This document shows, piece by piece, positions 1-64,000 of a DNA stretch of 64,000 nt. The DNA is from Gammaproteobacteria bacterium (GTDB taxonomy: Bacteria > Pseudomonadota > Gammaproteobacteria > CBDBNL01 > JAAOII01), in the NCBI GenBank assembly GCA_965209035.1, contig OZ242372.1, positions 2,080,001 through 2,144,000 on the forward strand, in the 5' to 3' direction. Position numbers and translations under genes: made by a program. How positions within the stretch are numbered: position 1 is the first letter of the stretch; every line of letters begins with the position of its first letter. The notes under the pieces were generated by a model, which made no database searches, was not told where the DNA came from, and worked only from the letters and a program-made list of their open reading frames with translations.

Positions 1-149
1 TTTAAAGGATATGCCGGCATTCAATGCCAAGTTCATCGCATGGCTGGCTTGGTATCATCGCGAACATCCCCATTATGCTCTCAAACAACTCTCGCCGATC
101 CGGTTTTTACAAAAATAAAAAAGTCCGAAAATAGGTAGGATTATATGCA
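1..149 (+). mobile_element. Decayed right end (transposase 3' end + IRR) of the IS481-family element; runs off window start
   Basis: Near-identical to 4440-4588 and similar to the reverse complement of 11880-12030 (…KDMPAFNAK…WLAWY…PHYALKQLSP region, ending aagtccgaaaataggtaggattatatgca). Confidence 0.9.
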
Positions 150-167
150 TGCAAACTTGTAAATCGG

Positions 168-176
168 TGTTATAAT
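168..176 (+). promoter_or_regulatory. Extended -10 box (TGtTATAAT) for lipoprotein gene 225
   Basis: Perfect TGnTATAAT ~50 bp upstream of ATG; identical copy upstream of 4664. Confidence 0.55.
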
Positions 177-224
177 GCTAACCTTATAAAAAAATTGTAT
201 AAACCAGTAACTCTTAAATAAAAA

Positions 225-2702
225 ATGATCAATAAACTTAACCTTTTATCAGTTCGGTCGGCGAAAGGAACAGCCGGCCAACTGTCCCGCCCGGCATTCG
301 CACGGGGTCTTAATAATGTTCCGAATACTTCAAAAGCTTTTTCAAAAGCTTTGATGTTGTTTGTTGGGCGAATTGCGTTGCCCTTAACGGCAGTTTCCAA
401 TGCTTTCCGGCGGATGAAACGGTCATCTCGTTTGGCTCGTTTAGGTCGTTTAGTGTGCACCGTTCTGCTGGCAGGCACATTCGGCTTGGTCCTTGCCGGT
501 TGTGGCGGAGGCGGCGGTTCCGGCGGCGGAGGCGGTGATCCTCGTGCTGTTGCCAAGATTGGAGTCAAGGCAGGTGAGGAGCATATTCTCGTGAGTTGGA
601 ACAACCCGGATCAGGCGAATATCACCGGGTTCAATATTACTTGGGTCAATGTTGGTAATGATGCCGATGTGAACGATAAGGGAATGAGGATCCTTACTGA
701 TGCTGATTTGCTGCAGCCCGGGAGTCGGGTGATGTACAACATTACGGGTCTAACCAATGGCAAACGCTATGAGATCAGGATTGCGGTGCTTTATGCGGAT
801 GGCACATCCTCGACCTTGGTTTCCGTTCAAGGCACGGCCGGGATGGATCCGGGTGACGGCGGTGATCCCAATTTTCCGGCTGTTTCCAATGTCCAAGTCA
901 TGGTCAGTGGAAATAATATTACCGTGAGTTGGACCAATCCGAGTCAGGATGGTCAGGAGGCTATCATCGGGTTCAATATTAATTGGATTAATGTGGATGA
1001 TAATGCCGATGCGAACGATAGAGGAATGGAACCATTTAATCCTCCCATGGCAAATGTTACAGCCGGTGCTTCGGTTACATATAAGATTCCGAATCTAAAC
1101 TATGACAACACCTACAAGATCACAGTTTCGGTGCGTTATGCGGGTCGTCAAGATCCCGTCCCTTCGACTGCGGTTGAAGGCAAAACCGGAATCAATCCGG
1201 ATATTGATGGTGATGGATTGTTGAATACGGATGATAATTGTCCGCTAGATAGGAATCCGGGGCAGGATGATAATGACACAGATGGGTCAGGCGATGCCTG
1301 TGATGATGACGATGACAATGATGGCACAAAAGACGCAGAGGATGCGTTTCGCACAGATGCATGTGCCAGTACCGACACGGATAAGGATGGCATGCCGGAT
1401 CGTTTGGTTGCCGGTTGTCAAAGTCCAACAGGCTTGACCGAAGACTCGGACGATGACAATGATGCTGTCCCGGATGAGACGGATGTGGATGACAATAATA
1501 ATAGTCTCATAGAAATTCGCAATTTGGATCAGTTAGCCCTACTGCGCGGCGATCTGAATGGCGATGGGGATGATGATGATGAGAATGACGGGATTACCGC
1601 GGTGGGCACTGTGGGTTGTCCGAGTTCCGGCTGTGCCGGTTACGAACTGACCCGCTCGCTCAATTTTAGCGATGCGGATTCCTATAACGGAAGCAGTGTT
1701 AATATGGACGACTGGACGGATCGCGATGGCAGCGGCTGGGTGCCGATTGGCTCCTGTGTTGCCGTTGATGATTGCACCCCTTATACGGGAATCTTTGATG
1801 GCAGGGATTATGCTCTTGCCGATCTGTTCATTGCTGCGGAGGCTACCGACAATGGAGTGGGCTTATTTAGTGCGTTCAATGGTAGTCTTCAAAATCTGCA
1901 TCTCCGGGATGTGAGTGTCAGTGGCGGTGCCAGTGATGTGGGTCTGCTGGTAGGCCATGGAAGGAATGCCCGTTATGTAAATCTGTTGGTTACTGGTGGC
2001 AGTGTGGTGAGTCCGGGATCCGACGTGGGCGGACTGGTTGGAGATGCGGATAGTGCGGAGATTCGCTATGCCGGTATATCCGATGTAGATGTTTCCGCGG
2101 GGGGAAATACTGTAGGCGGACTGGCTGGATCTGGGGAGATGATGGATATTCGCTATGCTTATGCATCCGACGGAAATATTTCCGGAGGCGCTCGTGTTGG
2201 CGAACTGGTTGGAGATGCTGATAATGCTGATATTCGCTATGTTTATGCGTCCGGCGGAAGTGTTGCAGGCAGCAGTGGTATTGGCGGACTGATTGGAGAT
2301 ATATCGAGCACTCAAATTCATGTTTCTTATTCCGCCACCGGATCTGTTTCAGGAGCTGGAATTGCTAGTGGCTTGTTCGGTATTTCCGATTCAGAAACCT
2401 TCGTCAATGTTTCCTATTGGGATACTCAGACCACCGGGCATTTAACCAATGACGGTAATTTTGGTGTGGGCTATACCACAACAGAATTGCAATCACCGAC
2501 CGATTTTACTACCGCCGGCGCGGATGGTTCGGACAATATCTATGCCGACTGGGACGGCATCTGGTGTCATCCGGACACGGGTGAAGTGATGGAAGTGGAT
2601 GATCAACCGGCCGGATTCTTAAGTGTTTGGGATCTTGGTAACGAGATGCAATACCCGGCTCTGAACTGCATGCCGGGCGGCCTCTCGGCACAGGGAAGAT
2701 AA
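225..2702 (+). CDS. Surface lipoprotein: two FN3-like domains, Asp-rich (TSP3-like) Ca-binding repeats, GLUG-like beta-helix domain
   Basis: 825-aa ORF; lipobox LVLAG-C followed by Gly linker; VSWxNP…YxITGLxxxxxY FN3-like motifs twice; DxDxDGxxxxxDNCP repeats; repeated VGGLVG. True start may be MKRSS at 414. Confidence 0.8.
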   Translation: MINKLNLLSVRSAKGTAGQLSRPAFARGLNNVPNTSKAFSKALMLFVGRIALPLTAVSNAFRRMKRSSRLARLGRLVCTVLLAGTFGLVLAGCGGGGGSGGGGGDPRAVAKIGVKAGEEHILVSWNNPDQANITGFNITWVNVGNDADVNDKGMRILTDADLLQPGSRVMYNITGLTNGKRYEIRIAVLYADGTSSTLVSVQGTAGMDPGDGGDPNFPAVSNVQVMVSGNNITVSWTNPSQDGQEAIIGFNINWINVDDNADANDRGMEPFNPPMANVTAGASVTYKIPNLNYDNTYKITVSVRYAGRQDPVPSTAVEGKTGINPDIDGDGLLNTDDNCPLDRNPGQDDNDTDGSGDACDDDDDNDGTKDAEDAFRTDACASTDTDKDGMPDRLVAGCQSPTGLTEDSDDDNDAVPDETDVDDNNNSLIEIRNLDQLALLRGDLNGDGDDDDENDGITAVGTVGCPSSGCAGYELTRSLNFSDADSYNGSSVNMDDWTDRDGSGWVPIGSCVAVDDCTPYTGIFDGRDYALADLFIAAEATDNGVGLFSAFNGSLQNLHLRDVSVSGGASDVGLLVGHGRNARYVNLLVTGGSVVSPGSDVGGLVGDADSAEIRYAGISDVDVSAGGNTVGGLAGSGEMMDIRYAYASDGNISGGARVGELVGDADNADIRYVYASGGSVAGSSGIGGLIGDISSTQIHVSYSATGSVSGAGIASGLFGISDSETFVNVSYWDTQTTGHLTNDGNFGVGYTTTELQSPTDFTTAGADGSDNIYADWDGIWCHPDTGEVMEVDDQPAGFLSVWDLGNEMQYPALNCMPGGLSAQGR

Positions 2703-2762
2703 GCAGATAAGCAAGTAAGCGAGAAGGCAAAGCGGACAAGCAAAAGCAAGAAGCAGACCGAA

Positions 2763-2796
2763 ATCTCGTTTGGCTGCTTCGGCGAGCCAAACAGAT
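2763..2796 (+). repeat. cUUCGg-capped hairpin downstream of lipoprotein gene (copy 1)
   Basis: gtttggct-gc-TTCG-gc-g-agccaaac stem; same hairpin at 7384-7416; no U-tract. Confidence 0.65.
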
Positions 2797-3093
2797 CGTT
2801 TTGGCGGCGATGCAGTGTCTATGCAGCAGCTGTGAAACGAAGATGAAGCGTCTGTGAAGCGTCTATGCATCTTCTGTGAAACGAAGACGAGTGTGCGGCC
2901 AAGAGTGCATCTTTAACAAGCGCCGATTTTTCTACAAGTTAAACCCCGCAATCGGGCGCGGCTGGGACGGATACGGTGGGACGGCAAGGCAAGTCCGCCG
3001 GCTGTGTTTCTGATGCCGGTGAGATCGCGAATGAGCATCCTATCCTTTTCATCTCTTTTTCTTTTTTTACGGATGCCCGTATCCGCTTATTCT

Positions 3094-3102
3094 TGTTATA
3101 AT
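3094..3102 (+). promoter_or_regulatory. Extended -10 box upstream of accD (second copy at 7710-7718)
   Basis: TGtTATAAT conserved in both duplicated copies. Confidence 0.5.
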
Positions 3103-3139
3103 GTATCTATTAAATGTATCTATCTAAAAGATTTGTTCT

Positions 3140-3844
3140 ATGAGTTGGCTAAATAAGATTGTTTCCGGGGTTTCCGGCACGGAGTCCCGTAAAAAGGAAG
3201 TTCCGCAGGGTCTTTGGCAGAGGTGCACCTCGTGCAGTGCGGTTCTTTACAAACCCGAATTGGAAAAGAATCTGAATGTTTGCGGTAAGTGTGATTTTCA
3301 TATGCCGTTGCCCGCCGGTAAGCGATTGGACTTTTTCCTGGATAAGGGCGAAAGAATCAAACTGGGCGAAAAAATTCTGCCTGCGGATCCGTTGCGCTTT
3401 AAGGATAGCAAGCGATATAAAGACCGTTTGACACAGGCACGCACGGACAGCGGCGAAGATGAGGCCCTGTTGGTGATGGAGGGCACATTGGAAACGCGTC
3501 CCGTGGTTGCCGCCGCATTTGAGTTTAAATTCATGGGAGGGTCTATGGGTTCGGCGGTGGGACAACGATTTGTGGCGGGAGTCGAAGTCTGTTTGAAAAA
3601 ACGAATCCCCTATATTTGCTTTTCCGCCAGCGGCGGGGCGCGCATGCAAGAAGGATTAATTTCGCTGTTTCAAATGTCCAAAACCAGTGCCGCTCTCGCC
3701 AGACTTGCCGAGGAGAAGATTCCTTATGTTTCCGTGATGACCCATCCGACCTATGGCGGTGTCAGTGCCAGTTTGGCCCTGCTGGGTGATATTAATATAG
3801 CCGAACCGCGCTTGACTTATCAGCAGCTCATCGGGAGGCGGTAG
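3140..3844 (+). pseudogene. accD: 3'-truncated duplicate of accD (first 224 codons) fused to a foreign 10-aa tail
   Basis: Protein identical to 7742-8602 through …NIAEPR, homology ends at 3812, then [10 protein letters not shown]; lacks the GFAGKRVI C-terminal region. Confidence 0.9.
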
Positions 3845-4169
3845 GTGAGCAGATGAGAAAGAAAGTGGCTGCAGCCGCCTCGCTAGCATGGTGTTTATCA
3901 GGATTGGAGTTTGAGGCAACACGATGAAGAAGACCCATTCAAAAGAAGATCCTCGGTGCAAGATCAAGTTGCAAGAGTTTGAGGAATTTTTCAGGCATCT
4001 GGCGAGTGCCAAGAAGTCCAAGACGTTAAAGGGTCAAGCGGGTTATGATCCTACCAAGAAAGAATTGGCACAGAGGTTTCAATATGATCCTAAAACAAAA
4101 AAAATTAATTTAATCGAAGAATGATCCGTACTTTCTTATTTTTTATGGGTAATCAAGTATATAATTCCC
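3813..4169 (+). mobile_element. Right-end remnant of a probable IS1595-family (ISNwi1-like) element
   Basis: RLTYQQLI* resembles the RLTYxxL C-terminus of IS1595 transposases; ends …tcaagtatataattccc, whose reverse complement GGGAATTAT fits the ggnnatTAT end of that group (from recall). Confidence 0.55.
3924..4124 (+). CDS. Small hypothetical protein, possible IS passenger
   Basis: 66-aa Lys-rich ORF with GAGG 8-11 nt upstream, inside the IS1595-like remnant. Confidence 0.45.
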   Translation: MKKTHSKEDPRCKIKLQEFEEFFRHLASAKKSKTLKGQAGYDPTKKELAQRFQYDPKTKKINLIEE

Positions 4170-4194
4170 CTTTTTTAATCTAAAAAATTCTATC

Positions 4195-4588
4195 GGCGAC
4201 CCGGTTCTTGCAAAAATACCAAAAGTCCGAAAATGGGTGGGATTATACACGCTCATCCGCATCATCGGTGGCCGCCGCATTCCATCGGGTCGTGACAGCA
4301 AACGGCAGCACCCACTGGCATACCCATACTATTTTATTTTTGGGGAAACCACAAATGAATGCACACTGTGAACGATTCAATCGCACTCCTTAAAAATATC
4401 TCGGGGGAAGAGTTCGGTTGTCATATGCGACATCTCCTATTTAAAGGATATGCCGGCATTCAACGCCAAGTTCATCGCATGGCTGGCTTGGTATCATCGC
4501 GAACATCCCCATTATGCTCTCAAACAACTCTCGCCGATCCGGTTTTTACAAAAATAAAAAAGTCCGAAAATAGGTAGGATTATATGCA
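4195..4588 (+). mobile_element. Two stacked IS481 right-end remnants (short IRR ending 4249; internally deleted transposase fragment + IRR ending ~4588)
   Basis: Encodes fragments FHRVVTANGSTHW, KPQMNAHCERFNRT, EEFGCHMRHLL matching the intact transposase, with deletions, insertions and frameshifts. Confidence 0.9.
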
Positions 4589-4663
4589 TGCAAACTTGTA
4601 AATCGGTGTTATAATGCTAACCTTATAAAAAAATTGTATAAACCAGTAACTCTTAAATAAAAA

Positions 4664-7336
4664 ATGATCAATAAACTTAACCTTTTATCAGTTCGGTCGG
4701 CGAAAGGAACAGCCGGCCAACTGTCCCGCCCGGCATGTGCACAGGGCATTCATCATTCTGTCCCAAATGTTTATCCTTTAATAAGGCTATTTACCGGGCG
4801 GATTATATCGCCGCTAACTGCGGTCTTTTTTAATGCTAATGCCGGCCTGCGGATGAAACGGCCGTCTCGCCCGTCTCGCCCGTCTCGTTTATCTCGTTTA
4901 ATATGCACCGTTCTGCTGACAGGACTATTCGGTTTGGTCCTGGCAGGTTGTGCTGGCGGTGGTGGCGGCAGTGGCGGCGGCAACTCTATTTCTTCCAACA
5001 TCTCGGTTGTCTCGAACATTCAAACCCTGGTCGGCGAGGATCATATTCTCGTGGGTTGGACCAATCCGGCTGAGGAGAATATTACGGGGTTTAATATTGT
5101 TTGGTTCAATGTTGCCAATGTGAGTGATGGCGACATGGCGGAACTTAATGCTACCGGCGCGGATGTTTTGCAAGGTGCCCGTGTGATATACAACATTACG
5201 GGTTTAACCAATCAAATCACCTATAACATCACGATTGCGGTACTTTATGAGAACGGCGATGTCGGGCTGTCATCTTCTGTGGGTAGCAGGGCCGGAGCGG
5301 ATGCGGGTGTGGGTACGGATATTGATCTTGATGGTACTAATAATGACGACGATGCGTTTCCGACGAATGCCTGTGCGAGCACCGATACGGATAATGATGG
5401 TGATCCGGATAGTGTGGTTGCCGGTTGTCAAACAGACTTGACGGCGGACCCGGACGATGACAATGACGGTGTGAATGATCTTGCCGACGACGGAATGAGT
5501 CCGTTAGATGCATGTCCGCGCGGCGATACAGGCTGGACTTCCGATACAACGACGGACCATGACAACGACGGCTGTCGCGATGACAGCAACGAGGATTTGG
5601 ACGATGACAATGACGGTGTGAATGATCTTGTGGATCTTTGCCGGCGGGGGGAAACGAGCTGGAAATCCAATAGGATGACGGATAATGACGGTGACGGTTG
5701 TCGTGATGCCGATGAGGATCCGGATGATGACAATGACGGCACAGAGGACACGGCGGATGTGGATGACAATAATAATAGCCTGATAGAGATTTACACTTTG
5801 GATGACTTGGTGCGGCTACGCGATGATCTGGATGGCAATGGGGTGGATGATGGCAATAACGGCACCATTACCGCTGTGGGTTCTGTGGGTTGCCCGGTCC
5901 CAGATGGCTGTGCCGGTTACGAACTGACCCGCTCGTTGAATTTTAGCGATGCGGATTCCTATAACGGAAGCAGTGTTAATATGGACGACTGGACGGATCC
6001 TGCCGGCAGTGGCTGGGTGCCGATTGGCGAATGTTCTGATACGAATACTTGCAACGCCCGTTATACGGCAACCTTTGACGGCGGCGGTTATCATATTGCC
6101 GATCTGTTCATCTCTGCGGCTGATGATGCGATTGGAGTGGGGTTATTTGCCTCTTTACAAGATGGTAGCATTCAAAATTTGCGTCTCTTGAATGCGAATG
6201 TTAGCGGTGGTGCCGCTAATGTGGGTCTGCTCGCGGGCTTTAGCGGCTCGGCTCGTTATGAAAATCTGTCGGTGATTGGGGGAACGGTAACGAGTCCGCT
6301 GCGGAATCGAGTGGGCGGGATGATCGGTTACGCGGAGAGCGTGAGCGCGAGCGGGTCGCACGTTGAGATTCGTAATTCCTATGTATCCGATATTGTTGTT
6401 TCCGGTAATGCTCAAGTCGGCGGTCTGATTGGTCAAGTCGGCGATATGGCTGGTCAAGTGGACGAGGCTACGATTCGTACTGTGTCTGTGTTCAATGTCA
6501 CTGTTACCGGTCGGGGGGCGGGGGTCGGCGGTCTGATTGGTCAGGCGGACGAGGCTACGATTCGTGCTGTATCCGTGTTCAATGTCAATGTCAATGTCAC
6601 TGTTACCGGTGCCGTTCGGGGGGTCGGTGGCCTGGTCGGAGTGGTGGATGCTGCTATGATTCGTGCTGTGTCCGTATTCGGTGGCACTGTTACCGGTAAT
6701 AATAATGTCGGCGGCATGATCGGTGACAGACCGGATGGTGGAAGCATTCCTGGCGGCACTCCAAATTTGGAGCCTGTTGAGATTCATCATTCCTATGTGT
6801 CCGGCGTAGATGTTTCCGGTGATAATCAAGTCGGCGGTTTGATTGGCAGAGGAGATATTAGTACTATTAATCATTCCTATGTGGTCGGCGGCACTGTTGA
6901 CGGTAGTAATAAGATCGGTGGTCTGGTTGGCGCTGGCGGGCCCGATATTCGTTATTCCTATGCGGCTACTCCTGTCTCGGGCAGCGGGAATGTCGGCGGG
7001 TTACTTGGTTCCAATGAGACACTTAGCACTTTCACACCAACGGTTATCGCCTCCTATTGGGATAATGAAATCACGGGACAGCCAACCAGTGTGGGCGGTG
7101 GAATGGGCCTGACCACCAACGCTCTGCAAAGCCCGACTACTTTCACAGGCATCTATGCCGATTGGGATAATTTTTGGTGTGATCCGAGGACGGGCGAAGT
7201 GAGAGAGGATTCTACTACTGACGGTCTGGGTGCCCCCTTTGTCCCTGTCTGGGATCTGGGCGAGACAGGCCAATACCCCGTTCTGAACTGTCTTTCTGTC
7301 AGCGTAGAAGATCAACAGCAACAGCAGCGGCAGTAG
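4664..7336 (+). CDS. Surface lipoprotein paralog: one FN3-like domain, expanded Asp-rich repeats, GLUG-like domain
   Basis: 890-aa ORF; lipobox LVLAG-C; DxDNDGCRD repeats; VGGLIG repeats; first 25 aa identical to gene 225. Confidence 0.8.
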   Translation: MINKLNLLSVRSAKGTAGQLSRPACAQGIHHSVPNVYPLIRLFTGRIISPLTAVFFNANAGLRMKRPSRPSRPSRLSRLICTVLLTGLFGLVLAGCAGGGGGSGGGNSISSNISVVSNIQTLVGEDHILVGWTNPAEENITGFNIVWFNVANVSDGDMAELNATGADVLQGARVIYNITGLTNQITYNITIAVLYENGDVGLSSSVGSRAGADAGVGTDIDLDGTNNDDDAFPTNACASTDTDNDGDPDSVVAGCQTDLTADPDDDNDGVNDLADDGMSPLDACPRGDTGWTSDTTTDHDNDGCRDDSNEDLDDDNDGVNDLVDLCRRGETSWKSNRMTDNDGDGCRDADEDPDDDNDGTEDTADVDDNNNSLIEIYTLDDLVRLRDDLDGNGVDDGNNGTITAVGSVGCPVPDGCAGYELTRSLNFSDADSYNGSSVNMDDWTDPAGSGWVPIGECSDTNTCNARYTATFDGGGYHIADLFISAADDAIGVGLFASLQDGSIQNLRLLNANVSGGAANVGLLAGFSGSARYENLSVIGGTVTSPLRNRVGGMIGYAESVSASGSHVEIRNSYVSDIVVSGNAQVGGLIGQVGDMAGQVDEATIRTVSVFNVTVTGRGAGVGGLIGQADEATIRAVSVFNVNVNVTVTGAVRGVGGLVGVVDAAMIRAVSVFGGTVTGNNNVGGMIGDRPDGGSIPGGTPNLEPVEIHHSYVSGVDVSGDNQVGGLIGRGDISTINHSYVVGGTVDGSNKIGGLVGAGGPDIRYSYAATPVSGSGNVGGLLGSNETLSTFTPTVIASYWDNEITGQPTSVGGGMGLTTNALQSPTTFTGIYADWDNFWCDPRTGEVREDSTTDGLGAPFVPVWDLGETGQYPVLNCLSVSVEDQQQQQRQ

Positions 7337-7383
7337 ACTGTCAGCAGCGGGTAAGTAGAAACGGAATAAAAAAGCAGACCAGG

Positions 7384-7416
7384 TCTCGTTTGGCTGCTTC
7401 GGCGAGCCAAACAGAT
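7384..7416 (+). repeat. cUUCGg-capped hairpin (copy 2)
   Basis: Same stem-loop as 2763-2796. Confidence 0.65.
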
Positions 7417-7741
7417 CGCTTTGGCAGCGATGCAGCGGCTATGAAGATGCCGTGAAGCAGCAATGCAGTGTCTGTGAATCTTCTGTGAAACGGCGATGCG
7501 TGCGCGGCCAAGAGTGCATCTTTAACAAGTGCCGATTTTTCTACAACTTAAACTAAACCCCGCAATCGGGCGGGGCTGGGAAGGTAGGACAGTGGGACGG
7601 CAAGGCAAGCCGGCCGGCTGTGTTTCTGATGCCGGTGAGCTCGCGAATGGGCATCCTATCCTTTTCATCTCTTTTCTTTTTTTACGGATGCCCCTATTCC
7701 GTTTGTTCTTGTTATAATGAATTTATTGAAAGATTTGTTCG

Positions 7742-8602
7742 ATGAGTTGGCTAAATAAGATTGTTTCCGGGGTTTCCGGCACGGAGTCCCGTAAAAAGGA
7801 AGTCCCGCAGGGTCTTTGGCAGAGGTGCACCTCGTGCAGTGCGGTTCTTTACAAGCCCGAATTGGAAAAGAATCTGAATGTTTGCGGTAAGTGTGATTTT
7901 CATATGCCGTTGCCCGCCGGGAAGCGATTGGACTTTTTCCTGGACAAGGGCGAAAGAATCAAACTGGGCGAAAAAATTCTGCCTGCGGATCCGTTGCGCT
8001 TTAAGGATAGCAAGCGATATAAAGATCGCTTGACACAGGCACGTACGGATAGCGGCGAAGATGAGGCCCTGTTGGTGATGGAGGGCACATTGGAAACGCG
8101 TCCCGTGGTTGCCGCCGCATTTGAGTTTAAATTCATGGGAGGGTCTATGGGTTCGGCGGTGGGACAACGATTTGTGGCGGGAGTGGAAGTTTGTTTGAAA
8201 AAACGAATCCCCTATATTTGCTTTTCCGCCAGCGGCGGGGCGCGCATGCAAGAAGGATTAATTTCGCTGTTTCAAATGTCCAAAACCAGTGCCGCTCTCG
8301 CCAGACTTGCCGAGGAGAAGATTCCTTATGTTTCCGTGATGACCCATCCGACCTATGGCGGTGTCAGTGCCAGTTTGGCCCTGCTGGGTGATATTAATAT
8401 AGCCGAACCGCGCTCGGACATAGGTTTTGCCGGTAAGCGCGTGATCAAACAAACGGTCAAGCAGACACTGCCCGAGGGCTTTCAAACCAGTGAATTCCTG
8501 TTAGAACACGGCGCCTTGGATTTAATCGTGCAGCGGGATGAACTGCGAACAAAAATTGCCTCGCTTCTCAATATTCTTTATCCTCTCGCCAAAGCAGACT
8601 GA
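7742..8602 (+). CDS. accD: Acetyl-CoA carboxylase carboxyltransferase beta subunit
   Basis: LWxxCxxC…CxxC zinc finger, [24 protein letters not shown]; adjacent to folC. Confidence 0.97.
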
Positions 8603-8650
8603 GGTTCCGAACCGGTTACCGGTTTTGCCGTACATAGCAAAGATGCCCGG

Positions 8651-8720
8651 CTTCTTAAATGGCTTCTTGCAAGGGCTTCTTAAATAATTTCTTAAGCGGC
8701 TTCTTAAATGATATCTTAAA
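8651..8720. repeat. Degenerate short tandem repeat (gcttcttaa-like, ~6 units)
   Basis: cttcttaaat ggcttcttgc…gcttcttaaat…ttcttaag…gcttcttaaat. Confidence 0.6.
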
Positions 8721-8725
8721 TAGAT

Positions 8726-10117
8726 ATGCCACCAATGACCCCGGAAGCACCGGAAGCATACATTAAAGAACAGATAGCAAAGCAGGGGCTGTCTGCGGAA
8801 GATGTGTTGCTCGGGTTGGACCGGATATCGGCTGTCCTCGGACGCACGGAGATTCGCCCGCCGCCGTTTATTTTTACGATTGCGGGGACCAACGGGAAGG
8901 GAAGTTGTGCCAATCTTATTTATCAGGCACTATTGGTTGCGGGTTATCCGGCGGCATTTTTTTCTTCGCCGCATTTGTTGCGGTTTAACGAACGGGCGCA
9001 AATCAACGGCGAGGAAGCACATAACGAAGAATGGTTGGCTTCTCTGGAAAGAGTGCACCGTGCCAAACAAAAAGTCAAACTAACCTACTTTGAATATTGC
9101 ACTTTGGCCGCTTTGGATATCTTTTCTCGCAGGTCCGCGTTTCCTTGGGTTTTGGAGGTGGGTTTGGGCGGCCGTTTGGATGCGGTGAATGTTCTTGATA
9201 CAAACTGCGCGGTGATTACTTCCATCGACATAGACCATACGGACAGGCTGGGTAAGGACCGTGTGTCTATCGGGCACGAAAAAATGGGTATTGCGAGGAG
9301 AGGTGTGCCGTTGATATGCGGCGAGCCGTCTCCGCCGGCTGAAGTCATTAATGCCGCAGAGCAAGCGGGTGCGAAATTGTTGTGTGTTAATCGCGATTAC
9401 GGCGTTCGGGGCAAGGGCCTAACCGAGTGTTGTTTTGCGGAAGAGCCGATCGTCGAATACTATGCTTCTCGCCGCTTTGTCCGGGGTAACACCGATGACC
9501 CGCAAACCGATGCACTAAAAAGAGAGCCGGCGGTGTTGTGTGCCACAAACGAAGATCAGTTGGCGGTGAACCTGGCAACCGCTTGGCAGGCGTTGAATGT
9601 TTTTGACGACAAATGGGATGCGGATCTTGTCGCCGCGACCTGGCATAAAGCCCGATTAATCGGCAGGTGGCAAAAGATCCGTTTCGGTCAACATCTTTTG
9701 ATTTTGGATACGGGGCATAACCCGCAAGCGGCGCGCATCCTGGTGCATAGGCTGCAAGAAAAGATCTTTCCATATGCCCGGGCGGAAATTATCTTTGCGA
9801 TGCGCGCGGACAAAGACTGGCAAGAGTTTTTAAAAATCACCTCGCCTCATATTAAAGAATGGCATCTTTTCCCGCTGTTTATGCAAACCGACGAGGGTGC
9901 GCCCAAAGAAATCTCCGTTGCCAAAACTTCTTTGGAGAGAGCATTGAATCGTTTGCACGCCCGCACCCATTGGTACGATCATGCCAAGCAATTGCTACAA
10001 TCGCTTCGTCTCAGAAGTGAGCCGACTGTGTTTTGGGTTTGCGGTTCTTTTCACACATTGGGCGAAGTGATGCAACAATTACGGGAGGACACCCCGGCCG
10101 TCAAAGCGGTGTCTTGA
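8726..10117 (+). CDS. folC: Folylpolyglutamate/dihydrofolate synthase
   Basis: IAGTNGKGS, SPHLLRFNER, LEVGLGGRLDAVN, DTGHNP motifs; follows accD. Confidence 0.95.
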   Translation: MPPMTPEAPEAYIKEQIAKQGLSAEDVLLGLDRISAVLGRTEIRPPPFIFTIAGTNGKGSCANLIYQALLVAGYPAAFFSSPHLLRFNERAQINGEEAHNEEWLASLERVHRAKQKVKLTYFEYCTLAALDIFSRRSAFPWVLEVGLGGRLDAVNVLDTNCAVITSIDIDHTDRLGKDRVSIGHEKMGIARRGVPLICGEPSPPAEVINAAEQAGAKLLCVNRDYGVRGKGLTECCFAEEPIVEYYASRRFVRGNTDDPQTDALKREPAVLCATNEDQLAVNLATAWQALNVFDDKWDADLVAATWHKARLIGRWQKIRFGQHLLILDTGHNPQAARILVHRLQEKIFPYARAEIIFAMRADKDWQEFLKITSPHIKEWHLFPLFMQTDEGAPKEISVAKTSLERALNRLHARTHWYDHAKQLLQSLRLRSEPTVFWVCGSFHTLGEVMQQLREDTPAVKAVS

Positions 10118-10335
10118 CGGACTTGATGGATACCGGTTTTGAATTTTGCTGTTTTGCTGTTTTGTGGTGGCGAAACTTTCCATCGCTTACCCGCTTTCTT
10201 TTTATTTTGATCAAGAATTAAATACGAAACAGCAGAATTCACAATGCGCTGCCTTCCGCAGGATGCGTCTGCTATCCGGTTTAAGCCGGTGCCGAGCGAA
10301 TAATCAGTGCGGGTAGATTTTGGGAATATATCCGG

Positions 10336-10444
10336 ACTGGCTGGCTTGGGATCATCTTGAGCGTCCCCATTATGCTCACAAACAACTATCGTCGATCCGG
10401 TTTTTGCAAAAACAAAAAAATCCGGGAATGGGTGGGATCATGCA
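10336..10444 (+). mobile_element. IS481 right-end remnant upstream of giant lipoprotein gene
   Basis: tggctggcttgg…cgtccccattatgctc…ttttgcaaaaacaaaaaaatcc…aatgggtgggatcatgca matches the reverse complement of 11880-11990. Confidence 0.9.
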
Positions 10445-11741
10445 AAAACCGACATTCTTTAGTGTATAATATATATGTGTTTGGAAATATTGTTTATTTT
10501 TCGTATGATGGCGACCGATGATTGCGACCGGATGCCGCATTACGATTCTTACGCAAGGGATGTTCGTGTCTCTGTTTTTTATTTCCTTAAGAACATTTTT
10601 CACATTATTAAAACTACAAATATATAGGAGAAAATAATATGTATCATATACACCTCATCATTAGTAACCTGATTAATAATTCCATTAATCGGGTTCATTC
10701 AATTGGAAGTTCGGTTGCAAATGCGATTGCAAATACAATTGCAAATACAATTAGAATCTCAACTGTGATTAAAGGAAACATTAAAGGAAGCTGCGGGAAA
10801 GAAGCATCGTCTTTTGCCCGATGGCGAATAACACAGGTCCTGCCGGGTTCTTTAAATCTGCGCGCCTTTGGATTTGTGTCTGTTCTCTGCTTGGCATCGT
10901 TTCTCACGGCATGTGCGGTTTCCTCCGATAGTGGATCCGCTGCCCCCGCTCCCGACCCAAAGGATCCTCGCTCCGTATTTTCGCACGCGAGTTACAACCT
11001 GGTCGGTTGGGGGGAGACTACGACATCGGCTAATCAGGTCTTAGGAAAGGTGGTTCTGGAACCGAATGAGGTTCTCGCACTCTTGCCGGAAGGAGTGAGT
11101 TCGTATAATACTTCTTTTCAACTGGAAGGCAGTGAACTTGCCAATGAGTTTTTTGGGGTGAACGACGCGGGCGAGATCCGTTTCAAAGATGGAAATAGTT
11201 ATGGTCGCGAATTCCAATTGCACTATGTGGTTAATGTGTTAGAGGTTTCCGAGTTTGAAGTGGTGGCAAGGATCTCCTATACGAATGCCGCCGGTGAATC
11301 GGTTAATGTGGAACATCGTGTTACTATCAAGATTGCGGCTGTTGCAATCGATCCACAAATTACCAACTTTGTCCGGTTTGATGGCAAGGCTGACGAAACT
11401 GTACAAAATCAAACTAAAACATACGGGCTGAGTGGCACAATTCCTGAAAACAGTGATCCCGGGACACCTGTAAGCGGTACGGGTAATTTACTGACAGGTC
11501 TGGGAATTAGCACGGTGATTCCGGATGATGCGGAAGAGCAGGGATACCCTAGCGGATTCACGCCAACAATTTACTATCAACTGGCATCCGCTCCCGGCGA
11601 TACCTCTTGCATGGGCCGCTATTATGTGGACAATCAGAATAATCGCGCTCGGGTGCGTTCGGATATCGGCGATGCCTTGAATTACGAGGCGGAAGGACGC
11701 AACAACGCATGTGCTTTGCAAGCCTCCTTGAACGGAGTGGA

Positions 11742-12908
11742 TTATGAGAATGTAACGACCGGGGCCCTGTCAGCCGAAGATTTGGAAAATGTGGAGGAGC
11801 TTGTTGGTGCTGTGAGTTTCGGTGTTGATGCGTCTTGCACGAACAATGTTACGGCGGCAAAAGACTTGGAAACCTGTAGTGTATGATCCCACCCATTTCT
11901 GGACTTTTTTTGTTTTTGCAAAAACTGGATTGGCGAGAGTTGTTTGAGAGCATAATGGGGACGTTCCAGATTATACCAAGCCAACCACTCGATGAGTTTG
12001 GCGTTGAATGCTGGCATATCCTTAACCAAGAGATGCCGCATATGACAACCGAACTCTTCCCAGAGAGTGCGATTAAACCGTTCGCAGTGTGCATTCATTT
12101 GCGGTTTCCTTGGATAGGTATACCAGTGGGTGCTGCCGTTTGCGGTCACGACCCGGTGAAAGTCTTTGGCGAACTCACTGCCATTATCGGTGAGGACTTT
12201 TTCGATCCGAGTGCCGAGTATGTTTTGCATGGCGGTAAAGAGCTGGGCGGAACTGGCCGAAGCAGCCGAGGTGTCGACACTGACCAGTGAGAAGCGGGAA
12301 AATAGATCAATGCCGACATGCCAATAAAAGCGCCGGCCATCGACGATGCGGACGAGCGTATCAAAGGCAACACATTCACCTCTCCGGCCCGCAACAAAGC
12401 GGATGTCCTTGCGCTCGCGCGGAGCACCTTGCCGCAGGCGTTTCGGCACGGACCGCGATGGTTTGCACCGCATCTTATCCGGGTCATCGGCAATGATGCG
12501 AGAGAGCGTTGATTGGCTGGGCAGCGGCAGCCCGCGCTGCTGACACCATTCGGGTAACAAGCAGACCAGTTTACCGGCACCGATGTTCGGACGCTCTTGT
12601 CGCCAAGATCGGATCTTGGTAATCAGTGCCGGTGGCCAGGTGTTGGACCGCTTGGGCTGATACCCATAGTTGTTCGCCAGTTCATCGACCCCGCCTTCAC
12701 GGAAACGCCGCTGCCACTCGTAGAATGTAGCACGACTGATCCTGGCATGATCCAACGCGGCCGCGACACCATGTTTGCGCGCGAACGCTAAGGTGTCCAG
12801 TTTGATTTTGGTGGTTTTAGACATGTTTGAATATTTGTTTGCTAAAACCACCATTTTATTGAAACCGCGCACGCGATAACCAATGTAGTGTAAACGTGTT
12901 CCTCTCAT
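11742..12908 (-). CDS. IS481-family DDE transposase (start likely internal; ORF reads out past the IS end)
   Basis: HTH (ISRATFYEWQRRF), integrase core D (AFDT), D (TDNGSEF), E (PQMNAHCERFNRTL), YNxxRPH. Confidence 0.92.
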   Translation of the reverse strand: MRGTRLHYIGYRVRGFNKMVVLANKYSNMSKTTKIKLDTLAFARKHGVAAALDHARISRATFYEWQRRFREGGVDELANNYGYQPKRSNTWPPALITKIRSWRQERPNIGAGKLVCLLPEWCQQRGLPLPSQSTLSRIIADDPDKMRCKPSRSVPKRLRQGAPRERKDIRFVAGRRGECVAFDTLVRIVDGRRFYWHVGIDLFSRFSLVSVDTSAASASSAQLFTAMQNILGTRIEKVLTDNGSEFAKDFHRVVTANGSTHWYTYPRKPQMNAHCERFNRTLWEEFGCHMRHLLVKDMPAFNAKLIEWLAWYNLERPHYALKQLSPIQFLQKQKKSRNGWDHTLQVSKSFAAVTLFVQDASTPKLTAPTSSSTFSKSSADRAPVVTFS

Positions 12909-13183
12909 TTCAAATCACCTCCGCGGTGCAGCCGCTCTCGCACACCGTACCGTCTTGCCAGCGGATACACCTAGACAGTTTTATCAACAACAAGCCTCCG
13001 CTGTCTGCGGCGGTGAGAGCAAAACAGCTATCCATCTTTCTTGCCCGTTTCATTCATCTAGCTCCACATACCGGAGACCCGTTGCCGGATCTATTTTCGA
13101 CCCGTCCGACAGAACATCCGGCTGCTTGATCTGAGGACGCACAATACCAAACTCAGAGTCCAGAACCTTTATGAGATCATGCA
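11880..13183 (-). mobile_element. IS481-family insertion sequence, 1,304 bp, 5-bp target duplication TGTAG
   Basis: Imperfect terminal IRs tgtatgatcccacccatttctggact / agtccagaacctttatgagatcatgca; TGTAG at 11875-11879 and 13184-13188. Confidence 0.92.
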
Positions 13184-16100
13184 TGTAGTTATTATGCCGC
13201 TGTCAATATTGATTTAACCGATGTTAACGAAGCTCCCGTATTGACATTGACGGACAATAATAATGACGAAGTGAATAATGGCGCAACGCCCGAAGGGGAT
13301 GTGGGAACTGCGATTGCTCTTGCCGGGGAAGTGATTTCCGCGGAAGGCCCCGCCGATGCTGATGCGGATGACGCGGAGTTGGCGACAGTGAACTATACGG
13401 ATGTGGATGCTGCGGATAATCCGGCGGTATTGGGCTTGGACATGCCCAAGATTTCGGTCAGCCCGCTGTTGCCCGATGCGGATGCGGCGAACAATCTGTT
13501 TTACTTGGAGCCGGGTTCCGGTGCCGGTGAGGCGACATTAATGCTTAACAGTAGCGTATTATCGGCAGTAGATTTTGAGATACTCAATAAAAGCGGTTAC
13601 AGTGGCTATAGAGTGACTTTGGAGGCTGCGGACAATCGTTCGGCTGACCTGACGGCCGAGGCTTCTTTTATGCTTGAAGTGACGGATGTGATTTATAAGC
13701 CGGTGCTGTTTAAGTACCGGAGTGCTCGTGTTAACACGACGAGCGGCATCCAGAATCTCTTGCCGGGCTTCGCCCAGTTCATTGACAATGGAGGTCCGAT
13801 TCTTGGCACAGTCGATGCGATAGATCCCGAGAGCAACAGCAGTGATGGGATAGTGTACGAATACAACCCACCGCCTCCGGCGGGAGAGGGTCCGTTCAGT
13901 TTGAACCCGGTTATTTTGGAAACGCTCACTGCGGCTAGTGTCAATGTGTCCGCAGTTCGGGAATCAATCATTCCACAAATTGCGCCGAACTTTGACTTGA
14001 ATGCCAATGGCCGTCTCAGTATGCGCGGTTTGGGACTTCGCCCACTTTTGGATTATGCTTTGCAACCGGGAACTTTGCCTCCCGGAGTGAGTTTGCCTTC
14101 TGATCTTCTCTTTGATTTCACGATTAACCTGGCCGCTTACAATGAAGCGGCTGTGGTGCGGGATCCGACAAATGGGGCAACCTTGGCAATTAATACAAAA
14201 GTATCTTACGATAACACCCTAGGTTTTGGCGGTGAGCCGGCAGTTCGCTTCCCGAGCGGTCTGTATGCGGGTGCGGTTTCCGAGGGGGTGCCCGGCCGAG
14301 GCGAGCCCGGTCCGGGTGTTTCGGTGTTGGATGCTCGCGAACTTGCTTCGGGAACACAAACAGAGTTGCAGTTAGGTGCTTCGGGCGAGGATGCGACTCC
14401 GTTTTACGCGCTCATGCAGCCGGCGGACTTGACGGACTTAATCGAGAGCGATAGTATTGATGTGCCGGGACTTGACGAATTATTTGGTGGCAATAATCCG
14501 AGTATTGATTTGTCCGGGACGGATAACTTTGCCATCAGCAGTTCAACCGGTCAGTTGTACCTGGCAGATACAGTGACTGAAGGGTTGAATTTCGGTCTTC
14601 GTCCTTTTTACACCTTGTTAGTGCGGACAGCCGCGAGTGCGGATCCTGCCCTTCTGCCACTCAGCGACTATGCGGTCGTTCTGGTGACGGTACTGGATAC
14701 CAATGCGGCGCCCGAAATCATCGACTTGGAGGCTGTGCATGCCGATGTCACGGTCAATGCGAGTGCTCTGTCGGTGTCGGCGAATCTTCTCGAATCTGTA
14801 CCGCCCGGAACAGTGTTGGCACGATTCACTTTGATAGACGACAATCCGTTTGATCCTTCTCCGGGCTTATTGAATGTTGCGGGTGAGCCGAACTTTAGAG
14901 TGCAGTCCACAAATGCGGCCCCAGTGCGGGACGACACAACCGGGATCTTCAGTGCCCCCTATGAAGTGGTGTTGGCACAACCGTTGGATTATGAAAATGC
15001 AAGTGCTCGCGTGTTGTCGGAAGAGTATAACTTGACCGATGCCGGTAGTTATCGGTTCGATCTGCAGCGTTATATGTTGGATCCGAACGACGGATTGGTG
15101 CGATTAGGAACGGACACAGAAGTGGTGATGTTGGAAATCAATGCCGAAATCCAAAATGTGAATGAGCCGATTGAGTTGAGGGTGACCGCTACATCGGATA
15201 CGCCGGCACTGTCCGTCGAATCTCTGTCGAAAGTCTCCGTTGCCGAGTCCGCGGCGGCAGAAACTGTCGTAGCCTATGTGCATCTCATTGATCCGGAAGG
15301 TGAGGTGAATGCAACCAATGTCCCGACTCACGACTTGATGTTGCCCGATGCGTTGCAAGGGGCATTAAGATTAAGATTAGTCTTTGAGGATTCCGGTCCC
15401 TATTACCAATTGGAAGTTGCGGACGCGGCGATTCTGGAAAATGCCGGCGATGGCCGCACCTTTGGACTCACTGTGACAGTGACTGAAAATGCGACCGGCT
15501 TGGTGCCGGATCCGGTTTCGGTTTCCTTTGATTTGCAGATTACCAATGAAAATCAGGCTATTTTGGGTCTTGCAAGCATTGGTGTCACCTTGGACGACGC
15601 ATCCGTCAGCGAACAACAAGGATTGGATGCCGCCGGCAATTCGGATGCTCGGATTGTGGTTGACGGCTTGTTTAATTTGACAGACATTCATCCGGATTAT
15701 GACGAGACCTTTCCGGGAACGAGCATTCGCCTTGTGGATTTGAGTGCCGCAGTTCGGAGCATAGGTTATGCAACTGATGTTGCCGATGCTTTGGGAGAGG
15801 AAGGAAACTTTTCGTTGTTTGAATTGTCGGTGGCAGATGATGATGCCGGCACTGTGAGTTTGTTGCTCAAAGAAGGCAAGTTGATAGACCCCGCTTTGAT
15901 TGGAAACTCTTTGACCTTGAACTTGGAAGCGTTTGATCCCAATGGCGAATCGGCGGCGGGTATTGCGTCGGCGGATGTCGGCAGACTGACGGTGACAGTT
16001 GATCCGACAGACCCGGATGAGATCATTTTTGGAGATGCTCGCAATACCGATCCTCGCACACCGGCAGTCTATACTTTTGAATATACGCAGAGCAATTATG

Positions 16101-19100
16101 CGGAGGTGGTTGCCGGTGTAACCTCTTGCGATGGCAGAGACGCGGTCGCTGCGAATCTGACTGAGCGCATTGCCATTGACGGCAATTGCTATTCGACAAT
16201 TCAGATAGAAACAGCGGACGGCGAACGCCGATATGTGGTTGAACGTGACACTACAAACCAGCGTTACTACACAGGGGATGGTCCGAATGCGGTATTGAGT
16301 GCGGTTGAGACCCCCGGCAGTTTTGGCGTGATCTTCACGGATGCCATTATGAATGTATCCAATCTGGGTGTGTATCAAGTGAATGCCGACGGAGTTTTGG
16401 AAGAGGCGGCGGATGCCTTTGGCAAGTACTTTACACTGGTAGCGAACAACAGCTATTCGGTGAATTCTGACGGCAGTGCCGCCCGTCCGGCCCTGGTGAT
16501 TTCGCAGAATGTTCTTGCGGAATTGAATAGTTCGGGATTACCGAGTGGCGAGGAATATCTGTCCCTGGACACCTTGGATTTGAATATGGAAAACCAAATG
16601 CGGACTTTGAGTTACTTTGTGGTTGCCGGCGCGGAAGGCACCGACGGCAACAACGCCAGTCGCCGTGCGATTGCCCAAGTTAACTTTGAGGTGACGGTGG
16701 CGGGTCTGAATGAACCGGCTTTCTTGTCGGAATTGACGATTGGCGGTGTGTCGTTTTCAAATGATAGTGTAACAACAATCAGTGCAAATCAATTTGAGGA
16801 CGCGATTAATGCGCTAGCGAATATTTTAAGTTTTACGGTGGTGAACCCGGATGGCAACGGCACGAACAATGACGGTGAGAGCAAGCAAATTGTGGAAGTC
16901 CGGTTGGAAGTAACGCCTGCTCCCGGTGTTGCAGGCAGTCAGCTCTCTGTATCCAGTGGGGAAGCCCGTGGTACCCAATTAATTCGTTTGGGAGTTCAAT
17001 CGAATGATGATATTACCCAAGAGATAGCAGCGGGTGTCAGAGAAGAGGCTTTCTCTTCGCAGCCGTTTAGTTTGGCACGTAATGTGTGGGGTGAGGCGGT
17101 GATCAAAGCAACCATTAGCGAATACTTGGAGGAAAATGGAATTCGGGGTCAACAAATCAACATAGGAGCGGAACCGGAATTGTATAAAATTCGAGTGACG
17201 GAGCCGGTGAATAGTCCGCTGAGAGTGGACGCTGTGGAGTTGTTGGCGGGCGATGGGGCGCAAGGCTCGCCGGTGTTGGAAAATGAGGATAGTTTGACGG
17301 GCGGTGCGCTAACCTTTCGATTTAATGTGAGTGATGCGGATTTTACATTGCCGCGCAATCAAGTGTTGTCTGCTCCGGTCATCGGTATTGAGGGCACGAG
17401 TGTGGTTTTTGCCGGCGATAGTCCGGTGACGGCGATTACGGAAGCGGGGACGAACGGCCGGGCGACGGTGACCTACTCGGGCTTGGGGCACAACCCACAC
17501 TCGTATGGCACGACAGGCTTCTCGATCACTTTAACCGAGGGGGAACCACGCGGATTTTCGAACATACTTGCTGCTGTTTCCATAACAATGAGTTCTCAAT
17601 CCTTTGAAGTCACCCCGGAAAATGATGACCTCATTTCTTGTGCGGCTGATTCGCCGGATAGAGCCTTTTGTGAAGGTCGGGATAATACGCCCGCCACCTT
17701 TGTGCTGGCAACTGCTTTCGGTAATTCCGATGGAACCGCATTTGAAGCGGATCCCGGTGAAACCACCGCAAGCAGTACGACTGATCTGGTCATTTACCTG
17801 CAAGACGATGATTTGACATTTTCGGGAAGTGGCAGTGATGCCGGCTTGCCGAATGTGACTAACTTGGCTTCCCTGGCTTTTACTTCCGCCGAGTTGACTG
17901 CGCCGGAAAATTTGATCTCTGTCGGAATGCCGATAATTGTCGCAGAGGGAGACGAAGACGATGGCGGGATTAAGGTCACAGTGCCGGTGACAGTGACATT
18001 GACATCGGAGCAATATGAGACGATCAACCTCTTGGACGGTGGTGCCGGTGTTTCGTTTGCTCTTGCGTTTGAGGACGGCGGTGATAATAGTGTCACGCGT
18101 ACGGCTGAAGCAAGGATTAGTTTTGCGGTGAATACGACGGCCCTTGAAGTGACGCCGCTGACGGACTTGTCGGATGTTGTGACGGTATCGGAACATACGG
18201 CGAAGGATGCTTTACTGGCGGATTTCAATCTGACGGATAACGATATTCGGCGTAGCAATGGCGACACTTTGACTTACACGGTCACGGCGGCGCGAAGGGG
18301 TGTGGCCGCCGAGCGTGCTATTTTGGCCTGGTATGAAGAGACAGCAGGGTCTGTTTTGAGACAGGTGAGTTCGGAAACGCCGGCCGGTTTGGATTCGGAT
18401 ACGATAGTGCGTTCGCTGCGTTTTGCCACAAGTTTGAATGATACGGATGTCGGTGAGTACACGGTGACCTGGACGATTGCGGATGGCAAGAACCCCGTCA
18501 GCGGAGCGGTTCAACAAGGAACTTTTGAACTTAACATTACGGATGTTTATGAGGGGCCTGTTCTCTCCGTGAGTGCCCCCAATCGGCCGACAGGTGCCGG
18601 GGGTGTAACCGGAGAAGTAATGAACAGTTTGGCAGACCTGCTGGGAGCCGGCAGTGATTTTTCGGTGCAATGGGATCAATGGAATTTGCCGGCAGGTGCG
18701 GATGATTATAGTCTGAGACTGGATTATCGTTTGGAGGTGACCAACGATGTAACTGGTTTGAATAAACAAGATCCGTTGTATTTCACCTATCCGGCTGATC
18801 TCAGCGGAGAGGTCCCGGGCGAGCTGCTCCGGCGCACCGATTCGGCACTCACAGCGGCGATGGTGGGTGGTATTCGTAGTTTCCTAACGAGTGAGCTAAT
18901 GGATGCGGATGCGGATGCCGATGGTAGTGTGGCAGTGGGTTTGGCTGATCTTCAATTACATGCCAGCGATTATAACGAGGGGACGGTGCATACTCTGGCT
19001 GTGCGGCCTATGGTCATCACATCCGATGCAAGAGCGGGAGGCACAGAAGCCGTCGCCGTGAGCCTGGCGACCGTCACCTATACGGATGACTTTGATCCTG

Positions 19101-22100
19101 CGACTGTCAGCGAAATCACGATCAAGGGAGATGGAGGTGAAGGTGTGAACGGGACTTCTACTGAGACCAATGATCCGAGTAAGGTTGAAAATACCTTGTC
19201 TTTTCGCCTGCGAACGCCGGATATCTGGACGCGGGAAGAGATCACCGTTGGTAGATATATTGAAAGGATCAATGCAACCGGTGTCGCCGGCACGGGAGGT
19301 GTTGAGGGTTTGACTGCGTTTGCAACTTCCGAACTTCTCGGCGTGTATGTGGAAGCAGGCGCCGGTAACTTGTCGGAAACTACGAGCACGACTGATGAGA
19401 CCGAACCAGATCCGAGTGTTTCCAAGCCCATCATCTTTAATGTGTGGGTTGGCGACAGGCAGGTCAACACAGACTATGAAATTGATATTGTCCGCAAACT
19501 GACAGAGGACGGTTCGGATACGGATGTGGCAAGCATTTCGGTGTCGGCGGCGAATATTGAACGCACAGATGATGAACCTGTGCTGGTATCTGTTGAGGTA
19601 GAGCGTGTGAACTCACAATCATCGGCGTTCACAGTGCGTTACCTTGTGGAAGATCCTGATCTTCTGGAACATTCGGGCCATAATTTGACGGCACAATTCA
19701 TCGCTGCATCGGCTATTCAATTGTTTGAAGCGGGAACGGACACTGAGGGATGTACGATTTCGGTGAATAATGAAGTATTAGAGCGGGCCCCGGAAATTCC
19801 GGCAACCGAGATCCAACAAACCTTTAGCATTACTTTGAATGCGGCGACTTGCGATAACCCATTGCCGGACGGAGGCTATGATGTGGTGACCGACGGTAGA
19901 ATACAGTTTGCTTTGGAGAACTCTGAGGCTGATCTTGCTGTCAGTGACACCGGCACGATTGAAAATTTTGGCGATATACGTGAGACATTAAACTATGATG
20001 TGGATCAGCCCGGTATGTTCACGACACCGGGCGACCAACAAGATCTGATGTTTGACGAAGGAGCGAGCGGCAATATTTTGAGCAGTTTGCCCGATGGGAA
20101 TAGGTTCTGGACGATTACGGATTCCGACTTTGCAAATGACGGCACGGATAGTAATTATGAGTATACATTGGAGGTGACGCGCACATCGGGCGGACCCGCG
20201 GTAGACCCTCTCTTTGAGTGGGTGCGGGTCACTCCCGCAGGCGATCCGGGTGATGCGATTGCGTCGGGAATAGCGGTTGCAGAATCGGCGGCGAGTGGCA
20301 GCACGGCGATCAATCGGACCATCGCCTTTGCCCGGACGCCGGATGATGCGGATGTCGGCACCTATCGAGTGGTCGCGACCATCATGGATACGGGATCCCT
20401 GGGATCCGATGGCATGGCGACGAACACCTACACTGTGGAGATTCGCAATGTTTACGAGGCTCCCGTGGTTGTGGCGCAAGGTGCGAGCATTGAACGCACT
20501 GTGATTGTGACCGGCGATGATGTGACGACCGCGCTCAATGGTGCAACCATTGAGTGGGAAGATTGGAATCTGCCGACAGCAAGCGAGAAAAATGCGCGCA
20601 CCCTCACCGCCAATATTACAGTCACTGTGACGCCGTTAGTTGGCAACTCGGCTCGTAATCTTTTGACGGAAACACACCCGGACGATGCCACTTTTGCGGA
20701 TGTTCGGCGGGAATTGCTGAGCGGAGCGGGGGTGACCGCAACCGGCGGTGGCGGCGGTAGCACTTCCGGTGGTGTTGTGAATGCATATGCGGATTATGAG
20801 GTTTTATTGACAAGAAGTGGCAATCAAACCACTTTGCCGGTAGATCTGCTGCTGCATGCAAGCGATTACAATGAGAATACAAGACATGTGGTGACATTGG
20901 AAGTGGTGCCTCAAGTTGGCGGTGTTGAGCAAGACGGGGTAACAGAGGGCTTCCCGACGCATACGATCACCTACCCGGAAAACTTTGATCCGGTCACCGC
21001 CGAGAATTCCGGCTTTTTGGTGCCGGACACCCTGATCGAAAGTGAGCGTGTTCGAGGTTCGACTACTATGGCTCACAACACTCTGACTTTTTGGATGGTG
21101 ACGCCGGATATCTATACGAATGAGAGTTTGAGTCTCAGCGATGAGGATGCCTTAGAGAGATATGTTCAAGACATTGGAGTCGTGCCTTTTTATCTCCATC
21201 CAGAGTGGCGTGACCCGGACTTCGAACTTGCGGATAACGCACCGTCTAATGCCGACTTGCAAGGAGCGGAGGCCAGTTTCCCCCAAAGTTTTGATGTTTC
21301 CGGTGTGGCGAATCTGACAGTCAGGTTCGATCTGTTCATCGGTGATATTGCCGTGGGTGAAGATTCTTTGGGAGTGGAATATTCCGTATGCTCCGATGCA
21401 ACCTGCGGTTCACCAACCCTTGTTCCAGGTGCACTGCCGGGTCCGATACAAAGGAGAGAGGATGATGCTTTTATTTCTCGTCAATTAAATATTTTCACAC
21501 AGGACACCTCTGGCAGCAATGCGTTTAATATTGGTTCTGGCTTTGTAGATTATGATATTCTTGAAACCTTTGATGTCAGTGCCGGGAGCATCCCGAGTGA
21601 CATTCATTGGGATGTCACCTCCGGCAGTTTGAGCAATGTTAATTTTCTGGATGCGTCGGATGTTTCGGTGGTGGTGTGCACTGTGCCGGGAAGTTTTGCA
21701 CTTGATTCCTTGACCGGTCCGGACACTCCGATATTTGGCAGAATACCGTTTCCAGACGATGCTCATATTTTTGCGGGCTTATTCGGTAGCGTTTCACTCC
21801 CCGATGCGGGTGCCGGCATTATCTGTGACGACGGCAGTGTTCTTCCAAGCGGGGACTATCACTTGAATGGAACGCTCACGGTGGAAACTCAGTTGATTAA
21901 TATAACAAGCGGGGCACTGATTGGAGATGGGTTCGCGGATTCTGCGACAGCAGATGTGAGGTCAGCGAGGTTTACATACACCCGGCCTTACGATCTGGTG
22001 GCAAACAACTGTGTTCCGGAAGATCCCTCTTCTATTCCCGTCGAGTTCAGGGATTATCAATATATTTGTACCGAGACGAACTTGACCGAGGTGCGTGATA

Positions 22101-23432
22101 ACCGAGATGGTGATGGAAACATAGTTGGTAATTATGTGTTGACCGATAACATCACATTGACCGAAGACTGGATGCCTATCGGCGATGCCGATGCGCCGTT
22201 CACCGGTAACTTCCACGGCAACAACTTTGAGATTTCCAATCTGTCGGTCGCGGCTGAAGGTGCATATGAATATGCGGGCTTGTTTGGCTATATTAGGGGT
22301 AGTGAGAGTGATCCTGTGGAAATCAGTAATCTGAGCATTGTGGCACATCGTATTGTTGCCGATAATTTGGGAAGCGCTTATGCGGGTGTTCTTGCGGGTA
22401 GGAGTGAGAACAGCGACATTCGTGATGTGTATGTCAACCTTTCGGATGCGGAAGGGATGTCGGATCAGTTGTTGTTGAGTGCCGAAGCGTCCGGGGCTGA
22501 TGGTAATACTCCCGATGCGTTTGCCGGCGGTCTGATTGGTCATAGTATGGACAGCAGGATTACTCGCTCTTATGCTTATGTTGCCGGCAACCTGACGGTG
22601 TCTTCTCGGGAGGGGACTGATACTATCGGGGATATCCAAGTTACGGCAGGCGGTTTGGTTGGCAAGCTAATCGAGGGTTCTATTAACCATTCTTATGCGG
22701 TTGCGACAGGCGATATTGTGGTCAAGTTGCATAGAACCTCCGCTGCTAATGATGATAAAATTTTCGGGTTTGCCGGCGGATTGATAGGACGAACTGACGG
22801 GGGGCTGGTAAATACTTCTTATGCAATTGTAGGCGGTGAGGTTGTTACCGAGGCTGTGTCAACAACAGACACTGCTATAAGACTAAGACATACCCTGGCA
22901 GCCGGTGGCTTGATTGGAAGACATAGCAACGGTGCCGAAGTTGCGAATTCTTATACGATAGTTGAGGGCGGTGTTTATGTCAGAGCAGGTCGGATAACCG
23001 CTTCAAGGGGTGATGCGGGTGCTCTAGTGGGACATCTTACCGGCAGCGAATCAGAAATTTTGGATAGTTATGCGGTTGCAACTGGTGTTGCCAGTGAACA
23101 TGGACACAACGCCGCGGCTGGTGGTGTTGTTGGGTTTTTACCCCCATCCCCAGGTTTTGTCTTTGCCGACGTCGTAACCAATTCCTATTACAATTCTAAC
23201 TCTGTAATTACTGTGTTGGCGGGTAATGATTCTGATCTATCGACCGATAATGTGCGCATTGTGTCTGAGTTACGAGGAGGAAAAACCGGTACTACTTATG
23301 TAGGTTGGAGTGAGGATATTTGGAACTTCGGGACTGCTGCAGAATTGCCGATCTTGGTTGGTCTGCCGCCTTGTCCTAATAGGAGTCCTACGTTGAACTG
23401 TCGCTTGACTACTCGTTAGAAATATGTCGTTC

Positions 23433-23489
23433 CCTGTTTCTCGCGAACAATAACAATCAATCGTTTGTTGTTCTCGGGGAAACGGGGGG
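23433..23489 (+). terminator. Long imperfect hairpin after the giant lipoprotein gene
   Basis: ccctgtttctcgcgaacaa…ttgttctcggggaaacgggg inverted repeat 14 bp after the stop; no U-tract. Confidence 0.45.
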
Positions 23490-23806
23490 TAGGTGGGTGG
23501 CATCATAAGTTAAATAGGCGAGTTCAAAGGAATAAACTTAAAAAAACTTGAAAAAACTTGAAAGAAACTTTCTGATTTTGACCCGGTTCGGTTCCTAGCC
23601 TGCGGACAAATAAAAGAACATCGTTTATTGTTAAATTCGTCACAAAGGCATTCGTTATTAAAGATACGCTCTTTTTGTCGGATGAAACCAAGTATGCAAC
23701 GCATATTCGCCATGCCATATAGAAGAGAAGTATAATAAGTTTATGAGACATCCAATAAGCCGGCGTTTGCGGGAAAGATAAAAAGAGCATTGAGGTTATT
23801 GTTATC

Positions 23807-24727
23807 ATGCACCCTTTGAACTGGCTGCTTCTGTTTTTCTTGGCGTGTCTTTGGGCGGTGTCTTTCCCGGCGTTTTCGGTGGCATTGACCGAGTTGAGCC
23901 CTATTTCAACGGTCTTCTGGCGTTTGTTCCCCGCCGGCATCGCGATGATGGTATTGGCGCTTATTATGGGGCACCGTTTTCCGCTGCGTTTCAAGTTCTG
24001 GTTTCCGTTTATTATTCTCGGCATATTCTTTAATCTTGCCCCCTTCCTCTTGATTGCAACGGGGCAAAAATACATAGAAGCGGGCTTGGCATCCATTCTC
24101 AATGCGACCACGCCAATCTTTACCGGTGCTTTGGCGCATTTTGTGTTTGCCAGCGAGAGATTAAACCTCTTGAAAGTTTTCGGTCTTCTCCTTGGTCTTT
24201 TCGGAATCAGTATTTTGTTTGGCATAGATGCTTTGACGAATTTTGATCCGCGCAATTTCGGGCAACTTCTTATCCTCTTGGCAGGCTGCTGCTATGCATT
24301 TTCCGGTGTCTTTGCAAAAAAATTCGTCATGAATTATTCCGTTATCAAAACCACGGCGGCGATGTTATTTTGTTCCGGTATGTTGTCGTTTTTTGTTTCT
24401 CTTTTTATCGCAGGCCCGCCACAACTTGCCCGCACAGCCGAGGTTTGGGGCGCTCTTATGTTCATGTCTTTCGGCGGAACCGCGGCGGCCTATGTTCTGT
24501 ATTACCTTCTTATGCGAAAAATGGGGGCAACCGGTGTTTCTTTGGTAACTTTCATTGTTCCGCCCATCGCAATATTTGTCAGTTGGGTGTTGCTGCGTGA
24601 GACGCTTGGTCTGAACGCCTATGCGGGTATGGCTGTTATTTTTCTTTCTTTGGTTTGTATGGATGCGCGGGTTCAGAAATTTTACTCCCGACTGAGAGAG
24701 GGCGCGGGTGTTCGGAGTGCGTCCTAG
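23807..24727 (+). CDS. DMT/EamA family transporter
   Basis: 306 aa, ~10 hydrophobic segments, AGLASILNATTPIFT, LLRETLG motifs. Confidence 0.9.
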   Translation: MHPLNWLLLFFLACLWAVSFPAFSVALTELSPISTVFWRLFPAGIAMMVLALIMGHRFPLRFKFWFPFIILGIFFNLAPFLLIATGQKYIEAGLASILNATTPIFTGALAHFVFASERLNLLKVFGLLLGLFGISILFGIDALTNFDPRNFGQLLILLAGCCYAFSGVFAKKFVMNYSVIKTTAAMLFCSGMLSFFVSLFIAGPPQLARTAEVWGALMFMSFGGTAAAYVLYYLLMRKMGATGVSLVTFIVPPIAIFVSWVLLRETLGLNAYAGMAVIFLSLVCMDARVQKFYSRLREGAGVRSAS

Positions 24728-24798
24728 TATGTCCTAAGTATGTCCTAGTGCGTCCTACGAGAACAGTCACACAAAATGAATAAAGGCAAAGACAAGAG

Positions 24799-25338
24799 AT
24801 GAACAACTGCTTAATTGAAGTGGTTCGGGATGGCTTTTTGGCAATAGTAGCGGACGAAATTGGGCTTGTTTCCGTTTCTCTCGGTGAGGAACGAGAGAAA
24901 CTTGCAAACGACATACAACAACGGTTCGGTGTTTCGGCGGACGAGACCGGCCGAGCGTCTGCATCCTCTTTCCCCGCTTTATCCGTCGGGATGAGAACAT
25001 TAAGAGGCTATTTAAACGGTAACAACGACGATTTGAGTGATCTCAAACTGCATATTACAGGGACGGATTTTCAACAAAGAGTCTGGCGGCAGCTTGCCGG
25101 TATTCCGCGCGGAATGACCTTGAGTTACGAAGAACTTGCCGCCGCATTAAACAGCCACCCGCGTGCCGTCGGCGGTGCTTGCGCGGCCAACGATCTTGCC
25201 GTGGTGATTCCTTGTCATCGCATACTGCCAAAACCAAAAGGCGGTGGCGGTGGTATGGGGAATCCCGACTTGGGGCATTACAGATGGGGGACGAAATGGA
25301 AACGCAGGCTGTTGCGTCTGGAACATTCTATTATATAA
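24799..25338 (+). CDS. ogt: Methylated-DNA-protein-cysteine methyltransferase
   Basis: GTDFQQRVW, IPRG…SY, RAVGGAC, active-site IPCHR. Confidence 0.93.
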   Translation: MNNCLIEVVRDGFLAIVADEIGLVSVSLGEEREKLANDIQQRFGVSADETGRASASSFPALSVGMRTLRGYLNGNNDDLSDLKLHITGTDFQQRVWRQLAGIPRGMTLSYEELAAALNSHPRAVGGACAANDLAVVIPCHRILPKPKGGGGGMGNPDLGHYRWGTKWKRRLLRLEHSII

Positions 25339-25373
25339 GAAGGCGAAGCCTGTTGAGTAAGTTCTCCCCAAAG

Positions 25374-26156
25374 ATGCCGCAGCCAACCATACTAACAGAC
25401 CCAACGGGGCCAACAGACCCAACAGACCCAACAAAGCCAACAGGGCCAACAAAGATGCCTTCAACAGTTCTTGCCGATGTGATGACCCAACTGGAAAATT
25501 ACGGAACGGCGCAGAACAGAAAAATTTATGTGCGACACGGCGCATCCCCCGACAATGTCTTTGGTGTGAGTTTTGCCAACTTGAACATCCTTCTTAAAAA
25601 GATCCGGCGCGACCATTCTTTGGCAACCCAACTTTGGGCGACCGGCAATTACGATGCGCGCAATCTGGCAACCAAGATTGCCGATCCGTCAAAAATGAAT
25701 ATTACGGTGGCTAATCGTTGGGTGAGTTCCGCGGACAATTATCTGCATTCCTCCCTTTTGGGTGGGATGCTTGCACGCTCGCCTGTGGCAAAGCAATTGA
25801 TGCAAAAGTGGTGTGCCTCCCGGAAAGAATTTACCAAGCAAAGCGGTTATGCGTTACTGAGTGCCTGCTTGCGAGACAATGCCGATGCGATTTCGGCGGG
25901 AACCGGTCGGGACTATTTGCGTTTAATAGAAACGGAAATTCATCGCAGTCCCAACTGGGCGCGGTATTCTATGAATTGGTCTTTGATAGCGATTGGAACC
26001 TACATAGATGCTCTTGCGGATGAGGCGGTGGAAACGGCCGGGCGGATTGGCAAGGTGGAAGTAGATCATGGAGAAACATCATGTAAAACACGGGCTGCGG
26101 CCGCTTATATTGTCAAGGCGCGTGATCATCCGAAACGCAAACGCGCCCGCCGTTGA
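25374..26156 (+). CDS. DNA alkylation repair protein (AlkD-like HEAT-repeat family); alternative start 25455
   Basis: FGVSFANL…LATQLWATGNYDARNLA, RYSMNWSLIAIG, GKVEVDHGETSCK; lies between ogt and tag. Confidence 0.8.
   Translation: MPQPTILTDPTGPTDPTDPTKPTGPTKMPSTVLADVMTQLENYGTAQNRKIYVRHGASPDNVFGVSFANLNILLKKIRRDHSLATQLWATGNYDARNLATKIADPSKMNITVANRWVSSADNYLHSSLLGGMLARSPVAKQLMQKWCASRKEFTKQSGYALLSACLRDNADAISAGTGRDYLRLIETEIHRSPNWARYSMNWSLIAIGTYIDALADEAVETAGRIGKVEVDHGETSCKTRAAAAYIVKARDHPKRKRARR
25394..25453 (+). repeat. 9-bp tandem repeat (ccaacagac variants, ~6-7 units)
   Basis: aacagaccc aacggggcc aacagaccc aacagaccc aacaaagcc aacagggcc; encodes PT(G/D/K) units in frame. Confidence 0.85.
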
Positions 26157-26187
26157 TGTTAATTCGCTCGGATAGATTCGTAATCCT

Positions 26188-26790
26188 GTGAAGCAACAGC
26201 CTGAATCCGCGAAGGAACGGGAACAAGACAAAAAGAGGTGTAAATGGTGTCTCGGACACCCTCTTTATGTTGCCTATCATGACGAGGAGTGGGGTGTGCC
26301 GGTGTTTGACGACAGAAAACTCTTTGAGATGCTGCTCTTGGAGGGATGTCAGGCGGGGTTAAGTTGGCTCACCATACTGAAAAGACGAGAGAATTATCGC
26401 GAGTCTTACGATGGGTTTGATTTTAACAAAATAGCCGAGTATAACGACAAAAGATGTGAGGAGTTGCGGCAGGATGCCGGCATCATTCGCAACAGGCTCA
26501 AGATAAAAGCATCGGTCCTCAATGCCCGGGCATTTATCCGACTGCGGGAAGAGAAGGGGAGTTTTGCGAATTACCTTTGGGACTTTACGGACGGCAAACA
26601 GATCGTGAGTTCGGTTGCCACAATGCAGGATGTTCCCGCCACAACCCCGTTGAGTGATCGCATTTCCAAAGACTTAAAAAAACGCGGCTTTGGTTTTGTC
26701 GGTAGTACGATTGTTTATGCGTTCTTACAAGCTGTTGGGGTGACGGACGATCATTTAAACGATTGTTGGCGAAAGAGGGGAGGGGGATGA
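26188..26790 (+). CDS. tag: DNA-3-methyladenine glycosylase I
   Basis: RCKW…YHDEEWGVP, LEGCQAGLSWLTIL, IIRNRLKI, DHLNDC. Confidence 0.96.
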   Translation: MKQQPESAKEREQDKKRCKWCLGHPLYVAYHDEEWGVPVFDDRKLFEMLLLEGCQAGLSWLTILKRRENYRESYDGFDFNKIAEYNDKRCEELRQDAGIIRNRLKIKASVLNARAFIRLREEKGSFANYLWDFTDGKQIVSSVATMQDVPATTPLSDRISKDLKKRGFGFVGSTIVYAFLQAVGVTDDHLNDCWRKRGGG

Positions 26791-26893
26791 ACAGTTTAAG
26801 TTTCTATGTTTCCATGTTTCCATTGCATCCCTTTGACGGATGTCTTGGAAACATCAAAACCCAAATATTCCTTAAATCGTTTTCAAACCGTTT

Positions 26894-27586
26894 TCAAACC
26901 GTTTTCTTGTTTTCGGCGGGTTTGGTCATCTCGGCTTCGGCGTAAAACTTGATACCGCGTTTTATTCTGCTGCGGCCCTTGGCAAGTCTCCATTTGTTGG
27001 TATCGCGCAGACTGAACACGCAACCGCAATATTCTTGCTGATAAAACTGTTCTTCCTTGGCGATCAGGATCATGCGTTCCGCGCCGCCTTTTTTACGCCA
27101 GTTATGCGTCCAATAGTGCATATCGGGGTAGCGCACCGCGGCACGCTCACCGCAGGCATTGATTTGGTCCAGGTTTTTCCATCTTGAGATCCCAAGCGAA
27201 CTTGTGATGACACTAAAGTTATTTTCATAGGCAAATAATGCGGTGCGTTCAAAACGCATATCAAAACACAGAGTGCAGCGATGTCCGCGCTCCGGTTCAT
27301 TCTCGTAACCGCGGATCCGCTCAAACCAGTTATCCGTATCATAGTCGGCATCTTCAAAGGGGATGCCCAGTTTTTTACAATATCTGATATTTTCCGCTTT
27401 ACGGATATCGTATTCTGTTCTCGGGTGGATATTCGGATTGTAGAAAAAAACAGTCAGATGTAAGCCGGAAGCGATGATGGCTTCCATGATCTCGCCCGCA
27501 CAGGGAGCACAGCAAGAATGCATCAGAACTCGCTCACTTTTGTTTGGAGTGGTTAGAGTTTCCCGGGAAACAGCGGCAGTGGTCAT
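26894..27586 (-). CDS. queH: Epoxyqueuosine reductase QueH (DUF208)
   Basis: [15 protein letters not shown], EPERGx[10 protein letters not shown]. Confidence 0.92.
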
Positions 27587-28206
27587 GACGGCAATAGTCC
27601 GAGTTTGGCAAGAAGATCTTTCAAGTTTTTCTGTTGATAGTTGCGACGCAGCCGGTGACAGTAAACAATGGTGGCAAGGTCTTCCAATGCCTTGTTAAAA
27701 TCTTCGTTCACGATCAGGTAGTCAAACCGATCATAGTGCCGCATTTCCGAGACGGCTTCTTTAAGGCGGTGGTCAATCACTGCGGAAGAATCGGCGGCAC
27801 GCGTTTCCAATCTTGCTCGCAGGGTGTTCATGTCCGGCGGCAGAATAAAAATCATAACCGCCTTGGGGTACTGTTTTTGTATTTGAACCGCACCTTGCCA
27901 ATCAATTTCCAGCAGGACATCTCGCCCGTCGTTTAACATCCTTTCTATTTCCCGCCGCGGCGTTCCGTAATAATTGCCGAAGACCTCCGCGTGTTCTATG
28001 AATTCTCCTTGCTCGCGCATCTTTGTAAACTCTTCAACCGAGGCGAAATAATAATTTTTTGTATGTGTTTCGTTTTCTCTTTTGGGACGCGTGGTATAGG
28101 ATACGGACAAGCACAGCTCGTCAAGTTTTTGCAAAAGTGCTTTTACCAGGCTGGTTTTTCCCGCTCCGGAAGGAGCCGATACAACGAACAGATTATTACA
28201 ATTCAT
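27583..28206 (-). CDS. gmk: Guanylate kinase
   Basis: [33 protein letters not shown]; start set at MNCNNLF. Confidence 0.96.
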
Positions 28207-28228
28207 AAGTTCAAGGACGACCCAAGGA

Positions 28229-29605
28229 TCATGCGGGCGAGTATGCCGGCAACCTTTTCGCGCCACAAACAGGTTCGTCGCGGTCGGTGATGGGAATGCC
28301 GCGCAAGGAATGATTAAGAGCCTCGATAATCTTGATGTCGGCAAACTCGCCTATGGCGTGCCGGTCTGCGGTTGCCTTAAAGTGGGTGAGTCTGTTGTTG
28401 TCCGTGCGTCCTTGCAAGAGGCTCGGATCTTTTTTTGAATAATCGTTGATTAAGATGCGTTGCACTGTGCCGACCATGTTTTGGCTAATTGAGGCGGTTT
28501 GTTCGTTCAAGAGTTGTTGTAATCTTTGTAAACGTTCGTTCTTTTCGGCATGCGAGGTTTCGTCCGCGTAATAGGACGCAGGTGTTCCCGGTCTCGGACT
28601 GTAAAGAAAACTAAACGATTTGTCAAAATGCAGTTCTCGGACCAATTGCATGGTTCTTTCAAAATCTTCGGCGGTTTCGCCGGGAAAGCCAACAATGAAA
28701 TCTGAAGAAAGAGCGAGTTCCGGGCGGGCCGCGCGCAACCGGTATATTTTTTCTTTGTATTCCAAGACAGTGTAATCGCGTTTCATCCTTGCCAAGATCC
28801 TATCCGAACCGCTCTGGACGGGAAGGTGTAAATGACTGACCAGTTGCGGCAGATGTTTGTAAGCATCCGTCAGTGTGCGAGTGACTTCCACCGGGTGGGA
28901 TGTGGTGTATCTAATGCGTTCAATGCCGTCTGTTTCCGCCACCCGAAACAACAAAGCGGCAAAATCGGTCTTTTCGTGCAAATACGCGTTGACATTTTGG
29001 CCGAGCAGAGTGATTTCTTTGACGCCCTGTTGTGCCAGCACCGCAATTTCACGCAAAATATCATCCCGGGGGCGGTTTACTTCTTCGCCGCGCGTATAGG
29101 GGACCACACAAAACGAACAGTATTTGCTACAGCCTTCCATAATAGAAACGAAGGCTTCGGTCCCTTCGGTGCGCGGCGGCGGAAGATGATCAAACTTTTC
29201 AATTGCCGGAAAACTGATGTCCATAACGGATATGTTCTTTTTGGATACAACTTGGCGAATCAGTGCGGGCAACCGATGAATGGTTTGCGGGCCAAAAATC
29301 ACATCCACATAGGGAGCGCGCTTGAGAATCATGTCGCCTTCCAACGAAGCCACACAACCGCCTACGCCGAGCAAGATGTCTTTGTTTTTAGTCTTTAGTT
29401 TTTTCCATTGACCGAGGCGTGAGAAGACCTTTTCGTGCGCCTTTTCCCGCACGGAGCAGGTATTCATTAGAAGTAAACGGGCATCCTCCGGTCTGTCGGT
29501 GCGTGACATATTAAAGTGCGAACACAGAATATCCGCTATTTTTTGCGAGTCATACACATTCATCTGGCAGCCGTGGCTTTCAATGAAAAACTTTTTATTT
29601 TTCAT
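28229..29605 (-). CDS. miaB: tRNA-2-methylthio-N6-dimethylallyladenosine synthase
   Basis: [18 protein letters not shown], radical [23 protein letters not shown]-like C-terminus. Confidence 0.96.
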
Positions 29606-29733
29606 TTTTATCGGACAGAATTGCCGGGATGACTTGCATTGCTTGCCTTACTTGCATATGTTTGGTGGAAACTTACTTCTTCTTAAATGGTGTTAACAAA
29701 ATTATAGTATAAGAGGAATCAGACGCCGAAGCA

Positions 29734-30867
29734 TTAAGAAGAAAGAGCGGAGCAAACCGTAGCCAAAAAGGAGCGGCCGCCGGCCGGCTTGTAGCCGCGG
29801 CGGATGTTGTCTTTGGCAATGGCAACGACCGATCTGCAGTATTTTGCAAGAATGCCATAGGCGCGCAGGATGGGAGTGTTTGGATGATACAGATGTCCCG
29901 GTTCGCCCATAACACCGTTGAGTTCTATGATCTTCAAATTCCGAGCCTGCTTGAGATCTGCGTCGCCGGGAGCAATCAGATCGTATCTGCCGACATAAAA
30001 GTCGGGCAGTGCTTTGCTAATATTGTCTATGTGTTCTTCCAATTGCGGGGTAATGAGATCCGGGGCGGAGCGAAACACAGTCCCGCGTGAGTGGGCGCCT
30101 ATGGTAACAAGTTGGATCTGTTGATTTTTTAGAGGAACGGAATGCAGTTGATCCGCATGGAAGGCAAAGTGTATTTTTGCCATGATGAATGCGCGCGGAT
30201 GTTGCAAAATCAATCTTTCCAGAGTATTGATTCCGTCCCCGTTCAAGACAATTTTTTCCTTACGTATGAGAGAGTCAATTTGCCCCTTTTTCCGGCCGGG
30301 CAACCGAATATAATGGATGCCGTACTCGGGACCCGAGATGTATTCTTGGACCAGGTGATCCTGTTCCGGGCGGGGACCTGCCAGGAAATTTTGCAATTCC
30401 GATGCATTGTGAATAATATGCACATCTTTACCTCTCTCGCCGCTTTCCGGCTTAATGACCAGAGGATAGGCGTTGAATTTTTTTTGAAAAACGGTGATTC
30501 GATGATGCCATTTTGAATATTCATTCCGGGGCAAATGTATACAGCCCGCAACATCCTTGCCGAACTTGGGATGTTTGGCGAGAGGAGATAAGATTTTTGT
30601 TTTTGGAGTATGAAAGGGGTTTTGCATCCCGGGATTTACCGGGGTGAGAAGATCAAGACGTCTGCAAGGAATGCAAAGGTAAAGGTAATACATGACAATC
30701 GGCAAGTAAAACAAGGGTGTTGGCCAGAATTCGTATCGGGTTAAGCGAATAAAAAATGCCAAACATAAACGCCTTCGTTTGTAATTGGTGGCAAGCCACA
30801 GGAAACCGCATGCAACCAAAACACAGGCAATCAAAATGATAACTGACAGAATCCAAAATTTGGTCAT
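29734..30867 (-). CDS. Membrane-anchored ATP-grasp (D-Ala-D-Ala ligase-like) protein
   Basis: N-terminal TM, YEFWP motif, YPLVIKPESGERGKDV, LVQEYI, GRYD, IIELNG. Confidence 0.75.
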   Translation of the reverse strand: MTKFWILSVIILIACVLVACGFLWLATNYKRRRLCLAFFIRLTRYEFWPTPLFYLPIVMYYLYLCIPCRRLDLLTPVNPGMQNPFHTPKTKILSPLAKHPKFGKDVAGCIHLPRNEYSKWHHRITVFQKKFNAYPLVIKPESGERGKDVHIIHNASELQNFLAGPRPEQDHLVQEYISGPEYGIHYIRLPGRKKGQIDSLIRKEKIVLNGDGINTLERLILQHPRAFIMAKIHFAFHADQLHSVPLKNQQIQLVTIGAHSRGTVFRSAPDLITPQLEEHIDNISKALPDFYVGRYDLIAPGDADLKQARNLKIIELNGVMGEPGHLYHPNTPILRAYGILAKYCRSVVAIAKDNIRRGYKPAGGRSFLATVCSALSS

Positions 30868-30986
30868 TGCTTTTTACCCGGATGTTTGAGAGAACTTTAT
30901 TTTGCTGCTTTCGCTTTTGCGGTGCTTGGGGGAAGAACCGATGCGAGCGATCGATTGTTCAAAATAACCAAATGATCATAACGAAG

Positions 30987-31772
30987 TCAGAACAGACGCT
31001 TGCGATCACCAAAAAACATTTGATAGTGTCTGTCGGACATTTGCGCGGTGTCGTGCAAAATTAAGAATTCAATGCCTCTGAAATCTTTGTGAAAACACGG
31101 ATCACTGCACACCAAGCATTTAAATCTCAGATAAAGACCAAATATGGCGGGAAGAGAAACCGTGTTGATGTCCACAGGTCTGTCCTCATAGATACATTTG
31201 GAATCCGGCAACACCGGAACATGAATGGAATCGTGGTAAACATCCATTGCTTGGAACAACTTAATGTAATCATCGGCGTCTTGCATATTGGAAGACGGGA
31301 TAGTCGAGCAGCCGAAAAAGTATCTGAGTTTGTTGTGATAAAGCACATTGGCCAATCCTTTCCACAGGATACCGAATACGCGCGAATTCCTGTATTTCGC
31401 CCCAATACAGGCGCGACTGACACTGAGGCCTTGTTTTTGAATATCTAACGGCAGCTTACTGAAGTCATAACGGTTTGAGCCGCAGAATCCCCCGTTTTCG
31501 GTTGCCATTTCGTATGTTTGCATGCGGTAGGTGGCAATAATCTGTTGTTCTTTTTTTGTCTTGATCAGGAGATGGGAAGAATAAGCATCATACCGGTCAA
31601 TATCGGTTTGAGCTTCCGCCGCTTTGGGGTTTCCAATTTGCATTTCCACATTGTAAATTTGATATCTTAGCCTGTAAAGTTGGTCATAATCGGCATCCGT
31701 TTCTGCAACCAAAACCACATATTCATCCGTTTCAGCGATCGGATCATTGAAAGACAAACTGGGATGCAGCAT
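30987..31772 (-). CDS. GNAT-fold N-acyltransferase (OlsB-like)
   Basis: RLRYQIYNVE, DIDRYD…HLL, ATYRM, SRACI…YR, LWKGL, YFFGC pattern. Confidence 0.8.
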   Translation of the reverse strand: MLHPSLSFNDPIAETDEYVVLVAETDADYDQLYRLRYQIYNVEMQIGNPKAAEAQTDIDRYDAYSSHLLIKTKKEQQIIATYRMQTYEMATENGGFCGSNRYDFSKLPLDIQKQGLSVSRACIGAKYRNSRVFGILWKGLANVLYHNKLRYFFGCSTIPSSNMQDADDYIKLFQAMDVYHDSIHVPVLPDSKCIYEDRPVDINTVSLPAIFGLYLRFKCLVCSDPCFHKDFRGIEFLILHDTAQMSDRHYQMFFGDRKRLF

Positions 31773-32118
31773 TTTTTACTTCCGGTCTTTTATTGTTCTA
31801 TTGTTCTATTGTTTTATTTTTCGCTCCAAAAGAAGCACATGAACAGCATATCATTTGTTTATATTTTATGTTCTAAATCACCGAGTATGCGGAAAAAAGA
31901 ACAAACGCACCCATTTTGTAGTGAAAACGCGTTTGAATTTTGAAAATAAACCACAAGAGAAACCGGCGGTCATCAAGATACAATTCCGGCGAGCCTATGA
32001 TTATTGACAAACATTGATCGGCTATTGTCTAATATCCGGTTGCCTTCTTAATTACGAATATGCTTGTCGCCTCTTTTTTTTAAGAGTTCGTTCTTTTGGG
32101 GCCGGGCTGTGCGGAAGT

Positions 32119-33021
32119 TTACAAAATGAAATAAAAGAGAAGGGGGATATTAAAAAGACACATTAAGTTTGCAATCATCACAAAGGAAGCGGTCTTTTCC
32201 GGTTCTTGCTTAAATCGTTCGGCGAATATGAAATTGGAGATGGCGGGAGGCAGAACGGCCGAAAATAGTAGCACTTGTTTTGCCAAAGAGGACAAAGAGA
32301 TGCCGGCAAGTTCCAAGAAAAGAAAGCAAGAGAGAAGGGCGAGTACACCGCTTAAAGGACAAAGAATGCCAACAAAGATCCCTTCTTTGAGATATTTAAA
32401 GATCTTACCGCTTGGATCATACAATCGAGTTCCCAGTGTAAAAACGGTCAGAGGGAGGGCGACATTTGCAAGCATTTCAACGGTGATCAGAAAAGAAGAA
32501 TGTGCCTGTATGCCGGATTGTCGATATGCAAGAGCGGCCAGAATGGCGATGACAAAAGGTTGTTTCAATAAAAACAAATAACCCCGCCTGCCGAGAATGT
32601 AATAAATTAATGTGACATGCAGGCAACTTTCTATGGCAAAAAAAATGATCATAAATTGAAATCCTTTTTCTTCAAATGCGATCAGGGCGATCGGTAAGCC
32701 GACATAACCGGCATTATTAAACATCATGGACGGCAAAAAGGTTTTGGTGCGGTATTTGAAAAGAAAGACAACAGGTGCGGCAAAAACGGCGGAACCCAGA
32801 ACAATCCCGATACTCAGCAGGGCAACCAGTCCGTAATGGTCTGTTTTAGGGAAATCGTATGTGGCAAGAGTATAAAAAAGAAGAGCGGGCATGAAAAAGT
32901 CAGTGGCAAGTTCGCTCAGAGATTTCAAGTTCCGATTTACATACCGGGCATAAACATAACCGCTGCCCGCAATACTGCACAAAGGGAAGAGAATATGGAA
33001 AATTTGAATTAAAAATTGCAT
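32119..33021 (-). CDS. AEC (auxin efflux carrier) family transporter
   Basis: PALLF, FNNAGYVGLP, LPPAISNFIFAERF; ~10 TM segments. Confidence 0.88.
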   Translation of the reverse strand: MQFLIQIFHILFPLCSIAGSGYVYARYVNRNLKSLSELATDFFMPALLFYTLATYDFPKTDHYGLVALLSIGIVLGSAVFAAPVVFLFKYRTKTFLPSMMFNNAGYVGLPIALIAFEEKGFQFMIIFFAIESCLHVTLIYYILGRRGYLFLLKQPFVIAILAALAYRQSGIQAHSSFLITVEMLANVALPLTVFTLGTRLYDPSGKIFKYLKEGIFVGILCPLSGVLALLSCFLFLELAGISLSSLAKQVLLFSAVLPPAISNFIFAERFKQEPEKTASFVMIANLMCLFNIPLLFYFIL

Positions 33022-33268
33022 CGCTTGGTTTCTAAAAGGGAGCTTTTAAAATAACGAATCACTAAAAACCGGCTTTTAGACTTTTGGTCTTTTGGGCTGA
33101 TTAGAGAGAGATATTTAAATAATAGTAATTACAAAGATAATTAAAGATGATTAAGGACAAGCACCGCAGAAACTGCGAGAGAAGAATAATAAAAACCGGT
33201 TAAAAATAATGAATTGGAAAATATTTTTGTGTCCCCGTCGTATCCGTTATTATTACCCCGAATTGAAT

Positions 33269-34666
33269 TTACTTGGTTCGCCAGGTGGTGCCTTGGTCGC
33301 CGTCCTCAATCAGAATTCCCATCTTGCTTAATTTTTCGCGAATGGCATCCGCTTCCGCCCAATTTTTGGCAAGGCGCGCTTTTTCGCGTTGGGCAATCAA
33401 GGATTCCACTTCTTCGGTGATTTCCGAGTTTCTCGCTACTTTTCCGCGCAAGAAGTCCGCGGGGTTTTCACAAAGCAATCCCAGTATTCTGCCGCATCTT
33501 AGCAAAGATTGCGCGGCGGCAACCCCTTGTTTTTGTTGTGCTTTTTTTTGGGATTCGGTGGCCAATGCAAAGAGTGCCGCCAGAGCGCGCGGCGTATTAA
33601 AGTCATCGTCCATCGCACAGAAGAAGTCCCGCTCCGCGGTCGGTTGTGTTGCCGGCTGTTGCTGTGTCAAGACCTCGGACGAGAAACCTTTGAGTGCAAT
33701 ATAAAGGCGGTTGAGAGATGTCACCGCTTGCCGCATCGCTTTGTGATTCCAATCCAGCGGGCTACGATAGTGTCCCAGGATTAAAAAATAACGCAATACC
33801 TCCGGGTGATATTCGTCAAGCAGCTCGGAAATGGTGACAAAGTTGTTGAGTGATTTCGACATTTTCTGTCCGTCCACAGTTAAAGGAGCACAGTGAACCC
33901 AGTAGCGCGCCAAAGGTTTTCCTGTTAAAGCAGCCGACTGGGCAATTTCATTTTCGTGATGAGGAAAGATGAGGTCACTGCCACCGCCGTGAATGTCCGG
34001 TGTGTCTCCCAATTCCTTTCTTACCATGGCCGAGCATTCTATGTGCCACCCCGGACGGCCGTCCCCCCAGGGCGAGGGCCAGGCCGGTTCACCCGGTTTG
34101 GATGCCTTCCAGAGAACAAAATCGGCGGGGTCTTCTTTTGTTGCATCCACTTCCACCCGAACACCTTGCAGAAGTTCGTCCGTCTTTTTGCGGCTCAGAC
34201 AGCCGTATTCCTTAAACTCACGCACCCGAAAACAGACATCCCCGCCACCGGTTTGGTAGGCGTAATTCTTTTGTATGAGACCGCTCACGAAGGCGATGAT
34301 TTCGTCGATGTGTTCGGTCGCCCGCGGCTCGCTATCCGGTGACAACAGGCGCAAACGGGCATAGTCCGCGTGCATCTTTTTGATATATTTTTCGCTGATT
34401 TGCCGGGCGGATGCTTTTTCTGCCAACGCCCGTCGGATAATCTTGTCGTCTATGTCCGTGATGTTGCGGACATAAAACACCTTGTAGTGTTTGAAGCGCA
34501 GATAGCGGACAATCAGATCAAAGTTGACGGCCGTGCGGGCATGTCCGAGATGACAGACATCATAACTGGTGACACCGCAAACATACATGCGCACTTTGGG
34601 CGGATCCTGCGGGATAAACTCTTCCAAGGCACCGCTTTGGGTATTGTAAATACGGAGAACACTCAT
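33269..34666 (-). CDS. cysS: Cysteine-tRNA ligase
   Basis: MYVCGVT, HLGH, GRPGWHIECS, KMSKS. Confidence 0.98.
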   Translation of the reverse strand: MSVLRIYNTQSGALEEFIPQDPPKVRMYVCGVTSYDVCHLGHARTAVNFDLIVRYLRFKHYKVFYVRNITDIDDKIIRRALAEKASARQISEKYIKKMHADYARLRLLSPDSEPRATEHIDEIIAFVSGLIQKNYAYQTGGGDVCFRVREFKEYGCLSRKKTDELLQGVRVEVDATKEDPADFVLWKASKPGEPAWPSPWGDGRPGWHIECSAMVRKELGDTPDIHGGGSDLIFPHHENEIAQSAALTGKPLARYWVHCAPLTVDGQKMSKSLNNFVTISELLDEYHPEVLRYFLILGHYRSPLDWNHKAMRQAVTSLNRLYIALKGFSSEVLTQQQPATQPTAERDFFCAMDDDFNTPRALAALFALATESQKKAQQKQGVAAAQSLLRCGRILGLLCENPADFLRGKVARNSEITEEVESLIAQREKARLAKNWAEADAIREKLSKMGILIEDGDQGTTWRTK

Positions 34667-35541
34667 TATTTATTTTGCTTATTGTGTTGCAGTTTGAATG
34701 CCCGAATACAGTTTTGCATGAGACTGGCGACGGTCATAGGGCCCACGCCGCCGGGCACCGGTGTGATTGCTCCGGCAATCTCGCGAACGGCCGGGTAATC
34801 CGCATCGCCGCAAATTGCGGCCGGATTGCGAGGGTCTCTATTAATGCCGACATCTATGATAGTGGCACCGGGTTTGATCCATGCGGCGGTGACCAGCCCG
34901 GGCACGCCGACCGCACTGATCAGAATGTCGGCACGAGATGCCAGGGCGGCGGGTTCCTTGCTGTGCGAATGCAACAAGGTCACCGAGCAGTTTTCGGCCA
35001 AGAGAATGTGTGCCATGGGTTTGCCAACCAAGAGCGAGCGACCGATGATCACCGCATGCAAGCCGCTTAAATTGGAATGAACTTGCTTCAAGAGGAACAA
35101 ACACCCTTTGGGGGTGCAGGGGATGAAGTTTTTTGGTGTGCCCGAATAAAGTGCGCAAATATTTTTTGGATGAAACCCGTCCACATCTTTATCCGCATTG
35201 ACAGAGGAGAACACGGTTTCTTTACAAATATGCGGCGGCATCGGCAGCTGCACAAGAATTCCGTTTGTCCGCGGATCTTTGTTTAACTTGGCAATATTTT
35301 CCATCAACTCGGCTTGGGTAATGTTGGCGGGGAATTCTCGCAGTTCGGAACGCATGCCAATCTTTTGGCAAGTTCGTATTTTATTGCGCACATAAATGCG
35401 GCTTGCGGCATCATCGCCGATCAGAACCGCGGCCAGGCCGGGAACCATGCCGTCTGTTTTTTTGAGTTGCGCGACAGTATTCCGGCATTCTTCCAGAATG
35501 GTTGCCGCTATCTGTTTGCCGTTAATGACCCGGGCTGTCAT
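34666..35541 (-). CDS. folD: Methylenetetrahydrofolate dehydrogenase/cyclohydrolase
   Basis: KDVDGFHP, PCTPKG, GRSLLVGKP, TPVPGGVGPMT. Confidence 0.98.
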   Translation of the reverse strand: MTARVINGKQIAATILEECRNTVAQLKKTDGMVPGLAAVLIGDDAASRIYVRNKIRTCQKIGMRSELREFPANITQAELMENIAKLNKDPRTNGILVQLPMPPHICKETVFSSVNADKDVDGFHPKNICALYSGTPKNFIPCTPKGCLFLLKQVHSNLSGLHAVIIGRSLLVGKPMAHILLAENCSVTLLHSHSKEPAALASRADILISAVGVPGLVTAAWIKPGATIIDVGINRDPRNPAAICGDADYPAVREIAGAITPVPGGVGPMTVASLMQNCIRAFKLQHNKQNK

Positions 35542-35621
35542 TGATTAAGCATACTTACCGGCCTTACCGACCTTGCCGGCGGCAATGGGAAATCAAAGAG
35601 AATCAACAAAAGCATTCTTCT

Positions 35622-36353
35622 TTATGCGTTAGTCAACCAAACCAGGTTGAAAATTTTTTGCCACGGTTTACCATAGCCGCTGTCGCGGCGATAAGAAGGA
35701 AACAGGTTTGCCTGTTCGTAGGTGCACCAATCCGGAATCTTGCCGACAAGGATATTCTGTGCGACCAATCTTGCCGAAGCGATGGCGTAAAGGTTCGCAT
35801 ACCAGCGTGCCGGAACAGACGATGCTTTTAGATGATGGCGATCTTCTTTTTTCATTTTGCGGTACACATCCTCGCCGACCTCAAAGTGCTTTTGAGAAAT
35901 AGCGGCTCCAAAAGCCGCATGAATCCGATTGGGACTGTCCTCAGGCTGTCCAAACACTCTCTGTGCCAAGTTATCCAAAATCCCGGCAACCAGGCCGCGC
36001 CAGCCCGCATGAATGACCGCCACCTTTTTGGCTGCGGCATCGCAGAGAAACACGGGCAAACAATCGGCTGTCCGTACCGCACAGGCAACAAACGGCACCT
36101 TGGTATGGCAGCCGTCTGCATGTGGGACATGTGGGGCATGTGGGGTCGCACAGTGGGGTGCCGCGATAATGCGTGTGCCGTGTTCTTGTTGCAAACACTG
36201 AACATATTTGACGCCGAATAAACAAGGCGAAGGCGGGCAAAACCTTTGAGGCAAAATACACGCGCGCAGTCTTTGTCGCATCTGCGGACTGGGTGCGTGC
36301 CAATCGGGGTGCAGAACACCTCCGGCCGGAGTTAGCATGGAAAACCGGGACAA
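35622..36353 (-). CDS. pgeF: PgeF/YfiH purine nucleoside phosphorylase/laccase-like protein
   Basis: QEHG, TADCLPV, HAGWRG, CT…FPSYRR; follows rluD. Confidence 0.88.
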   Translation of the reverse strand: MSRFSMLTPAGGVLHPDWHAPSPQMRQRLRACILPQRFCPPSPCLFGVKYVQCLQQEHGTRIIAAPHCATPHAPHVPHADGCHTKVPFVACAVRTADCLPVFLCDAAAKKVAVIHAGWRGLVAGILDNLAQRVFGQPEDSPNRIHAAFGAAISQKHFEVGEDVYRKMKKEDRHHLKASSVPARWYANLYAIASARLVAQNILVGKIPDWCTYEQANLFPSYRRDSGYGKPWQKIFNLVWLTNA

Positions 36354-36357
36354 ATGC

Positions 36358-37449
36358 TTATGAAGAAACTTGATGCTGTCTCAGAAACGCCAAAAGATTG
36401 CTCATATCCTTTGGCAGTTCGACGGTTACCCGGATCGTTTTTTTTGTTTGAGGATGCGGGAAACTCAAAGAACAGGCATGCAGCATTTGGCGGTCAATCT
36501 TGTTGAGTGTGTTTTGTAATAACCGGTTATCCGCGCCGCCAAAACAAGGACGGCGTCCGTAAAGCGGGTCGCCGCAAATTCTAAATCCTATGGCGGAAAG
36601 ATGACAGCGAATTTGATGTGTTCGGCCGGTTTCCAAGGAGACATGCAGCAGAGTATGGCGGGCAAAACGCTCTTTGACCCGATAATGTGTGATTGCGGTT
36701 CGGGCACTCGCGGGCGCGTTTTCGACGGGATAGGCGTGCATCTTTTTTCTGTGATGTTTGTCCCGCCCGATCGGCATGTTAACAGAGCCGCCGCTGATGA
36801 CCCGGCCTTCCGCCAAGGCAAGATATTCCCGGGCAATCAGATGTTTTGTCAGGTTCCTTTGCAGTTTTAGATGTGTCCGATGATCTTTGGCAACCATCAG
36901 CAGCCCGCCTGTCCCCTTGTCCAATCGGTGAACTAAGCCGGCTCTGGGCAAGAATTTCTGTTCCTCGCGATAAGCGAGCAGCCCATTGAGCAGTGTCCGG
37001 TTGGGGTTGCCGGCACCCGGATGGGTTACCAGTTCGGGCGGTTTGTTGACAATCAAAAGAATATCGTCTTCATACCGAACATCCAACTGCATACTTTCCG
37101 GCAGATCTTCGGGTGTCTTTTCGGGGAGTGATGCCCTGATTTGAATTTCCTCTCCCTTTTTTACTTTTGTGGCGGGCTTCGGCAACCCGGTTCTGTCTTT
37201 TAAGTTAACTTGCCCTTGGCAGATCCAATCGCCGATACGGCCGCGCGACAGATCCGGAAACAGGCGGTGGAGAAATACATCCAAACGCATCTCGTTGCTC
37301 TGATAAACGCTCAGGCTCACTTCAAAAACAGGTGCCAGTTGTTGGGTTTTCTTGTTTGAAACCTGTGCCGGCGGGATACGGTAATCCGGGGGAAAGGTCG
37401 CCGTGGGCTCTCTTGCTATGCTTTCGGCTTTTATTGTTGATGCGTTCAT
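36358..37449 (-). CDS. rluD: 23S rRNA pseudouridine synthase
   Basis: S4 domain RLDVFL, HPGAGN, HRLDKGT, LETGRTHQIR, GDPLYG. Confidence 0.93.
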   Translation of the reverse strand: MNASTIKAESIAREPTATFPPDYRIPPAQVSNKKTQQLAPVFEVSLSVYQSNEMRLDVFLHRLFPDLSRGRIGDWICQGQVNLKDRTGLPKPATKVKKGEEIQIRASLPEKTPEDLPESMQLDVRYEDDILLIVNKPPELVTHPGAGNPNRTLLNGLLAYREEQKFLPRAGLVHRLDKGTGGLLMVAKDHRTHLKLQRNLTKHLIAREYLALAEGRVISGGSVNMPIGRDKHHRKKMHAYPVENAPASARTAITHYRVKERFARHTLLHVSLETGRTHQIRCHLSAIGFRICGDPLYGRRPCFGGADNRLLQNTLNKIDRQMLHACSLSFPHPQTKKTIRVTVELPKDMSNLLAFLRQHQVSS

Positions 37450-38591
37450 TCGCGGCGATGTTTATTAATGTCATCATGCCAGGCGTCCTCTTCGGCATGC
37501 ATATATCTTTGTGTGGTGGTGATACTGGCATGGCGGGCGGTTGCTTTGAGGTGGCGGATGTCCACGCCCTTATCCGCTTGATGTGTGATGGAAGTGTGCC
37601 GCATCCAATGGGTGGAGGCGTTGCGTAATTTTTCCGCCTTGCTTGGCGAAAGGCTTTGTACCGCATCCGCCGCATCCGCCATGGTCTTTTTGACGATCAG
37701 GTAAATGGATTTTGAAGTGATGCCGCGCATTCCTTTAAGATCCGCTATTAAAGGTGTTTCGTCTTTGGGACCGGGCAGAGAAGAGAGACCCAGAAAACCC
37801 CTATAGCGTTTTAGTGCCGTCAGCATGTCTTCCGGGACGGGAATTCTTGCCGTCTTATTGCCTTTGCCGGTGACCTGCCACCACCATTTGCCGCGTTCCT
37901 CTTGAAAACTGTTCATCTTATGCATTGCAACTTCATTCAAGCGAGGGGCAAGCAAGTAGAGAATACTGAACAAAAAAAGCCTGCGCTCATACTCGGCAAT
38001 TTCTTGTTCTGTTTTGTGCGGCAGATTGTTGATGAATTCCCACAAGAACTTCCAAAGATCCTGCTCCAAATACCGTTGGATTTTACCGGTCTTATTAATC
38101 TGCTGGCGCAGATCGCGCTTGAATAACAATTGCAACGGGTTGTATTGCAAGTAGCCCATTTGTGTCATGAAACCAAAGGCGGTACTTAAGATGGTCAGCG
38201 ACTGATTTTGACTGGCCGGACTCAGGGGCCCCACAAAAGGCTTCCATGAAGCCTTGTCTCGCGGGACCGCAGGTCCGCACCATTCGCCCGCAGGTTGCGG
38301 GTCTTTGATGAACAATTTGTATTCTTCCATATCTTCCAAAGTCAAGTCGGACAAAGCCATGCCGCGATTGACAGACCATAAGTAAAGACGCTCTATTTCT
38401 TTGCGATAATTTTGTTGTGTGTGCGGCGAAGCGGAGAATCTTTCCAGCCAGACATTCACGGCATCGTAATCCTTGGCGGCGGTTGTCCGTCCCGGCTGTG
38501 GTTGGCGGTTTTTGCCGACGGAGCCGTCCGTTTCTTCGTCCAAGTAACGGGGCAGGGCGTCCAAAGGTACAATTAAGAAATCTCCGCTCAT
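37446..38591 (-). CDS. Tyrosine recombinase/integrase with SAM-like N-terminal domain (TnpS-like)
   Basis: HTQQNYRKEIERLYLW N-domain; catalytic set R (PRLNE), K (GKGNK), HxxR (HWMRH), H…Y (RHASITTTQRY). Confidence 0.9.
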   Translation of the reverse strand: MSGDFLIVPLDALPRYLDEETDGSVGKNRQPQPGRTTAAKDYDAVNVWLERFSASPHTQQNYRKEIERLYLWSVNRGMALSDLTLEDMEEYKLFIKDPQPAGEWCGPAVPRDKASWKPFVGPLSPASQNQSLTILSTAFGFMTQMGYLQYNPLQLLFKRDLRQQINKTGKIQRYLEQDLWKFLWEFINNLPHKTEQEIAEYERRLFLFSILYLLAPRLNEVAMHKMNSFQEERGKWWWQVTGKGNKTARIPVPEDMLTALKRYRGFLGLSSLPGPKDETPLIADLKGMRGITSKSIYLIVKKTMADAADAVQSLSPSKAEKLRNASTHWMRHTSITHQADKGVDIRHLKATARHASITTTQRYMHAEEDAWHDDINKHRRE

Positions 38592-38707
38592 AAAAAAACC
38601 GGACTCATTTTGGCAAAAAATTGCGATACCTTGCGGACGATTGCATCAAGGATCATTATAAAGATACGCGCCGACATACGAAAGCAAAATGTGTTCCGGG
38701 ATCCGTG

Positions 38708-39595
38708 TTATTGAATAGAGACGCGTTTGGCAAAATACAGAAAGGTTAAAGTAACACACATACCCAATATTTGCAGTGTGCCGAGGCTTTCGGCAAACAG
38801 CCACCAGCCCATCACGGCGGCAATAATAGGCTGGATCAAAAGCGTCAGGGAAACCAGACTGGGTGGCAGATACCCCAATGAGTAAGAAATTAATCCTTGA
38901 CCGACACCCTGGCATAGGAGGCTCAAAGTAAGAAGAACCGTCAGAGCGAACAGAGTCGGTATTCGCAGGTCTTCGCCCATCAAAAAGACAGAGGGAATTA
39001 AGAATAAGGATGTGAATATTCCGGTCCACATCATCACTTCGGCCGCGGTGAATTTGAGCCGCAGGCGATTGATGAGTAGTTGATAGCAAGCATAGCAGAA
39101 TGCGGCTACAAGGGCAAGAAGATTGCCAAACAAATGCGCCGAGGCATTTTCTTGGGTGCCGAAAAGCAGAGCAACTCCGGTAAAACCGCCAATCGCACAA
39201 ACGATAAAGAGTTTCCGCACTTTTAAGCCGAACAGCAGCCAGCCGAGCGGTATGATAAAAATTGCCGCCAGATTGGCGAACAGAGTGGAGTAAGCGACGG
39301 ATGTGTAAAAAAGGGAAATATTCCAGGTGGTCAGGTTGACGGCAAAAACCGCTCCCAAAGCGACGAACAGCAGATAATCGCGAGAATCCTTTGGTGCGGT
39401 GATTGCGGATTGACGCGGTGATCTTTCCGCCATCATCAATAAAAGAAAAAAGGGGATGACAAAAAAGACCCGGTAAAAACCGGTTGCTACCGGACCTGTC
39501 TCGCTAAATCGGACCAGAACGGGTGAAAAGCCGGTTAGAACGGCACCGATGACGGCGGCAATGTAACCAAAGCGGATACCAAAGGATGACGGCAT
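38708..39595 (-). CDS. DMT/EamA family transporter
   Basis: 295 aa, ~10 TM segments, GPVATGFYR, LIQPI…LFAE. Confidence 0.88.
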   Translation of the reverse strand: MPSSFGIRFGYIAAVIGAVLTGFSPVLVRFSETGPVATGFYRVFFVIPFFLLLMMAERSPRQSAITAPKDSRDYLLFVALGAVFAVNLTTWNISLFYTSVAYSTLFANLAAIFIIPLGWLLFGLKVRKLFIVCAIGGFTGVALLFGTQENASAHLFGNLLALVAAFCYACYQLLINRLRLKFTAAEVMMWTGIFTSLFLIPSVFLMGEDLRIPTLFALTVLLTLSLLCQGVGQGLISYSLGYLPPSLVSLTLLIQPIIAAVMGWWLFAESLGTLQILGMCVTLTFLYFAKRVSIQ

Positions 39596-39683
39596 AAATT
39601 GGATAAAAGAGTTCTCTTATTTTATACTCAGTAGAACCCGGTTTACGTTTTTGATATGACAATAAAAGAGGGCCGTTAAGAGT

Positions 39684-41252
39684 ATGATTAATGATGAACA
39701 TAAAATAGGAAAAACAATAACTATGATCGAGAATCACCCACAGGTATCAGCGAGCACCAAAAAAAGAGAACAGGTTGGTGCCGGCAAGCGGCGCAAGTTT
39801 CGTCTGTTGCGGTATTTCTCTCTTTTTCTTGTATGCATTATTCTGTTACCCTTGTTACTGATTGGAGGGACCCTGGCATATTTTTTACAACAACAACCGA
39901 ACGAACTGACCCAAAAACCGCCGCACAATGTTACGCAACAGGTGGCGGTGCGTGTACGTAAATCTTACTTGACTGTGCCGGTTCGGATTCGGACCGATCC
40001 TTTGGCGGATAAGTTGCGTCAGGAACTGCCGGACGAATTGGAGATAAAGGAAAGAATTACTGTCAAGCATTTGGGGAATCTGTATATAGATTGTGATCTA
40101 TACAACAGGGGTTTTGATCTGACCGCCGACAATGATTTTTTGATGACGGAATTGTCCGTCCGGTTTAACTGTAAACTTGTCCCGGCGCGACTGCGTCAGT
40201 TATCTACCCGAGTTAAGGGGCAGTTGCGTTTATTCGTGCAAGGGCGAGCCATTCTTAACGAGGATTGGAAAGTGGAAACCATCGTAAAGACTAGTTTTAA
40301 GTGGGATAAAAAACCGACGGTTAATATTCTGAATCGTCCTGTGCGGATTGCCGATAAAATCACCAAGCCCTTGACAAAAGAATTATTGCAAATTGCGAAG
40401 ACTTCCATGGAAGAGTTCTTGGAAGAGCAATTTAATTTGCGCGACGAATTGGCGGCATTTTGGGATGAGATTCAAAAACCCGTTCGGGTTGTGCCGGATC
40501 CTGCGGTTTGGTTATGGGCGGCGCCGAGAAAGATTTACTTTCCGCCCTGGCGCACCGATAATAATACTTTTTTTATGCAGCCCGCACTGGAGACAGAGAT
40601 TGTTGTTCGTTTGGGCGGCAGGCCGATATTGCGACATCGGCAGCTACCCAATTTAAATACGGACCCGGCACCGTCCGATTTTTTTCATTTCAGTGTGCCG
40701 CTTATTTTGGATTATGAGGAGTTGGAGAAAACGGCGATGCGCTATTTGCGGGATGACAAAATTGTTCTTCCCGAAAACCCGCTTTATAGCCATATTACAG
40801 TCAATAATGTATCCGTGTATCCGTCAGCCGACAGACTGGTACTCGGAGTTAATATTAACCTCAAAGGGACCCTGCCATTTTTGGATACCCGGGGAGATGT
40901 TTATGCATTCGCCAACATCACATATGACCCGGTTTCAACCAATTTGACGATTAGTCGGGTTGATTATGCGCGTTCGTTGGATCACCCCATGTGGTCTTAT
41001 GTTACCTGGTTAATTCACAAACCCTTGCAAGATTCTTTAACGGCCGGGACACGTATGCAATTGCGTTCCCAATTGGATGAGGCGATTGCCTCGGTCAATG
41101 CGGTGCTAAACAAAGAGTTGGATGAAAATCTTTACATCCGCGGCCGCCTGACGGATATTAACTTTAGTGATGTTTATCTGCGACAAACGGGCATGCTCAT
41201 ATCGGTTTATGTTTCCGGTCATGCCGCTTTGGATTACGGCGGCAATTTTTAA
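39684..41252 (+). CDS. Membrane-anchored hypothetical protein, DUF4403-like
   Basis: 522 aa, single N-terminal TM, beta-rich body; family assignment from recall only. Confidence 0.55.
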   Translation: MINDEHKIGKTITMIENHPQVSASTKKREQVGAGKRRKFRLLRYFSLFLVCIILLPLLLIGGTLAYFLQQQPNELTQKPPHNVTQQVAVRVRKSYLTVPVRIRTDPLADKLRQELPDELEIKERITVKHLGNLYIDCDLYNRGFDLTADNDFLMTELSVRFNCKLVPARLRQLSTRVKGQLRLFVQGRAILNEDWKVETIVKTSFKWDKKPTVNILNRPVRIADKITKPLTKELLQIAKTSMEEFLEEQFNLRDELAAFWDEIQKPVRVVPDPAVWLWAAPRKIYFPPWRTDNNTFFMQPALETEIVVRLGGRPILRHRQLPNLNTDPAPSDFFHFSVPLILDYEELEKTAMRYLRDDKIVLPENPLYSHITVNNVSVYPSADRLVLGVNINLKGTLPFLDTRGDVYAFANITYDPVSTNLTISRVDYARSLDHPMWSYVTWLIHKPLQDSLTAGTRMQLRSQLDEAIASVNAVLNKELDENLYIRGRLTDINFSDVYLRQTGMLISVYVSGHAALDYGGNF

Positions 41253-41274
41253 GTTTTCACCTGTGCTGCTTGTC

Positions 41275-42630
41275 CTACTTATCCCATGCGGGCGAGATAA
41301 ACTTCGTTAAGTTTGGGTCATCCGGAATAGTGTACTCGCCAATTCCATCCGTCTCCGGCATAACGGATGTTTCCGGTGCCCCCGTAGCCGCACACCAGGA
41401 AACTTCCAAACTAGGGGAATTGAGTGTTTCTGAATTCGGCACCTCGGCAAACAGGGACGAGAAGTCGTGCCGGGGCAAGACCTTTTCCGCAACAAAACGG
41501 GCACGATCGCGTACCGTGGGTGCGGCGAAGCGATTCTTCTCGCCCCATTGCACCATAAAGTGCACCATAAAGTTTTCACAAGTGGAATTGGTTTGCGGGA
41601 CGAATTGGGTAAACGCAATATATCGGTCCAGTTCAAAAAACTCTTTCATCATCACTTCTTCAAACAACATCGCCATATCTTCTTCCGCCTTGTATGATCC
41701 GTAAAAACTTGAGGCACCGTCATGCTCAAAGTTTGTCATTATTTCTTCGGCAGTCATGCGAGGAACGGAGATGTTACGGTGCGGCGGATAATAGTATTCC
41801 TGTGCCGCTTGGCGGAGCGGAAGACTGATGGGATATATTGCGGCCAGTTCTTTGGAAATACGCGCATAATCGGTATTAATGACAAACGCATCGTAAAAAG
41901 TGCTTAAGGGGTCCGGCAGGTTTTCTGTTTCGGGCGGGACAAAATCATTGGCATGCGCCAACTCATGTGCCATCATGATGGCGAAGGGGGGAAGCGTTTG
42001 CTCCAAAGTCCGATTATGCGGATACAACATATTGTGATAGAAAAACGGATCGCTGCCGTTGGCATCCAGATATCGCCACTTTACCGTAAAGGGAGTACTC
42101 TCCGGATCCGAGATGCGCGGATCTTGCGGTATGTTTAGAGAATCCCGTTCTTCCAAAGTTTTCCAAAGAAATGAGGGTGGAATATAAATGGCTCCGTTCA
42201 ACGAACGATAGTAGGGGTGCGGGATACTGTCTGTGACGGCAATGGCTGTCAGGGGGCCGAATAACGGTATATAAGCATCCGGCAGAGCATTCACCAGTTC
42301 GCGCATCCGTTCCAACATCCATGGCTGGCTTGTGCGAACCCGTTGCATAATACGCTCGCGCGTCAGGTTGGAATAAGAATGTCGCAAAATGGGAAGTTCT
42401 TCCAGCAAACAGATGTCTTCAAACAGGCAGTATGACAGTAAATCCGTTTCCGCATCGCCGGTTAAAAAGCCTGTTAAAAATCGCTGTTGGTTAAAAATAG
42501 AGAGTCCGCCGGTCTCTTGATTGGGAGCAAAAGTAAGAGACGCCTTTTTCTCCGCACCCGGTTTTTCTGTGCAAGAAGTCAAAAAAAGAGCACCGCACAC
42601 CAGGGTGACTGTGAACAAAAGTTTATTCAT
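41275..42630 (-). CDS. Lipoprotein with HExxH zinc-binding motif (putative metallopeptidase)
   Basis: Signal MNKLLF…FLTS-C; AHELAHAND; downstream YGSYKAEEDMA. Confidence 0.7.
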   Translation of the reverse strand: MNKLLFTVTLVCGALFLTSCTEKPGAEKKASLTFAPNQETGGLSIFNQQRFLTGFLTGDAETDLLSYCLFEDICLLEELPILRHSYSNLTRERIMQRVRTSQPWMLERMRELVNALPDAYIPLFGPLTAIAVTDSIPHPYYRSLNGAIYIPPSFLWKTLEERDSLNIPQDPRISDPESTPFTVKWRYLDANGSDPFFYHNMLYPHNRTLEQTLPPFAIMMAHELAHANDFVPPETENLPDPLSTFYDAFVINTDYARISKELAAIYPISLPLRQAAQEYYYPPHRNISVPRMTAEEIMTNFEHDGASSFYGSYKAEEDMAMLFEEVMMKEFFELDRYIAFTQFVPQTNSTCENFMVHFMVQWGEKNRFAAPTVRDRARFVAEKVLPRHDFSSLFAEVPNSETLNSPSLEVSWCAATGAPETSVMPETDGIGEYTIPDDPNLTKFISPAWDK

Positions 42631-42698
42631 AGATTATGGCTCATACTTACAAACAACATTAAATATTTTAAGGGATACTAATACTAAAGCATATTATA

Positions 42699-42780
42699 AG
42701 TATAATTTCACCCAGTTTCGGACTTTTGTATGATCCTGTATGATCCCACCCGGTTTGACATTTTTGATGTTTGCATAAAC
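42699..42780 (-). mobile_element. Two tandem IS481 IRR remnants facing the 42630 lipoprotein gene
   Basis: Reverse complement reads …aaaccgggtgggatcataca ggatcataca aaagtccgaaactgggtgaaattatact. Confidence 0.75.
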
Positions 42781-42781
42781 A

Positions 42782-44260
42782 GTGCCGAACCTTGCTGAGA
42801 TTATGCATCATAATAATATTGATTTGATTATTTTAGCAACGACATCCAATTCCTTCCTCATGCGAATCCGGTTTCTTATAGAATGTACATTAATGTTATT
42901 GTATTCTGTCTCTTTTCTAAGAAACCTCTTTCGCTTAAAAATGAAAGGTGCTATTCAAATCGGTGCTCATACGGGCGGTGAGATACAACAATTAAATCAT
43001 GCGGGAGTTAAAGATCTTTTATTGATTGAGCCATTGAATAAAACATTCAAAAAATTGCATGCCCACGCATTTTTACACGAACAAAAGTTTAATAGTTTAT
43101 TATTGGAAAAGGTGGCACTGGGTAATAAAACGGGCAAGGTGACTATGCATGTGGAAACTGCAAATCAAGGTATGAGTTCTTCTGTTCTGGAACCCCAAAA
43201 ACACTTGGAGATGCATCCGCATATTGAATTTAATAAAAAAGAAGAAGTGGAAATGATGACATTGGACAATTTGATTGCCAAGAAAAAATTGCCCGCTGAT
43301 CGCTATAACACATTGTTGATAGATGTCCAGGGTTATGAATTGAATGTCTTGAAAGGTGCGACAAAAACACTAAATGGCGTAGATTATATTGTCTCAGAAA
43401 TTAATGGCACAGAAATGTATAAAGGGGGAGCACTCGTGGAAGAATTGGATGATTATCTTGCCTTATTTGGTTTTCGCCGAGTGGCAACTGTTTGGGTAAA
43501 CAGAAGAAAAAAAACTTGGGGCGATGCTTTATATATTAAGAATCCTACTTTTTTGCAGCAATCTATATCCGGCAGTATTTTTTGGATGCTATCAAGAGAG
43601 AAGTATTGGCGACTGGAAAAATTTAAGAAAAAATGTCGAAAATGGTATACTTTTTATCGGTCTGTTTCAAAAAAGAGCAGAAGAAAAAGAAAAAAAGAAC
43701 AAAAAATTATTCAACAATGGGAGCAGCAATCCTGTCCTCTGCCACCGCCATCCATATACAAATATTCTGTTTTACGAGAATATGCCCGCAATGCCAAGAT
43801 TAACATCTTAGTGGAAACCGGAACATATAAGGGAGGGGCTGTTACTCATCTGCTGCATGATTTTGCAAGCATTTACACCATAGAATTGGATGATGACTTA
43901 TATCGCCGCGCCCACATTTACTTTGCCGATATGAACAATGTCTTTTGTTTTCATGGCGACAGTAGTATAGAACTGGAAAAAATAACCGCCGGTATCCATC
44001 AAGAAGCGATATTTTGGTTAGACGGACATTATTCCGGTGGAATCACTGCGAAGGGTAAGAAAGAAACCCCCATATTAGAAGAACTAAAATTTATATTGTC
44101 AAGAAAGAAACGAGACATTATTCTTATTGATGATGTGCGACTTTTCGGACATGAGCAAGACTATCCGACATTGGAAAAACTCCTAAAATTTGTGTTATCA
44201 GCAAGAAAAGCACATATAGAAAATAAACACGATATCTTAAGAATCATCTTAGATAATTAA
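42782..44260 (+). CDS. FkbM-family methyltransferase fused to a second SAM-methyltransferase-like domain (start probably 42893)
   Basis: IGAHTG, IDVQGYELNVLKG; second domain VETGTYKG, FWLDGHYSG, ILIDDVR. Confidence 0.85.
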   Translation: MPNLAEIMHHNNIDLIILATTSNSFLMRIRFLIECTLMLLYSVSFLRNLFRLKMKGAIQIGAHTGGEIQQLNHAGVKDLLLIEPLNKTFKKLHAHAFLHEQKFNSLLLEKVALGNKTGKVTMHVETANQGMSSSVLEPQKHLEMHPHIEFNKKEEVEMMTLDNLIAKKKLPADRYNTLLIDVQGYELNVLKGATKTLNGVDYIVSEINGTEMYKGGALVEELDDYLALFGFRRVATVWVNRRKKTWGDALYIKNPTFLQQSISGSIFWMLSREKYWRLEKFKKKCRKWYTFYRSVSKKSRRKRKKEQKIIQQWEQQSCPLPPPSIYKYSVLREYARNAKINILVETGTYKGGAVTHLLHDFASIYTIELDDDLYRRAHIYFADMNNVFCFHGDSSIELEKITAGIHQEAIFWLDGHYSGGITAKGKKETPILEELKFILSRKKRDIILIDDVRLFGHEQDYPTLEKLLKFVLSARKAHIENKHDILRIILDN

Positions 44261-44288
44261 AGTGTATATTTTCAGCATAGTATAAAAA

Positions 44289-44534
44289 ATGAATATGAAA
44301 GCAAACAGATATCTTTGCTATGTTTTTCGTCCTCCTCGCTATAAAAAAAGTATCTCCGAACTTTTCAAAGGAAACCCAAGACATCTCATCGAGAATTTTC
44401 GTTTAAGAAAATTATATTTTCTCGGTTTTAGATATCCCGAGAGATACTCATCTTTTATTATTTTATTAATGAGGACTTTCTTAAAATTATTAATGAAGGT
44501 TTTCTCAAACGCTTCAAAACTCAATGAGCAATAA
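44289..44534 (+). pseudogene. 5' fragment duplicate of the 45815 gene
   Basis: First ~54 aa nearly identical to 45815-46939 (MKANRYLCYV…RYSS), then unrelated sequence. Confidence 0.88.
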
Positions 44535-44629
44535 AAAGGAGATGTCTTTTATTAATATGCTTTGGAGGGAACATGCTTGTAGGCAAATAAAATTTCCCCC
44601 CGGGGGCATTTTTTGATGACACGATTACT

Positions 44630-45556
44630 GTGAAAGTGGTTCATATCCGGGGCGGACTTGGTAATCAATTGTTTCAGTACGCGTTTGCTTGTTATGTGCG
44701 ACAAAGAATATCCAAACGAGTGAGGCTATATTGGACGGAGTCTCCCGCCTGTCCGCGAAACCTTTGGATGAATAATCTTCCCATCACCCTGCAATTTTTG
44801 TCCGGTGCCCAGAAAAGATTTTTTTATAGAAAAAGTGTCGGGAAAAGTAAATGGTATTATCCGCTCCTTCGCCGTCAAGAATACGAAGAGGTAATAGAAG
44901 ATCCGTCATTGCCTCTGGAACAGCAAGTTTATCTTAACGGGAAAAACATTTTTTATAAAGGTTATTGGCAAAGTGCGGGCATAGTAAATAGTGTGCGTGA
45001 TGTTTTGCTAAGAGAATTGCAACCGTTTCCCAAACTCAGTGCGGAAAGCCAAAAACTTGCCGCTAAGATTAGTGCTTGCGGTGTGACGACGGCTGTTCAT
45101 TTGCGAACCGCTTGGAAAGATGGCATGGATATTACCGATAGTAAAAAAAAAATATACTTCCAACATTCCCAAACTTCTTTGTCACGCAATTATTATGTCA
45201 ATGCCATTAATCATATCAAAGATTTCTGTGGTTCAAGCACATTTTTTGTATTTGCGGATGATCCGGCTGCGGCAAAGTCGGTACTATCCGGCATAGACTT
45301 TCCGGGTGATGTGTTCTATTTGTCACATCATCAGCGTTCGGATTGGGAAGATCTGTTTCTCATGCAATTATGCCAAAACTTTATCCTTTCTAACTCCAGT
45401 TTTTCTTGGTGGGGGCATTGGTTTTCATATGCACTAAATCCTTATCGGAAATCTTTGGTGATCATGCCGGAAAATTGGATGGGATATGGCACGGACAGAA
45501 GTCGCAGTTTGCGATTGCAGACACATGATCAAGTACTATTAATATCCGATAGTTAA
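44630..45556 (+). CDS. Alpha-1,2-fucosyltransferase-like glycosyltransferase (GT11)
   Basis: GGLGNQLFQYA, GYWQS, AVHLR, FVFADD, NSSFSWWG. Confidence 0.92.
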   Translation: MKVVHIRGGLGNQLFQYAFACYVRQRISKRVRLYWTESPACPRNLWMNNLPITLQFLSGAQKRFFYRKSVGKSKWYYPLLRRQEYEEVIEDPSLPLEQQVYLNGKNIFYKGYWQSAGIVNSVRDVLLRELQPFPKLSAESQKLAAKISACGVTTAVHLRTAWKDGMDITDSKKKIYFQHSQTSLSRNYYVNAINHIKDFCGSSTFFVFADDPAAAKSVLSGIDFPGDVFYLSHHQRSDWEDLFLMQLCQNFILSNSSFSWWGHWFSYALNPYRKSLVIMPENWMGYGTDRSRSLRLQTHDQVLLISDS

Positions 45557-45566
45557 TTAAATAAAA

Positions 45567-45772
45567 ATGCAAGTTCCCCAAAGTCAGTGTTGTTATGGCG
45601 ACCTATAATCGTTTTGATATTGTCTCAAAAGTTTCCGAAGTCAAGATAGAAATATTCTATTTTGTGAGAAGATGCCCGTAATGCCGAGATTAACCTCTTT
45701 GATGAAAACCGGGATATACCCGGGAAAAGCGCGTATAGAAAATAAAAATGATATCTTAAGAATCAGCCTATA
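45567..45772 (+). pseudogene. Mosaic scar: GT2 5' remnant (45567-~45631) plus FkbM-fusion 3' remnants (~45649-45772)
   Basis: …PKVSVVMATYNR-encoding DNA like 47162; then aaatattct…gcccgtaatgccgagattaac…aaaccgg like 43761-43825 and …tagaaaataaaaatgatatcttaagaatca like 44217-44247. Confidence 0.8.
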
Positions 45773-45814
45773 ACGATTAAAATGTATATTTTCAGATTAA
45801 TATAAAAAACGAAT

Positions 45815-46939
45815 ATGAAAGCAAACAGATATCTTTGCTATGTTTCTCGTCCTCCTCGCTATAAAAAAAGTATCGCCGAACTTTTCAAGGGCAACCCAAG
45901 GCATCTTATTGAAAACTTCCGCTTAAGAAAGTTGTATTTTTTTGGCTTTAGATATCCCGGGAGATACTCATCTTTATTGATGAAATATGTAACTTTTGAT
46001 GCCGGTATAGATCACCTTACATACAATTTAAAGGGCTTGTTGTTAGAGGCTTTTTATTTAAATGCGACTGCAATGATTTTTCCCATTAGGATATCGCCGG
46101 CTCATAACTTTGGTAAAACTATAAACAATTCCGTGGAAGAATACTATAACCTGTCAAAGTCTTATATCACAATAACAAGAGGAAAAAGAAAAAAATTAAG
46201 CTACATTAGTCTAAAGAACCTATCACAAATACGAGGGCGTTACCGTGTTCGTGTGTTTGATATAAAAAAGGGGGCAGTCCCAAAAGAAATTAATGAAAAC
46301 ACGATAATTATTCGATATTTGGATCCGGCTTATCTTACTGTGAGAGTCACTCACAGATTACAAAAGGATTATCCGGCCAAAGTTTTATATCGAAAATCCT
46401 CGGTATACCGCAAAGCGTCAGTGAACCTAAAATTTTCCGATCAGGTGGTTAGTGACGCTTGGAAAGTGTCTGCCAACCTTGGAAAATATTATTGTCTGAT
46501 GTGTCGTTTTCCTTGGGATGAATACGGACCTTTTAGCATGTCCAGGTTGAAAAAATATGTCAATGATTACTATTTAAGATACCCTCGTTATCGGCCAATG
46601 TGTGATATGATACGGCATTTTTTATCCGCGGAAGATCTTAGGCAACGGTTGTTAGAGATATTTCCGCAAGGCAGTAAGTTATACATAGCCTCCAATCTTT
46701 GGCAGCCCTACGAAGAAGAACATTTTCGTCCGTTGGCTTCTTCATTCAAGATTTACTTTAGTTATGATTTTCCTGAAATTGCATCGATGGGTTTGCGAGA
46801 AAACCCCGATACATCAAAACTAAAACTTATTGAGAAACTTTTAGTAAAAGATAGTATTGATCATTTGGCGATAACCTATTTACACATTAAGTTTTTTGAC
46901 AAAGATTTATTTAATCGTTTTAAACTCAACGCGAACTAA
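45815..46939 (+). CDS. Hypothetical protein, possible O-fucosyltransferase-like glycosyltransferase
   Basis: 374-aa ORF in glycan locus; AGIDHL…EAFYLNATAMIFP and LYIASN loosely echo O-FucT motifs. Confidence 0.5.
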   Translation: MKANRYLCYVSRPPRYKKSIAELFKGNPRHLIENFRLRKLYFFGFRYPGRYSSLLMKYVTFDAGIDHLTYNLKGLLLEAFYLNATAMIFPIRISPAHNFGKTINNSVEEYYNLSKSYITITRGKRKKLSYISLKNLSQIRGRYRVRVFDIKKGAVPKEINENTIIIRYLDPAYLTVRVTHRLQKDYPAKVLYRKSSVYRKASVNLKFSDQVVSDAWKVSANLGKYYCLMCRFPWDEYGPFSMSRLKKYVNDYYLRYPRYRPMCDMIRHFLSAEDLRQRLLEIFPQGSKLYIASNLWQPYEEEHFRPLASSFKIYFSYDFPEIASMGLRENPDTSKLKLIEKLLVKDSIDHLAITYLHIKFFDKDLFNRFKLNAN

Positions 46940-46994
46940 AGAATATAAGTATTTTTGTTTAAATCAGTATCTCAACCCGGGCAGGTAACATGTT

Positions 46995-47145
46995 TATTAT
47001 GATGGTTATTGGCAACACGCAAGCATAGTCAATAGTGTGCGGGTTCATAGTGATCATGCTTGAGTATTGGAATACATGGTGCGAACAGAATAATCTGCCC
47101 GCAATTGCGGATACATGATAAAGTACTACTAATATCTCATAAATA
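46995..47145 (+). pseudogene. Internally deleted remnant of the GT11 gene
   Basis: ggttattggcaa…gcatagtcaatagtgtgcg matches 44960-44998; gtgatcatgc…acatgataaagtactactaatatc matches 45458-45546. Confidence 0.8.
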
Positions 47146-47161
47146 ATCGATCAAATAAAAG

Positions 47162-48283
47162 ATGCAAGAAAACCTTCCCAAGATCAGTGTTGTGATGGCG
47201 ACTTATAACCGCGCGGATACTGTCCCAAGAGCAATTGAAAGTATTCTCAATCAAACTTTTAAAGATTTTGAATTCATTATTGTCAATGATGGTTCCGCGG
47301 ACGAGACACAAACTATTTTGGAGTCTTATACTCAAAGAGACCGCCGCGTTAAAATTGTTGTTCAAAAAAACGAAGGACCGGCAAGAGCGCGAAATCACGG
47401 GGTGCAACATGCCAAAGGAAAATACATCGCCTTCATGGACGATGACGATTTGTCTTTGCCGGCGAGATTGGACGAACAATATAAGTTATTGGAAGAACAC
47501 GCCGGAATAATAGATGCCTGTGTTTGTTACTATAAAGCGGTTATTAAAGATAAAAAGAATTCGAGAGGTGATGAGACGGTCAAAAAAGAGAGGAGGCCCA
47601 ATCCCGAGAAGATGAAATACTCCCAAGGGTCCTTAAAAAAATTGCCGGTTCAATTATTTTCTTTATCGCCTATGACGATGCTCACCAGGTCTGTTTTTGT
47701 TAAGAGTGGCGGGTATAGGCCGTTTTTTGAATATGGGGAAGATTTGGATTTCACCTTGCGCTTCCGAGAAAGGTATCGTGCCGGTGTTGTTCGCGAGTGT
47801 TTGTATGAGTATACATCGCCTTTTTACAATTTTGCTAATAACATGACGACCTCATCTCGCCGCCCCCCCCTTAGAGGAATAAAATATATTATGGCTGCCT
47901 ATGTCAGTGCCTGGTATCGTAGCAACCGGGGGACAGATCCGATTAATGAAGCAAGTACTCTTGAAGATGTTATCGGTATGAATACAATTGGTAGTATCCC
48001 CGCTGATATTCGGCGTCATATTTTTCTTAAATGCATAAAACTTGAGATGAGAGTTTTTTTCTCCGACCCACATCTTTCGTATGCATCGGTCATTACTCTT
48101 ATTCGTTTTCTTCAACGCTGGGATAGAAAAAGGGCCTTACAAATTTTGTATAAAAAAAAACTAATGGTTTTTCGCAGCCTTTTGAAAAGAGGAAAAATTT
48201 TTGATGCATTCCGCTTATGTGGTTTTGGTTTGATGGAATTATTTTTACCACAGGGTGAAAAAAAACACAGTGATGCGATATGA
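47162..48283 (+). CDS. Glycosyltransferase family 2
   Basis: ISVVMATYNR, VNDGSAD, ARARNHG, IAFMDDDD, GEDLDF. Confidence 0.93.
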   Translation: MQENLPKISVVMATYNRADTVPRAIESILNQTFKDFEFIIVNDGSADETQTILESYTQRDRRVKIVVQKNEGPARARNHGVQHAKGKYIAFMDDDDLSLPARLDEQYKLLEEHAGIIDACVCYYKAVIKDKKNSRGDETVKKERRPNPEKMKYSQGSLKKLPVQLFSLSPMTMLTRSVFVKSGGYRPFFEYGEDLDFTLRFRERYRAGVVRECLYEYTSPFYNFANNMTTSSRRPPLRGIKYIMAAYVSAWYRSNRGTDPINEASTLEDVIGMNTIGSIPADIRRHIFLKCIKLEMRVFFSDPHLSYASVITLIRFLQRWDRKRALQILYKKKLMVFRSLLKRGKIFDAFRLCGFGLMELFLPQGEKKHSDAI

Positions 48284-48318
48284 ACAAGGTTTGTTATAAA
48301 AAATAGCAGTTAATCTGA

Positions 48319-49425
48319 TTGATGATGACAAAGCAAGCTGCTTCTCCACAAATTAGTGTGGTGATGCCGACTTATAATCGTGCCGATACCGTTTCGCGAG
48401 CAATTGACAGCATACTTAATCAAACCTGCAAAGATTTTGAGTTGATTGTTGTTAATGACGGTTCCACGGACGGAACACAAACTATTTTGGAGTCCTATGC
48501 TCAAAAAGACCCGCGTATCAAAATTGTTGTTCAAAAAAATGGAGGGTCGGCAAGAGCCCGTAATCATGGGGTGCAACATGCCAAAGGCGAATATATTGCT
48601 TTTATGGATGATGATGACATTTCCACTCCCGAGCGTTTGGAAAAACAACTGGCTTGTCTTATGCAAGCACCTTGTTATAAAGCATGTGTTTGTGTGACAA
48701 CAAAACGAGGGGTGGTCGCACAAAGAGAAAAGAACAGAGTTCAGGGGCCGTGGCCGGTCCAAAAAGATAAGTTAAATTTCCCGCTGTTTATTTTGGACGC
48801 AACCATGTTAATAGAAAAAAAAGCATTTGAAACTTGCGGAGGATATAATCCACATTTTGTGGTGAAAGAAGATACGGAGTTTACATTGCAGTTTTTAAAA
48901 AAATATTCTGCGATTGCGCTAAAAGATAGTTTTTATATCGTCACGGATAGGGGTGATGGTAAAGATAGCAGATATTCTTTTTTGAGTTGTGTTTATCGAG
49001 TATCGGCCTATATTCATATCGATTCTACTTATAAAAGTTCGTATGCAAAAGAGGATGTATTTTCTTGGGGCACGATTTTAACAGAACTACCCAATATGTC
49101 ATGCCAAAAAAGAAAACAATTATTTAAAAAATGTGTTTCCGGTAGAAAAATTAGGAATAAAATATATGAAGTATCTCCGGAAATATTGCCCGCAAGTTAT
49201 ATTTTTTTCTTATTTTTTCTTCGTCAATTTAGAATTTATAAAGCATTTTGGATGTTTAATAAATTGAAGTTTCTTTGTTTATTGTATTTTTGGAGGCAAA
49301 AAGATTTTAGAACATTGTCCTTGATATGGTCCTTACATTATTTTAGTGATTTTCGATGGAGTCCCCCCAATTTTATTAATGGACCGTTCAACGAACCAAT
49401 TTTTGATAAAAAGAATAAGCGTTAG
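48319..49425 (+). CDS. Glycosyltransferase family 2 (paralog, N-domain highly similar to 47162)
   Basis: ISVVMPTYNR, VNDGSTD, IAFMDDDD, KEDTEF. Confidence 0.93.
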   Translation: MMMTKQAASPQISVVMPTYNRADTVSRAIDSILNQTCKDFELIVVNDGSTDGTQTILESYAQKDPRIKIVVQKNGGSARARNHGVQHAKGEYIAFMDDDDISTPERLEKQLACLMQAPCYKACVCVTTKRGVVAQREKNRVQGPWPVQKDKLNFPLFILDATMLIEKKAFETCGGYNPHFVVKEDTEFTLQFLKKYSAIALKDSFYIVTDRGDGKDSRYSFLSCVYRVSAYIHIDSTYKSSYAKEDVFSWGTILTELPNMSCQKRKQLFKKCVSGRKIRNKIYEVSPEILPASYIFFLFFLRQFRIYKAFWMFNKLKFLCLLYFWRQKDFRTLSLIWSLHYFSDFRWSPPNFINGPFNEPIFDKKNKR

Positions 49426-49479
49426 CTCTCAAATGTGACAACAAAATGTATACTGAAATTGTACCGTATTGTTTCAAAC

Positions 49480-49825
49480 ATCTGCCATATCCAAAGAGAT
49501 GCAAATTTCACTTCAATTACAGAAATGAAAGATTTTTATCAAAGAGTGTCAGAATTATTGAGGGAAGGGCATCTTAACTTGTTTTGACCTTTGAATAATT
49601 TAGTCGTCCGGAAAATCAATTTGCGCCCAATCGAAATTTTTGTATTTGGTGTGGAGAATTATTATTGCATTCCCGGAAGACCCGTTGTTTCAAAAAATAA
49701 ATTGAGAGTTGGATTGCAAGGGCAGATAAAAATAAGGCCTTATTTGAGTGAGAAATATCTGCCGGCAGTGGATAAGTGCTTGCAAAATACCATGGAGCGT
49801 GTTCCCGGGTGTACCGCCTATTTAA
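49480..49825 (+). pseudogene. Eroded remnant of a KpsS-like gene
   Basis: VENYYCIPGRPVVSKNK…GQIKIRPYLSEKYLPAVD…VPGCTAY parallels the C-terminus of 50021-51268. Confidence 0.8.
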
Positions 49826-50020
49826 AGATAAGATTTTCTTACTTTGAAATTTTTTGCCAAAACCTTTGTAAAATGAGGATATTTGGATAGTTTTAATACA
49901 AATTAATTGCAGCTCTTCAGTGTTGTTCCATTCTACAAGTAAGCTTGTCGAGAGTTAATAAATGTATATTCTTATTAAGTCTGACACTTTTGACGGTTGC
50001 ATAGAAAAATCCGGTAAAAG

Positions 50021-51268
50021 ATGAACTTCGGTCACCGCAAACTCCGCAGTGATTATGATATCTTGCTTTTTACCGGTGGTCGCTCCAATAGAATTTATCC
50101 TTATTTTCAAAAATTGGCTTCTCATAGTCGCCACAAGATAAGAGTGCTCGCTTTATGGGATTTGCCTTGGTTTTATGTTCCCAATTGGAAAAGTATTCCT
50201 TGCGGTGAACTGAGTCATCTCGTTAAACTACGCATGATTGCCACATCCGTAAAACATGGAACTTTTTATGGGAAATGGTTTATTTTGCAGAGACTAAGAT
50301 TTGCGGAGGGCTGCCTCTTGTGGATTCTCTATGATAATTATCTTAGAAGACATCCTTCCAATCTCATTGGCGTATGGAATGGGGTTGGTTTTCGTTCCAA
50401 AATTCTTGTGATGGTGGCGCATCGTCTTAAGAGACGAGTTATTTACTTTGAAAACGGTATCTTGCCAAACAGCACAACCCTGGACGACTCAGGAGTGAAT
50501 GCCCGTTGCTGTCTGCCCCAAGATGCTAATTTCTATATGAGTAGAAAAACGAGCCGGAGTTTAGTTGCCCAAAATATAACAAATAGGCATGCGGATGTTA
50601 CGCCAGATCTTCCCAAACGCTATGTGTTTATCCCGTTTCAAGGAGAGGCGGACTTTCAGTTACTTTTGCATTCCAAATGGATCAGGACAATGAAAGAATT
50701 TTTGGCAGTGCTCCGACAAACTGTTCCTTTGCTTAAGGATGACAAGATGCAATTTGTAATTAAACGCCACCCGAAAGCCGTTATAACCAAGCATCTTGTC
50801 GATTTTTATGATCAACAAAAAAACTTAAAGAATATTTGCTTCCGTAATTCTTGCTCGACAGAAACTTTAATTCGTCAGTCTTTGGCTGTGATAACGATTA
50901 ATTCTATGGTTGGCATGCAGGCAATTGCTATGGGCAAACCTGTAATTACTTTGGAAGCAGCATGCTATTCTATCCAAGGACTTGCAAGTCATGCCGGTAG
51001 CATTAAAGAACTGGCGGATATGTTGAATGCTATGCCTGATCGCAAGGACAACACGCGGCTAAGAGAGAGATTTTTGTCTTATGTGGAGAGTTGTTATTGC
51101 ATCCCGGAAGCCCCGATTGTTCCAAAAAATAAGTTTTCGTTTGGATTAAAAAAACAAATAAAAATAAAATCTTATCCGAGCGAAAAACATTGGCAAGCGG
51201 TTGATGAACGCTTGGGCAAGATGATTAATGGGGCTTCTTGGTTACCGGGTGTTCCGTCTGCTTATTAG
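50021..51268 (+). CDS. KpsS-like capsular polysaccharide biosynthesis protein
   Basis: VWNG, FENGILP, TLDDSGVNA, FIPFQ…D, IKRHP, VITINSMVG. Confidence 0.88.
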   Translation: MNFGHRKLRSDYDILLFTGGRSNRIYPYFQKLASHSRHKIRVLALWDLPWFYVPNWKSIPCGELSHLVKLRMIATSVKHGTFYGKWFILQRLRFAEGCLLWILYDNYLRRHPSNLIGVWNGVGFRSKILVMVAHRLKRRVIYFENGILPNSTTLDDSGVNARCCLPQDANFYMSRKTSRSLVAQNITNRHADVTPDLPKRYVFIPFQGEADFQLLLHSKWIRTMKEFLAVLRQTVPLLKDDKMQFVIKRHPKAVITKHLVDFYDQQKNLKNICFRNSCSTETLIRQSLAVITINSMVGMQAIAMGKPVITLEAACYSIQGLASHAGSIKELADMLNAMPDRKDNTRLRERFLSYVESCYCIPEAPIVPKNKFSFGLKKQIKIKSYPSEKHWQAVDERLGKMINGASWLPGVPSAY

Positions 51269-52189
51269 ATGCTACTTTTTTCCTCTTTGGCATACATCCG
51301 CGGCAGGCTGGCTCCCCCGCCTAAAAAACCTTCTTTGGTGATGACAATTCTGGTGCGCAACGAAGCGGATATCATCGCGGATAATATTCTTTTTCATAGT
51401 AAGCAAGGCGTAGATGCTTTTATAGTGGGAGATAATGCATCCAATGATGGAACGCGCGAGAAGGTCGCCACATTGGCCAAAAACTTGCCAATTCAAATTG
51501 TAGATTTACCTGATGGTCAGTATCGACAAACACTTTGGCGAACACAAATGGCACATCTGGCCTACCGCCGGTTTAATGCTTGGTGGGTAATTAGTAATGA
51601 TGCGGATGAGTTTTACTTTGCTCGCAGCGGAAATATTAAGCAAGAATTGAATTGGAAACTGCCGGCAATCCGCATTAAGCGTTTTAATATGCTGCGGGGT
51701 AAGGACGACGCATCTTATTATCTTAGTCGGTGGCGCGTATCTGAAACAATTCCTTATATCAATGATGTTCAAAAAGGAACCGGCAAAATATCGTTAGTCT
51801 TGGTAAAAATAGGTCCTAAGATTATTGTGAATCCGCGCGGGTTAATTGCAGTCCGCGGTGGTAATCACAGAGCGCATCATCTATTTTCTCGTAAAATTCC
51901 TCCAGTTGCCGAAAACATACATATATATCACTTTCCACAGCGCAGTTACGAAGAGTTTTTACGCAATGCGGAGCAAAGAGCCAAACTTCTTGCTTCTGAT
52001 CCGAAGACAAGTATGGGTATGCATAATATTCGCTGGGTAAAATTACTGAAAGAAGGAAGATTAAAAGAGGAATATCAAAATCTTATTTATAGCGATGTCG
52101 AAGCCCGCATATTGGAAAGACTCGGTTTTGTAGTTGAGGATAATCGTTTTGCCGAACGCTTTGTATCTCTTGGCCTTAATGCTTCTTAG
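51269..52189 (+). CDS. Glycosyltransferase family 2-like protein
   Basis: VRNEADII, DNASNDGT, WVISNDADEF, GGNH, HFPQRS. Confidence 0.88.
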   Translation: MLLFSSLAYIRGRLAPPPKKPSLVMTILVRNEADIIADNILFHSKQGVDAFIVGDNASNDGTREKVATLAKNLPIQIVDLPDGQYRQTLWRTQMAHLAYRRFNAWWVISNDADEFYFARSGNIKQELNWKLPAIRIKRFNMLRGKDDASYYLSRWRVSETIPYINDVQKGTGKISLVLVKIGPKIIVNPRGLIAVRGGNHRAHHLFSRKIPPVAENIHIYHFPQRSYEEFLRNAEQRAKLLASDPKTSMGMHNIRWVKLLKEGRLKEEYQNLIYSDVEARILERLGFVVEDNRFAERFVSLGLNAS

Positions 52190-52192
52190 TCT

Positions 52193-53413
52193 GTGACTAA
52201 TCCCGGCCCCGTAGATTTTTTCAATACCAAACGGCCGGCTATTTTAATCTTTACACACGGCCGCTCATTGGAAATTATTTCTTATTTGCGGGCATTAGCT
52301 GCGAATAGTCAACTTAATGTGACTGTGGCAAATTTTAACCCACTGACAACGCTTGTATCCCGGCAATTTATAGGCACACTTATACGCACATGGAAAAAAA
52401 TTCCGAAAGAGGAATTGGTCTGCCTTGTCAAGAAAAGAATTGGGGATCTTGATAGAAGGCGGAATATAAACCACCCAATCTTGCTAAAAAAATATTATTT
52501 TCTAACCCAAATATTAAGATCCTTTATTTTGTGGATGTCGTATTTTCATTATTTACGTGTTCATCCTTATGCGATGCTTGGCGTATGGAATGGAACCAAG
52601 TTTGAAGATATTATTTTGCGTATGGTAGCAAACTACATCGGCTTGCGAATGGTCTGTTTTGAACACGGGATTTTACCCAATACAACCACTTTGGATGACC
52701 GGGGGATTAATGATTCCAATAGTTTGCCGCAAAACCCTCGATATTACCTCAAACACTCCGCCGCATCTGTGCGGCTTCCTACCGGTCTGCAGACTCGCAC
52801 GGGCGGAAAAAGAGAAATAACTTCTTTCCCCTTGCCTTCGAATTATATTTTTGTCCCTTTTCAAATTAACGGGGACTCACAAATTTTGGACCATTCGCCT
52901 TGGATTAAAAACATGCAACACTTCTTTTTTGTACTTCGCTCGGTCATGCGACAAGCTGACGATAAGAATCTGTACTGCATCATTAAACAACATCCGCAAT
53001 GCTCGCGTAATTATTCCAAACTGCATACTATCGCGAAACAGGAAAAACAGATACTGTTTTCCGATCATTCCACGGAGGAATTAATAAAGAAGGCAAAAGT
53101 GGTTGTTACGATTAATTCCACTGTGGGTATGGAGGCTCTTTTGTTTGTCCAAAAGGTCATTACACTCGGTCATACTTACTATAATTTACCCGATTTGGTG
53201 AGGCACGCGGATACGCGAAATGAATTATTGATTGCTATCAATAACATCGCCAAATGGAGGCCAAACGAGAGATTACGAAAGGCTTTTTTGGATTACGTGT
53301 ACAGGTATTATTGTATCCCGGAAGACTGGCATCATCCTTCCGCCAAACACTTTCGGGCAATCGACAGAAGGCTTGAGAAGATGCTTAAGCGGGAAACATG
53401 GTTACCCCTATAA
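52193..53413 (+). CDS. KpsS-like capsular polysaccharide biosynthesis protein (paralog)
   Basis: VWNG, FEHGILP, FVPFQ…DSQ, KQHP, VTINSTVGMEA. Confidence 0.88.
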   Translation: MTNPGPVDFFNTKRPAILIFTHGRSLEIISYLRALAANSQLNVTVANFNPLTTLVSRQFIGTLIRTWKKIPKEELVCLVKKRIGDLDRRRNINHPILLKKYYFLTQILRSFILWMSYFHYLRVHPYAMLGVWNGTKFEDIILRMVANYIGLRMVCFEHGILPNTTTLDDRGINDSNSLPQNPRYYLKHSAASVRLPTGLQTRTGGKREITSFPLPSNYIFVPFQINGDSQILDHSPWIKNMQHFFFVLRSVMRQADDKNLYCIIKQHPQCSRNYSKLHTIAKQEKQILFSDHSTEELIKKAKVVVTINSTVGMEALLFVQKVITLGHTYYNLPDLVRHADTRNELLIAINNIAKWRPNERLRKAFLDYVYRYYCIPEDWHHPSAKHFRAIDRRLEKMLKRETWLPL

Positions 53414-53614
53414 GAGAATATGATCGTTTGTTACCCGAATATCCGGTTCGGAAGCTTATATCCGCGGGGGCATTCTCGGAAAGATTTAAAATTTAAGAAC
53501 AGGGGAGGGAATATGTGGAACGAGGTCCTTGTAAAATTGTTGTAAAATATTTGTGAACCGGTTGGAAAAAACCGGATAGAGAGCACAAGCGAGGACAATA
53601 AAAAATAAGAACAA

Positions 53615-54565
53615 ATGATTCACCAAAGAACTCTGCGACAAAGCATTAAAGCAGCCGGCATCGGCTTGCACACGGGGAAGCATATCAATATGGAAATTCA
53701 TCCCGCACCGGAAGATACGGGAATTGTGTTTCGCCGAACGGACATGGACCCCGTGATAGAAATCAAAGCAAGCGCCCTTAATGTGAACCGAACGGTTCTT
53801 TCCACCGAAATCAGTCACTCCGGTGTATCGGTTTGTACCATAGAGCATTTGGTATCCGCCTTTGCGGGAATGAGCATAGATAATGCGTATATTGATGTGG
53901 ATCAGCAAGAGGTTCCGGTAATGGACGGCAGTGCTTCCAGTTATGTTTTTCTTCTGCAGTCAGCGGGAACTCGCGAACAAAACAAACCCAAAAAGTACAT
54001 CCGTATTTTGAAACGAACCGTATATCAACAGGATGACAAGATGGGCGAATTTTTACCTTACGAAGGCTATCGGATCCATTGTGCGATTCATTTTTCGCAT
54101 CCGTATTTCAAGGACAAAGATTACGAGATCAGTTTGGACTTTTCCGGGACTTCTTTTGTTAAGGAGATTAGTCGGGCGCGCACCTTTGGTTTTCTAAAAG
54201 ACATCCACGAATTACAAAAAAATAATTTGGCTTTGGGTGGCAATATGAACAACGCGGTTGTTTTGGGCGACACCGATATTCTCAATGCGGAGGGACTTCG
54301 TCATCCCAAGGAACTTGTGCTTCATAAGGCGTTGGATGCGATAGGGGATCTTTACTTGATAGGATACAACATCATTGGTGAATTTCGCGGTTATAAGTCC
54401 GGCCATCACATTAACAATCAATTGATTCGCAAACTCCTTGAAAATCAGGACAATTTCCGTATAGAAGAATTCCAAGACATCCAAGAATTGCCGCCGAATT
54501 ATCGTCGGTTACAATCGGATTTGGATCATGTCGACAAGCAATCGCATGTCGCGAGTCCCGGTTAA
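53615..54565 (+). CDS. lpxC: UDP-3-O-acyl-GlcNAc deacetylase
   Basis: QRTL…GIGLHTG, TIEHL, MDGSA, ARTFGF, HKALDAIGDL, KSGH. Confidence 0.97.
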   Translation: MIHQRTLRQSIKAAGIGLHTGKHINMEIHPAPEDTGIVFRRTDMDPVIEIKASALNVNRTVLSTEISHSGVSVCTIEHLVSAFAGMSIDNAYIDVDQQEVPVMDGSASSYVFLLQSAGTREQNKPKKYIRILKRTVYQQDDKMGEFLPYEGYRIHCAIHFSHPYFKDKDYEISLDFSGTSFVKEISRARTFGFLKDIHELQKNNLALGGNMNNAVVLGDTDILNAEGLRHPKELVLHKALDAIGDLYLIGYNIIGEFRGYKSGHHINNQLIRKLLENQDNFRIEEFQDIQELPPNYRRLQSDLDHVDKQSHVASPG

Positions 54566-54592
54566 AATTCTTGCAAGGGGGAAAGATCTAAA

Positions 54593-55018
54593 ATGTTGTA
54601 TTTATATCTAAAGGTCCTGCATATGATTGCGATCGTGATTTGGTTTGCCTCTTTATTTTACTTGCCGCGCCTCTTTGTGTATCATGCCAAGGCCGAAGAG
54701 GCGAATGTTCGCGCAACACTGGCGCAAATGGCCAACCGCCTTTATCGGATCATTATGAATACGGGGGTGGCTGCGGTTTTTATCACCGGGTTTGCCGTGT
54801 TGTGGACTCACCCGGCAGTTTTTTCGCAAGGCTGGTTTCAGGTCAAGTTTGTGTTGGTGTTAGGTCTCTTGGCATACCATGTTGTTTGCGGCAGAATTGT
54901 CCGCGGTCTTTCCGCCGAAAAGAGTACCCGGACAGAGTTGTTTTATCGTTGGTTTAACGAGATCCCGTCCGTGTTTCTTATTCTCATAGTTTTTCTTGCT
55001 GTCGTAAAACCCTTCTGA
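54593..55018 (+). CDS. hemJ: Protoporphyrinogen IX oxidase HemJ
   Basis: KVLH…WFASLFYLPRLFVYH, RWFNEIP, VVKPF. Confidence 0.93.
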   Translation: MLYLYLKVLHMIAIVIWFASLFYLPRLFVYHAKAEEANVRATLAQMANRLYRIIMNTGVAAVFITGFAVLWTHPAVFSQGWFQVKFVLVLGLLAYHVVCGRIVRGLSAEKSTRTELFYRWFNEIPSVFLILIVFLAVVKPF

Positions 55019-57471
55019 TGAGTATCCGAGTGTTGGCACGCAAATGGCGTCCCAAAACATTTGCGGACCTTGTCGGACAAGAACCTGTGGCACGAACTCT
55101 TGTTAATGGCTTAAATGCCGGGCGTTTGCATCACGCTTATCTTTTTTCCGGCACACGCGGGGTTGGCAAAACCACCTTGGCGCGCATTTTGGCAAAAAGT
55201 TTTTCTTGTGAGGCTCGGAAAACAGCGGAGCCCTGTAACGAATGTCCCGCCTGTTTGGCAATTGACAACGGAAACTACCCGGATTTTACCGAAGTGGACG
55301 CCGCCTCCCATACGGGCGTGGAAAATACCCGAGATCTCCTCACGGATACGCAGTTCGCACCGCACACCGGGAAATACAAAATTTACCTCATTGATGAGGT
55401 GCATATGCTCTCCAATCACAGTTTTAATGCGTTGCTTAAAACACTTGAAGAACCGCCGCCGCATATTTTATTTTTGTTCGCCACCACAGATCCCCGCAAG
55501 TTACCTGGCACTGTCCTGTCCCGATGTTTGAAGTTCCATCTTAAGCCGATTTCCCGGGAAGACATTACCGCCCAACTTGGCAAGATCTTACAAACTGAAA
55601 AAGTGAAGTCCGACGCAGCGTCCTTGCGGCATTTGGCAGCTCAGGCACAGGGGAGCATGCGGGATGCTTTGAGTCTGACAGACCAGGCGATTTCTTATTG
55701 CCAAGACGGACTGAACGAAAAAGAAGTGACCGAGATGCTCGGAATTGCGGGTATTCCCTCCGCGGAAATTTTGTTGCGGTATCTGGCAAACAATAATCCC
55801 AAGGAGTTATTGGCAACTACCGAGCACATAGAAAACACCGGCGGAAACTTTGAAGACCTTGCCAACCGTTTGTTGGAAGCGCTTCAATCAGTGGCAGTTT
55901 TTCAGACCGATGCGGTTAAACCAACCGAAGACGAAAAAGAACTGGCGGATCTTGCCGGTGTGATCACGCCCGAAGAACTGCAAGTTTACTATCAGATCCT
56001 TTTGTTGACAAAAAAAGAATTGCCCTGGGCTCTTTCGGAGCGACGTGCCCTTGAGATGGGATTCTTACGGATGCTGAGTCTGCAGCCCATCCTAAATGAA
56101 AAGACAAAACAAGTTCCCAAAAAAGTTACCTCGGAATCTCGGCAGCATTTGCAACCCGCAGCGAAAGAGAAAGAATCCCCGGAAAACAAAAAAGACGAGG
56201 AACCGGCAGCAGTCCAAAAAGACGGCCGGGAAAAGGAGCATTCAAGTCACCCGGCGGAACAGAAGGAAGAAAGTAACCCGGAAGAGTTAAAAGAACCCGT
56301 TCCGGCTGGGCGAAAAGAATACAGTTCGGAAGCACTCCCGACAGACCACCCGACGGAACAAAAAGAAGCGGGTGAACCTGCGGAACAGAAAGAAGAGAGT
56401 AACCTTCAAGATGACCGGGGAGGGTTAGGAGGGTTAAAAGAATCCGTTCCGGCTGGGCGAAAAGAAGGCGACCCGGAAGCGCATCCGACAGAACACCCCG
56501 CGGGGCGGAACGAAGCGGGTGAACCTGCGGAACGGACGGAACCTTCGGCGGGCAGTGCGGACGGCCGCCAAAATAGTTCGGGCAATGCAACCCAATCGGA
56601 CATGCCTGCGGAAGACGGATTCTTACCGCTTGCGAATACGGATGCGGTAAAAGGTGATTTCACACCGACCCCGACCGATTCAGGTTCCCCCGAGACTTTG
56701 GATGCCCCCAAGATTTCCGAGACCGCAGACACGGACAGCAAGGCGCAGGATAAAGCCGCATCCGAGGTGACGGAGGATCCTGCCGCGGAACAAGAGGTGC
56801 ATCAAATGGAAACAGAAACAGAAACAACAACGACAACTAAAACGGACAACCCGCAGATGTTCTCTTCGCCTGCGGATACGGCTGCGGTAAAAGGTGATTC
56901 CATCCCCGCCCCGACCGACTCAAGTTCCCCCGATGCTTCCGAAACTTTGGATGCCACCAAAATTTCCGGAACTGCGGATGCGGACAGCAAGGCACCGGAT
57001 AAAACCACGACCGAGCTGCCCGCAGAAACAACGGGAATTACCGGAAAAAAAATCAGCGAAGACTACATCAGCCCGCAAGGTTGGGACGGTTTGGTGCGCG
57101 ATTTGGATTCGGATTTGGTTAAAGGCAGGCTTCAAAACGCCCTTTATCATACCCGACTACTTTCTATGCAACATGGGCTATGGATAATCGGTTGTGGTGC
57201 AAACGATCAAAAAGTGATCCTGTCGGGGAAAGAGGATCTTGCGGAAGCAATTTCCCGAAAAATTAAACAAAGCATTCTTTTGGAGACAGAGATTTGCCAT
57301 GTGGATGAAACACCTTTTTTACTCAAAAGCGAAAGACAAAAACAGTTGGTGCAAGACACCCGGCAAGACCCTCTGGTAAAAACTCTGGTCAAGGATTTCG
57401 GCGGAGAGTTGGATGAACAGTCCGTTCGCCCCTTGGAATCTTCGGCGTCCTCAAACGAAGTTTCCAAATAA
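55018..57471 (+). CDS. dnaX: DNA polymerase III gamma/tau subunit with long acidic repeat linker
   Basis: LARKWRP, GTRGVGKTT, IDEVHML, FNALLKTLEEPP, GSMRDALS. Confidence 0.96.
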   Translation: MSIRVLARKWRPKTFADLVGQEPVARTLVNGLNAGRLHHAYLFSGTRGVGKTTLARILAKSFSCEARKTAEPCNECPACLAIDNGNYPDFTEVDAASHTGVENTRDLLTDTQFAPHTGKYKIYLIDEVHMLSNHSFNALLKTLEEPPPHILFLFATTDPRKLPGTVLSRCLKFHLKPISREDITAQLGKILQTEKVKSDAASLRHLAAQAQGSMRDALSLTDQAISYCQDGLNEKEVTEMLGIAGIPSAEILLRYLANNNPKELLATTEHIENTGGNFEDLANRLLEALQSVAVFQTDAVKPTEDEKELADLAGVITPEELQVYYQILLLTKKELPWALSERRALEMGFLRMLSLQPILNEKTKQVPKKVTSESRQHLQPAAKEKESPENKKDEEPAAVQKDGREKEHSSHPAEQKEESNPEELKEPVPAGRKEYSSEALPTDHPTEQKEAGEPAEQKEESNLQDDRGGLGGLKESVPAGRKEGDPEAHPTEHPAGRNEAGEPAERTEPSAGSADGRQNSSGNATQSDMPAEDGFLPLANTDAVKGDFTPTPTDSGSPETLDAPKISETADTDSKAQDKAASEVTEDPAAEQEVHQMETETETTTTTKTDNPQMFSSPADTAAVKGDSIPAPTDSSSPDASETLDATKISGTADADSKAPDKTTTELPAETTGITGKKISEDYISPQGWDGLVRDLDSDLVKGRLQNALYHTRLLSMQHGLWIIGCGANDQKVILSGKEDLAEAISRKIKQSILLETEICHVDETPFLLKSERQKQLVQDTRQDPLVKTLVKDFGGELDEQSVRPLESSASSNEVSK

Positions 57472-57539
57472 CGGGCGCGGTATTCCTTATAATTTTTGAA
57501 AGCGGTTCAATAAAAATAATTACTATTAAAAGATAAATC

Positions 57540-57860
57540 ATGGATATATCATCTTTAATGAAAAAGGCGAACGAACTTCGTAAAAAAATGAACGAAGTTG
57601 AGGAAACTCTTGCCAAACAGATTGTGACCTCCGAAACGGGCGGCGGCATGGTTCGGGTTACCGCAAACTGCAAACCGCACATTCTGGAAGTTAAGATTTC
57701 AGAGCAGGGGATGCGCGAGGATGCGGAAATCATCAACGAATTAACCACAGCCGCGGTCAATGATGTTCTAAAAAGGGCGCGTAAAACGAGTAAAAAAATA
57801 AACGCCGACATCCTCGGACAAGCAGCCGGCGGTATTGATTTGCCTTTTCCTCTTAAATAA
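57540..57860 (+). CDS. ybaB: YbaB/EbfC nucleoid-associated protein
   Basis: GGGMVRV, AAVND; between dnaX and recR. Confidence 0.92.
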   Translation: MDISSLMKKANELRKKMNEVEETLAKQIVTSETGGGMVRVTANCKPHILEVKISEQGMREDAEIINELTTAAVNDVLKRARKTSKKINADILGQAAGGIDLPFPLK

Positions 57861-58024
57861 CAAACCGCCCGGCAAGTCGGACGAGAGGATATATAAGCAC
57901 TCTCCAATAACCCGATAATCCCATAATCCCATAAATCCCATAATTAAAGAGACACCACAACCGCACAACCACAAAGCGTTAAGCCGTCCGGAACAAGCAC
58001 AAACCTTACTTTAAAAGAAAAGAA

Positions 58025-58816
58025 ATGACGGATGACCCCAAGAAACCAATAGAAGAACTGATTACCGCTCTGACCGGTTTACCCGGCATAGGGCCTCGTT
58101 CCGCACAGCGGTTGGTATTTCACCTCCTTGGTGGCAATCGCGAACTGGGACACAGAATTCGGGACGCCATGACGGATGTTTTGCGCGATGTTCGCGAATG
58201 TTCTGTTTGTCGTAACTATGCCACACAGAATATTTGCCCGGTATGTGACGATGCTGAACGGGACAAAGAAATATGTATTGTGGAATCACCCGCGGATTTA
58301 AATGCCGTTGAGCAAAGCGGCGGCTACCGCGGCTACTACTTTGTGTTGCACGGCAAGCTATCGCCTATGGAAGGGATGGGACCGGATAACTTGCGGCTGG
58401 ACAAACTCGGTGAGGCGATTCGCAGGGCAAAATCTCGGGAGGTGATTTTGGCAACCAACCTCACGGTGGAAGGAGAGATCACCGCGCAGTATATAAAAGA
58501 ATTCTTAACTTCTTTTAATTTGCGTCTGACTCGTATCGCACACGGCGTTCCAACCGGCGGTGAATTGGAGTATGTGGATGCGGGTACTCTGGCAAGGGCT
58601 CTTTCCGGGCGCGGCGGTTTTGACGAAAGAAAGACACTCAAAGAGTCCGTTAATGTTAATAGTGCGGCCAAGAAACCCGACGGTGAATTCGCGTCAAACA
58701 AAATACCGGACGAGGAACAGTCCGCATCAAATGACCTTTCCGTGCAGGACTCCGCCGTGCAAAAGCATAACCCAAAGTTTGGCCCAAAACTTGGCCCAAG
58801 GTTTGAAAATGAGTAA
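58025..58816 (+). CDS. recR: Recombination mediator RecR with C-terminal extension
   Basis: LPGIGPRSAQR, C4 zinc finger, ICIVE, EVILATN, GGELEYVD. Confidence 0.96.
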   Translation: MTDDPKKPIEELITALTGLPGIGPRSAQRLVFHLLGGNRELGHRIRDAMTDVLRDVRECSVCRNYATQNICPVCDDAERDKEICIVESPADLNAVEQSGGYRGYYFVLHGKLSPMEGMGPDNLRLDKLGEAIRRAKSREVILATNLTVEGEITAQYIKEFLTSFNLRLTRIAHGVPTGGELEYVDAGTLARALSGRGGFDERKTLKESVNVNSAAKKPDGEFASNKIPDEEQSASNDLSVQDSAVQKHNPKFGPKLGPRFENE

Positions 58817-59588
58817 TGCGATTAGTTTCATCAAAACACCGGAAGATCTTGCGGGGATGCGTGCCGCCGCTCGGGCAACCGTGCAAACTCTTGATTACAT
58901 TGCCCCTTATGTTCGTCCGGGAGTGACAACCGAGTCCCTGGACAACCTGTGCCATGCACATATGACCGACCACTTAAATGTTCGCTCCGCCTCACTTGGT
59001 TATAAGGGGTTCCCCAAGTCGGTTTGCACTTCCGTGAATAATGAGGTTTGTCACGGCATACCGAGCCCGAAGGTGAAACTAATGAAAGGAGATATTGTTA
59101 ATGTGGATGTGGCGGTTATCCGCGACGGCTACTATGGTGATTGCAGCCGTACCTTTTGTGTTGGCAAGGCGGAACCTTTTGCCAAAAGATTATCGGAGGT
59201 CACCCGCGAATCTCTTTATCGCGGTATTCGGGCAACGCGTGCCGGCGCCCGCTTGGGCGACATAGGCGCCGCCATTCAAGGGTTTGTTGAAAGCAAGGGC
59301 TTTTCTGTCGTGCGCGATTATTGCGGTCACGGACTCGGCAAAGAATTTCATTGCGGCCCCCAGGTGCTGCATTACGGTACACCCGGCACGGGGATACAAC
59401 TGGAGGAGGGGATGTGTTTCACCATTGAGCCGATGATTAATGCGGGCGGCCCCGAGACGCGCACCCTTGCGGACGGCTGGACTGTTGTCACTTGCGATCG
59501 CAAACTTTCCGCACAGTGGGAGCATACGGTGCTGGTTACCAAAACCGGCTGCGAAGTGTTGACAGTTGCCCGGGATGAATTGATCTAA
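58809..59588 (+). CDS. map: Type I methionine aminopeptidase
   Basis: GFPKSVCTSVN, CHGIP, DVAV, GDCSRT, CGHG, FTIEPM, AQWEHT; start MSNAISF. Confidence 0.97.
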   Translation: MSNAISFIKTPEDLAGMRAAARATVQTLDYIAPYVRPGVTTESLDNLCHAHMTDHLNVRSASLGYKGFPKSVCTSVNNEVCHGIPSPKVKLMKGDIVNVDVAVIRDGYYGDCSRTFCVGKAEPFAKRLSEVTRESLYRGIRATRAGARLGDIGAAIQGFVESKGFSVVRDYCGHGLGKEFHCGPQVLHYGTPGTGIQLEEGMCFTIEPMINAGGPETRTLADGWTVVTCDRKLSAQWEHTVLVTKTGCEVLTVARDELI

Positions 59589-59590
59589 TA

Positions 59591-59702
59591 TGCATCATCC
59601 CGGCAAGATTTTGGACTCTGAGTTTGGCATTGAGCGTCATCTAGATCAAAGAGCCGGTTGTTTACAAAACACGCCGATTTCGAAACCGGGTGGGATGATA
59701 CA
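59591..59702 (+). mobile_element. ~112-bp MITE derived from the IS481 element (left end fused to right end)
   Basis: tgcatcatc…ttggactctgagtttggcattgagcgtc…agatcaa…gccgg matches the reverse complement of 13118-13183; ends …ccgggtgggatgataca like the IRR; no target duplication visible. Confidence 0.85.
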
Positions 59703-59715
59703 GTTAACAGTTAAC

Positions 59716-59780
59716 ATTTAAAGGAAGATCCGGTGAAATATGGTATATTTAAAGGAAGATCCGGTGAAATATGGTATATT
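59716..59780 (+). repeat. Perfect 31-bp direct duplication containing an extended -10-like TGgTATATT
   Basis: atttaaaggaagatccggtgaaatatggtat at 59716 and 59747. Confidence 0.9.
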
Positions 59781-59834
59781 ATGACTATTCCTTATTTAGG
59801 GAACTTTATTAATTCACAATTACAAAAATAAATT

Positions 59835-61442
59835 ATGAACATATTTGATATACAAACTATCAGTAGCAACTGCATTGCATGTATTGCCGCGGCCGGGCAA
59901 ACGGCACGCGGCGGCACAAAGTTATTCATTCCATTATTGACAATCGCCTTGTCGGTTGTCTTACTCGCCGCCTGTGGCGGCGGTGGAGGCGGCGGTTCCG
60001 GCGGCGGGATAGCGGACGCCGATGGGGATGGAATTGCGAATGCGACGGATGCCTGTCCGGCCGGCGATACGGACTGGACTTCCAATCCGTCTACGGACAA
60101 TGACCGTGACGGTTGCCGCGATGCCGGTGAGGATCTGGACGACAATAATAATCGCCTCATAGAAATCCACACTTTGGATGACTTGGCGCGGCTGCGCGAT
60201 GATCTAAATGGCGATGGGATAGATGATGGGGATATTGACGCGATTGACGCTGTGGGAGATGTGGGCTGTCCCGACAGTGGTTGTGCCGGCTATGAATTGA
60301 CTCGCTCGCTGAATTTTAGCGATCCGAAGTCCTATGCCGATGACAGCGGTAACAGCGATAATATGGATGCATGGACAGATCGCAGCGGCAGCGGCTGGCA
60401 GTCGATCGGTTCTTGCAGTGCTGCATTTATTTGCACCTCTTATTCGGTTATGTTTGATGGTGGAAATTATACTCTCGCCGATCTGTTTATCAATGCAAGT
60501 GATGATAGCAATAGTGTGGGGTTGTTTGCTGCGTTCAATGGCAGTCTTCAAAATCTGCATATGTTGAATGCGGCTGTCCGTGGCGGTGACAATAATGTGG
60601 GATCACTGGTAGGCTTTGGCAATCATGCCCGGTATGAGAATCTGTCGGTTACGGCGGTCAGTGTGACGAGTCCGGCAGGTGGCTCAGTGGGCGGACTGAT
60701 TGGGCGCATGAATCATGCTGAACTTCGTTATGCTTATGCATCCGGCGTCAATGTGTCCGGGCAGTCAAATGTTGGCGGCCTGGTTGGGGCTGTGGTGGGT
60801 AGCGTTCGCTATGCGTATGTGTCCGGCGGAAGTGTTACCGGAACTTCTGTAAATGGCTTTTCTGGCGGATTAGCCGGGCCTGTGACGGGGAGCGTCCGCT
60901 ATGCTTATGTATCCGGTGTAGATGTTTCCTCAGCAGGAGATGTTCTCGGCGGATTGCTTGGGTACGGGCTAAATGCTGATATTCGGTATGCGTATGTGTC
61001 CGGCGGAAGTGTTGTCGGGGATCAGCAGGTTGGCGGACTGATTGGACAAATAGAGACCGCCGGTCAAATTCATTTTTCCTATGCCGCCGGTGGGCTTGTT
61101 TCAGGTTCCGGTAGTTCTGTTGGCGGACTGATTGGGCAAGCCACTAACACTATCGTCAATGCTTCCTATTGGGATAATGAGACTACTGGGCAGCCTGCCA
61201 GTGCCAAGGGTCTCGGCATGGGTCTGCCCACCGCCGAATTGAAAGCCCCCGAAAACCCCGACTTCACGGGGATCTATGATCTCTGGGGCAACTTTTGGTG
61301 CGACCCGAATACGGGTGAGGAGAGGGAAAGTGCCACCGAGTTGGATGCTCCTTTTGTTCGTGTCTGGGATCTCGGGACGGCTGATCAATATCCCGCGCTT
61401 AGATGTGTCCCCGGCGGTCTGGCAAGGCAGAGACAGAGATAA
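59835..61442 (+). CDS. Surface lipoprotein paralog without FN3: Asp-rich repeat + GLUG-like domain
   Basis: 535 aa; lipobox LLAA-C + Gly linker; GCAGYELTRSLNFSD and WDLG…QYPAL shared with 225 and 4664. Confidence 0.82.
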   Translation: MNIFDIQTISSNCIACIAAAGQTARGGTKLFIPLLTIALSVVLLAACGGGGGGGSGGGIADADGDGIANATDACPAGDTDWTSNPSTDNDRDGCRDAGEDLDDNNNRLIEIHTLDDLARLRDDLNGDGIDDGDIDAIDAVGDVGCPDSGCAGYELTRSLNFSDPKSYADDSGNSDNMDAWTDRSGSGWQSIGSCSAAFICTSYSVMFDGGNYTLADLFINASDDSNSVGLFAAFNGSLQNLHMLNAAVRGGDNNVGSLVGFGNHARYENLSVTAVSVTSPAGGSVGGLIGRMNHAELRYAYASGVNVSGQSNVGGLVGAVVGSVRYAYVSGGSVTGTSVNGFSGGLAGPVTGSVRYAYVSGVDVSSAGDVLGGLLGYGLNADIRYAYVSGGSVVGDQQVGGLIGQIETAGQIHFSYAAGGLVSGSGSSVGGLIGQATNTIVNASYWDNETTGQPASAKGLGMGLPTAELKAPENPDFTGIYDLWGNFWCDPNTGEERESATELDAPFVRVWDLGTADQYPALRCVPGGLARQRQR

Positions 61443-61520
61443 TAACGCAATTAACGAAGAACGAATGCCGGCTTTTCGTTAGAGCAAAGCAATCCGGGCG
61501 GGCGGTCAAGTAGAGCCGCC

Positions 61521-61613
61521 CCGGCATGTTCACCAAGAACTCTCGTCTCTCGTCTTTCACCGACCCGGTTCTTGCAAAAACACCAAAAATTCGGAACCGG
61601 GTAGAATAATACA
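61521..61613 (+). mobile_element. IS481 right-end remnant
   Basis: cgacccggttcttgcaaaaacaccaaaaattcggaaccgggtagaataataca resembles 4197-4249. Confidence 0.75.
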
Positions 61614-61686
61614 TACATATAATAATTGATAATCAATTTCCGTATAATCAAATGACATACAATATAAAAAATTAGAGATTACAAAT

Positions 61687-62550
61687 ATGAAGAATCAAAA
61701 TCCTGTCGCGCCCTGGCTGTTCTTACTGCCGGCTTTTGTGCTGTTTGGCGTTTATGTGATCTACCCGATCTTTCAAAGTATTTTTCTGAGTTTTTATGAA
61801 TGGGACGGTATCGGTGAAAAAGAGTTTATCGGTTTGGGAAACTACATTGAGTTGTTTTATGATCCGCAGTTTATTGTTTCCATCAAAAACAATGTCCTGT
61901 GGTTACTTTTTTTGATGTTGGCGCCGGTCTTTGGTTTAAGTTTGGCGTTGTTTCTCAATCAAAAGACATTTGGTATTCGTCTGATCAAATCACTCTATTT
62001 CTTTCCCTTTGTCATCTCTCTGGTGATCGTGGGGGTCATATTCAGTTGGTTCTATGATCCGCACTTGGGTCTGCTCAATAAACTCTTGGGGTTTATGGGT
62101 ATTAAGGGACCGGCCATTCTGGCGGACGAAAAACTGGTGACCTATGGCATTATTTTTGCCGCTCTCTGGCCGCAAACGGCATATTGCATGATTCTTTATC
62201 TGACGGGGCTTACCGCCATCAGCAGCGAACAGGTGGAAGCGGCACGCATTGACGGTGCCAAAGGCTGGTACATGCTTTGGTATGTGATCATCCCGCAGTT
62301 ACGCCCGGCCACATTCATCGCCATTGTGGTGACAGTGATCGGCGCGTTACGCAGTTTTGATTTGGTGGCGATCATGACAGCCGGCGGTCCTTACAATAGT
62401 TCCAGTGTCCTCGCTTATTTCATGTATGAACAGAGTGTATTTTCTTATCGGGTCGGTTACGGGGCGGCGATTGCCACAGTCCTCTTTTTCGTTACTCTCG
62501 CTTACATTGCTTATTTTTTGTGGCGGATGATCAGGCAAGAAATTCGCTAA
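61687..62550 (+). CDS. Carbohydrate ABC transporter permease
   Basis: FLLPA, FIGLGNY, EAARIDGA loop. Confidence 0.95.
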   Translation: MKNQNPVAPWLFLLPAFVLFGVYVIYPIFQSIFLSFYEWDGIGEKEFIGLGNYIELFYDPQFIVSIKNNVLWLLFLMLAPVFGLSLALFLNQKTFGIRLIKSLYFFPFVISLVIVGVIFSWFYDPHLGLLNKLLGFMGIKGPAILADEKLVTYGIIFAALWPQTAYCMILYLTGLTAISSEQVEAARIDGAKGWYMLWYVIIPQLRPATFIAIVVTVIGALRSFDLVAIMTAGGPYNSSSVLAYFMYEQSVFSYRVGYGAAIATVLFFVTLAYIAYFLWRMIRQEIR

Positions 62551-62576
62551 TCATTTAATAAAAGAAGAAGTTTCAG

Positions 62577-63425
62577 ATGTTCCCCACCCCGATTGACAAA
62601 AGACCGCTCTGGCGCAGACGACAATATCATATCTTGCTTTGGTTGTCCATCGTTTTATGGTTGATCCCGTTGGCTGCGATTATCCTCACTTCCTTCCGCT
62701 CCTTGGAAGATATTAATTCCGGCAACTACTGGGGCTGGCCAAGCGAATGGTATTACGAAAATTACATCACAGTGTTTGCGGAGACCCCTATGGCCAAGTA
62801 CATGATCAACAGTTTGTTTATTTCTCTGGTCGCCACTTTCGCCGCTGTGGCTCTTTCCACTATGTCCGGCTATGCTTTGGCGAAATATAAGTTTCGCTTG
62901 AATGTTTGGTTATTCGCCTTGTTTGTCGGCGGTAACTTTGTGCCGTTTCAAATCCTGATGATCCCGGTGCGCGATCTGACCATCGGCACAGGCCTTTATG
63001 ACACCTACTGGGCACTCATTATTTTTCATGCGGCATTTCAATCCGGTTTCTGCACTTTGTTTATGCGGAACTTCATCATCGAGTTACCCCACGAACTGTT
63101 TGAATCCGCCCGCTCCGAAGGCGTTTCGGAATGGAAAATCTTTTGGCATATTGCGATCCCTCTGGTTCGCCCGGCTCTGGCCGCACTCTCGGTTCTTATT
63201 TTTACTTTCGTATGGAATGATTTCTTTTGGGGGCTGGTGCTGGTGCAGAGCGATGCGGTGCGCCCGGTAACCGCCGCACTCAGTGCCTTAAAAGGGCAGT
63301 GGATATTTTCCTGGCAGTTACTTTCCGCCGGAGCAATCGTTGCCGCCTTGCCGCCGGTGTTACTCTTCTTTTTGATGCAAAAGCAATTTATAGCCGGCTT
63401 GACCTTGGGTGCCACAAAAGGCTAA
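62577..63425 (+). CDS. Carbohydrate ABC transporter permease
   Basis: GYALAK, ELFESARSEG loop, WNDFFW, QKQFIAGLTLGATKG. Confidence 0.95.
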   Translation: MFPTPIDKRPLWRRRQYHILLWLSIVLWLIPLAAIILTSFRSLEDINSGNYWGWPSEWYYENYITVFAETPMAKYMINSLFISLVATFAAVALSTMSGYALAKYKFRLNVWLFALFVGGNFVPFQILMIPVRDLTIGTGLYDTYWALIIFHAAFQSGFCTLFMRNFIIELPHELFESARSEGVSEWKIFWHIAIPLVRPALAALSVLIFTFVWNDFFWGLVLVQSDAVRPVTAALSALKGQWIFSWQLLSAGAIVAALPPVLLFFLMQKQFIAGLTLGATKG

Positions 63426-63441
63426 GTCCCCGGCATCCGGC

Positions 63442-64000
63442 ATGACCGCCGTGCGAAAACCATTAAAACTCGGGGTCTGCTATTATCCCGAGCATTGGGA
63501 TAAAACCCTGTGGAAAGAGGATCTGGCGCGCATGCGGCAGATCGGTATTGAGTATGTTCGCCTTGCCGAGTTTGCCTGGACTTTGATGGAACCGAGTCCG
63601 AACCGCTACGATTTTTCTTGGCTGGATGAGGTTTTGGACCTGATCGAAAAGGCGGGTTTGAAAGCAATTCTCTGCACGCCTACAGCCACTCCGCCTGTCT
63701 GGCTGACAAAAAAAGAACCCGGAATTCTGCCCTATGACGAAGAGGGACGCAGACGCAATTTTGGTTCGCGTCGCCACTATACTTTTTCCTCGCCGGCATA
63801 CTTGGACCATTCCCGTGAAATCGCCGGCGAGATGGCAAGGCGTTACGGCAAGCACCCGGTTGTGGCGGCATGGCAAACGGATAACGAACATGGTTGTCAT
63901 GAAAGCGTCCGCAGTTACGGTCCCGAAGATCTAAGGGCTTTTCGCGGGTTCCTTGCCGCCAAATACGGCGATATTCAAACTCTTAATCGTGCCTGGGGGA
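63442..64000 (+). CDS. GH42 beta-galactosidase, 5' part (runs off window end; absent from ORF track)
   Basis: Manual translation: MTAVRKPLKLGVCYYPEHW…VRLAEFAW…LCTPTATPPVW…FGSRRHY…WQTDNEHGCH. Confidence 0.92.
   Translation, partial: MTAVRKPLKLGVCYYPEHWDKTLWKEDLARMRQIGIEYVRLAEFAWTLMEPSPNRYDFSWLDEVLDLIEKAGLKAILCTPTATPPVWLTKKEPGILPYDEEGRRRNFGSRRHYTFSSPAYLDHSREIAGEMARRYGKHPVVAAWQTDNEHGCHESVRSYGPEDLRAFRGFLAAKYGDIQTLNRAWG

Follow-up and report, generated by a model that had tools for sequence, protein, structure and literature searches.

A tandem pair of lipoprotein units upstream of accD with a silent-only divergence tract in a truncated accD copy

Layout of the locus upstream of accD

Two direct, adjacent units are located upstream of accD in the window (the whole stretch of 64,000 nucleotides that was analysed), at positions -269..3812 and 4170..8414, with negative numbers lying left of the window. 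They meet at a novel joint (3812|3813) that is followed by a 357-nt filler (3813-4169), and in the assembly they have the form of a tandem segmental duplication. These limits replace the earlier ones of 1-3812 and 4440-8414. The near-identity noted initially between 1-297 and 4440-4736 holds, with 1 difference within the window, and the common left flank starts 269 nt further left, so that -269..297 corresponds to 4170..4736 with 2 differences in 567 nt. This identity breaks off sharply at 298/4737. The features of the locus are as follows.

1..151, + strand: 3' remnant of an IS481-family element, unit 1, beginning at -269 with its terminus at ~151 (flank alignment, IS homology)
152..297, + strand: leader of unit 1 with a TATAAT box at 171-176, up to the end of the near-identical left flank
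414..2702, + strand: lipoprotein gene 1, 762 aa from the ATG at 414; frame open from 225
2768..2792, + strand: hairpin with a UUCG loop 3' of lipoprotein gene 1, where homology between the units restarts
2965..3139, + strand: locus-specific region upstream of accD, copy 1, aligned to 7579-7741
3140..3844, + strand: truncated accD (accD'), with 224 AccD codons (3140-3811), 10 unrelated codons and a stop
3813..4169, no strand: junction filler, unique in the genome
4170..4590, + strand: IS481-family remnant, unit 2, with a solo end at 4190-4250 and a transposase C-terminal piece plus terminus at 4251-4590
4591..4736, + strand: leader of unit 2 with a TATAAT box at 4610-4615
4853..7336, + strand: lipoprotein gene 2, 827 aa from the ATG at 4853; frame open from 4664
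7388..7412, + strand: hairpin with a UUCG loop 3' of lipoprotein gene 2
7742..8602, + strand: intact accD, 286 aa with Zn ribbon and carboxyltransferase domain
8726..10117, + strand: folC; the accD-folC pair is kept in relatives

The initial annotation had suggested that the array may extend leftward. Inspection of the sequence left of the window found no further units, making two in all, and rpsB-tsf, pyrH, frr, uppS, cdsA, dxr, rseP, and bamA are present there instead. Since only two units exist, there is no sign of ongoing accumulation.

The IS end of each unit is the 3' remnant of an IS481-family element, consisting of a C-terminal piece of the transposase and the terminal repeat. The IS pieces in the units match the 3' end only, and in unit 2 the second, solo IS end precedes the transposase piece. 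A full IS copy at 11742-12908 carries rve, rve_3, and HTH domains and matches NF033577 at E 2.4e-51 with 174.9 bits, under the curated cut-off of 224. The leader block common to the family ends at ~300 and has its -10 box in an aligned column. This box was overlooked by the promoter consensus scan, as no -35 is present. Neither that scan (11 promoter-like sites, 10.6 expected) nor the terminator consensus scan (14 terminator-like sites, 9.2 expected) revealed enrichment, and intergenic folding energies were unexceptional (z +1.0 to -2.0). The hairpin described initially is present in both units in identical form, with a 10-bp stem and the UUCG loop; it is without a T-run and was not scored as a terminator.

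The two lipoprotein genes are strongly diverged, as first noted, with 37% amino acid identity over the body and 51% at the N-terminus. Translation probably starts at 414 and 4853, the points at which the signal peptide with the lipobox LAGC, found in both, begins; the upstream starts at 225 and 4664 were set aside on the same ground. Lipoprotein 1 is laid out as a signal peptide, two fn3 domains, an Asp-rich TSP3 linker, and a beta-helix. It is one of 87 paralogs in the genome that have fn3, TSP3 repeats, and a GLUG beta-helix, and an IS481-type end with a -10 box lies upstream of 22 of the 87. The combination of lipobox signal peptide, fn3, and GLUG-type beta-helix assigns the genes to this family. 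Among 22 aligned members, fn3 was detected in 19, Glug in 14, and TSP_3 in 13. Searched singly, lipoproteins 1 and 2 matched only fn3 at E<=0.01, and a relaxed scan of lipoprotein 1 alone found no Glug match. The family profile matches IgA1-protease beta-helix chains at E 2e-9, and a structure model of lipoprotein 1 predicts a beta-helix at 445-670 with pLDDT ~90; Foldseek with the whole model retrieved tandem fn3 pairs only and nothing on the beta-helix. Each of the two lipoproteins resembles a paralog at some other locus more than it resembles its neighbour, and the 3' half of lipoprotein gene 2 is 86-93% identical to a paralog at 826-828 kb of contig C1. Judged by these alignments, they are different family members and not simple alleles. 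Homopolymers of at least 8 nt are absent from both genes, in which only G6 runs occur.

Divergence between the two units

The accD copy at 7742-8602 encodes full-length AccD, both the Zn ribbon and the carboxyltransferase domain being found. The copy at 3140-3844 ends inside the carboxyltransferase domain (profile positions 27-146 of 493); its frame, open for 234 aa, retains the start codon and the Zn ribbon. Over the 673 nt shared by the copies (3140-3812 and 7742-8414) there are 10 differences, 8 transitions and 2 transversions, all at third positions, and none of the 224 codons is changed in meaning. The comparison by eye is thus borne out by a dN/dS-type alignment (S=155, N=517), which gave dS=0.067 and no non-synonymous differences. 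The silent-only pattern has P=6e-6 under a model with both copies neutral and P=4e-4 under one with accD' neutral and accD constrained, which excludes a chance origin. Pseudogene decay in place, against which the initial annotation had argued, cannot produce it. This points to an origin of the diverged accD tract in a lineage whose accD was still functional over this stretch.

The divergence between the units is a mosaic. The outer edges are near-identical, with the left flank as given above and 0 differences in the last 223 nt of accD'. On the other hand, the interior has a neutral divergence of ~9-10% that extends into the first 450 nt of accD. Of the synonymous accD sites, 10/104 differ up to nt 450 and 0/51 across the final 222 nt, and the intergenic region (2965-3139 against 7579-7741) has ~15 substitutions (~15/175) and 4 indels. 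Fisher tests across the mosaic blocks gave P=7e-11 (left flank against right-hand neutral sites), 2e-8, and 0.03 (first 450 nt against last 222 nt of accD). The left boundary of divergence coincides with the end of the family-wide leader block, and on the right the diverged, silent-only tract crosses into accD and ends before 3590. Such a pattern would suggest that the middle of one unit was later exchanged for DNA of a related strain.

A near-identical donor for either cassette was found nowhere else in the genome, where tiles of lipoprotein gene 1 peak at 72-88% and those of lipoprotein gene 2 reach at most 93%. Of the 231 pairs that can be formed from the IS-linked units of the family, just 2 reach 90% identity or more in the 5' module. 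The locus described here is the only one so discordant, with 99.3% identity in the module and 48% in the body; the other pair has 91/80/89%. The genome has 47 other long repeat pairs of non-IS length that are at least 95% identical, and further stumps of housekeeping genes may be among them. A 94% island (1629-1751 against 5906-6028) was considered as a patch of conversion between the units and was rejected, a third paralog having the same island at 90-96%.

Proposed origin and alternative explanations

The origin that we favour, with only modest confidence, is a recent tandem duplication together with homologous import from a diverged lineage with a functional accD. A duplication of ~4.1 kb would have copied the IS481-end remnant, leader, lipoprotein gene, hairpin, accD promoter region, and 673 nt of accD, leaving the truncated accD' connected to unit 2 via the filler. 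The interior of one unit, from 298 to ~450 nt into accD, would then have been altered by homologous recombination with a lineage that had ~9-10% neutral divergence, a different family lipoprotein at the site, and a functional accD; the latter would be the reason why all accD differences are silent. We infer that the duplication most likely came first and that unit 1 was the recipient. The pattern argues for recombination in the conserved flanks by a double crossover, whose right-hand crossover would lie within the short accD' stump, where the differences cease. As an outcome, two different surface lipoproteins would be adjacent, each with its own 5' module. The event is composed of ordinary, known processes.

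Several observations speak against parts of this origin. A donor flank diverged by 10% would have left some donor SNPs, and none occurs for ~270 nt left of 298; the crossover would therefore have coincided with the outermost limit of the homologous stretch, unless homogenisation of the flank came afterwards. A simple tandem duplication does not account for the 357-nt filler or for the left duplication boundary, which is without a match upstream of unit 1. The filler encodes an orphan 66-aa frame (3924-4124) with no match in Pfam, NCBIfam, or four genomes of the same family. The genome holds no source for it beyond a weak 73% match over 113 nt. Over its final 35 nt the filler is similar to part of the leader at other loci of the lipoprotein family.

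The initial annotation had instead proposed the capture of another strain's lipoprotein allele. In such a capture, a fragment with IS remnant, lipoprotein allele, and the 5' part of accD would be placed next to the unit already present, perhaps as a circle integrating through one crossover, perhaps through unequal pairing driven by transformation, so that the import itself makes the tandem. The filler could then be the joint of the incoming molecule. In addition, transformation makes tandem duplications bordered by incomplete IS copies in Streptococcus pneumoniae (PMC3784515). The element of this proposal that stands is the foreign lineage with a functional accD, with which the silent-only differences and the absence of an internal donor agree. 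In contrast, a whole foreign unit is expected to be diverged throughout, and here the 9-10% divergence lies between two near-identical edges. Since only the interior is diverged, duplication followed by interior replacement fits better, and capture would still need an earlier replacement in one of the two strains. Capture of a whole unit is therefore disfavoured and appears unlikely, though it is the closest competitor.

An old duplication in place is a very unlikely origin. Both accD copies would have been under selection, as the surviving frame of accD' might suggest, the lipoproteins would have drifted apart or taken up paralog sequence by conversion, and homogenisation of the edges would have followed, tandem copies being able to convert each other. 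It needs a function for half a carboxyltransferase subunit, two separate homogenised edges, and the loss of all internal donors; moreover, a truncated accD was not seen in the four family-level genomes.

The possibility of a chimeric assembly was followed at the k-mer level in sequencing runs X1-X3, which derive from one sample that is probably the source of the assembly. One k-mer contig covers window positions 3783-4199 and links the accD' end, the filler, and the IS remnant; it reaches 30 letters beyond the filler at either end, one fewer than the bridging rule asks for. Its depth is 11.6 in X1 and 18.5 in X2, close to the 13.6 and 16.2 of the contig running from accD into folC. No k-mer contig contains both units. 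At this level the contigs support the junction and a roughly equal copy depth, and the chimera named initially as a refutation did not appear. In X1 the unit-specific contigs are not halved (9.7-13.8 against 13.3-13.6 in the flanks). In X2 the left-flank contig has a depth of 29.5, about twice that of the unit-specific contigs (14-19), which alone would fit a mixture of two strains. A concatenation of two single-unit strains, or a misassignment of variants over two identical copies, could also draw on the single sample and on the 673-nt accD segment being present once in each run's contigs, as a collapsed or mosaic path, but is highly improbable: unit-specific depths sum to clearly more than the flanks (10+12 against 13.5 in X1, 22+17 against 23-29 in X3), a cell with a truncated accD must also have an intact one, and concatenated haplotypes would not produce a unique 357-nt filler.

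Searches for near relatives covered several collections. AccD-anchored scans found no strain-level relative among the best 80 loci in genome contigs (best 63%) or the best 80 in metagenome contigs (best 62%), and a DNA search of 30 related genomes returned no near relative, the best accD being 68-71% identical in nucleotides. Within 10 kb of accD, four relative loci had no lipoprotein, rpsB, or transposase match, and folC follows accD in three of the four. Run X4, an independent sample with the same species label, has 264 reads at the locus, most of them 90-95% alike, with a 0.72 share continuing into unlike sequence. Its coverage is ~1-4x overall, ~1.2-2.6 in bins specific to lipoprotein gene 1, and 0.01-0.25 in bins specific to lipoprotein gene 2 and in the intergenic bin of unit 2. 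X4 thus hints at a gene like lipoprotein gene 1 elsewhere, but its coverage is too thin, and too affected by paralogs, for this to weigh as evidence.

Comparison with known systems and possible meaning

Large lipoprotein families with conserved 5' parts and variable bodies, partly in tandem, are known from Mycoplasma vlp/vsp and Borrelia vls. The present family shares these properties and its arrays are partly tandem, but unlike those systems it has no sign of an expression site or silent cassettes, and neither gene has a long homopolymer switch. Both units carry the 5' module, the -10 box, and complete frames, and this is not the arrangement of silent-cassette antigenic variation of the pilE/pilS or vls type, in which a single expression site is fed by partial cassettes that have no promoter.

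The minimal mobile elements of Neisseria are whole-gene cassettes exchanged by homologous recombination in conserved flanks (PMC3082526, which cites Saunders and Snyder 2002 and Snyder et al. 2007). As in those elements, a crossover in the flank would have left its footprint here in the silent-only tract that runs into accD. In contrast to them, the left anchor is an IS remnant and leader and not a conserved gene, and both the old and the new cassette would be retained because the site had been duplicated; the arrangement is known from one genome. Transformation-induced merodiploidy in S. pneumoniae (PMC3784515) involves duplications of ~100-900 kb between two IS repeats and likewise gives a tandem duplication with an intact and an altered essential gene and incomplete IS copies at the border. 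The present duplication is 4.4 kb, its right end lies within accD and not in an IS, and a filler is present at the joint.

If the duplication and import took place as proposed, the locus, which belongs to an uncultured IS-rich bacterium, would be direct evidence at the sequence level that genes of a very large surface-lipoprotein family are swapped by recombination in conserved flanks, and that duplication can retain both the old and the new variant. The accD' stump would serve as a built-in marker, because selection in place on a broken copy is not possible, and its silent-only differences would date the adjoining lipoprotein cassette and source it to another lineage. A broader and rather doubtful extension is that portable homology anchors, the IS481 end with leader at the 5' end and the hairpin or adjacent gene at the 3' end, serve the exchange or addition of lipoprotein cassettes between strains and loci, the 5' module also being a promoter. 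The accD' stump might in that case be what survives of an intermediate in capture without loss, a possible route by which the family grew to its 87 members.

In Bordetella pertussis, IS481 forms hybrid promoters, for which the IS repeat supplies the -35 and the adjoining DNA the -10 (PMC6161684). An IS481-family end also lies directly upstream of a gene of the same orientation here, but the well-known Pout is at the left end of IS481, whereas the transposase-distal 3' end, mostly as a remnant, is found here. The repeated pairing of an IS481 end and a -10 box across the family suggests that IS remnants may have a role in expressing or moving these genes.

Architecture of the accD locus

The genome consists of two contigs of 2.18 Mb and 65.7 kb, and the window is G000:C1:2080001-2144000. 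Self-comparison identified two direct units upstream of accD, and gapped alignment set their limits at window positions -269 to 3812 (unit 1) and 4170 to 8414 (unit 2), negative positions lying left of the window. The common left flank therefore begins 269 nt outside the window's left edge. The lipoprotein genes of units 1 and 2 are called lipo1 and lipo2, and the truncated accD that closes unit 1 is called accD'.

Left of unit 1, minus strand: rpsB-tsf, pyrH, frr, uppS, cdsA, dxr, rseP, bamA
G000:C1:2077537-2079429 (L001:15537-17429), minus strand, just left of the window: joint frame of S2 and Ts
4190-4250: solo IS end of unit 2
4251-4590: transposase C-terminal fragment and IS terminus of unit 2, directly after the solo IS end
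171-176 (unit 1) and 4610-4615 (unit 2): TATAAT box of the leader (about 150 nt)
414 (unit 1) and 4853 (unit 2): likely lipoprotein gene starts, at the onset of a signal peptide carrying lipobox LAGC
2768-2792 (unit 1) and 7388-7412 (unit 2): UUCG-loop hairpin, same sequence in both units
3' of the hairpin in each unit: locus-specific accD-upstream region, then accD
3813-4169: filler, the 357-nt joint between accD' and unit 2

The left flanks (-269 to 297 and 4170 to 4736) differ at 2 of 567 nt, at positions -204 and 25, and this near-identity breaks off abruptly at 298/4737. In the gapped alignment the unit cores are barely alignable, with 25-70% column identity and large indels; similarity resumes at about 2759/7380 and amounts to 77-89% across the intergenic stretch. 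Lipo1 and lipo2 share only 37% identity in the body and 51% N-terminally, which bears out the initial annotation in its description of near-identical flanks around strongly diverged lipoprotein genes. AccD' breaks after codon 224, and its frame continues for 10 codons into the filler. Apart from a weak 113-nt match, no other part of the genome contains the filler sequence, whose final 35 nt are similar to part of the leader at two other family loci. The 66-aa frame within it matches no protein family and nothing in four related genomes.

An extension of the array to the left had been considered possible. However, the DNA there contains no further unit, and because the genes from rpsB-tsf to bamA adjoin unit 1, the array consists of two units. 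On the right, folC follows accD directly, and this pair is kept at three of four relatives' loci; a lipoprotein, rpsB or transposase match within 10 kb of accD occurs at none of the four. One unbroken 630-aa frame encodes ribosomal protein S2 at residues 8-223 and elongation factor Ts at residues 424-623, separated by some 200 aa of linker; rpsB and tsf are either truly fused here or a stop codon has been lost. Between dnaE and bamA, a membrane protein occurs in three tandem copies (285, 314, and 312 aa; L001:4379-7496, minus strand) with a period of about 1.1 kb, 95-98% identity, and 11-residue repeats in varying number. More copies are found at C1:259-261 kb.

Mosaic divergence and history of the units

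AccD' and accD differ at 10 positions in the first 673 nt, all third-position and synonymous, so that 0 of 224 codons are changed (S=155, N=517, dS=0.067; 8 transitions and 2 transversions). The silent-only pattern noticed earlier is thus confirmed by alignment and is not due to chance, because ten random substitutions of the observed spectrum would all be silent with P=6e-6, or 4e-4 if one copy drifts freely and the other is constrained. Substitutions are distributed unevenly along the unit: 2/567 in the left flank, about 15/175 in the locus-specific intergenic region (2965-3139), and, at synonymous sites of accD, 10/~104 over the first 450 nt and 0/~51 over the final 222 nt. The left flank differs from the right-hand neutral sites at P=7e-11, and the first part of accD from the last at P=0.03; the outer edges combined have 2 differences in 790 nt. 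Therefore, the edges share a very recent ancestor and the interior a much older one (~9-10% at neutral sites). The older tract stops within accD, between 3589 and 3812.

The simplest history comprises two ordinary events, tandem duplication and homologous replacement of one copy's interior. A duplication with limits -269 and 3812 would have left the filler at the joint, and the interior of unit 1 would subsequently have been replaced through homologous recombination with DNA of a diverged lineage, which would have had a functional accD and a different lipoprotein family member at this site. The edges would be near-identical because duplication preceded the import into unit 1, and, since the right crossover could only fall within accD', the differences would stop short of the end of the stump. 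Three features are left unaccounted for: where the filler came from, why no copy of it lies upstream of unit 1, and why donor SNPs are missing immediately left of 298.

The reverse order, in which a foreign unit was captured as first proposed, is less likely; it would be akin to the merodiploidy that transformation induces, with incomplete IS copies at the borders (PMC3784515). An external lineage with a functional accD fits the data, whereas capture of a whole unit alone predicts divergence throughout. The allele-accumulating array is not borne out, as the locus stops at two units and gives no sign of a dedicated mechanism; an expression-site/silent-cassette system was rejected, units 1 and 2 both being complete. 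In the minimal mobile element, cassettes are swapped through recombination in conserved flanks (PMC3082526). The accD locus, known here from one genome, would be alike in how it works, and compared with that system as outlined there it adds a small merodiploid retaining both cassettes. The finding is real and diagnostic, yet made of known processes.

Assembly support

Read support for the locus came from three runs of one sample (X1-X3, probably the assembly source), represented by k=31 contigs only, and from one independent run. One k-mer contig covers 3783-4199 and takes in the entire filler, flanked by 30 nt of accD' on one side and 30 nt of IS remnant on the other, against the 31 letters per side required; no record covers both units.

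Contig depths in runs X1-X3
Junction: 11.6 (X1), 18.5 (X2)
AccD into folC: 13.6 (X1), 16.2 (X2)
Unit 1-specific: 9.7, 10.3 (X1); 17.3, 18.6 (X2); 22.5, 20.9 (X3)
Unit 2-specific: 13.8, 10.8 (X1); 13.8, 14.7 (X2); 16.9 (X3)
Flanks: 13.3-13.6 (X1); right 16.2, left 29.5 (X2); 23-29 (X3)

With the exception of the X2 left flank, these depths match one genome holding both units and not two single-unit strains. The 673-nt accD segment forms one collapsed path per run (identical to accD' in X2, mosaic in X1 with accD' letters at 4 sites, and 3 letters off accD in X3), and because of this collapse both accD versions must be present. A simple chimera of two strains is argued against, since a cell carrying the accD'-filler joint must also possess intact accD.

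The lipoprotein family and its IS-linked leader

Lipo1 and lipo2 are two of 87 family members in this genome, counting open frames of 200 aa or more. Their nearest paralogs (C1:527633, 49.6% to lipo1; C1:826415, 68.6% to lipo2) are closer to them than they are to each other. Neither has a near-identical genome copy; 200-nt tiles peak at 72-88% for lipo1 and at 86-93% over the 3' half of lipo2. Recent conversion from an internal paralog was accordingly rejected as the cassette source, and would in any case be unable to explain the diverged accD tract. An alignment of 22 members contains fn3 (19/22), Glug (14/22), and TSP_3 (13/22), and its profile matches chains of thrombospondin (E 3e-24) and of IgA1 protease (E 2e-9). 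For lipo1, AlphaFold (mean pLDDT 73.7) predicts a pair of beta-sandwich domains, an Asp-rich linker of low confidence and, at 445-670, a beta-helix modelled with confidence; a fold search with this model returned fn3 pairs only.

The full IS element at 11880-13183 has more than 20 genome copies, and its transposase, with rve domains, is probably of IS481 type, the match (E 2.4e-51) falling short of the curated cut-off. An identically oriented copy of this IS terminus lies within -400 to +500 nt of the frame start in 22 of the 87 family frames, against a chance expectation of about 1% per gene; the genome contains 62 such termini. TATAAT or a one-mismatch variant, read by eye, occupies one aligned column in 20 of the 22 upstream regions (11 exact), 20-35 nt past the terminus, and is followed by a conserved leader. 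The family-wide conserved block stops at about 4740-4750, exactly where the near-identity of units 1 and 2 ends. In Bordetella pertussis, IS481 ends provide neighbouring genes with outward and hybrid promoters (PMC6161684); promoter supply to adjoining genes is a candidate role here.

A 5' module identity of 90% or more occurs in only 2 of the 231 pairs of IS-linked units. The accD-locus pair has identities of 99.3% (module), 48% (body), and 74.5% (downstream); the other pair, adjacent genes in the array at G000:C1:1198564-1210205, has 91.4%, 80.2%, and 88.6%, respectively. The flank/body mismatch is therefore special to the accD locus and points to a local cassette swap, not a family-wide rule.

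That array contains five family genes; in four of them an IS terminus precedes the gene by 3-85 nt and the leaders are almost alike. In most IS-linked members (22 loci, e.g., window 4591-4745) the leader comes after the IS terminus and -10 box. In units 1 and 2 it retains an open frame whose start precedes the ATG of the signal peptide by about 190 nt; this may represent either an element of the 5' UTR or an upstream frame. At 10338-10441 lies a third IS-end remnant, sharing 85% identity with that of the units. Downstream of it is a 415-aa frame (10639-11886) with a lipobox, which is 84% identical to C1:1764703-1766082, has no Pfam or NCBIfam match, and is followed by the full IS copy. An element of about 1.99 kb, presumably another IS and very recently active, occurs in four 100% identical copies (G000:C1:97120-99111, 139398-141390, 802345-804337, and 2175606-2177597).
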